From positions 1-28,867 of IMG/VR virus record IMGVR_UViG_3300025300_000071: a stretch of 28,867 nucleotides of DNA. One strand, written 5' to 3'. Made by a program: the position numbers and the translations under genes. The stretch's first letter is position 1, and each line of letters opens with the position of its first letter. The stretch is from a virus. Taxonomy: Duplodnaviria > Caudoviricetes. Of the stretch, positions 1 to 28,867 are shown in pieces. The notes under the pieces are model-generated. The model was given only the letters and a program-made list of their open reading frames with translations, was not told the DNA's origin and made no database searches.

Positions 1-1
1 A

Positions 2-247
2 CCGCTACCTATGGAAATGCAGATGGTTAATTTTGATTGGGAGATATTGACCCCCGATATAATGAGAGAATACCTGCAACTGATTGAAGAAGGAAAGGCA
101 CCCAAACAAGCCTATTACGCACTAACCACTAAAGACTATGAAAATATTAGCAATAATATGGCAGAAATTAAGCGTTATACGAGAGATATTTTGGCGATTG
201 TTGAGTATTACAGAAGTCTTGATGACGAGGAAGAAGACGATGGATAA
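2..247 (+). CDS. 5'-truncated probable outer-membrane spanin (Rz1/T4 PseT.2-like)
   Basis: Frame is open from the window edge; C-terminal EIKRYTRDILAIVEYYR resembles the KRY...YYR pattern I recall for T4 PseT.2; lies directly upstream of the lysozyme; lipobox would be outside the window. Confidence 0.5.
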   Translation, partial: PLPMEMQMVNFDWEILTPDIMREYLQLIEEGKAPKQAYYALTTKDYENISNNMAEIKRYTRDILAIVEYYRSLDDEEEDDG

Positions 248-680
248 AGACCAGTTAATGAAAGAGCTTATTGCTGATGAAGGATTTGAATACGAAATCT
301 ATTTAGATCATCTTGGCTATCCCACACTAGGGGTAGGTCATCTAATAACTGAGAAAGATGAAGAACACGGAAAGCCTGTAGGAACTCCTGTTTCTGAGCA
401 AAGGATCAGAGAGTGTCTGGATAACGATATAAAAATAGTTTGTGATGAATTAGATATGAAAGAGCCTTGGTGGAGAAATCTTAGTGATAATCACCAGAGA
501 GTAATAGCAAATATGTGTTTTAATTTAGGACACCCACGTTTCAATAAATTTAAAAATTTTATTCAGGCTATGCAGACTTCCGACTGGGAACGAGCTGCTG
601 AAGAAATGATGGATTCTAAGTGGTCAAGTCAAGTGGGTGACAGAGCAATACGTTTAAGAAATAGAGTATTACAAGGATAA
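240..680 (+). CDS. Endolysin, T4-like lysozyme (GH24)
   Basis: DEGFEYEIYLDHLGYPTLGVGHL has the E-x8-D-x5-T triad; NMCFNLG and SKWSSQVGDRA motifs; likely start is ATG 240 after GAGGAAG rather than 138. Confidence 0.93.
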   Translation: MDKDQLMKELIADEGFEYEIYLDHLGYPTLGVGHLITEKDEEHGKPVGTPVSEQRIRECLDNDIKIVCDELDMKEPWWRNLSDNHQRVIANMCFNLGHPRFNKFKNFIQAMQTSDWERAAEEMMDSKWSSQVGDRAIRLRNRVLQG

Positions 681-2542
681 TGTTAAAAAAGTATATTTTT
701 AAACCGGGAATAGACAGGGAAGGAACTTCTTATTCAGAAGAAGGTGGTTGGTATGATGCTGACAAAATTCGTTTTAGAAGCGGTTTGCCTGAAAAAATAG
801 GCGGTTGGCAAAAGAATACTACTAATACTTTTATAGGTACTTGCCGAAATATGCACTCTTGGAGAGATCAAGCACAGACTGATTATTTGGGGTTAGGAAC
901 TCATTTAAAATTATATGTAAAAGAAGGTGCTGATTTTAACGATATCACTCCAATTCGGGCTACTACTTCAGCAGGAGATGTTACATTTTCAGCAAGTAAT
1001 GGAGATGCAACTATAACTGTAACTGATTCAAGTCATGGAGCAGTACAAAATGACTTTGTAACCTTTAGTGGTGCAGCTACTTTGGGTGGCAATATCACTG
1101 CTACGGTACTCAACCAAGAATATCAAATTGCTACCATTGTTGATACGAACAGCTACACCATAGAAGCCAAAGACACTGATGGAGATGAAGTTACGGCTAA
1201 TAGCAGTGACAGTGGTAATGGTGGAAGTTCTGTTGTTGGAGCGTATCAAATTAATGTTGGTATAATTAACTACGTTTCATCTACTGGTTGGGGTGCAGGA
1301 CTTTGGGGTGCTGGTACTTGGGGGGCTGTTACAGCTATCACTGATACTAACCAATTACGCTTGTGGTCATCGGATAATTTTGGAGATGATTTAATAAGTT
1401 GTGTAAGACTTGGAGGAATTTATTATTGGGACGAATCTTCAGGTACTGGCACTAGAGCAATACCTTTTACTAGCTTGGGCAGTGCAAGCAATCCTCCTAC
1501 CAAAGCTCTACAGATAATGGTATCTGATGTAGATAGGCATATTATTTGCTTTGGCTCTAATCCGATTGGTTCTTCTGATTTAGACCCTCTATTGGTTAGA
1601 TGGTCAGACCAAGAAAGTGCTATTGATTGGACTCCTACTTCTACCAATACGGCAGGAGGACAAAAGTTATCTTCAGGTTCTACTATTATAGGAGCTATAA
1701 GAACTCGTCAGGAAATATTGATTTGGACTGATGTGGGAATGCAATCCATGAGATTTGCGGGAGCACCTTTCATTTTTACTTTCAATGAAATAACAGAAGG
1801 ACCTTCATTGATTTCTCCTAACGCTGCTGTTAATGCCGATAATCGAGTATTCTTTATGGATAGAGGTGGTTTCTATATGTACACAGGAACAGTGCAAGCT
1901 CTTAATTGTGACGTACAGGACTATATTTATTCCGATATAAATTTAGGTCAAGCATATAAAGTATTTGGATCAAGTAATGTAGATAAGAATGAAATTATAT
2001 GGTTTTATTGTTCAGAAAGTTCTGATGAGATTGATCGTTATGTTATCTATAATTATTTAGAGAATGTCTGGTCAATAGGAACTAACACGGATTCATTTAC
2101 CCGAACCGCATGGATAGAAGCACCCGCTTTGCAATTTCCACTTGGTGCGGGTAAAACATCTGGTAGCGATGAGAATTATCTCTATGACCAAGAAAGAGGA
2201 GATGATGCTGACGGTAGTGCGATGACCGCTTATATTGAGAGTGCTGACTTTGATCTGGAACCAGATGGAGATAGGTTTATGTTTTTAAGTCGGATCATAC
2301 CCGACTTGAAGTTTAAGAATTCTGATTCAGATGACACGGTAACGATTACAGTAAAAGGTACAGACTATCCATTAACTACTGCGACTACATTAACAACCAG
2401 TGATGTTACTCCAAGTTATACACAGGCTTTTATAAGAGCACGATCAAGGCAAACAATTCTTAGATTTGAGAGCAGTGGATTGGGTTACGGGTGGAGATTG
2501 GGAGCAACACGAATAGATATGCGATCTGACGGAAGGAAATAA
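680..2542 (+). CDS. Tail nozzle / packaged-DNA stabilisation protein (P22 gp10 / tail tubular B-like)
   Basis: 620 aa, beta-propeller-like motifs (LVRWSDQE, EILIWTD, EIIWFY, YNYLENVW, WRLG at C-terminus); inserted beta domain VTDSSHG...FVTFSGA; gene position. Confidence 0.75.
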   Translation: MLKKYIFKPGIDREGTSYSEEGGWYDADKIRFRSGLPEKIGGWQKNTTNTFIGTCRNMHSWRDQAQTDYLGLGTHLKLYVKEGADFNDITPIRATTSAGDVTFSASNGDATITVTDSSHGAVQNDFVTFSGAATLGGNITATVLNQEYQIATIVDTNSYTIEAKDTDGDEVTANSSDSGNGGSSVVGAYQINVGIINYVSSTGWGAGLWGAGTWGAVTAITDTNQLRLWSSDNFGDDLISCVRLGGIYYWDESSGTGTRAIPFTSLGSASNPPTKALQIMVSDVDRHIICFGSNPIGSSDLDPLLVRWSDQESAIDWTPTSTNTAGGQKLSSGSTIIGAIRTRQEILIWTDVGMQSMRFAGAPFIFTFNEITEGPSLISPNAAVNADNRVFFMDRGGFYMYTGTVQALNCDVQDYIYSDINLGQAYKVFGSSNVDKNEIIWFYCSESSDEIDRYVIYNYLENVWSIGTNTDSFTRTAWIEAPALQFPLGAGKTSGSDENYLYDQERGDDADGSAMTAYIESADFDLEPDGDRFMFLSRIIPDLKFKNSDSDDTVTITVKGTDYPLTTATTLTTSDVTPSYTQAFIRARSRQTILRFESSGLGYGWRLGATRIDMRSDGRK

Positions 2543-2544
2543 TT

Positions 2545-2745
2545 ATGGCAGGAAAGAATCCAGTACCCTTACCCGTTGCTCCACTTGAATACAATTCAGC
2601 TAATGAGTCTATGACTCGTAGACAACTGGAACAGATAATACAGAATTTGCAGACTGAAGTTACTTTATTAAAAAATATGACAGAAAGCGTAACCAGTAAA
2701 TCTGTTAAAAGACATCAGTTTTTGTTAATGGGAGCTAAACAATGA
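2545..2745 (+). CDS. Small virion-associated protein with short coiled coil
   Basis: 66 aa, coupled between structural genes; LPVAPLEY followed by an amphipathic helix. Confidence 0.65.
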   Translation: MAGKNPVPLPVAPLEYNSANESMTRRQLEQIIQNLQTEVTLLKNMTESVTSKSVKRHQFLLMGAKQ

Positions 2746-3080
2746 CGGATACTTTAAAAGTATTGGGTCAGGTAGACCCTGCAGCTACTACTACTACAAC
2801 TTTATATACGGTTCCAGACCTGACGCAAACAACAATAAGTTCTATTGTGGCAGCGAATAGGACTGGTTCTGCCATTACATTTAGGTTAAGCGTTCATGTA
2901 GGCGGTGCTTCTGCTGATGATAAACAGTATCTGTATTATGATAAATCGGTTGCAGCTAATGATTCTCTAACTATAGTGATAGGGATAACGCTTAATCAAG
3001 ATGATGTTTTAAAAGTTTATACGAGTGCAGTAGATATGAGTTTTAATGTATTTGGATGTGAAACCAAAGAGGAAAGATAA
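2742..3080 (+). CDS. Small beta-rich virion structural protein
   Basis: 112 aa; TLYTVP...ISSIVAAN...ITLNQDDVLKV pattern typical of phage jelly-roll virion proteins; ATGA overlap with the upstream gene. Confidence 0.7.
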   Translation: MTDTLKVLGQVDPAATTTTTLYTVPDLTQTTISSIVAANRTGSAITFRLSVHVGGASADDKQYLYYDKSVAANDSLTIVIGITLNQDDVLKVYTSAVDMSFNVFGCETKEER

Positions 3081-3081
3081 T

Positions 3082-5976
3082 ATGGATGCTAGAAGACAAG
3101 CACAGCAATTAGCAGGAATGGGTCGTTATGGCGACACAATGCTTATGCACGTTAATCCAAAGGAAGTAGAGGGCATAGCTTCTTTAATACCAATAACGAC
3201 TAACCCCCAGACAGGACAGCCTGAGATGTTTATAGGAGCTTTATTGGGAAGCTTACTCGGAAGTACCTTCCTGCCGGGATTAGCTGGAGGTTCTATGTTA
3301 GGGGCTGCGGGAGCAGGAGCGATAGGTTCAGCACTCGGAACGTGGGCAGAGACAGGTGATCTTGAGAAAGGAATTATGTCTGGAATTATGGGCTATGGTT
3401 TAGGAAGTGTATTTGGAGAGGTAGGCTCTGGTTCAGAAGCTTTAGGAGAGATAGCTTCAGAAGAATCTCTTAAAGCAGCAGCCCTACAAACACCAGTGCC
3501 GACACAATGGGTAGCAGAACGAGCAGCACAAACAGCAGGAGAAGAAGTAAGCAAAGAAGCCATGTCAGATTGGATAGCTCAAAGCGGAACAGAAAGACTT
3601 GGAGATATAGGAAGAAATTTATTTAGTAAAAATACTTTAAGTTCTTTATCCGAAAACTATTTACCCATCGCTTTAGGGGGCGGTTCATTGGGTGCTCAAG
3701 AAGCCCAAGAACAATTTGAAAGAGATATGGCAGAATGGCGAGCAGGAAAAGGCAAAAGAAGAGAGGAGCTTTTAGCGAAATACCCCGAACAAATCTCTCC
3801 TCGATCTCCTTATTATCAACCGCCCTTATACGGTGCTCAAGGAGGACAGATACCCCACTACGAAGAAGGAGGACAGTTATCTTCTGCTCCGGGAGGAACA
3901 CAAATTATTACTGATACATCACTCTATCCTTGGATGAATGATGACACAGGTGATGACACAGGTGATGACACATCTGATACTTCCAATATTTGGGGCAACC
4001 CTCCTGCTTATACTCCCCCAGAGCCAAGTATCTTTGCAGATGCCCCAACGGGCAGTGTGCTGGAAAGATACAATCAAGCTAATGCTGCTGGATTACCACT
4101 TCATACCACATTAAAAAGTCCATTTGCCAAATCAGGTCTTGCACCTTGGCAAATGCAACCAGTTGCACAAACCGATGAAGCTGGAGAGATAGTCTATGAT
4201 GATGATGGCAATATTGTTTATACAGAAAGTCCATACTTGTATGGACCCGAAGGACAACTTATTCCTCCTAAAACTTATATGCCCGGCATTGATCCTGAAT
4301 TCAACTACTTTCCCGGAAGAGTCAGAAGTGCTGGTTCAATAACTGGTGGTGGCAGTGGCACTGATGGTGGTGGCAGTGACACTGATTATGAAACAGAAAC
4401 TGGTGGTACTGGCGATTCATCACTTCAAGAGTACATCAACAATTTACTTGCAACTGGAGGTTATAGTGAGCAAGATTGGTTGGATTATATTAGTGGTTTA
4501 GGTCCAGATATAACAGGCTTTATGTCCGAGCAGGATTTCCAAGACTGGTATGCAGGTCAAGACTTTTCACAATATGCAACAAACCAAGATTTCCAAGACT
4601 GGTTAAGTAATCAAGACTGGTCACAATATCAGAACCAAGATTTCCAAAATTGGTATGATCAATTTGATTGGGGTCAATTTGCAACAAACCAAGATTTCCA
4701 AGACTGGTTAAGTAATCAAGATTGGTCACAATATCAGAACCAAGATTTCCAAAACTGGTATGACCAATTTGACTGGGGTCAGTTTGCGACAGATCAGGAT
4801 TTCCAAGACTGGTTAAATAATCAAGATTGGTCACAATATGGAAATGAAGATTTCCAAGACTGGTATAGTCAATTTGACTGGGATCAGTTTGCAACAAATC
4901 AGGACTTCCAAGATTGGATAAGTGGTCAAGACTTTTCACAATTTGCAACAAAGCAGGACTTCCAAGATTGGATGAATAATATTGATTGGTCACAATATGC
5001 AACAAATCAGGATTTCCAAGACTGGACGAATAGTATTGACTGGGATCAATTTGCAACAGATCAGGAATTTCAAGACTGGTCAAGCGGTCAAGACTTTTCA
5101 AAATTTGATCCAACATCTTACGATTGGAAGGATATATTTGATCAATACGCAGGTGGTCAGGGATTCGATCCATATAGTTTTCTCTACGATCCTAAGAGAG
5201 ATTTTTCGGGTTCTACAGATGATCCTCAGGGAGGCGGTAATGATGAACAAATGGCGATGCAGGGAGGTGGTCAGATAGAAATGCAAGCAGGAACAGAAAT
5301 TCCTGTAGATGCTGAACCTCTTGGCGAATATGCTGAAGATTTGCCTCTTACAAATTATATTTTTAGTTTATCAAAACCAGAACAAAGCTTCCTGCTAGAC
5401 AAGTTAATAGGCTTGACTGGGTTTACAGTAGGTAGCTTTGAATCTATTCCTTTCTTTGTAAAAAGATTAATAACTACGGGGAGCTTAAATAAGCCCGAGG
5501 TACAAGCAGTAATAAAAGAAAGTATGAGAGATACGGCAATGCAACAACCTGTTGAACAGATACCTCCACAACAAGAATTGCAAGAACAAGTTATAGCTGC
5601 TGTATTGGGTCAACACCCTGATCCAGATTCAGTTATACAAGCTTTTATAGAAAAATACGGAATAGATGCTTTCCTTCAACTTAGGGATTCTGTCCTACAG
5701 CAACAAGTACCTAATGCCCAGACAGAAGGCATCATTTCAGGACAGGGTGGGGGTATGGATGATATGGTTAATGGCATGATCGGTAATCAGCAAGGTATCG
5801 CAGTTTCTCCCGGAGAATATATAGTTCCTGCGGATGTCGTTTCCATGTTAGGTGATGGCAGTAGCGATTCAGGTGCCGATAAGCTTGATGGAATGTTAGA
5901 GAAAATTCGGGTTAATAAGACAGGAACTACAGTACAGGCTGAAGAGATTGATGAGCAGGAGGTATTACCCACATGA
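3082..5976 (+). CDS. Large internal virion/ejection-type protein with glycine-zipper N-terminus and W/Q/D tandem repeats
   Basis: Likely start ATG 3082 just after the upstream stop; N-terminal GRYGDTMLMHVNP...NPQTGQPE; Gly-zipper segment; C-terminal GQGGGMDD...SPGEYIVPADVV domain. Confidence 0.75.
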   Translation: MDARRQAQQLAGMGRYGDTMLMHVNPKEVEGIASLIPITTNPQTGQPEMFIGALLGSLLGSTFLPGLAGGSMLGAAGAGAIGSALGTWAETGDLEKGIMSGIMGYGLGSVFGEVGSGSEALGEIASEESLKAAALQTPVPTQWVAERAAQTAGEEVSKEAMSDWIAQSGTERLGDIGRNLFSKNTLSSLSENYLPIALGGGSLGAQEAQEQFERDMAEWRAGKGKRREELLAKYPEQISPRSPYYQPPLYGAQGGQIPHYEEGGQLSSAPGGTQIITDTSLYPWMNDDTGDDTGDDTSDTSNIWGNPPAYTPPEPSIFADAPTGSVLERYNQANAAGLPLHTTLKSPFAKSGLAPWQMQPVAQTDEAGEIVYDDDGNIVYTESPYLYGPEGQLIPPKTYMPGIDPEFNYFPGRVRSAGSITGGGSGTDGGGSDTDYETETGGTGDSSLQEYINNLLATGGYSEQDWLDYISGLGPDITGFMSEQDFQDWYAGQDFSQYATNQDFQDWLSNQDWSQYQNQDFQNWYDQFDWGQFATNQDFQDWLSNQDWSQYQNQDFQNWYDQFDWGQFATDQDFQDWLNNQDWSQYGNEDFQDWYSQFDWDQFATNQDFQDWISGQDFSQFATKQDFQDWMNNIDWSQYATNQDFQDWTNSIDWDQFATDQEFQDWSSGQDFSKFDPTSYDWKDIFDQYAGGQGFDPYSFLYDPKRDFSGSTDDPQGGGNDEQMAMQGGGQIEMQAGTEIPVDAEPLGEYAEDLPLTNYIFSLSKPEQSFLLDKLIGLTGFTVGSFESIPFFVKRLITTGSLNKPEVQAVIKESMRDTAMQQPVEQIPPQQELQEQVIAAVLGQHPDPDSVIQAFIEKYGIDAFLQLRDSVLQQQVPNAQTEGIISGQGGGMDDMVNGMIGNQQGIAVSPGEYIVPADVVSMLGDGSSDSGADKLDGMLEKIRVNKTGTTVQAEEIDEQEVLPT
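4519..5103 (+). repeat. Eleven in-frame 51/54-bp tandem repeats, consensus [FY]ATNQDFQDWxxxxD[WF]xQ
   Basis: Read directly from DNA and translation: eight 18-aa and three 17-aa units; units 2-7 form a 105-bp higher-order repeat. Confidence 0.95.
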
Positions 5977-6467
5977 ACCAAGCAGAAGTAGCTTTATTTG
6001 AAGAGGATACTAATTATGTTGAGATCAAGGAAAGTGATCCTGATTACATTATAACTTTAGTTCCTGCTCACTATATTCATACGGTTTGGGAAGATGTTGA
6101 GCCACATTTAGAAAAGGCAGTCATCAAGTCAGGAGGTCGCTGGACAATTAATTCTGTGCATGAAGCCTTGTTAAAAGATGAACAACAATTATGGGTTACG
6201 TTTAATAATGATAATGACATATTGGGAGTAGCCACTACTCAATTTGTTAGATACCCCAATAGTTTAATGTGTGCTATTCAGTACATAGGTGGTAATGAGT
6301 TTAAAGAATGGGCTTTCATGCTGGGAATGAAGCTGGAAGCATGGGCAAAAGATTCTGGTTGTGACGGTATTGAAGGTACAGCTAGATTCGGTTTTTGGAA
6401 ATGGTTAAGTCGTCTTAAATGGAAGAAGGCTTATACGGTATTTGAAAAGAGGTTTAACAATGAGTAA
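5973..6467 (+). CDS. GNAT-fold virion assembly protein (position of P22 gp14 / T7 gp13)
   Basis: QLWV...GVATTQ...YIGG...EAWAKDSGCDGIEGTARFGFWK; lies immediately before the ejection genes. Confidence 0.7.
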   Translation: MNQAEVALFEEDTNYVEIKESDPDYIITLVPAHYIHTVWEDVEPHLEKAVIKSGGRWTINSVHEALLKDEQQLWVTFNNDNDILGVATTQFVRYPNSLMCAIQYIGGNEFKEWAFMLGMKLEAWAKDSGCDGIEGTARFGFWKWLSRLKWKKAYTVFEKRFNNE

Positions 6468-7377
6468 AGGCGGAGGCGGTGGTCCACAAGAAACCACATC
6501 AACGGTAACACAAACTAATTTACCTGAATACGCACAGCCGTATTTTGAGAGGTTATTAACTCGTACAGAGGAAGAATCTACTACACCCTATACCCCTTAC
6601 GGTGGACAACGATTCGCAGAATTTGACCCCTATCAAGAGTTAGCATTTACTGGGGCTGCAGGGATGGCAGCAGCGGGGACACCTTGGCAGATGCAACAAG
6701 CTTCTGACATAGCTTCCAAAGTCGGCTATCAAGACCCCACTGCTCAAATGACTGCTGATGAGATTACTTCTTATACCAATCCTTATCAACAGAAAGTTAC
6801 GGATATAGAACTAAGACAAGCACAATCACAAGCAGATGCTGCAAAAGCTAGACTTGGATTGCAAGCTGCAGGTGCAGGAGGATTAGGCGGTTATCGGGAA
6901 GGTATAGAGCAAGCCGAACTAGCAAAAAATGCTGCTCAATTACAAGCCGACATACAAACCAGAGGTTCCCAGAGAGGTTATGATATGGCAAGACAAGCGT
7001 GGGAGTCTGATAGACTAGCGAAAGCACAGCAAATGCAACAACGAATGGGAGCAGCACAACAGTTAGGCGGTTTAGGACAATTAGACCAACAAGCCGAGAT
7101 GCAACGACTACAACAATTAGGTCAAGCAGGTGCAGCTAGACAAGCACAACAGCAAGGAATATATGATCTCGGTTATCAGCAGTTTCAAGATCAGTTAGCT
7201 TATCCCAGACAACAACTTGGATTCTATTCACAAATACTCAGAGGATTGCCAGTACAGCCCGGTACACAGGTTTCTCAATATTTACCTAGACCTTCTACCG
7301 CACAGAATATGCTCGGTTTAGGACTCGGTGGTTTAGGACTTTATCAAGCCCTCGGTGGCGGAGGAGGAATGGGTTAA
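6460..7377 (+). CDS. DNA ejection / internal virion protein (P22 gp7-like position)
   Basis: Likely start ATG 6460 after GAGG; MSKGGGGG, YTNPYQQKV, Q/A/G-rich helices, C-terminal Gly-zipper. Confidence 0.75.
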   Translation: MSKGGGGGPQETTSTVTQTNLPEYAQPYFERLLTRTEEESTTPYTPYGGQRFAEFDPYQELAFTGAAGMAAAGTPWQMQQASDIASKVGYQDPTAQMTADEITSYTNPYQQKVTDIELRQAQSQADAAKARLGLQAAGAGGLGGYREGIEQAELAKNAAQLQADIQTRGSQRGYDMARQAWESDRLAKAQQMQQRMGAAQQLGGLGQLDQQAEMQRLQQLGQAGAARQAQQQGIYDLGYQQFQDQLAYPRQQLGFYSQILRGLPVQPGTQVSQYLPRPSTAQNMLGLGLGGLGLYQALGGGGGMG

Positions 7378-7379
7378 TT

Positions 7380-8897
7380 ATGAATATAGTACAACTAGAA
7401 GACGACATAAAATCATTACCTGATGACAGGTTAATGACTGAAATGCAAGCACCTACTGGTGGTTTTCCACAGTATCTGGTGTTATCCGAAATCAAACGCA
7501 GGAAACAAATGAGAGACGACTACAAAGGTCGTATGGCAGCCCATGAAAAGACTCCACCTCGTCCTACTATAGCGGAAGAAACAGTTCAAGAAGGTATCTC
7601 TAGTATTATGCCCAGTAATATGTCCCAAGGAGCACCCCCACAAGGGATGCCTATGGCTCAAGGAATGCCCGTTAATCAACCCGCTTCCATAGAAGGCGGA
7701 GGACTAGAATCCCTAATGCCTCAAGGTCAAGGAATGCCTCAAGGAATGCCTATGAGAATGGAAGGTGGAGGAAGATTACCTCCTTTTGGAATTTTAGGGG
7801 CACTTGAGGCTGGTATAGAAAGCGATACATCAATGGGGGGAATGCTCCCAGCACTCTATGAATATTACATGAAGAAAAAAGAAGAAGAAGAAGAAGAAGA
7901 AGAAGGTATGGCAGGTGGCGGTAGAACCAACCGAGTCATGTTGGGTAAAACAAATTATCAGGATGCCACACTCGGTCTAGGGGGAATACCTCAACTAGGG
8001 GGGATGCCTCAATTTGACCCTTCCCTCTATGGGCAAACGGAAGCAGAAAAAGCTTATCAAGAAATGATGTTAGATTACTATTCCCCTGAAAGAAGAAAAG
8101 AAAGGGATAAATTTAGTAAAGGGATGAATATGCTCAGAGCAGGATTAGCCGTTGGTACTGCGAGAACTCCAGAACAGTTATCAGCAAGTATGGGTCCCGT
8201 TATAGAGGGAGCTATTTCACGAAGAGCGGCAGGAGAAAAAGAAGATTTAGCGTTAGCAGGTGCACAATCAACAATGGCTCAAGCAGAAAGAGATAGACAA
8301 CTCAAGTTGGCTCAATTAGGAATTCAAGCTAAACAGGCAGAGGCTTATGGACAATACATGACTAAGCCTGATGCGTTCACTGTGAAAACCCAGATAGTTC
8401 GGGAATTAGCAGGAAGTGGTCCTCCCGGTGGAAAAGCAGGAACCTCAGATAATGAATTTGTTATATGGGAACAAGTGATGGAAGAGGGTGTTCCTAAATT
8501 AGATGCACAAGGAAGTCCCGTCCTTGAATCAAAATTAACGGAACGAGGTGCGAGGTTTGCAGGTGAACTTTCTCAACAAGGAACTATTATAAGTGCCGAA
8601 ATGAGACACGAAGCTGCACTTTGGGATCAGGCTACAGAGTATGTGGAGAATCAGTCAAACATCATGGATGTTGTAAATGATCCTAAAGAAATCATGCGTA
8701 TAGCCAAGGCAACTTATGGACCAAATCCAACTCAAGAACAGCTAGATGAAATAGAAAAAATACGAAAAAATCAGGCTATTTACGATGCAGTTCAAGCCAT
8801 AAAAAAATCTACTAGAATAAAGCAACAGGGAGGGGGCAGGGTATTGTCCACCCCTACTCCAGTAGGATTGCCTTCCGTTCAACAAATGCTGGAGTAA
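7380..8897 (+). CDS. DNA ejection / internal virion protein (second)
   Basis: 505 aa, helical and low-complexity (QGMP repeats, K3E8 run); lies between the gp7-like and giant ejection genes. Confidence 0.7.
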   Translation: MNIVQLEDDIKSLPDDRLMTEMQAPTGGFPQYLVLSEIKRRKQMRDDYKGRMAAHEKTPPRPTIAEETVQEGISSIMPSNMSQGAPPQGMPMAQGMPVNQPASIEGGGLESLMPQGQGMPQGMPMRMEGGGRLPPFGILGALEAGIESDTSMGGMLPALYEYYMKKKEEEEEEEEGMAGGGRTNRVMLGKTNYQDATLGLGGIPQLGGMPQFDPSLYGQTEAEKAYQEMMLDYYSPERRKERDKFSKGMNMLRAGLAVGTARTPEQLSASMGPVIEGAISRRAAGEKEDLALAGAQSTMAQAERDRQLKLAQLGIQAKQAEAYGQYMTKPDAFTVKTQIVRELAGSGPPGGKAGTSDNEFVIWEQVMEEGVPKLDAQGSPVLESKLTERGARFAGELSQQGTIISAEMRHEAALWDQATEYVENQSNIMDVVNDPKEIMRIAKATYGPNPTQEQLDEIEKIRKNQAIYDAVQAIKKSTRIKQQGGGRVLSTPTPVGLPSVQQMLE

Positions 8898-8898
8898 C

Positions 8899-11800
8899 AT
8901 GGGATTAGAAACCACTCCAGATGGTCGTCAAGTTTGGCTACCTGATGATTTATCTGAGGAGCAAAAATTAAAAGCTCTGGAGAATTATATTGCCAACACT
9001 CCCCTTCAGGTTGAAGAGGAAGTGGAAGAAGAGGTAATTGAAACTCCTGATGAAGTGGTATCTGAAGAAGTTATTGAAGAAGAATTCATACCTCCTGTGG
9101 GAAAAGTTCTTTCTGAAGATGAGAGGGGAAAGTTACGAACTGATTTGAAGATTGGTCCTGTAGAAGAGGGCGGATACGAACAAGCAGAATGGTTCGGAGA
9201 AACTACTAAAGCAGAAGGAGAAGATTTTTGGAGTCTTTTAGGTAAATCCTTTACTGGAGCCAGAACTGTTCTTGAAGAATGGTCCCCAAGGGGAGAAACT
9301 ACTTTAGATAACTTAAAGGAAATGGCTTTTCAGATTGACGCACTTGAAAACGAAGATGCCGAATTAAGAATGAAGGACATTCGAGGCACCTTAACAGATG
9401 ATGAGAGTTTACGTCTTCAAGAAATAGACAAGATATTAAATGGAAGCGGTAAGTCAGATGATGAAATAAAAGCAGATATAGCTGAAAGAATTACCTCGTT
9501 GCCACCCAGTTTTGAACCCAACATATACGGAGGAGCAGACCTTACCCAATTTGGCATTGAGGTTGAGAAGCAAGAGAAGGGACTTTATAAATCTTTAGAA
9601 GAACGGGGTATTGAGTCGGCTCGTAGATCAAATGCTTTAGCTGAAGCTGAACTAAGTAATGCTTCTAAGTATATCTTTACCGCAGGACAGGGAAGTTGGG
9701 AAAACACAAGGGAAGCTTTTCGTGATTTGACTGCTCCTCAAAAAATGGATTTTATGGGTGATGTGGTGGGGATGTCTGGAGCATCTACGCTTTTAATACT
9801 TATGGCTAGTTTTGGAACTGCGGGTGCGTTGCGTTTAGCAGGTTATTCTGGATTGACAAACTTTCTCGGCACAGGATTAGCAACAGGGGCAGCTTCTTAT
9901 GGCGTAGAAAACGTACATTCTTTTTATGAATATCTTAAAGCAGAAGGATTGGACGTAACTGATCGTAATTCAATTATTGATACCTTTAATAATGAAGAAC
10001 TCATAGAAGAAGCAGAAGATTATGCGAATACCAGAGGCTTGATAATTGGTTCCATTGACGGATTAACAGGTGGTTTAGCAACTAAAATCATGGCTCCTAC
10101 AATAGTAACTAGAAGTACCAGAGGCATCATGCCTTATATTTATAAGCCTACAGGAGCTACCTTACCCAGAGCAGGTTTCCGAGCAGTAGGTGATACTCCT
10201 TCTCCCGCCAATCGCTTTATGACAAATTTTGCGTTACAAACTCCCGCACAAGTAGCTCTTCCAGCAGGAGCTGAATACTTTGCCCAGTTAGCTACTTTGG
10301 AAGAAGGACAATTAATTAATTTTGGAGAAGTATTAGCGGAAGGTATCGGTGAATTTGCTTTCGTACCTGCTGATATATCCTTGGGTATGGTTGCTACCGC
10401 ACAGGCGTATAAGAATTATTCACCTAAAGAGGAATCAAATAGAAAAGTAAACAAAGCTGTTAATAGGAGGATGGAACAAGCCAAGGATAAAGGATTGGGT
10501 CATTTAGCCCATAAGGGGGATGCCGTTCTTGATCCCCAAAGTAACGATAGCATCATACGAACTACAGGAATTCCTTTCTTTGAAAGAGCTTGGGATGTCT
10601 ATAATCAATACTGGGACAGTATTCCTACATTTGCTAAAAGCAGTAAACCAAACCTTATAGCCCCTAATCAGTTTTATGTAGGTGCTGACGGTCAGGGCGG
10701 TTATCAGATAAAGGATAGCCATGACAGAAAGGTGGGCGAATCCTTTGCAACAGAGGAAGAAGCTGCGGGTGTATCAGGTGCTTTCAATATCATCAGCCAA
10801 TCCCGTTATTCTAATGAACTTGTATCAGATACGCTGGAATCACTGGGAATACAAGACAGTGAATTCGGTGTAGAGTTAGGTTCCCTCCTTAACGATCCTT
10901 ATTTCAATACCGTAGAACTGGGTGAATTGGAAACCAATGATATTGGAATTTCAAATCAAGCAGCCTTTGAACGTATATTGAATGCTGTAGGCAGAGATGC
11001 TACCACCTTTGACATACAGGTTATTAAAAAAGCTCTTAGCGAAAAAGACTTCAATATCTTAATGAAGGCTAAAGCTGATTCTCTCAGCGACAGGACACGG
11101 GGTGTTAATTCACCTACGAGAGTCAGTCGTAAAATGTTTGAGAACCTCAAGAAAAAACTCAATGTTAATATTGATACAAAATCTGATACATTCAAGAGAC
11201 TCGCCCAGAGACTCACTGGGGAAAGCAATTACAATAAACTTTCCAATGCCCAGAAATCATTTATCTACTCATTTTTGAGTAGCCTTCCAGCACACGAAGG
11301 GGATACCATTTCTCTCCCCGATCTCACTTCCAGAACTTGGCTTAAAGAAGACTACAGCAGAGTTGTAGATTCCCTCTTTAGCGGCAATCCCCCCACTCTT
11401 AATCACATAGCTAGTATGTTGGGCTTAGACCCTAATAATATAAATAGCAAGCGTACTGCTACCCGTTTAAGAAACGATTTGATTAGTGCTGGAATCATCA
11501 ATAAGAAGGGAACCAAGTACGTTTTGAATAAGGGCGGTGCATGGTCGCTCAACAGACAAACCCAACAAGATTTAGCCACTGATCCAAATGCACAAGAAAA
11601 TCTAAAACAAAATTTAGATTATTTAGAGAACCTGAAAAAAGCGTTGGTGGAAATGAATATACCTGAAATTACTCTTAACGTAGTTCCTATGCTGGATAAT
11701 GAGATAGAAAGGGCACACAGCGTAAGGGATAGCGAGGTAACTGGTGTCTTCAATCCCGCTTTAAGAAAGATTATGTTGGACGTAGTTTCCGCAGTACGGT

Positions 11801-14800
11801 CTGCCAAAAACAAGACTGGTGAGGCAGACGTTACTTGGGGTGCTGTATATGAAGAACTACTAAAAACCCTAGCCCATGAATCTTGGCACGGTGCTGTGGA
11901 TATGGATTTGTTTAGTCCCAGTGAGAAGAAGAATTTCCTAGACTCCATTAAAACCAAAAAAATATCCCGTTCTCTAGTCAATGAAATATTCGGTGGGGAT
12001 AAAACAATGTTTATGAAATTAAGGGACAGGTTAGGTCGTGCCCCGACTTACATGGATGTTGCCGAAATTGTTTATGCTGGCACCACTCCAGAGAACATAC
12101 AAGAAGAAGCATCAGCCATGCTCATAGAGGATATACATGAAGGTAAAAGCAAGGTGGTAGGTCAACCCCGTGCTTTGGCAAATCGTTTTACCAAGTTCCT
12201 TGAAAGTATTTATCGTGGCTTTGATGAAGCTGGATTCCAGACTACAGAAGACATTTACGACAAGCTTATCTCAGGAGAGATAGGGGCACGAACACGAACT
12301 GATGTTACGAAAGAAGAGGTAACAGTAGAGAGTTATGATGAATTCGGCAGACCCCAAGAGACGTATCAGATATCTCGTCCAGCGAGTAGAACTACTGTTG
12401 AAATGGAAAGGCATTACCAACAGACATATTATTCAATGTTATCTGCTGCTACAGGGCAGTCAGTGGATACAGACGACACTTTCTCGGAAGAAGCTGATGT
12501 TACAACTCCCATTCCTACCCGTCCTTTATCAGATATTCCTAATCTAAAATTTAAACTAAGTGAAGAGCAGAGACGACCTACTTCGCTAACTTCCGAGTTC
12601 ACACTTTCTGCCCGTTCTGGTGAGTACGGCAATAATCTCGCCCACATTCCTCAAGTTATTTTTGAGAAAGGCATTATTGGCGATCCTAATATGACTAGAA
12701 GATTTGGTAGGGAAGTACAGAATAAGGAAGTAGGGGCAACTCAAAGTCAACTCTATCAGTACACTCAAGAAAATCTTGCCGAGAAAGGCTTCCCAGAACA
12801 CCCCACTCTCTTTAGAGTTTATGGAGTAGGAGATGTGGACAGAAGCATCTCCACTAACGTAGTTACCAATAACAGGTCAGAAGCGGAAATGATGGCGAAT
12901 GGCTTTGTCAATCCTCCTTTTGAAATCAAGGGCGACAGGTCGAAGATAACTGCATATACGATTGATCGTCCCTCTGTAGTTTTAAATAATGCCATTCTCT
13001 TTGACGGAAGGATTCCAGCTTGGGCACAAGCCGCTTATGAGGGTACTGAATATTTGCACGTTGGTTCAAGCAGATTGATCACAGCACCCAGTCAAGAAAT
13101 AGAATACGAATCCAAAGAACCTCCGACTACTCCAGATAAAAGAATATTTACTACGGGAACGGGTAAAGTTATTCCTGTCCCTCCACGCAAACCTTTCCCA
13201 ATAATGAAGTACAAGCTATCTGGTCTGACGGGAGACTTATTTGATATGGCTGATGCCTATGATCCCGATAAAGCAGCATGGGCAATAGGAACTCCTTTTG
13301 GTTCTGAACTTTATAGTGATGTATTCAATGTATTAAACAAAAGTCCTAACCGTTTAGAGCAATCATTGGATAATCTTAGGAACTCGACTAATAATCCAGA
13401 ATTAACTGAGGCTCAAGTAGATAAAGCAGCACAGGAAATAATAGATATTACACAAGTATCTCTTGATGCTTTCCCGCAACAGATCAGGGTTTACCGAGGG
13501 GGTATTCAGGGTGGTGCAGTAATTGAGTCAGATGAAGTGGTGCCTGTCACATTGAGTCCTGAAGTAGCCAAAGCATTTGCATATATGAGAAAAGATGAAG
13601 TGGGCAGGTTTAGCTTGCAATCTTGGCTAATAGACAAGAGCGAAGTCTTGGTCAATATAGACGCATTTCAGCCTTTAGGTTATTGGGAAAATGAATTATT
13701 AGTAGATGCAGACGGTTTAAGGATTGCTAAAGAAACGGCTGAAGCACAAGGCAGTTTAGATTATGTAGATTACACGGCTCCAGAAACACTCGATAGAGTC
13801 AAAGATATAGTTACCCGATTTATGGGTATGACTCAAGTATCTCTTGATGCTTCCCCGCAACAGCTCAAAGCACAACAGAAAATATTTGCAGAAGAGTTTG
13901 GTCTACCTACTGTGACTGCGACAGAAGAACAAGTTAATAAAACATTAGCTGATTTTAGTTTCCCATTTAATTTCTTTCCAGAAGCATCTGCCAGTGAAAC
14001 CTTATTGCGTGAAATAGGAGAACCCGCCATAAAGAATGCCCCCACATACGCAGAGAGAGAAAGAACAGTACCAAGAAATACTTACCGCTTCCCTTACGGA
14101 GAGAACTTTGCTGAATACATGGCACAACCCGAAGAGAAAAGAAGGGGTAAATGGATTACTGACAGGTTAAAACAATATCCAACTCCTGCTCACATGATAG
14201 GGCAGAAGGTTAAATATAAGTTAGCCTACCCTACTACTGATCAGGAATTTATTGAGAGTAAAAGAAATTTATTAGAGTTATTGGAATCAGGAACCCCTGT
14301 TAATGATCTCATGGAACATCCCGCTATAGTAGAGGGAGAAAGACGCATGATGGAAATTCCCGAAACTATTGATAAATACCTACAAAGGTATGGAGAAAAT
14401 TGGGCACTTAATCCTTCTTACCTAAACAACCGGGAATTTGTTATTGACGGTAAGAAAGTTAAAGGAGTGAAGAATGTTATTGATGCCACTATAAAGAAAG
14501 CAGAAAGCTATGCAGACGGCAGAGTGGGTAATAATAAAATCGCTTGGTACTTTCTAGGACCTCCTGCTGCGGGTAAATCATATTTTGCTGAGAGCGTAGC
14601 AAGAGAGAATAATTTAGCTATTATTGATAATGATGATGTTAAACGCTTTATTCCAGAATACGGAGATGGTATAGGGGCAAATGCGGTTCATAGAGAAGCT
14701 TCTGTATTATCTAGGCTTGCCACACAAGAAATGGTCAGAAGGAATAAAGATATACTTATTCCAAAAGTGGGTGGGATTGGTAAAAGAGCACAAGTTTTAG

Positions 14801-17800
14801 ATGATGTGCGTAATCTAAAAGAATTAGGCTATACAGTTAATATTGCACTTGTAGAGGTTACTGAACCTTTAGTTCAAGCTAGATCATCTTTAAGATTTAC
14901 TCAAACAGGTAGATTAGTTCCTCCTTCTTACATAGCCAGTGTAGGAAATACTCCTACTGACACTTATCATAGGGTAAAATATATAACACATGACGGATTT
15001 GCATGGATAGACAATAATGGCAAACAAAGACAAGAAATCGTTAGAGAGGACACAGGTATCCTACCCGCTTCTATCGGTAGAGAACGAGGAACTCTGGGAG
15101 AAAGAATCAGAGAGACTAGCGACTCTCCTATTCAAGAAGTTGTATCAGAAGCCTTCTCAGAAACAAGAGCAGTAAGTATAGAAGAAGCCATCGAGGGTGC
15201 CAAGGGCATCAACGAAAGGCTTGTCTCTGCGGGGTACACCGCTAAATTCAACCTTAACGCTTCGGCAGATGCAATCCATATTGCCTATACGCAGGAGCTA
15301 ACCAAAGATACTGTAGTAGAAGTACCGAATGCCCTCCGTAAGAAGTATTCTCTTAAGGGTGGCAAGAAATTAGATGAAGTTGCCGAGAGGCTTATCAGTA
15401 GGCTTACCATTAGGGACGAGCTTGCTGAAGATATTACGATAGGGGAAAGTATTTTAAAAGCTACGGAGTTTTTTACTATAGAAAACCTTCGTGAACAACT
15501 GGTGGATCAGTATGCCACATTTGCTACCAGTGAAGCCGTAGCACAAAGAGCAAGAGGTTTTGGTGAGGAACAGCTACTGGCAAGTACCTCTGCTATATCT
15601 GCTTTAATGTTTTCAGATAGATCAGGAGAGATTTGGAAAGGTGCTTTCATGGAAGGCACCGTAGTTTATGATAAGGGTTATGTTCATGTAGCAAAGTTAT
15701 CCCCTATGGACGGCAAACCTGTGATACCCCCTATGGAATTCATGCGTCCTTTATTCAGAAATCCAAATAATTTATGGCTTTGGAATGCTATTAGAGTGGT
15801 AAAACGTGAAACTCGATTTGATCAGGAAGGAAGAAAGATCAGAATTACTGCACAAGACAAGAAAGATGCGAAAAAGATTTTAAAGGAAAATCCTTGGTTA
15901 AATGATGTTTCGAAAGCTTACGACAGGTGGGACAAGCACATTGTTAAATTCTTGGTGGATACGCAGGTACTGGATGAAACAACCGCTAAACAGTGGACAG
16001 CTAATGCAGATTATTTCCCCTTCTATCGTGTACTCGCTATTGACGAAGGAGATGATGTCAGGACGAGGGGACCTCAACTCTTTCGAGGTATGCACCCATT
16101 CGGTAAGAATATATTTATCAAAGCCAAGGGTAGTGAAACCAAGAAAACCCTCGATCCAATAACGGCTATCTCCCAGAATCTAAGGGCAGCTATTGTCTTG
16201 GGAATGAAGAATGTAGCAGCTAACCGAGTTATGAGGAACATGATTGATGCGGGACAGGCAGAGCAGGTTCCGTTAAGTTCCAAGGATTCAAGGGTAGTAA
16301 AGACCAGAGTGGGTGGAAAGAACAAAGCCTTTAGGGTATTGGACAGACCTTTGTTTGAAGCCTTCCAGAATTTTGCTGACGGTCAAATGCCTATGGGTGG
16401 ATTTTTAAGTGCGGCAGCTTTTCCCAAGCGGGTTGTCAGTGAATCCATTACCAGAGTTCCCGTGTTCTGGGCAAAACAAGTAATGAGAGACGGATTAACT
16501 GCGGGATCACTGTTGGGTACGGGTGTCCTGTCAACGGTTTTCCGCTCTATGGGTAATGCAGTGCAATTAGCTAATGGTAAATTATTGGCACAGGTTCCCG
16601 GAGTGACTGAAGAAATGACGTTACCAGAAGGGTATTTTAAATTAAGAAATGCTGGGGTTGTTACCCGTTATGATCAGGTAATTGCTGATTACGAAGATGC
16701 CGACAAGGTAGTTAAAGAGGCTTATCGTCAATCGGGAATACGAAACCTTGCATCGGTGGAAGGCATAAAAGGATTACCTTTCGATATTCTTATGGGTGTA
16801 TGGGATTTATTAGGACAGGGTACTATTATTACGGATACCTCGACTCGCTTAGTGGTATATAACGAAATTTTAAAGGAAACTGGGGACGAAGCTGAAGCTA
16901 TTTTCCAAGCTATGGAAATACTTAACTTTACCCGTAGGGGTAAGAATCGTCTGGTTCAGATTTTATCTACGCTGTTACCCTTCCAGAACCCAAGGTGGCA
17001 AGGGATGGATGTTTTTGCCCGTGCTTATACAGGTACTTACGGTAAGAAAGCTAAAGGGGGTAAACCCCTTACCAAGCGAGAAAGACAAACGGCAGTTTGG
17101 TTCCGAACCGCTATGTTTATGTCACTTACCCCATTGTATTACATGGCAGTCAAGGATTCTGATGAATATAAGGAGATGTCGGAGGAAGAAAGGGAACTGT
17201 ATTGGATCATACCCGGTTTTAAGAAGTGGCTTGGATTCACACCGAGAATACCCAAACCGTTTGAGTTGGGACTTATGTTTGGAACTTTACCAGAAATGCT
17301 TTTACGTTTAATGGATGAAAGAGAAACGTGGCGGGATGTACGGGAAGCCATGTGGCGACAAGCCACAGGCACATTGAAATTGGCACCTTGGGAAATACAA
17401 GCGACTAAACCTGTAGTAGAAGTAGCCTTTAATTATGATTTCTTCACAGGACAACCTGTCGTTTCAGAAAGACCTTCTGCTCCTACTGATCCTAAATTAC
17501 AACGCAGGGCAACTACTCCGAATGCCTATGTGGAGGTAGGAGAAGCTTTGAATATGTCTCCCTTGCAGGTGCAAAAGATATGGGAGGGATATACGGGACC
17601 TTACGGTGCTTATATAGCTATGGTAGCTGACGGTCTGATAACCAATTATGTTAATCCAGATGCTCCGACCAAGCCTTCTACGGGGTGGGAGAAGTCATTA
17701 TTCATTGGTGGTCTGGTTCATCCCGCAGAGTCGAGTGGCTTGGTTAATGAGTTCTATAAATTGCAAGACCTAACGGATGAATTTCTAGCTAATTCAAAGG

Positions 17801-18144
17801 CATTGGAAGATTTAATAGAGGTAGGAGACAAGAGAGCCTATCACTATGACGACATATATCAGCTTCAATATGTGGATACAGTAAAAGACCTTAAAAAAGA
17901 ATTGAATCAAATAGCTTCTCTCGACAAGGGCGAAAATCTTGCAGAGATTAGAGAACTGCAACAACTGATCATCAATGATAACGACAGGACTCCAGAGGAG
18001 AAAAGGGAAATAATCCTCGAAATCAAAAACCTGCGTAATGAATTACTCCGTGAGGCACGAACACTTAGGGTAGCTTTAGAGAAAGGTATGTTTGATCAGA
18101 TAGAAGAATTCGTAGAAGAAAGAGAACGAGACAGAAACAGATAA
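8899..18144 (+). CDS. Giant polyvalent ejection protein: TM region, HExxH metallopeptidase, two ART-like modules, Zeta-toxin-like kinase, LPD38
   Basis: HESWH 11875-11889; VYRG...VTLSPEVAKAFA...ENE 13489-13695; GPPAAGKS 14557-14580 with IDNDDVK and RFTQTGRLVP; C-terminal IPKPFELG and NYDFFTGQPVV typical of LPD38. Confidence 0.85.
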   Translation: MGLETTPDGRQVWLPDDLSEEQKLKALENYIANTPLQVEEEVEEEVIETPDEVVSEEVIEEEFIPPVGKVLSEDERGKLRTDLKIGPVEEGGYEQAEWFGETTKAEGEDFWSLLGKSFTGARTVLEEWSPRGETTLDNLKEMAFQIDALENEDAELRMKDIRGTLTDDESLRLQEIDKILNGSGKSDDEIKADIAERITSLPPSFEPNIYGGADLTQFGIEVEKQEKGLYKSLEERGIESARRSNALAEAELSNASKYIFTAGQGSWENTREAFRDLTAPQKMDFMGDVVGMSGASTLLILMASFGTAGALRLAGYSGLTNFLGTGLATGAASYGVENVHSFYEYLKAEGLDVTDRNSIIDTFNNEELIEEAEDYANTRGLIIGSIDGLTGGLATKIMAPTIVTRSTRGIMPYIYKPTGATLPRAGFRAVGDTPSPANRFMTNFALQTPAQVALPAGAEYFAQLATLEEGQLINFGEVLAEGIGEFAFVPADISLGMVATAQAYKNYSPKEESNRKVNKAVNRRMEQAKDKGLGHLAHKGDAVLDPQSNDSIIRTTGIPFFERAWDVYNQYWDSIPTFAKSSKPNLIAPNQFYVGADGQGGYQIKDSHDRKVGESFATEEEAAGVSGAFNIISQSRYSNELVSDTLESLGIQDSEFGVELGSLLNDPYFNTVELGELETNDIGISNQAAFERILNAVGRDATTFDIQVIKKALSEKDFNILMKAKADSLSDRTRGVNSPTRVSRKMFENLKKKLNVNIDTKSDTFKRLAQRLTGESNYNKLSNAQKSFIYSFLSSLPAHEGDTISLPDLTSRTWLKEDYSRVVDSLFSGNPPTLNHIASMLGLDPNNINSKRTATRLRNDLISAGIINKKGTKYVLNKGGAWSLNRQTQQDLATDPNAQENLKQNLDYLENLKKALVEMNIPEITLNVVPMLDNEIERAHSVRDSEVTGVFNPALRKIMLDVVSAVRSAKNKTGEADVTWGAVYEELLKTLAHESWHGAVDMDLFSPSEKKNFLDSIKTKKISRSLVNEIFGGDKTMFMKLRDRLGRAPTYMDVAEIVYAGTTPENIQEEASAMLIEDIHEGKSKVVGQPRALANRFTKFLESIYRGFDEAGFQTTEDIYDKLISGEIGARTRTDVTKEEVTVESYDEFGRPQETYQISRPASRTTVEMERHYQQTYYSMLSAATGQSVDTDDTFSEEADVTTPIPTRPLSDIPNLKFKLSEEQRRPTSLTSEFTLSARSGEYGNNLAHIPQVIFEKGIIGDPNMTRRFGREVQNKEVGATQSQLYQYTQENLAEKGFPEHPTLFRVYGVGDVDRSISTNVVTNNRSEAEMMANGFVNPPFEIKGDRSKITAYTIDRPSVVLNNAILFDGRIPAWAQAAYEGTEYLHVGSSRLITAPSQEIEYESKEPPTTPDKRIFTTGTGKVIPVPPRKPFPIMKYKLSGLTGDLFDMADAYDPDKAAWAIGTPFGSELYSDVFNVLNKSPNRLEQSLDNLRNSTNNPELTEAQVDKAAQEIIDITQVSLDAFPQQIRVYRGGIQGGAVIESDEVVPVTLSPEVAKAFAYMRKDEVGRFSLQSWLIDKSEVLVNIDAFQPLGYWENELLVDADGLRIAKETAEAQGSLDYVDYTAPETLDRVKDIVTRFMGMTQVSLDASPQQLKAQQKIFAEEFGLPTVTATEEQVNKTLADFSFPFNFFPEASASETLLREIGEPAIKNAPTYAERERTVPRNTYRFPYGENFAEYMAQPEEKRRGKWITDRLKQYPTPAHMIGQKVKYKLAYPTTDQEFIESKRNLLELLESGTPVNDLMEHPAIVEGERRMMEIPETIDKYLQRYGENWALNPSYLNNREFVIDGKKVKGVKNVIDATIKKAESYADGRVGNNKIAWYFLGPPAAGKSYFAESVARENNLAIIDNDDVKRFIPEYGDGIGANAVHREASVLSRLATQEMVRRNKDILIPKVGGIGKRAQVLDDVRNLKELGYTVNIALVEVTEPLVQARSSLRFTQTGRLVPPSYIASVGNTPTDTYHRVKYITHDGFAWIDNNGKQRQEIVREDTGILPASIGRERGTLGERIRETSDSPIQEVVSEAFSETRAVSIEEAIEGAKGINERLVSAGYTAKFNLNASADAIHIAYTQELTKDTVVEVPNALRKKYSLKGGKKLDEVAERLISRLTIRDELAEDITIGESILKATEFFTIENLREQLVDQYATFATSEAVAQRARGFGEEQLLASTSAISALMFSDRSGEIWKGAFMEGTVVYDKGYVHVAKLSPMDGKPVIPPMEFMRPLFRNPNNLWLWNAIRVVKRETRFDQEGRKIRITAQDKKDAKKILKENPWLNDVSKAYDRWDKHIVKFLVDTQVLDETTAKQWTANADYFPFYRVLAIDEGDDVRTRGPQLFRGMHPFGKNIFIKAKGSETKKTLDPITAISQNLRAAIVLGMKNVAANRVMRNMIDAGQAEQVPLSSKDSRVVKTRVGGKNKAFRVLDRPLFEAFQNFADGQMPMGGFLSAAAFPKRVVSESITRVPVFWAKQVMRDGLTAGSLLGTGVLSTVFRSMGNAVQLANGKLLAQVPGVTEEMTLPEGYFKLRNAGVVTRYDQVIADYEDADKVVKEAYRQSGIRNLASVEGIKGLPFDILMGVWDLLGQGTIITDTSTRLVVYNEILKETGDEAEAIFQAMEILNFTRRGKNRLVQILSTLLPFQNPRWQGMDVFARAYTGTYGKKAKGGKPLTKRERQTAVWFRTAMFMSLTPLYYMAVKDSDEYKEMSEEERELYWIIPGFKKWLGFTPRIPKPFELGLMFGTLPEMLLRLMDERETWRDVREAMWRQATGTLKLAPWEIQATKPVVEVAFNYDFFTGQPVVSERPSAPTDPKLQRRATTPNAYVEVGEALNMSPLQVQKIWEGYTGPYGAYIAMVADGLITNYVNPDAPTKPSTGWEKSLFIGGLVHPAESSGLVNEFYKLQDLTDEFLANSKALEDLIEVGDKRAYHYDDIYQLQYVDTVKDLKKELNQIASLDKGENLAEIRELQQLIINDNDRTPEEKREIILEIKNLRNELLREARTLRVALEKGMFDQIEEFVEERERDRNR
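13453..13867 (+). repeat. 34-bp direct repeat pair (13453-13486 and 13834-13867, 32/34 identical)
   Basis: caagtatctcttgatgcttYcccgcaacagMtca; copies are 381 bp apart, in frame. Confidence 0.92.
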
Positions 18145-18165
18145 ACATTGAACGTTCAATATTTA
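18142..18165. other. 24-bp near-perfect palindrome at a convergent gene junction (terminator or operator candidate)
   Basis: taaacattgaacgttcaatattta has one mismatched pair and spans both stop codons. Confidence 0.55.
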
Positions 18166-18407
18166 ACGTCCTTGTCCTCTGCTTCTTCTATAACTTCTTT
18201 GATTTCACTTAACCACCTATACAACTTGTTGTGGTTTTCCTCACTCAAACCTCTTGTAGGATTTATATAAAATTCCCTTACTGCCCTTTCGCTACAACCA
18301 GTGTATTTAGTTATCGAGACATAAGTAAATCCATACTCTTCTATAAGCATCCTAATATCCTGTCGCATCTGGATAGCTTGGATTTCTGGTATGTCTCTAA
18401 GATTCAT
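18156..18407 (-). CDS. XRE-like helix-turn-helix protein
   Basis: GFTYVSITKYTGCSERAVREF...LSEENHNKLYRWL fits an XRE HTH pattern. Confidence 0.65.
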   Translation of the reverse strand: MNLRDIPEIQAIQMRQDIRMLIEEYGFTYVSITKYTGCSERAVREFYINPTRGLSEENHNKLYRWLSEIKEVIEEAEDKDVKY

Positions 18408-18559
18408 CGCCCTTGTCCTCTGTAACGCAGAGACTTACCCCTCATTCTGCGTGTGTGCTTATTCATCGTTGAGGTAGCGATATTTCTGTTCCTGGACTGA
18501 CAAGTCTTTTTAGGAGACTTGTGTTCGTTCATCTTGGTTGGTTGTCTAAATGCTCTCAT
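18404..18559 (-). CDS. Small basic protein ending YRGQGR
   Basis: KKTCQ...STMNKHTRR...YRGQGR resembles a small basic family common in aquatic phages; start chosen at ATG 18559. Confidence 0.65.
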   Translation of the reverse strand: MRAFRQPTKMNEHKSPKKTCQSRNRNIATSTMNKHTRRMRGKSLRYRGQGR

Positions 18560-18854
18560 TGTTTTCTCTATCAGCACATTCCAACGCCATATCGGTTGCT
18601 TCCGCAACCGCCCGCAAAATTACGGCCATTACTTGCGCAGTTTGTTCGTGACTTTTAGCGAAGGACAAATGCACTAATGCCAGGTTATAAAACAAGTCAT
18701 GGGTTGCTTCCCACGGGTTGAAATCTTTACTCTCACTCTCTTTCTCTTTTAATTCTATGTAAAAATCCATGGCTCTAAATATCGCCCTTTCTCCCGCCGA
18801 GTATTTAGGATTGTCACTCATTTTAATAGACACTACTTTTTTTTCTTTGCTCAT
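18546..18854 (-). CDS. Hypothetical protein
   Basis: 102-aa ORF coupled to both neighbours. Confidence 0.7.
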   Translation of the reverse strand: MSKEKKVVSIKMSDNPKYSAGERAIFRAMDFYIELKEKESESKDFNPWEATHDLFYNLALVHLSFAKSHEQTAQVMAVILRAVAEATDMALECADRENNESI

Positions 18855-19036
18855 ATTATATTTGTCCAGTCTTGATTGTTACGCCACTGGCGGATCAGGT
18901 CCTTATCCACGCGCGTGTTCTGTTTGATTAAAGCCTTCGAGCATTCCTCAATGGCTTTTTCCTTGCCGTATTTGGCTTCGATGTCGGGATCGTAAGTCAC
19001 GTCCACATCGTATAGCATCAGTTTAATTTGTCCCAT
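18851..19036 (-). CDS. Hypothetical protein
   Basis: 61-aa ORF with AAGGGG RBS, overlapping its neighbours. Confidence 0.7.
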   Translation of the reverse strand: MGQIKLMLYDVDVTYDPDIEAKYGKEKAIEECSKALIKQNTRVDKDLIRQWRNNQDWTNII

Positions 19037-19214
19037 GGTCGTTCCCCTTTTTATCTAATTCCAGCTCTAAATGCAACGAAGTATTGGCAGCATGTTCGTA
19101 AGCCTGGCGTACTTTGGGTGGCATTTCCTGGTCTTGGTAAGTTTTTTCCAGGGATTGAGTAACGCGGTTGATGGCGAGCGTGGCCAAGCGTTTGGTGTTG
19201 TCGTTCGATTTCAT
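19023..19214 (-). CDS. Hypothetical protein
   Basis: AGGAG RBS before ATG 19214 (MKSNDN...). Confidence 0.65.
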   Translation of the reverse strand: MKSNDNTKRLATLAINRVTQSLEKTYQDQEMPPKVRQAYEHAANTSLHLELELDKKGNDHGTN

Positions 19215-19289
19215 AATTCTCCTGTTAATAAAGTGAGGCATTTTGTTTATTAGGAAGATGCCCCGAACTCCCCGACCGGAGACTGTTAC

Positions 19290-19763
19290 CTAAAAAGGCA
19301 TATCCGAATCATCCGCTCCTTCGTCAGCTGCGGTGTCTGCCGCTGCCTCTTTAGGAGCTGAATCCTGTTGCAGTGGTCGAAAATTGGCAATGGTGTTGGA
19401 ATCGGGATAATCTGCATCATCACTCTTCTTGATCTTCACCGTGGCCGTGAACGGCACTTGCATTTGATCGGCAATACTTTCGCCGTTCAACGGATCGTTG
19501 CCGTCCGCACCCGTGGCGATACGCCACTGCTTGAGTCTCGACAAAGCCACCTGGTTATTGAGTACAAAATACTCAAAGATCAAACGGTTTTGGTACTCGG
19601 GTCCCAAAATTTTGAAAGCCACCTTCAGCATCTTATTGCCTTGTGCGGAGTCGCGTTGTTCCCAGGTATCAGCTTGGGCTTCGTAAATGCCCTCGGGGAA
19701 GGCTTCAAACTCACCACCCTGAACTTCAACTCCTTCCAGTTCTACATTAAAATCATCACTCAT
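19290..19763 (-). CDS. DUF669-family ssDNA-binding-like protein
   Basis: FPEGIYEA...GNKMLKVAFKILGPEYQNRLIF; acidic tail ending DDSDMPF; adjacent to AAA_24. Confidence 0.85.
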   Translation of the reverse strand: MSDDFNVELEGVEVQGGEFEAFPEGIYEAQADTWEQRDSAQGNKMLKVAFKILGPEYQNRLIFEYFVLNNQVALSRLKQWRIATGADGNDPLNGESIADQMQVPFTATVKIKKSDDADYPDSNTIANFRPLQQDSAPKEAAADTAADEGADDSDMPF

Positions 19764-20517
19764 CTTTAGTCTCCTTTATATTAAGTGCTTCTTTATACGC
19801 GTTATAAAACGCATCCCATTCGAGCGGCAGTTTCTTTGGTAAGGCTACCCGTGACTTCGCGTCATAGGCAGCACTGAACTGTGTAAACAGCGCTCTTTTT
19901 CCGTAACTCACCGCCCTGGCTTTCTCATTAAAGCCTTTGCCCGCTGAAGTCGTAGAGACTTCGTAGTTGGCAAAGAAATTAAAATCCACCCAGTTGCGAA
20001 TGAGATTAGAAATCTTTTTGTGTGTGGTCAATTCCCAGCGGTCGTAAGGTTCGCGCTCGGGATCTGCATAAATTCTGATGGCCGCGTGTGACACTAAGAT
20101 AATGTTCATCTTTTTAACTTGTTGCAGTCGATCCAACAGACGCAACAGCTTACGGCATCTCTCTTCCGATTCCGTAAAGCCTTTACCGAATCCCAAGGCT
20201 TCAATGCCTTCCACGTTCTTGTCTTCACAGACGGCATCGTGGATGAGACTTTCCAGGAAATCGGTAGAGTCCAGCACCACTGTCTTATAAGGATGCTTCT
20301 CCTTGCCGAGCAGTGTGACTTTATCCATCACGTCCTGATACGTCGGGGACAATTCAAAGTGGGGTACGTCGATGTACTTCAAACCTTCTTCGGTGGTAAC
20401 GAACACCGGCTTGGGAGCTTGGGCTGCCCAGGTACTCTTGCCGATGCCATTGGGACCGTAGATGTTTACCTTGACGGGTACCATACTTACCCCTTGTGTT
20501 ATACCTTCTAATGTCAT
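19756..20517 (-). CDS. AAA_24 / Sak4-like ssDNA-annealing ATPase
   Basis: YGPNGIGKS Walker A, TVVLDS Walker B, GFGKG, ILVSH, AKSR. Confidence 0.9.
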   Translation of the reverse strand: MTLEGITQGVSMVPVKVNIYGPNGIGKSTWAAQAPKPVFVTTEEGLKYIDVPHFELSPTYQDVMDKVTLLGKEKHPYKTVVLDSTDFLESLIHDAVCEDKNVEGIEALGFGKGFTESEERCRKLLRLLDRLQQVKKMNIILVSHAAIRIYADPEREPYDRWELTTHKKISNLIRNWVDFNFFANYEVSTTSAGKGFNEKARAVSYGKRALFTQFSAAYDAKSRVALPKKLPLEWDAFYNAYKEALNIKETKDE

Positions 20518-20675
20518 GCTATCCCTCTTTTGGCTCGTTGGTAAATTGCTCTGCCACAGTTAGTATCTAGGATGCGAGTGACGTTCCTATTCATCTGTGT
20601 TATGTCTCGGTAAGCTACATCTTTAACATCGATACCCGTAGCTTTAAGAACCTGTCTTATTTTTTTGGCTTTCAT
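20514..20675 (-). CDS. Hypothetical small basic protein
   Basis: ATGA overlaps at both ends; start MKAKKIRQ. Confidence 0.6.
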   Translation of the reverse strand: MKAKKIRQVLKATGIDVKDVAYRDITQMNRNVTRILDTNCGRAIYQRAKRGIA

Positions 20676-20956
20676 TTCTTTCCCCCGTAAGTGCCGATGG
20701 CGTAATTGAGATACCACACGGCTTTTTTTAGATCTTCCACTTTGCCCTTGTCCGGCGCACGCCAGATGTACTGCAAGGCACTGGCACGACAGAAGGCACG
20801 AATGCCGTTCTGACCGAGCATGGCTTCAATCGCCTGGATGCTTTCAATCTCTCCTTGAGTGTAGTGTCTTGGTTGGTTTACGGAATCATGAACGTCCTCT
20901 AAGGTTTTGTTTTCATTCATGACGCCAGTTTTAATTAATTCTTTTAATGTGTTCAT
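20672..20956 (-). CDS. DUF3310 protein (T7 gp1.7-related)
   Basis: DSVNQPRHY...IESIQAI...YIWRA..KGKVEDLKKAVWYL; start 20956 overlaps the upstream stop. Confidence 0.88.
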   Translation of the reverse strand: MNTLKELIKTGVMNENKTLEDVHDSVNQPRHYTQGEIESIQAIEAMLGQNGIRAFCRASALQYIWRAPDKGKVEDLKKAVWYLNYAIGTYGGKK

Positions 20957-21387
20957 GACGTTACCTTCGGTGTCACGACGCGTATGTAGGGTTTCTCGTC
21001 TATCTTTGTTCTTAAAGCGTCGGTTAAAGTGTTGTAGTGGTCGGGCCAATCGCGTCTTATATTTTTCATCAGCAGCGTATCAACAATCCATTCCCGTTTG
21101 AAAGGCCACAGCGCTTCGTTGATGCCTGCCGTGTCAAAGATTTGTTGCAGCACAGTTTGGTCCCAGGTTTCTTTACGACCCAGCTTAACGATAAAATGTT
21201 CAGTGGTTTTGGAGCCACCGCTTTGCTTTAAAATTTGGATGGTCTGAGCTAGGTCCGGATGCGCAGCGATGCGTTCGGACAGGACCTGAGTTTGTTTAGT
21301 GAGTTCCCGTTTTTTCTCGTCGAGCCTTTCTTTCTGGACTCTCAGTTGAGCCAAAGAAAGCGTAGAAGTGCTTGAAGGTTCGGTCAT
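20953..21387 (-). CDS. Conserved phage protein with N-terminal coiled coil (recombination module)
   Basis: AGGAG RBS; coiled coil followed by KETWDQ and KPYI motifs; first gene of the leftward operon. Confidence 0.75.
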   Translation of the reverse strand: MTEPSSTSTLSLAQLRVQKERLDEKKRELTKQTQVLSERIAAHPDLAQTIQILKQSGGSKTTEHFIVKLGRKETWDQTVLQQIFDTAGINEALWPFKREWIVDTLLMKNIRRDWPDHYNTLTDALRTKIDEKPYIRVVTPKVTS

Positions 21388-21417
21388 TTTTTTCTCCTGT
21401 TTAATAATGCAGTGATA

Positions 21418-21447
21418 AGTTTATAACGAAAAGGCTTTGCAAGTCAA
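21418..21447 (-). promoter_or_regulatory. Leftward sigma70-like promoter
   Basis: TTGACT (21447-21442) with TATAAA at 16-bp spacing or TAAACT at 18-bp spacing. Confidence 0.6.
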
Positions 21448-21465
21448 CTATCTTTTTGTTACTAT
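21437..21465 (+). promoter_or_regulatory. Rightward sigma70-like promoter with extended -10
   Basis: TTGCAA-N17-TACTAT with TG at the extended -10 position. Confidence 0.6.
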
Positions 21466-21499
21466 CCCTACTAACAAATTTAAACACAGGAAAACAATC

Positions 21500-21730
21500 A
21501 TGACACTAACTGAATACGTAGCAAAAATGGGACCGAAAAAAGTGGCTCACATGTTGGATCTGTCCCCCGGAACCGTCAATGCGTGGCGCTGGAATGTACG
21601 TCAGCCAAGTGTAGAGAAAGCCATCGAATTGATGATAAAAACCGACGGGCTGTTGACGTGGGAGGACATCTTTCACGACGCCCGACGCAAAGTTGAGGAA
21701 AAACTTGAACTAGAACAATCGATCGCGTAG
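21500..21730 (+). CDS. Cro-like HTH regulator
   Basis: MTLTEYVAKMGPKKVAHMLDLSPGTVNAWRWNVRQPS...TDGLLTWEDIF; CAGGA RBS. Confidence 0.85.
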   Translation: MTLTEYVAKMGPKKVAHMLDLSPGTVNAWRWNVRQPSVEKAIELMIKTDGLLTWEDIFHDARRKVEEKLELEQSIA

Positions 21731-21748
21731 TCCTAACTGGAGAATGGA

Positions 21749-23764
21749 GTGGCGCTGAAATTAAATGCCAATCAGACGTGGGAGCAACTTGCTAAAGAGA
21801 CTAAAGATGAAATGCTGGAGAGCTTCTGGGAACACGGTTTACACCTGATTCCATGCGGTTCTAAGCAGGATTTTATCCCCGAATACTTCCGTAGCAAACA
21901 CCCGTTTGAAACCGAAGAGGAAGTCAAGATGCGCTGGTCGAAGACCCCGCGCGTTAAATGGTCTGATTATCAGCGTCGTCAACCCACCGAAGAGGAGCTG
22001 ACCAACTGGTTAAAGATATATCCGGGCGCTAACTGGGCGGCGTTGACGGGCATTAACTTCGTGGTTCTGGACGCCGACTCACAGGAAGCTGTTGATTTCA
22101 TTGAAGAAGGTAACACCACCCGTACTACCCTCAAACAATCCACTCCGCGTGGTGGTTTCCACTATTTTTATTCCATCAACACCAACCTCGAAGTACGTAA
22201 CAGTGCTGGACACAATAAGTTAGACGTGCGTGGGACCGGCGGGTACGTTATGGTGTGTCCTTCCGAACATTACTTCTTCCACACCCCCGACACTTTGCCG
22301 ATTGAATCGCTCGACGAACTGCCGTCGCTGACCCAACAAGATCTCGACGCCATTCATACTTTTAATAATAAAGGCAAGGTCGAATCCATCGTCAAACAAC
22401 CACTGACCACCAAGGGCGTCGATTCGGGAACGCGCAACGCTACCCTGTCACGCCTGGTCGGACGTTGGATTCGTGAAGGCTGGGGACAACGCGAACTCTT
22501 AATCAAGGCACACGACTGGAATCAGAGTAATCAACCGCCAATGGCCATGGTCGAAGTCGCCACCACCGTGCAGTCGATCATCAACGGCCACATGAAACGT
22601 CACCCCGAAGACCTCGACGGCGGGGTTATCCGCTGGAACACGAGTACCTGGGAAGTGCAGCTCGGTGACGAACTGAAAGAAATACTGGAACAGGAAGATC
22701 CCATCCTCGATACCTCCGTCCCCGAGCCAGAGGGCGGACCGCTCGCTTTAAAATCCTACGCGGATAACGAGTGGCAGGAGATGGACTCTGACGGCATCGA
22801 ACAGTATTGGGGCGACGCCTTTATATTTGAACGTGCGCGTGTGCTGCTCATCGGCAAACCCAAGATCGGCAAGTCGCATTGGCTCGGCGCCTTTGCGGTA
22901 GCGGCAGCGACGGGGACCGAATTCATGGGGACAGCCTTCTCGAGACCGATGAAGGTGGTGTGGCTACAGGCCGAGATTATCCAGGAGTTCCTCAAGAACC
23001 GAATCGATTTATATTTCCAGCAGTTTCTCGGCGACCCCGAGTTGCTGGCACTGGGTCAGTCCAACCTGATTCCGTCGGGACGCCTACGCAAAAACTTCAT
23101 GCGCGACCAGGACATCGACATGATTAGCGAGGAGATTGCCTTTCATAAGCCCGATATAGTCATGCTCGACCCCTTCATCAACTTCTTTGACGGCGAGGAG
23201 AACAACAACGCCGACATTCATAAGGTCTTGGATCGCGTGGACAAGCTGATCGACCTACACAACATCGCCTTCATCATCGCTCATCACACTGGCAAAGAAC
23301 GCGCCGACGACCTGTCCTTCATGTCTGCCCGTGGTGGTTCGGTGTTCGCCGGTTGGTTTGACTCGGGCATTAAACTGCTGGGCGACAAGCCCAACGTCAC
23401 TATGTTCTACGAAGCGCGTAACGCACGTGAACCCGAGAGTCACGCGGCGGCGTTTGACTACGGCAAGGGCAAGTGGACGCGCGTGGAGTTTGAACAGGGA
23501 CCCGACGAGATTGAAATAGCGAGCGTCGTGGCAAAGCAAATGGACATCACTAAATTCTACACGCGTGCCGACATGGAATTCGTGGCGCGCCAGGCTTTGA
23601 AGAAAGCAAAGATGGCTAGTGGTGAGAGAGCAGCACGTTACGCAGTCAGCTACGTGCAGAAGTATTTGGGCGATCGTGTGCGAACGCATGTGGTTCCAGG
23701 CAAACAAACGTGGCATTATCTGGCTAAGAATGAAGGCAAGAAACCGTGGGAAACCGATGACTAA
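21749..23764 (+). CDS. Prim-pol primase / PriCT / AAA_25 (RepA-like) helicase fusion
   Basis: VLDAD, TPRGGFHYFY, LDVRGTGGYV; GTRNATL; GKPKIGKS, VMLDP, IAHHTGK, ARGGS. Confidence 0.92.
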   Translation: MALKLNANQTWEQLAKETKDEMLESFWEHGLHLIPCGSKQDFIPEYFRSKHPFETEEEVKMRWSKTPRVKWSDYQRRQPTEEELTNWLKIYPGANWAALTGINFVVLDADSQEAVDFIEEGNTTRTTLKQSTPRGGFHYFYSINTNLEVRNSAGHNKLDVRGTGGYVMVCPSEHYFFHTPDTLPIESLDELPSLTQQDLDAIHTFNNKGKVESIVKQPLTTKGVDSGTRNATLSRLVGRWIREGWGQRELLIKAHDWNQSNQPPMAMVEVATTVQSIINGHMKRHPEDLDGGVIRWNTSTWEVQLGDELKEILEQEDPILDTSVPEPEGGPLALKSYADNEWQEMDSDGIEQYWGDAFIFERARVLLIGKPKIGKSHWLGAFAVAAATGTEFMGTAFSRPMKVVWLQAEIIQEFLKNRIDLYFQQFLGDPELLALGQSNLIPSGRLRKNFMRDQDIDMISEEIAFHKPDIVMLDPFINFFDGEENNNADIHKVLDRVDKLIDLHNIAFIIAHHTGKERADDLSFMSARGGSVFAGWFDSGIKLLGDKPNVTMFYEARNAREPESHAAAFDYGKGKWTRVEFEQGPDEIEIASVVAKQMDITKFYTRADMEFVARQALKKAKMASGERAARYAVSYVQKYLGDRVRTHVVPGKQTWHYLAKNEGKKPWETDD

Positions 23765-23870
23765 ACGCAAACCCACTACACCGCAACAGGTCGAAGATTT
23801 TGTACCCGACTACGATTATGTGGTTGAATTACTTAAACAAAGGGAGAAAAAAGATGACGGAATACAATGA
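23757..23870 (+). CDS. Possible 37-aa protein
   Basis: ATG overlaps the primase stop region and fills the gap in the operon. Confidence 0.45.
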   Translation: MTKRKPTTPQQVEDFVPDYDYVVELLKQREKKDDGIQ

Positions 23871-24072
23871 ACAGGTGGAAAAGGCACGGGAGCGACTGGC
23901 ACGGGAACGGCGCTGGCGTGAATTCAAATACATCCACGCTAACAACGGCGTAGTGGAGACGAAGCTACGCGACGGCACGAGCATCCGCGAGGACACGGCG
24001 AGCGGCAAGGTCGAGGTCGAACTCGGCAAGCTGTCCTACGGCGAAGTCATGAAGGTATGGAAGGGTGGCTAG
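23854..24072 (+). CDS. Hypothetical protein
   Basis: AGGGAG RBS before ATG 23854; overlaps the methyltransferase start. Confidence 0.7.
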   Translation: MTEYNEQVEKARERLARERRWREFKYIHANNGVVETKLRDGTSIREDTASGKVEVELGKLSYGEVMKVWKGG

Positions 24073-25414
24073 ACTGAGGGTACTGGATTTATTCTCCGGC
24101 ATCGGCGGCTTCAGCCTCGGGCTGGAGGCGACGGGTGGTTTCGAGGTGGTAGCCCACTGCGAAATTGAACCCTTCTGCCAGGAAATCCTGCACCGTTACT
24201 GGCCGCAGGTAAAATTATACAAAGACATTAAGGAGCTTAACTATGGACAATTGGAAACAGACGGACTTATTTCAAAACAAGGGGACATCGACCTCATCTG
24301 CGGAGGCTACCCGTGTCAGCCGTTTTCCGTCGCCGGACGTAAAGGCGGCGAAGAAGATCCGCGACACCTGTGGCCGGAATACTTTAGACTCATTAGAGAA
24401 CTACGTCCACGTTACGCCGTTGGAGAAAACGTGGGTGGACATATTCGACTCGGTTTGGATTCCGTCCTCGAGGATCTGGACAGCGAGAACTACACCGCGC
24501 GGTGCTTTAGTGTTGAAGCTGCGTGTATCGGCGCCCCGCACCGGCGCGAAAGAATCTTCTGGATCGCCGAAAGAGACGCAAGAGACGGGGATACCCGAGA
24601 TGTGGCTGAGTCCAAACGCGATGGATGCATTAGAAGCGAGAAGTCCAGAAGCTCTAAAGAAACAATACGACAAAAACAGGAAGGGGAGGAAAACACATTC
24701 AACTCTAAGAGAGCAAGTAGTTTATCCACAACCGAGCCGCATGTGGCTCACACCGAGAGCTTCGAGCGGCGGTCCAGGCAAAAATCCGGACAATCCAAGA
24801 GGAATGCATCAGGGAAATGCACTGGAAACGGCAGTTCACATGTACCCGACTCCCCAGAAAATGTGGAGTACACCGACAGCTTTCGATGCGAACAATATAA
24901 TGAAACCGAGAAAGAAACATCCGGGAGGAGGTCAGAAACCTCCCTTGGGACAACAGGTTCACATGTGGCCGACCCCGAGAGTGAGTTCAGCGAACGGTCC
25001 GAGCCGGAAGGAAATAGCGGCGGGCAACCCCAAGCGCAGGCTGGAAACGGAAGTGGAGCTGTACCCGACTCCTCTCGTAAGGGATTGGAAGGGCGGACGT
25101 ACGCCGGAGACGCTGGAGCAGAGGGGACGCAAGCCCAGCAACTCACTGCCGGATCGGGTCAACGCAATGACGGGACGCTCGGCCCAGTTGAATCCTGGGT
25201 GGGTGACGGCACTTATGGGATTTCCGCGTGGGTGGACGGCTCCTGGGAACACGGACTCGAACGGGTCGGCGTCAACATCCCCCAGCGCAAGGCGCAACTG
25301 ATGGCGCTCGGCAATGCCGTGGTACCGCAACTGGTGGCTCTGGTGGGACACGCAATTCTGGAAAATCACGACACAATTGTTAGTGAAACGGAGGTAGAAA
25401 ATGAACGCGTTTAA
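24065..25414 (+). CDS. C5-cytosine DNA methyltransferase, alpha chain (motifs I-VIII and X)
   Basis: LDLFSGIGGF, GGYPCQPFS, ENV, HRRERIFWI, LGNAVVP; motif IX is absent in this frame. Confidence 0.93.
   Translation: MARLRVLDLFSGIGGFSLGLEATGGFEVVAHCEIEPFCQEILHRYWPQVKLYKDIKELNYGQLETDGLISKQGDIDLICGGYPCQPFSVAGRKGGEEDPRHLWPEYFRLIRELRPRYAVGENVGGHIRLGLDSVLEDLDSENYTARCFSVEAACIGAPHRRERIFWIAERDARDGDTRDVAESKRDGCIRSEKSRSSKETIRQKQEGEENTFNSKRASSLSTTEPHVAHTESFERRSRQKSGQSKRNASGKCTGNGSSHVPDSPENVEYTDSFRCEQYNETEKETSGRRSETSLGTTGSHVADPESEFSERSEPEGNSGGQPQAQAGNGSGAVPDSSRKGLEGRTYAGDAGAEGTQAQQLTAGSGQRNDGTLGPVESWVGDGTYGISAWVDGSWEHGLERVGVNIPQRKAQLMALGNAVVPQLVALVGHAILENHDTIVSETEVENERV
24243..25301 (+). CDS. Nested +1-frame methyltransferase beta chain (TRD-like repeats and motif IX)
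   Basis: AGGAG at 24231-24235, 7 nt before ATG; 352 open codons; repeated [WY]xTP modules; LNPGWVTALMGFPRGWT. Confidence 0.85.
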   Translation: MDNWKQTDLFQNKGTSTSSAEATRVSRFPSPDVKAAKKIRDTCGRNTLDSLENYVHVTPLEKTWVDIFDSVWIPSSRIWTARTTPRGALVLKLRVSAPRTGAKESSGSPKETQETGIPEMWLSPNAMDALEARSPEALKKQYDKNRKGRKTHSTLREQVVYPQPSRMWLTPRASSGGPGKNPDNPRGMHQGNALETAVHMYPTPQKMWSTPTAFDANNIMKPRKKHPGGGQKPPLGQQVHMWPTPRVSSANGPSRKEIAAGNPKRRLETEVELYPTPLVRDWKGGRTPETLEQRGRKPSNSLPDRVNAMTGRSAQLNPGWVTALMGFPRGWTAPGNTDSNGSASTSPSARRN

Positions 25415-25667
25415 AAGGCGAAACCGTTGTGCAAAATCGCAAAGTGCAAATTGCACAGTGTTGTGGATAACTTTTGGAAAGCTGAATAGAATCAAAGGCT
25501 TAAGTGGTTGTGTCGATTGTGCAGCTGCACACCCCTGCACATGCGCACAACCCCCGCTGAAAGCCTTATATTTACTGGGTTGTGCAGTTGTGCGGTTGTG
25601 CAATCTCTTACAGAGATACTGTAGAGAGGCTTTAAAAAGCCCTCTCGTTATAGAGACTGGAAGGTAG
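25401..25667 (+). CDS. Doubtful Cys-rich ORF overlying the ori-like repeats
   Basis: Good GGAGG RBS and operon fit, but the Cys content is explained by TGTGC DNA repeats. Confidence 0.3.
   Translation: MNAFKRRNRCAKSQSANCTVLWITFGKLNRIKGLSGCVDCAAAHPCTCAQPPLKALYLLGCAVVRLCNLLQRYCREALKSPLVIETGR
25426..25646. repeat. Putative replication origin: GTTGTGC(A/G) iterons, palindromes and a DnaA box
   Basis: GTTGTGCR at 25426 and three tandem copies at 25579-25602; inverted GCACA copies; palindromes at 25444-25456 and 25518-25531; TGTGGATAA at 25462-25470. Confidence 0.65.
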
Positions 25668-25676
25668 AGTAGCAGT

Positions 25677-26027
25677 ATGGGTAGCAGTAACAAAAAGTTA
25701 AGTGAGGTAGTCGAGGGAGTGAAGGAGTTTGAACGCATTGAAATCCTGGAGCCGTTGGCAGAGATGAATACGCAGGGTGAGGGCATTCGGTTGCAGCTGG
25801 TGCCGGGTGCGGTGGGTTTCCATCAGATACGCCAGGAGGAACCCGACCTGATGACGGCGTTGTTGCAGAACCTGGAAACGGTGTTTGAGAAACTGTCAAC
25901 GGAGGACGAGCAGAAGACGCACCTGTATATCCGCTTTGCGAGTATGCCGTTTGAAAACTATTTTCGTATCAAGCGCGGTGATATAGAAGAGCGTGATATG
26001 GAAGAGCAGGGGGAGGTAAAGGAATAG
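25677..26027 (+). CDS. Hypothetical protein
   Basis: 116-aa acidic ORF ending 1 nt before the TerS-like gene. Confidence 0.7.
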   Translation: MGSSNKKLSEVVEGVKEFERIEILEPLAEMNTQGEGIRLQLVPGAVGFHQIRQEEPDLMTALLQNLETVFEKLSTEDEQKTHLYIRFASMPFENYFRIKRGDIEERDMEEQGEVKE

Positions 26028-26028
26028 T

Positions 26029-26763
26029 ATGGCCAAGAAAGCTATCACCAAACGCCAGCGTGCTTTTATTAATTTGTATCTGTACGAGGACAAGACGCAG
26101 ACGCAATGCGCCCACGAAGCGGGCTTTAAACATCCGGGCGTCTATGCTACGCGTCTGTTGCACGGGGAGGAATTCGTGCATGTGCAGGAAGAGATCCAGA
26201 AGAAGCAGGCGAAGCAGCAGGAGAAATACGAAATCCGTTTCGAGAAGACGGCGAAGAAGCTGGCGCAGATACGCGATGCGGCGTTGGCGGAGGGCAGTTT
26301 TAATGCGGCTTTGGGTGCGGAAGTAGCACGGGCCAAGCTCGGTGGTCTGATGGTGGATCGGAAGGAAGTCAAGTACGGACGCGTGGATCAGATGGACCGG
26401 ACGGAAGTGGAACGGCGCTTGAAGCAGTTGTTGTCAGAGAATCAGCTCGCGAGTCTGCTGTCGACAAAGGATCGCCAGGCGTTCAAGCAGTTGGACGCAG
26501 ACGAGGTACATCTGCGGGCCGAGGAGATAGAATCTGCGGGCGCTGCGGTGCAGGCAGACCTGGATAAGGAATTTGCGGACGCGGAAGTGGTGGAAGTGAG
26601 TGAGGAGGAATCTGCGGACGCAGTATCTGCGGGCGAATCTGCGGGCGAGACTAAGCCTGGTGTTAATGGCGGGAAAGATCCTACCGAGCTGGTAGAGGGC
26701 CAGGAATTAGACAAGGAAACAGGCACAAGTGAGGAGGAAGCCACACAAGATAATCCAGAATAG
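26029..26763 (+). CDS. Terminase small subunit-like protein with acidic tail
   Basis: ITKRQRAFINLY...TQCAHEAGF...ATRLL HTH; IRDAALAEGSFNAALGAEVARAKLGGL oligomerisation helices. Confidence 0.75.
   Translation: MAKKAITKRQRAFINLYLYEDKTQTQCAHEAGFKHPGVYATRLLHGEEFVHVQEEIQKKQAKQQEKYEIRFEKTAKKLAQIRDAALAEGSFNAALGAEVARAKLGGLMVDRKEVKYGRVDQMDRTEVERRLKQLLSENQLASLLSTKDRQAFKQLDADEVHLRAEEIESAGAAVQADLDKEFADAEVVEVSEEESADAVSAGESAGETKPGVNGGKDPTELVEGQELDKETGTSEEEATQDNPE
26510..26647 (+). repeat. Six copies of AT(C/T)TGCGG(G/A)C in the 3' part of the TerS-like gene
   Basis: Copies begin at 26510, 26532, 26571, 26610, 26625 and 26637. Confidence 0.8.
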
Positions 26764-26770
26764 GTCGTTG

Positions 26771-26983
26771 TTAGGGATTGGGGTTGTCCTCTGGAACTAA
26801 ATCTTCAACCTCTAATCCCTCTGCTAGATAAGAGCAATCAACTTTATATGAAGTATAAATAATCGTTTTCCCATTCTTATCTTCGAGAGGGTTTCCATCA
26901 TCATCAAGTCTGTAAAAGGTTACATCCCATACAGATATATTGTTATATTCATTATTAATAACATCTTCTATTGGTTTACTCAT
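26771..26983 (-). CDS. Small acidic protein, paralogue of 27729-27920
   Basis: DVTFYRLDDDGNPLEDKNG...LEVEDL; AAGGAG RBS. Confidence 0.8.
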   Translation of the reverse strand: MSKPIEDVINNEYNNISVWDVTFYRLDDDGNPLEDKNGKTIIYTSYKVDCSYLAEGLEVEDLVPEDNPNP

Positions 26984-27524
26984 TAGTTTTCTCCTTCTCT
27001 AAATACTTTAATTGTTCTTCTACAGTTTCTTTGATGTGGTCATACCCTATATATCCCCAACAAGACTCAACATCATCTGAATCATGTCGAGATTCGTCCT
27101 TCTTATAAATTTGGTAGCCATAAACTTCCCCATTACAGTAATCTGAAAATTCGTCTATTTCTGCTATCAAATTCTTCCCAGCTTGGTCTAAGTTAAGTTT
27201 GCCAAAACATTCAATAATCTCTGCATGAGATACGAATATATAACCTATCTGTCCACTATCCCATTTACAGTTAAAAGGTGTAGTTCTAAGAGCAATACCA
27301 GAATGTTCGTACATATATACAGGTAAAGATAAAATATCTTCCTTTTGGATATGCTCTAACAATTCTTCCTTTGTCCAATCATTGTTATCTGAATAGTTAT
27401 ATCTTGAATGAAATGCGATTATAGTTCCCAAATTATCATCTTCTCTAGGATTAAACGGAGATGTGTCAAACTGTATATTGGCAACGTAGTTTTTACTTTC
27501 TATAGTTTCTAAAATATCACTCAT
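26976..27524 (-). CDS. Conserved early-region protein of unknown function
   Basis: NPREDDNLG, LPVYMYEHSG, WDSGQIG, GEVYGY, SCWGYIG motifs. Confidence 0.85.
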   Translation of the reverse strand: MSDILETIESKNYVANIQFDTSPFNPREDDNLGTIIAFHSRYNYSDNNDWTKEELLEHIQKEDILSLPVYMYEHSGIALRTTPFNCKWDSGQIGYIFVSHAEIIECFGKLNLDQAGKNLIAEIDEFSDYCNGEVYGYQIYKKDESRHDSDDVESCWGYIGYDHIKETVEEQLKYLEKEKTNE

Positions 27525-27736
27525 TAGCTTTGTCCTTTTTCATATTCTTGTTCAATTTTTTCTGTTGTAAATCTGTCTGCCCACATTGTTTCGTTATCTG
27601 TAATATCAGCATTACAAATAATTACTTCAGACTGATCTTTATGTTGGACATAGAGATTTAAGTGACCATCACTATCTGAACACACTTCTATTTTCCAATC
27701 TTTTATCTTATGTTTTTGATATTCGTGTTTACTCAT
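27524..27736 (-). CDS. Hypothetical small acidic protein
   Basis: GAGGAG RBS; TAATG coupling to the next gene. Confidence 0.75.
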   Translation of the reverse strand: MSKHEYQKHKIKDWKIEVCSDSDGHLNLYVQHKDQSEVIICNADITDNETMWADRFTTEKIEQEYEKGQS

Positions 27737-27920
27737 TAGCTTTCTCCTCTAAGTCTTCAACTTGCATATCGTCACAAAGATATTCAAGAGGTTTTAGTCT
27801 TCCTTCGTGATGAAACTCTTTTATAGTTCCGTCTTTGTTTAGTAGTGCATTACCCTCTTCATCAGACACATAAAATGTTATATCTAATACATTTATATTT
27901 ACATATAGCTTTTCACTCAT
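27729..27920 (-). CDS. Small acidic protein, paralogue of 26771-26983
   Basis: DITFYVSDEEGNALLNKDG...MQVEDL; AAGGAG RBS. Confidence 0.8.
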   Translation of the reverse strand: MSEKLYVNINVLDITFYVSDEEGNALLNKDGTIKEFHHEGRLKPLEYLCDDMQVEDLEEKANE

Positions 27921-28210
27921 TTGCGGTCTCCTTTTGAATCATTAATCTTAGGGTGGTCGCAAGAATCTAGGTCGTCACAATAGTATTTATCTAAAAAACA
28001 TTTTTCTTTCAAGTGCGTAGAAGCCATCTTGCCTAAATGATATAAATGATGGGGCGATCTCTGCATTCGTGCCGATAAATTTTCTATTAAATTATCATGA
28101 CTGTTCTTTTTCCAAACTGTATCTGGCAGAACTGAGTTGTCGTTTTCGTCTGTACTATTTAAAATATGGTACGCAACTTCTACTAAGTCTTTTATTTCTT
28201 GTTTCCTCAT
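27917..28210 (-). CDS. Hypothetical protein
   Basis: AAGGAG RBS; ATGA overlaps at both ends. Confidence 0.75.
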   Translation of the reverse strand: MRKQEIKDLVEVAYHILNSTDENDNSVLPDTVWKKNSHDNLIENLSARMQRSPHHLYHLGKMASTHLKEKCFLDKYYCDDLDSCDHPKINDSKGDRK

Positions 28211-28341
28211 TTGCGGTCTCCTTTTGTTTGCGGTCTGCTTGCGGTCTGTTTATCCAGATGCAGGCCAACCAGGTTTATAAAATCTTCCAGCTCGTTAGCG
28301 GTAATGCGTACACTACCGACTTGGGTTATCCATTTAGGCAT
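28207..28341 (-). CDS. 44-aa protein (MPKWITQVG...KGDRK), not in the ORF track
   Basis: Translated by hand; AAGGAG RBS; ATGA coupling. Confidence 0.7.
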   Translation of the reverse strand: MPKWITQVGSVRITANELEDFINLVGLHLDKQTASRPQTKGDRK

Positions 28342-28353
28342 GTGAGATCTCCT

Positions 28354-28527
28354 TTATTCAAAATCTTTTGGGTTAAATTCTTCGTAATCAACAGAAGGAC
28401 AGACTTCGCCTTCTGTTTCTCCTCTTAGATTGTATAAGGCTCTCCTTTCTGCTTTAGCTAAAGATTCAGCTCTAACAGAATAGTAACCAACTTTTTCTTC
28501 TCTAACTCGTATGTGATAGGTTTTCAT
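28354..28527 (-). CDS. 57-aa protein (MKTYHIRVRE...DFE), not in the ORF track
   Basis: Translated by hand; GAGGAG upstream; TAATG coupling. Confidence 0.7.
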   Translation of the reverse strand: MKTYHIRVREEKVGYYSVRAESLAKAERRALYNLRGETEGEVCPSVDYEEFNPKDFE

Positions 28528-28667
28528 TATCCTAACTCCTCATCATCCCATTCAAACTCCCAACCAAGTTTGAGACATAATTTCTTATACGTTGCTCTAC
28601 CACTTGAAGTCATTCTTTGATATTCCCAACCTAAATCATCTACTAAGTCTTTGATTTCTTTACTCAT
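28527..28667 (-). CDS. 46-aa protein (MSKEIKDLV...EELG), not in the ORF track
   Basis: Translated by hand; AAGGAG RBS. Confidence 0.7.
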   Translation of the reverse strand: MSKEIKDLVDDLGWEYQRMTSSGRATYKKLCLKLGWEFEWDDEELG

Positions 28668-28866
28668 GGTTGTTCTCCTTTAAGTTGACAGTAAGTAAAT
28701 GATTGTCTCCAAAGAGATTGTTTAATTCTTCTTTAAACTCTTTACTGTACAAATCTCTTGGTGTGCTAATCAGTTGGTCAAACTTTGCCCTAAGAATTTT
28801 GTTGTCAATGGTGTCTCGAAACTGTTTTTCTTCTCCGTGTCCGTAGTGTTCTTCAATCTCTTGATA
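28660..28866 (-). CDS. 3' end of a gene truncated by the window edge
   Basis: Open frame YQEIEEH...KENNHE*; overlaps the next start as other genes in the array do. Confidence 0.65.
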   Translation of the reverse strand, partial: YQEIEEHYGHGEEKQFRDTIDNKILRAKFDQLISTPRDLYSKEFKEELNNLFGDNHLLTVNLKENNHE

Positions 28867-28867
28867 G

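Follow-up and report, generated by a model that had tools for sequence, protein, structure and literature searches.

The methylase gene of the phage DNA analysed here appears to encode a two-chain, multispecific anti-restriction methylase whose nested chain bears exchangeable modules predicted to read the target site; we put the probability of this reading at about 0.6. That the gene is a C5 methylase written in two frames can be held with high confidence. Judged from their sequence, the modules are probably DNA-recognition parts, and on balance each may well have a target of its own. Multispecificity is proposed because of the position of the modules, their type-specific conservation, the absence of repeats within arrays and the precedent of the Bacillus phages. 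The window (the whole stretch of DNA analysed, 28,867 nucleotides) is a 28.9-kb phage record that is ~51% complete and occurs in marine metagenomes; RNA runs share only 4–8% of its words. Within it the gene order is primase-helicase, methylase and small terminase subunit. On this reading the locus joins two devices that are described separately in the literature found, the two-chain methylase with dual frames (M.EcoHK31I) and the phage methylase with multiple TRDs. The literature searched, which did not extend to subscription journals or REBASE, contains no account of arrays of modules lying in a nested frame of a methylase gene.

The two predicted chains of the methylase gene

All features of the gene lie on the + strand. 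The catalytic chain, alpha (24065..25414, 449 aa), begins with a GTG codon that overlaps the stop of the upstream ORF. Alpha matches PF00145 (E 3e-40), phrog_363 (E 3e-70) and TIGR00675 (above cut-off), and the family profile matches residues 2-166 of M.HhaI (E 3e-24). Motifs I, IV (Pro-Cys), VI, VIII and X of PF00145 are all present in order. Motif IV (GGYPCQPFS, 24302..24328), which includes the catalytic Cys at 24314-24316, is invariant in 34/34 aligned alphas; motif VIII (HRRERIFW, 24539..24562) aligns with M.HhaI; and motif X (LGNAVVPQ..., 25307..25357), which aligns with both the relatives and M.HhaI, is found in all 70 closed alpha ORFs, 64 by pattern and 6 by eye. Motifs I-VIII are followed by a Ser/Glu/Gly-rich middle of 210 residues, a low-complexity read-through of the module array with a pN/pS >1; in the alignment a conserved W-E...R-V segment still stands between this middle and motif X.

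The second chain, beta (24243..25301, 352 aa), lies in the +1 frame wholly inside alpha. It matches phrog_1008 (E 2e-18), as do 55/55 betas. Its ATG at 24243 stands 119 codons upstream of the array, 7 bases behind a Shine-Dalgarno-like AAGGAG (24230..24235), which is weak evidence alone because it also codes Lys-Glu in alpha; 76 of 81 loci have a word of this kind ahead of their first nested ATG. A predicted beta-hairpin at 24474..24524, whose residues W79, T84, P85, G87 and L89 are conserved in the alignment, is one of the two regions modelled with local confidence, the model of beta as a whole being of low confidence. Searches of beta against Pfam, NCBIfam and PADLOC returned nothing meaningful, PADLOC giving 0 matches for 55 betas, and an ESM Atlas search with beta returned unnamed viral clusters only. 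In Paenibacillus phage Diva (DIVA_49/DIVA_50, KP296791), a homologous nested ORF of the same family, PHROG 1008, carries three W-x-T-P modules; it is annotated as "g49 internal gene" and "hypothetical protein", and the modules are undescribed there. In one beta relative (P0084) the N-terminal part is interrupted by an in-frame insertion of a LAGLIDADG endonuclease domain (PF00961), which recalls the homing insertions in phage methylases described in PMC11855218.

Behind the array, beta contains the stretch LNPGWVTALMGFPRGWT (25188..25238), which is regarded as motif-IX-like on its position and on likeness by eye rather than on an HMM match. At loci with a closed alpha ORF, the pattern is present in 69/70 betas and 0/70 alphas. 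The stretch has a pN/pS of 0.16 in beta, and its L-x-P-x5-L spacing is, by eye, the same as that of SPbeta MtbP ahead of motif X. Recognition in C5 methylases lies between motifs VIII and IX according to PMC3404938, and the window modules fall there once beta's motif IX is counted. The same layout is described for M.EcoHK31I (YGGCCR), in which beta lies wholly inside alpha in another frame, with motifs I-VIII and X in alpha and IX in beta (PMC2836561, PMC3404938): in both cases a second same-strand ORF is placed inside alpha, and motif IX is in beta only. The two are likened by published layout. Here, profile searches of the neighbouring ORFs scanned found no nuclease family near the methylase. 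M.EcoHK31I methylates one site, whereas here beta bears a variable array under selection and the alpha middle is unconstrained.

The overlap is general among the relatives. A long +1 ORF is present in 80/80 kept viral loci (the best 80 of 331). From the best 79 of 229 genome loci, 66 were left after 6 duplicates and 7 loci without motif IV in view were dropped, and 62 of these 66 have motif IX in the +1 frame inside alpha; three others have an early alpha stop and one is frameshifted. The initial annotation had claimed that both frames stay open across the array, and this holds: the alpha and beta frames of the window gene are open and the third frame has 11 stops. When synonymous codons were redrawn under an unchanged nested protein, the array was expected to acquire 14.2 outer-frame stops, and none of 5,000 draws was open. 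Across motifs IV-VIII of 59 distinct segments, 413 stops would be expected in the beta frame and 0 are present, and the alpha frame has 0 stops in 7,595 module codons ahead of motif IX; past alpha's stop, 55 stops are found in 664 module codons (11 segments, 6 loci). These counts indicate that selection keeps the two frames open. It is the +1 (beta) frame that holds the information of the modules. The pN/pS of same-type modules is 0.16 in beta over all pairs (18,120 codons) and 0.18 over disjoint pairs (1,772 codons), values biased downward to some degree by module typing and alignment in the beta frame, compared with 2.2 in alpha and 1.0–1.2 in the third frame. The corresponding values for motifs IV-VIII are 0.33 in alpha and 0.75 in beta. 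The modules are thus real units under selection in the nested frame. Five copies of a nested methylase with identical scores (L113-L117) occur at different places on one Roseovarius MAG chromosome, as either a repeated prophage or an assembly artefact.

The module array and its turnover

The initial annotation had described an array of 5–6 modules. Its six starts were all recovered in one frame, +1 to the methylase ORF (24600 MWLSP, 24741 MWLTP, 24840 MYPTP, 24861 MWSTP, 24963 MWPTP and 25059 LYPTP), as were, in the same frame as the starts, its L-x-x-x-V ends (LREQV 24705, LETAV 24822, LGQQV 24945, LETEV 25041 and LPDRV 25146). Five of these starts open full modules, 19–44% identical pairwise, and the sixth opens only a 7-aa stub. 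The duplication reported at the junctions was also borne out, 24822-24853 and 25041-25072 being identical at 27/32 bases; in 20,000 in-frame pairs of 32-mers drawn at random within this ORF, the mean is 8.6 and the maximum 20 identical bases.

Module 1 (type E, 24600..24740, 47 aa) is also found in L087, L092, L094, L103, L106 and L110, and is 77–78% identical to modules of phages with an alpha core 65–66% identical. Ahead of it the window has nine additional beta codons (24573-24599) that are absent from most relatives. Module 2 (type a, 24741..24839, 33 aa) is closely matched by a module of L089, a contig from a Eubacteriales MAG (score 123 against a maximum of 51 in shuffles). It is followed by the stub MYPTPQK (24840..24860), which has the 27/32 copy of the module 5 junction and is likely the remnant of a deleted module. 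Module 3 (type b, 24861..24962, 34 aa) occurs only in the window and the near-identical copies L001 and L002, with no match above shuffled among 241 genome modules. Module 4 (type L, 24963..25058, 32 aa) is 78–81% identical in L004, L006, L009 and L012 and has no match among the same 241 modules. Module 5 (type e, 25059..25187), which measures 43 aa with its linker up to motif IX, recurs in L091, L097, L098, L100 and L101 and is the sole module of the L105 beta.

In the 80 viral relatives (the best of 331), 304 modules fell into about 45 types, an approximate count since the parse is pattern-based and some modules are missed or merged. The 72 complete loci carry 44 different arrays, none of which repeats a type (0/44), and simple tandem slippage was rejected on these grounds. 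The order of types is constant for 64/67 type pairs, and an order so nearly fixed is more easily explained by loss and by exchange that preserves order than by free shuffling. Among 57 loci, arrays are identical in 39/90 pairs with alpha cores at least 95% identical, in 2/359 pairs at 85–95% and in 0/1,147 below that; near-identical alpha cores bear different arrays, and type E is scattered across the alpha tree. The initial annotation had named invariant module content as one outcome that would speak against its reading, and both number and content vary among relatives. Three of the five window modules (types E, a and e) are found again in distant bacterial genome records, under the labels Bacillota, Bacteroidales, Opitutae and Hellea; where such labels come from MAGs they may belong to misbinned phage contigs.

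The unit of exchange runs from W-x-T-P through the L-x3-V tail. An L-x3-[VIA] tail is present in 373/417 distinct modules, compared with 108 in shuffles; the invariance of the T-P anchor is no evidence because it is fixed by the search pattern. The segment upstream of T-P goes along with the previous module (identity 0.80) rather than with the next (0.24, against a background of 0.25), which leaves the module without the N-terminal recognition half of a Bacillus-type TRD. Modules are also found behind motif IX in 59/116 long beta relatives, and these are under selection as well (pN/pS 0.23, 636 codons). Beta continues past motif IX, often past alpha's stop, in L015, L018, L021, L031, L047, L068, L069, L075, P0029 and P0040; such betas have up to 5–6 additional modules, and type J occurs both ahead of and behind motif IX. 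The initial annotation had also called the nested chain an exchangeable subunit. It is the modules that are exchanged and not the subunit alone, since the gene for the subunit lies inside the catalytic gene.

Loss of modules at the conserved junctions, another suggestion of the initial annotation, was seen in a natural variant and at exactly the pair of junctions it had named. A public metagenome contig of 1,428 bases from run X14 skips 24822-25040, with 0 differences to the window on both sides and a 10-base overlap at the joint. The missing 219 bp are flanked by the two duplicated junctions and amount to 73 codons, comprising the tail of module 2, the stub and modules 3 and 4. As the contig is identical elsewhere and lacks exactly 219 bp, the modules are really lost there; this loss is one contig in one run, variant joints having been scored over 8 of 24 listed runs. 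Assemblies of this kind use 31-base words, and the longest exact match between the two junctions is 13 bases, which makes assembly collapse unlikely. Two weaker in-frame joints were seen: 24572-24744 in 3/8 runs from 2 studies, with 19–31 bases on the short side, and 24599-24741 in 1/8 runs, with 28 bases on the short side. These drop module 1 in three runs and may come from related phages. Position 24572 is joined straight to module 2 in contigs of three runs, and others go on with another E-type module. The deletions seen take out inner or first modules and keep the last. No second donor array was found elsewhere in the 51%-complete record.

Predicted function of the modules

SPR and phi3T are multispecific C5 methyltransferases of Bacillus temperate phages, and the multispecific M.phiBssHII can use a TRD outside the usual region. 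With Bacillus phage enzymes such as SPbeta MtbP the window methylase has in common that it is an orphan enzyme of a phage, that short units with T-centred anchors follow one another in tandem from motif VIII to motif IX, and that an anti-restriction role is proposed for both. Arrays of recognition domains are described as an anti-restriction device of Bacillus phages in PMC12707154. The Bacillus enzymes are single chains with TL inside each domain, whereas here the units lie on a second chain in an overlapping frame and begin with W-x-T-P: several different short tandem units stand ahead of motif IX in the window methylase, and motifs I-X are divided between two polypeptides. The start of the modules resembles the TL consensus in part, with P-T-P-T fitting P(STCA)PT, but neither the (YFW)x(RK) ahead of it nor the I/L/V behind it is retained. 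According to PMC2413257, the 5' base is read in Bacillus-phage TRDs by residues that precede the TL motif on its N-terminal side. The multispecific methylase put forward in the initial annotation is supported in part by modules that are selected, variable and lost, while a unit without residues upstream of T-P departs from the Bacillus TRDs.

Neither sequence nor fold searches matched the modules to known target-recognition domains. PDB sequence searches with beta, with a last-module-plus-IX profile and with a 55-beta profile gave no C5-methylase match up to E 10, and hhalign of the last-module-plus-IX profile with SPbeta MtbP gave no match (probability 0.15%). AlphaFold2 produced no folded domain for the window beta (pLDDT 50, pTM 0.23) or the single-module L105 beta (pLDDT 59, pTM 0.26). 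Foldseek on the beta model found nothing, and the best VIA-align Z of 3.1 was no match; these fold-search nulls are uninformative either way because the chain was folded without its partner.

The methylase might have one specificity, which would reside in the alpha segment ahead of motif X or in beta's fixed part, with the modules adding only DNA affinity, processivity or a relaxation of specificity. The accounts in PMC2836561 and PMC3404938 assign the predicted TRD of M.EcoHK31I to alpha and not beta, and this reading would also suit the conserved W-E...R-V segment of alpha, the K/R/G-rich loops of the modules and their want of a segment upstream of the anchor. However, each type keeps its own loop across distant genomes and no array repeats a type, which would be needless for plain affinity boosters, and near-identical alpha cores are paired with different arrays; we regard a single specificity as unlikely. 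It is slightly more doubtful that only the module adjoining motif IX is active and that the rest are a translated reserve for recombination, by which each phage would be monospecific and the population would switch. Of the 16 types found in last position, 13 are not seen elsewhere ahead of motif IX and three are, a single-module beta (L105) exists, and junction deletions occur. Against such a reserve, purifying selection acts on inner modules and on those behind motif IX, the deletions seen spare the last module, and the common first and inner types A, B, C and E are never last. Modules that bind proteins rather than DNA, such as host defence proteins or the phage replication machinery, and merely ride on the methylase subunit would agree with units that are short, poorly folded and fast-turning, that match no known TRDs and that also stand behind motif IX in half or so of the long relatives (59/116). 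The modules are found chiefly in the interval from the motif VIII overlap to motif IX, are basic and have a TL-like anchor at their start, which makes this quite improbable. A single polypeptide made by programmed frameshifts, from alpha I-VIII into the +1 frame and back for motif X, with the overlap only apparent, is scarcely credible, since alpha is stop-free through the array and beta through motifs IV-VIII, the beta start is conserved, 0/116 long beta relatives have a catalytic motif, and the one gene in which alpha I-VIII run on in frame into the last module and motif IX (L121) seems damaged, its motif X being in a separate ORF. Natural single-chain fusions were found in 0/116 long beta relatives; L121 (879-1891, Paenibacillus macquariensis), in which a frameshift in the last module fuses alpha I-VIII to motif IX, was rejected as such a fusion because it is a frameshifted gene.

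If the locus is a multispecific two-chain methylase, beta would be made from its own start at 24243 and would bind alpha, thereby completing the small domain. One module at a time would then contact the DNA through its T-P anchor (likely a TL motif variant) and its K/R/G-rich loop, in the manner of the multispecific enzymes of Bacillus phages, and the 5' side would likely be read by a fixed part of alpha or beta. Modules are lost and exchanged at W-x-T-P boundaries in whole-codon steps that spare both frames. New phage DNA would be methylated at several sites against host restriction. Such a role in protecting phage DNA is suggested by the place of the enzyme behind a primase-helicase gene and by the lack of a recognisable nuclease. 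More tentatively, and at somewhat short of even odds, these loci may represent widespread, mostly unannotated phage cytosine methylases that draw on a plug-in library of at least 45 short modules, each reading DNA, on a second-frame chain. Each module of 30–50 residues would confer one target, would work before or behind motif IX and would move between phages of different bacterial phyla, with the catalytic frame serving as filler; this would serve both as a natural, programmable platform for methylation and as a rapidly changing defence against restriction. Should each module confer a target, many phage and prophage methylases would be half-annotated and have several specificities, the long "variable regions" of these methylases would have been interpreted in the wrong frame, and the conserved types of module would offer a ready table for a module-to-motif code. 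Overlapping genes can also tolerate the turnover of cassettes, as whole-codon gains and losses leave both frames intact.

The prophage orphan C5 methylases JCM7686_0772/2655 and ARM81ld_p31 are described as having relaxed specificity and protecting against many nucleases (PMC3925955, PMC5537653). ARM81ld_p31 was rejected as a member of the nested type, as it is a single chain of a different family without a long same-strand nested ORF. It contains about five short P-T-type repeats by eye (L085, 7674-9338, - strand), and its "relaxed" activity may be multispecificity. Depletion of candidate sites, a check proposed in the initial annotation, was found for GGCC (36 observed vs 115 expected), CCGG (62 vs 133) and CCAGG (30 vs 53) on both strands of the window, but it cannot name the targets because palindromes are low there in general (mean z -2.5). 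Also under-represented in the whole window are CTAG, ACGT, GATC and the non-palindromic CTTA/TAAG.

Elsewhere in the window, a gene at 8899-18144 (+ strand), behind that of a predicted DNA ejection protein, encodes a protein of 3081 aa with a Zeta-toxin-like P-loop domain (residues 1887-2018) and an LPD38 domain (2755-2915). It is likely a large polyvalent protein delivered with the phage genome.
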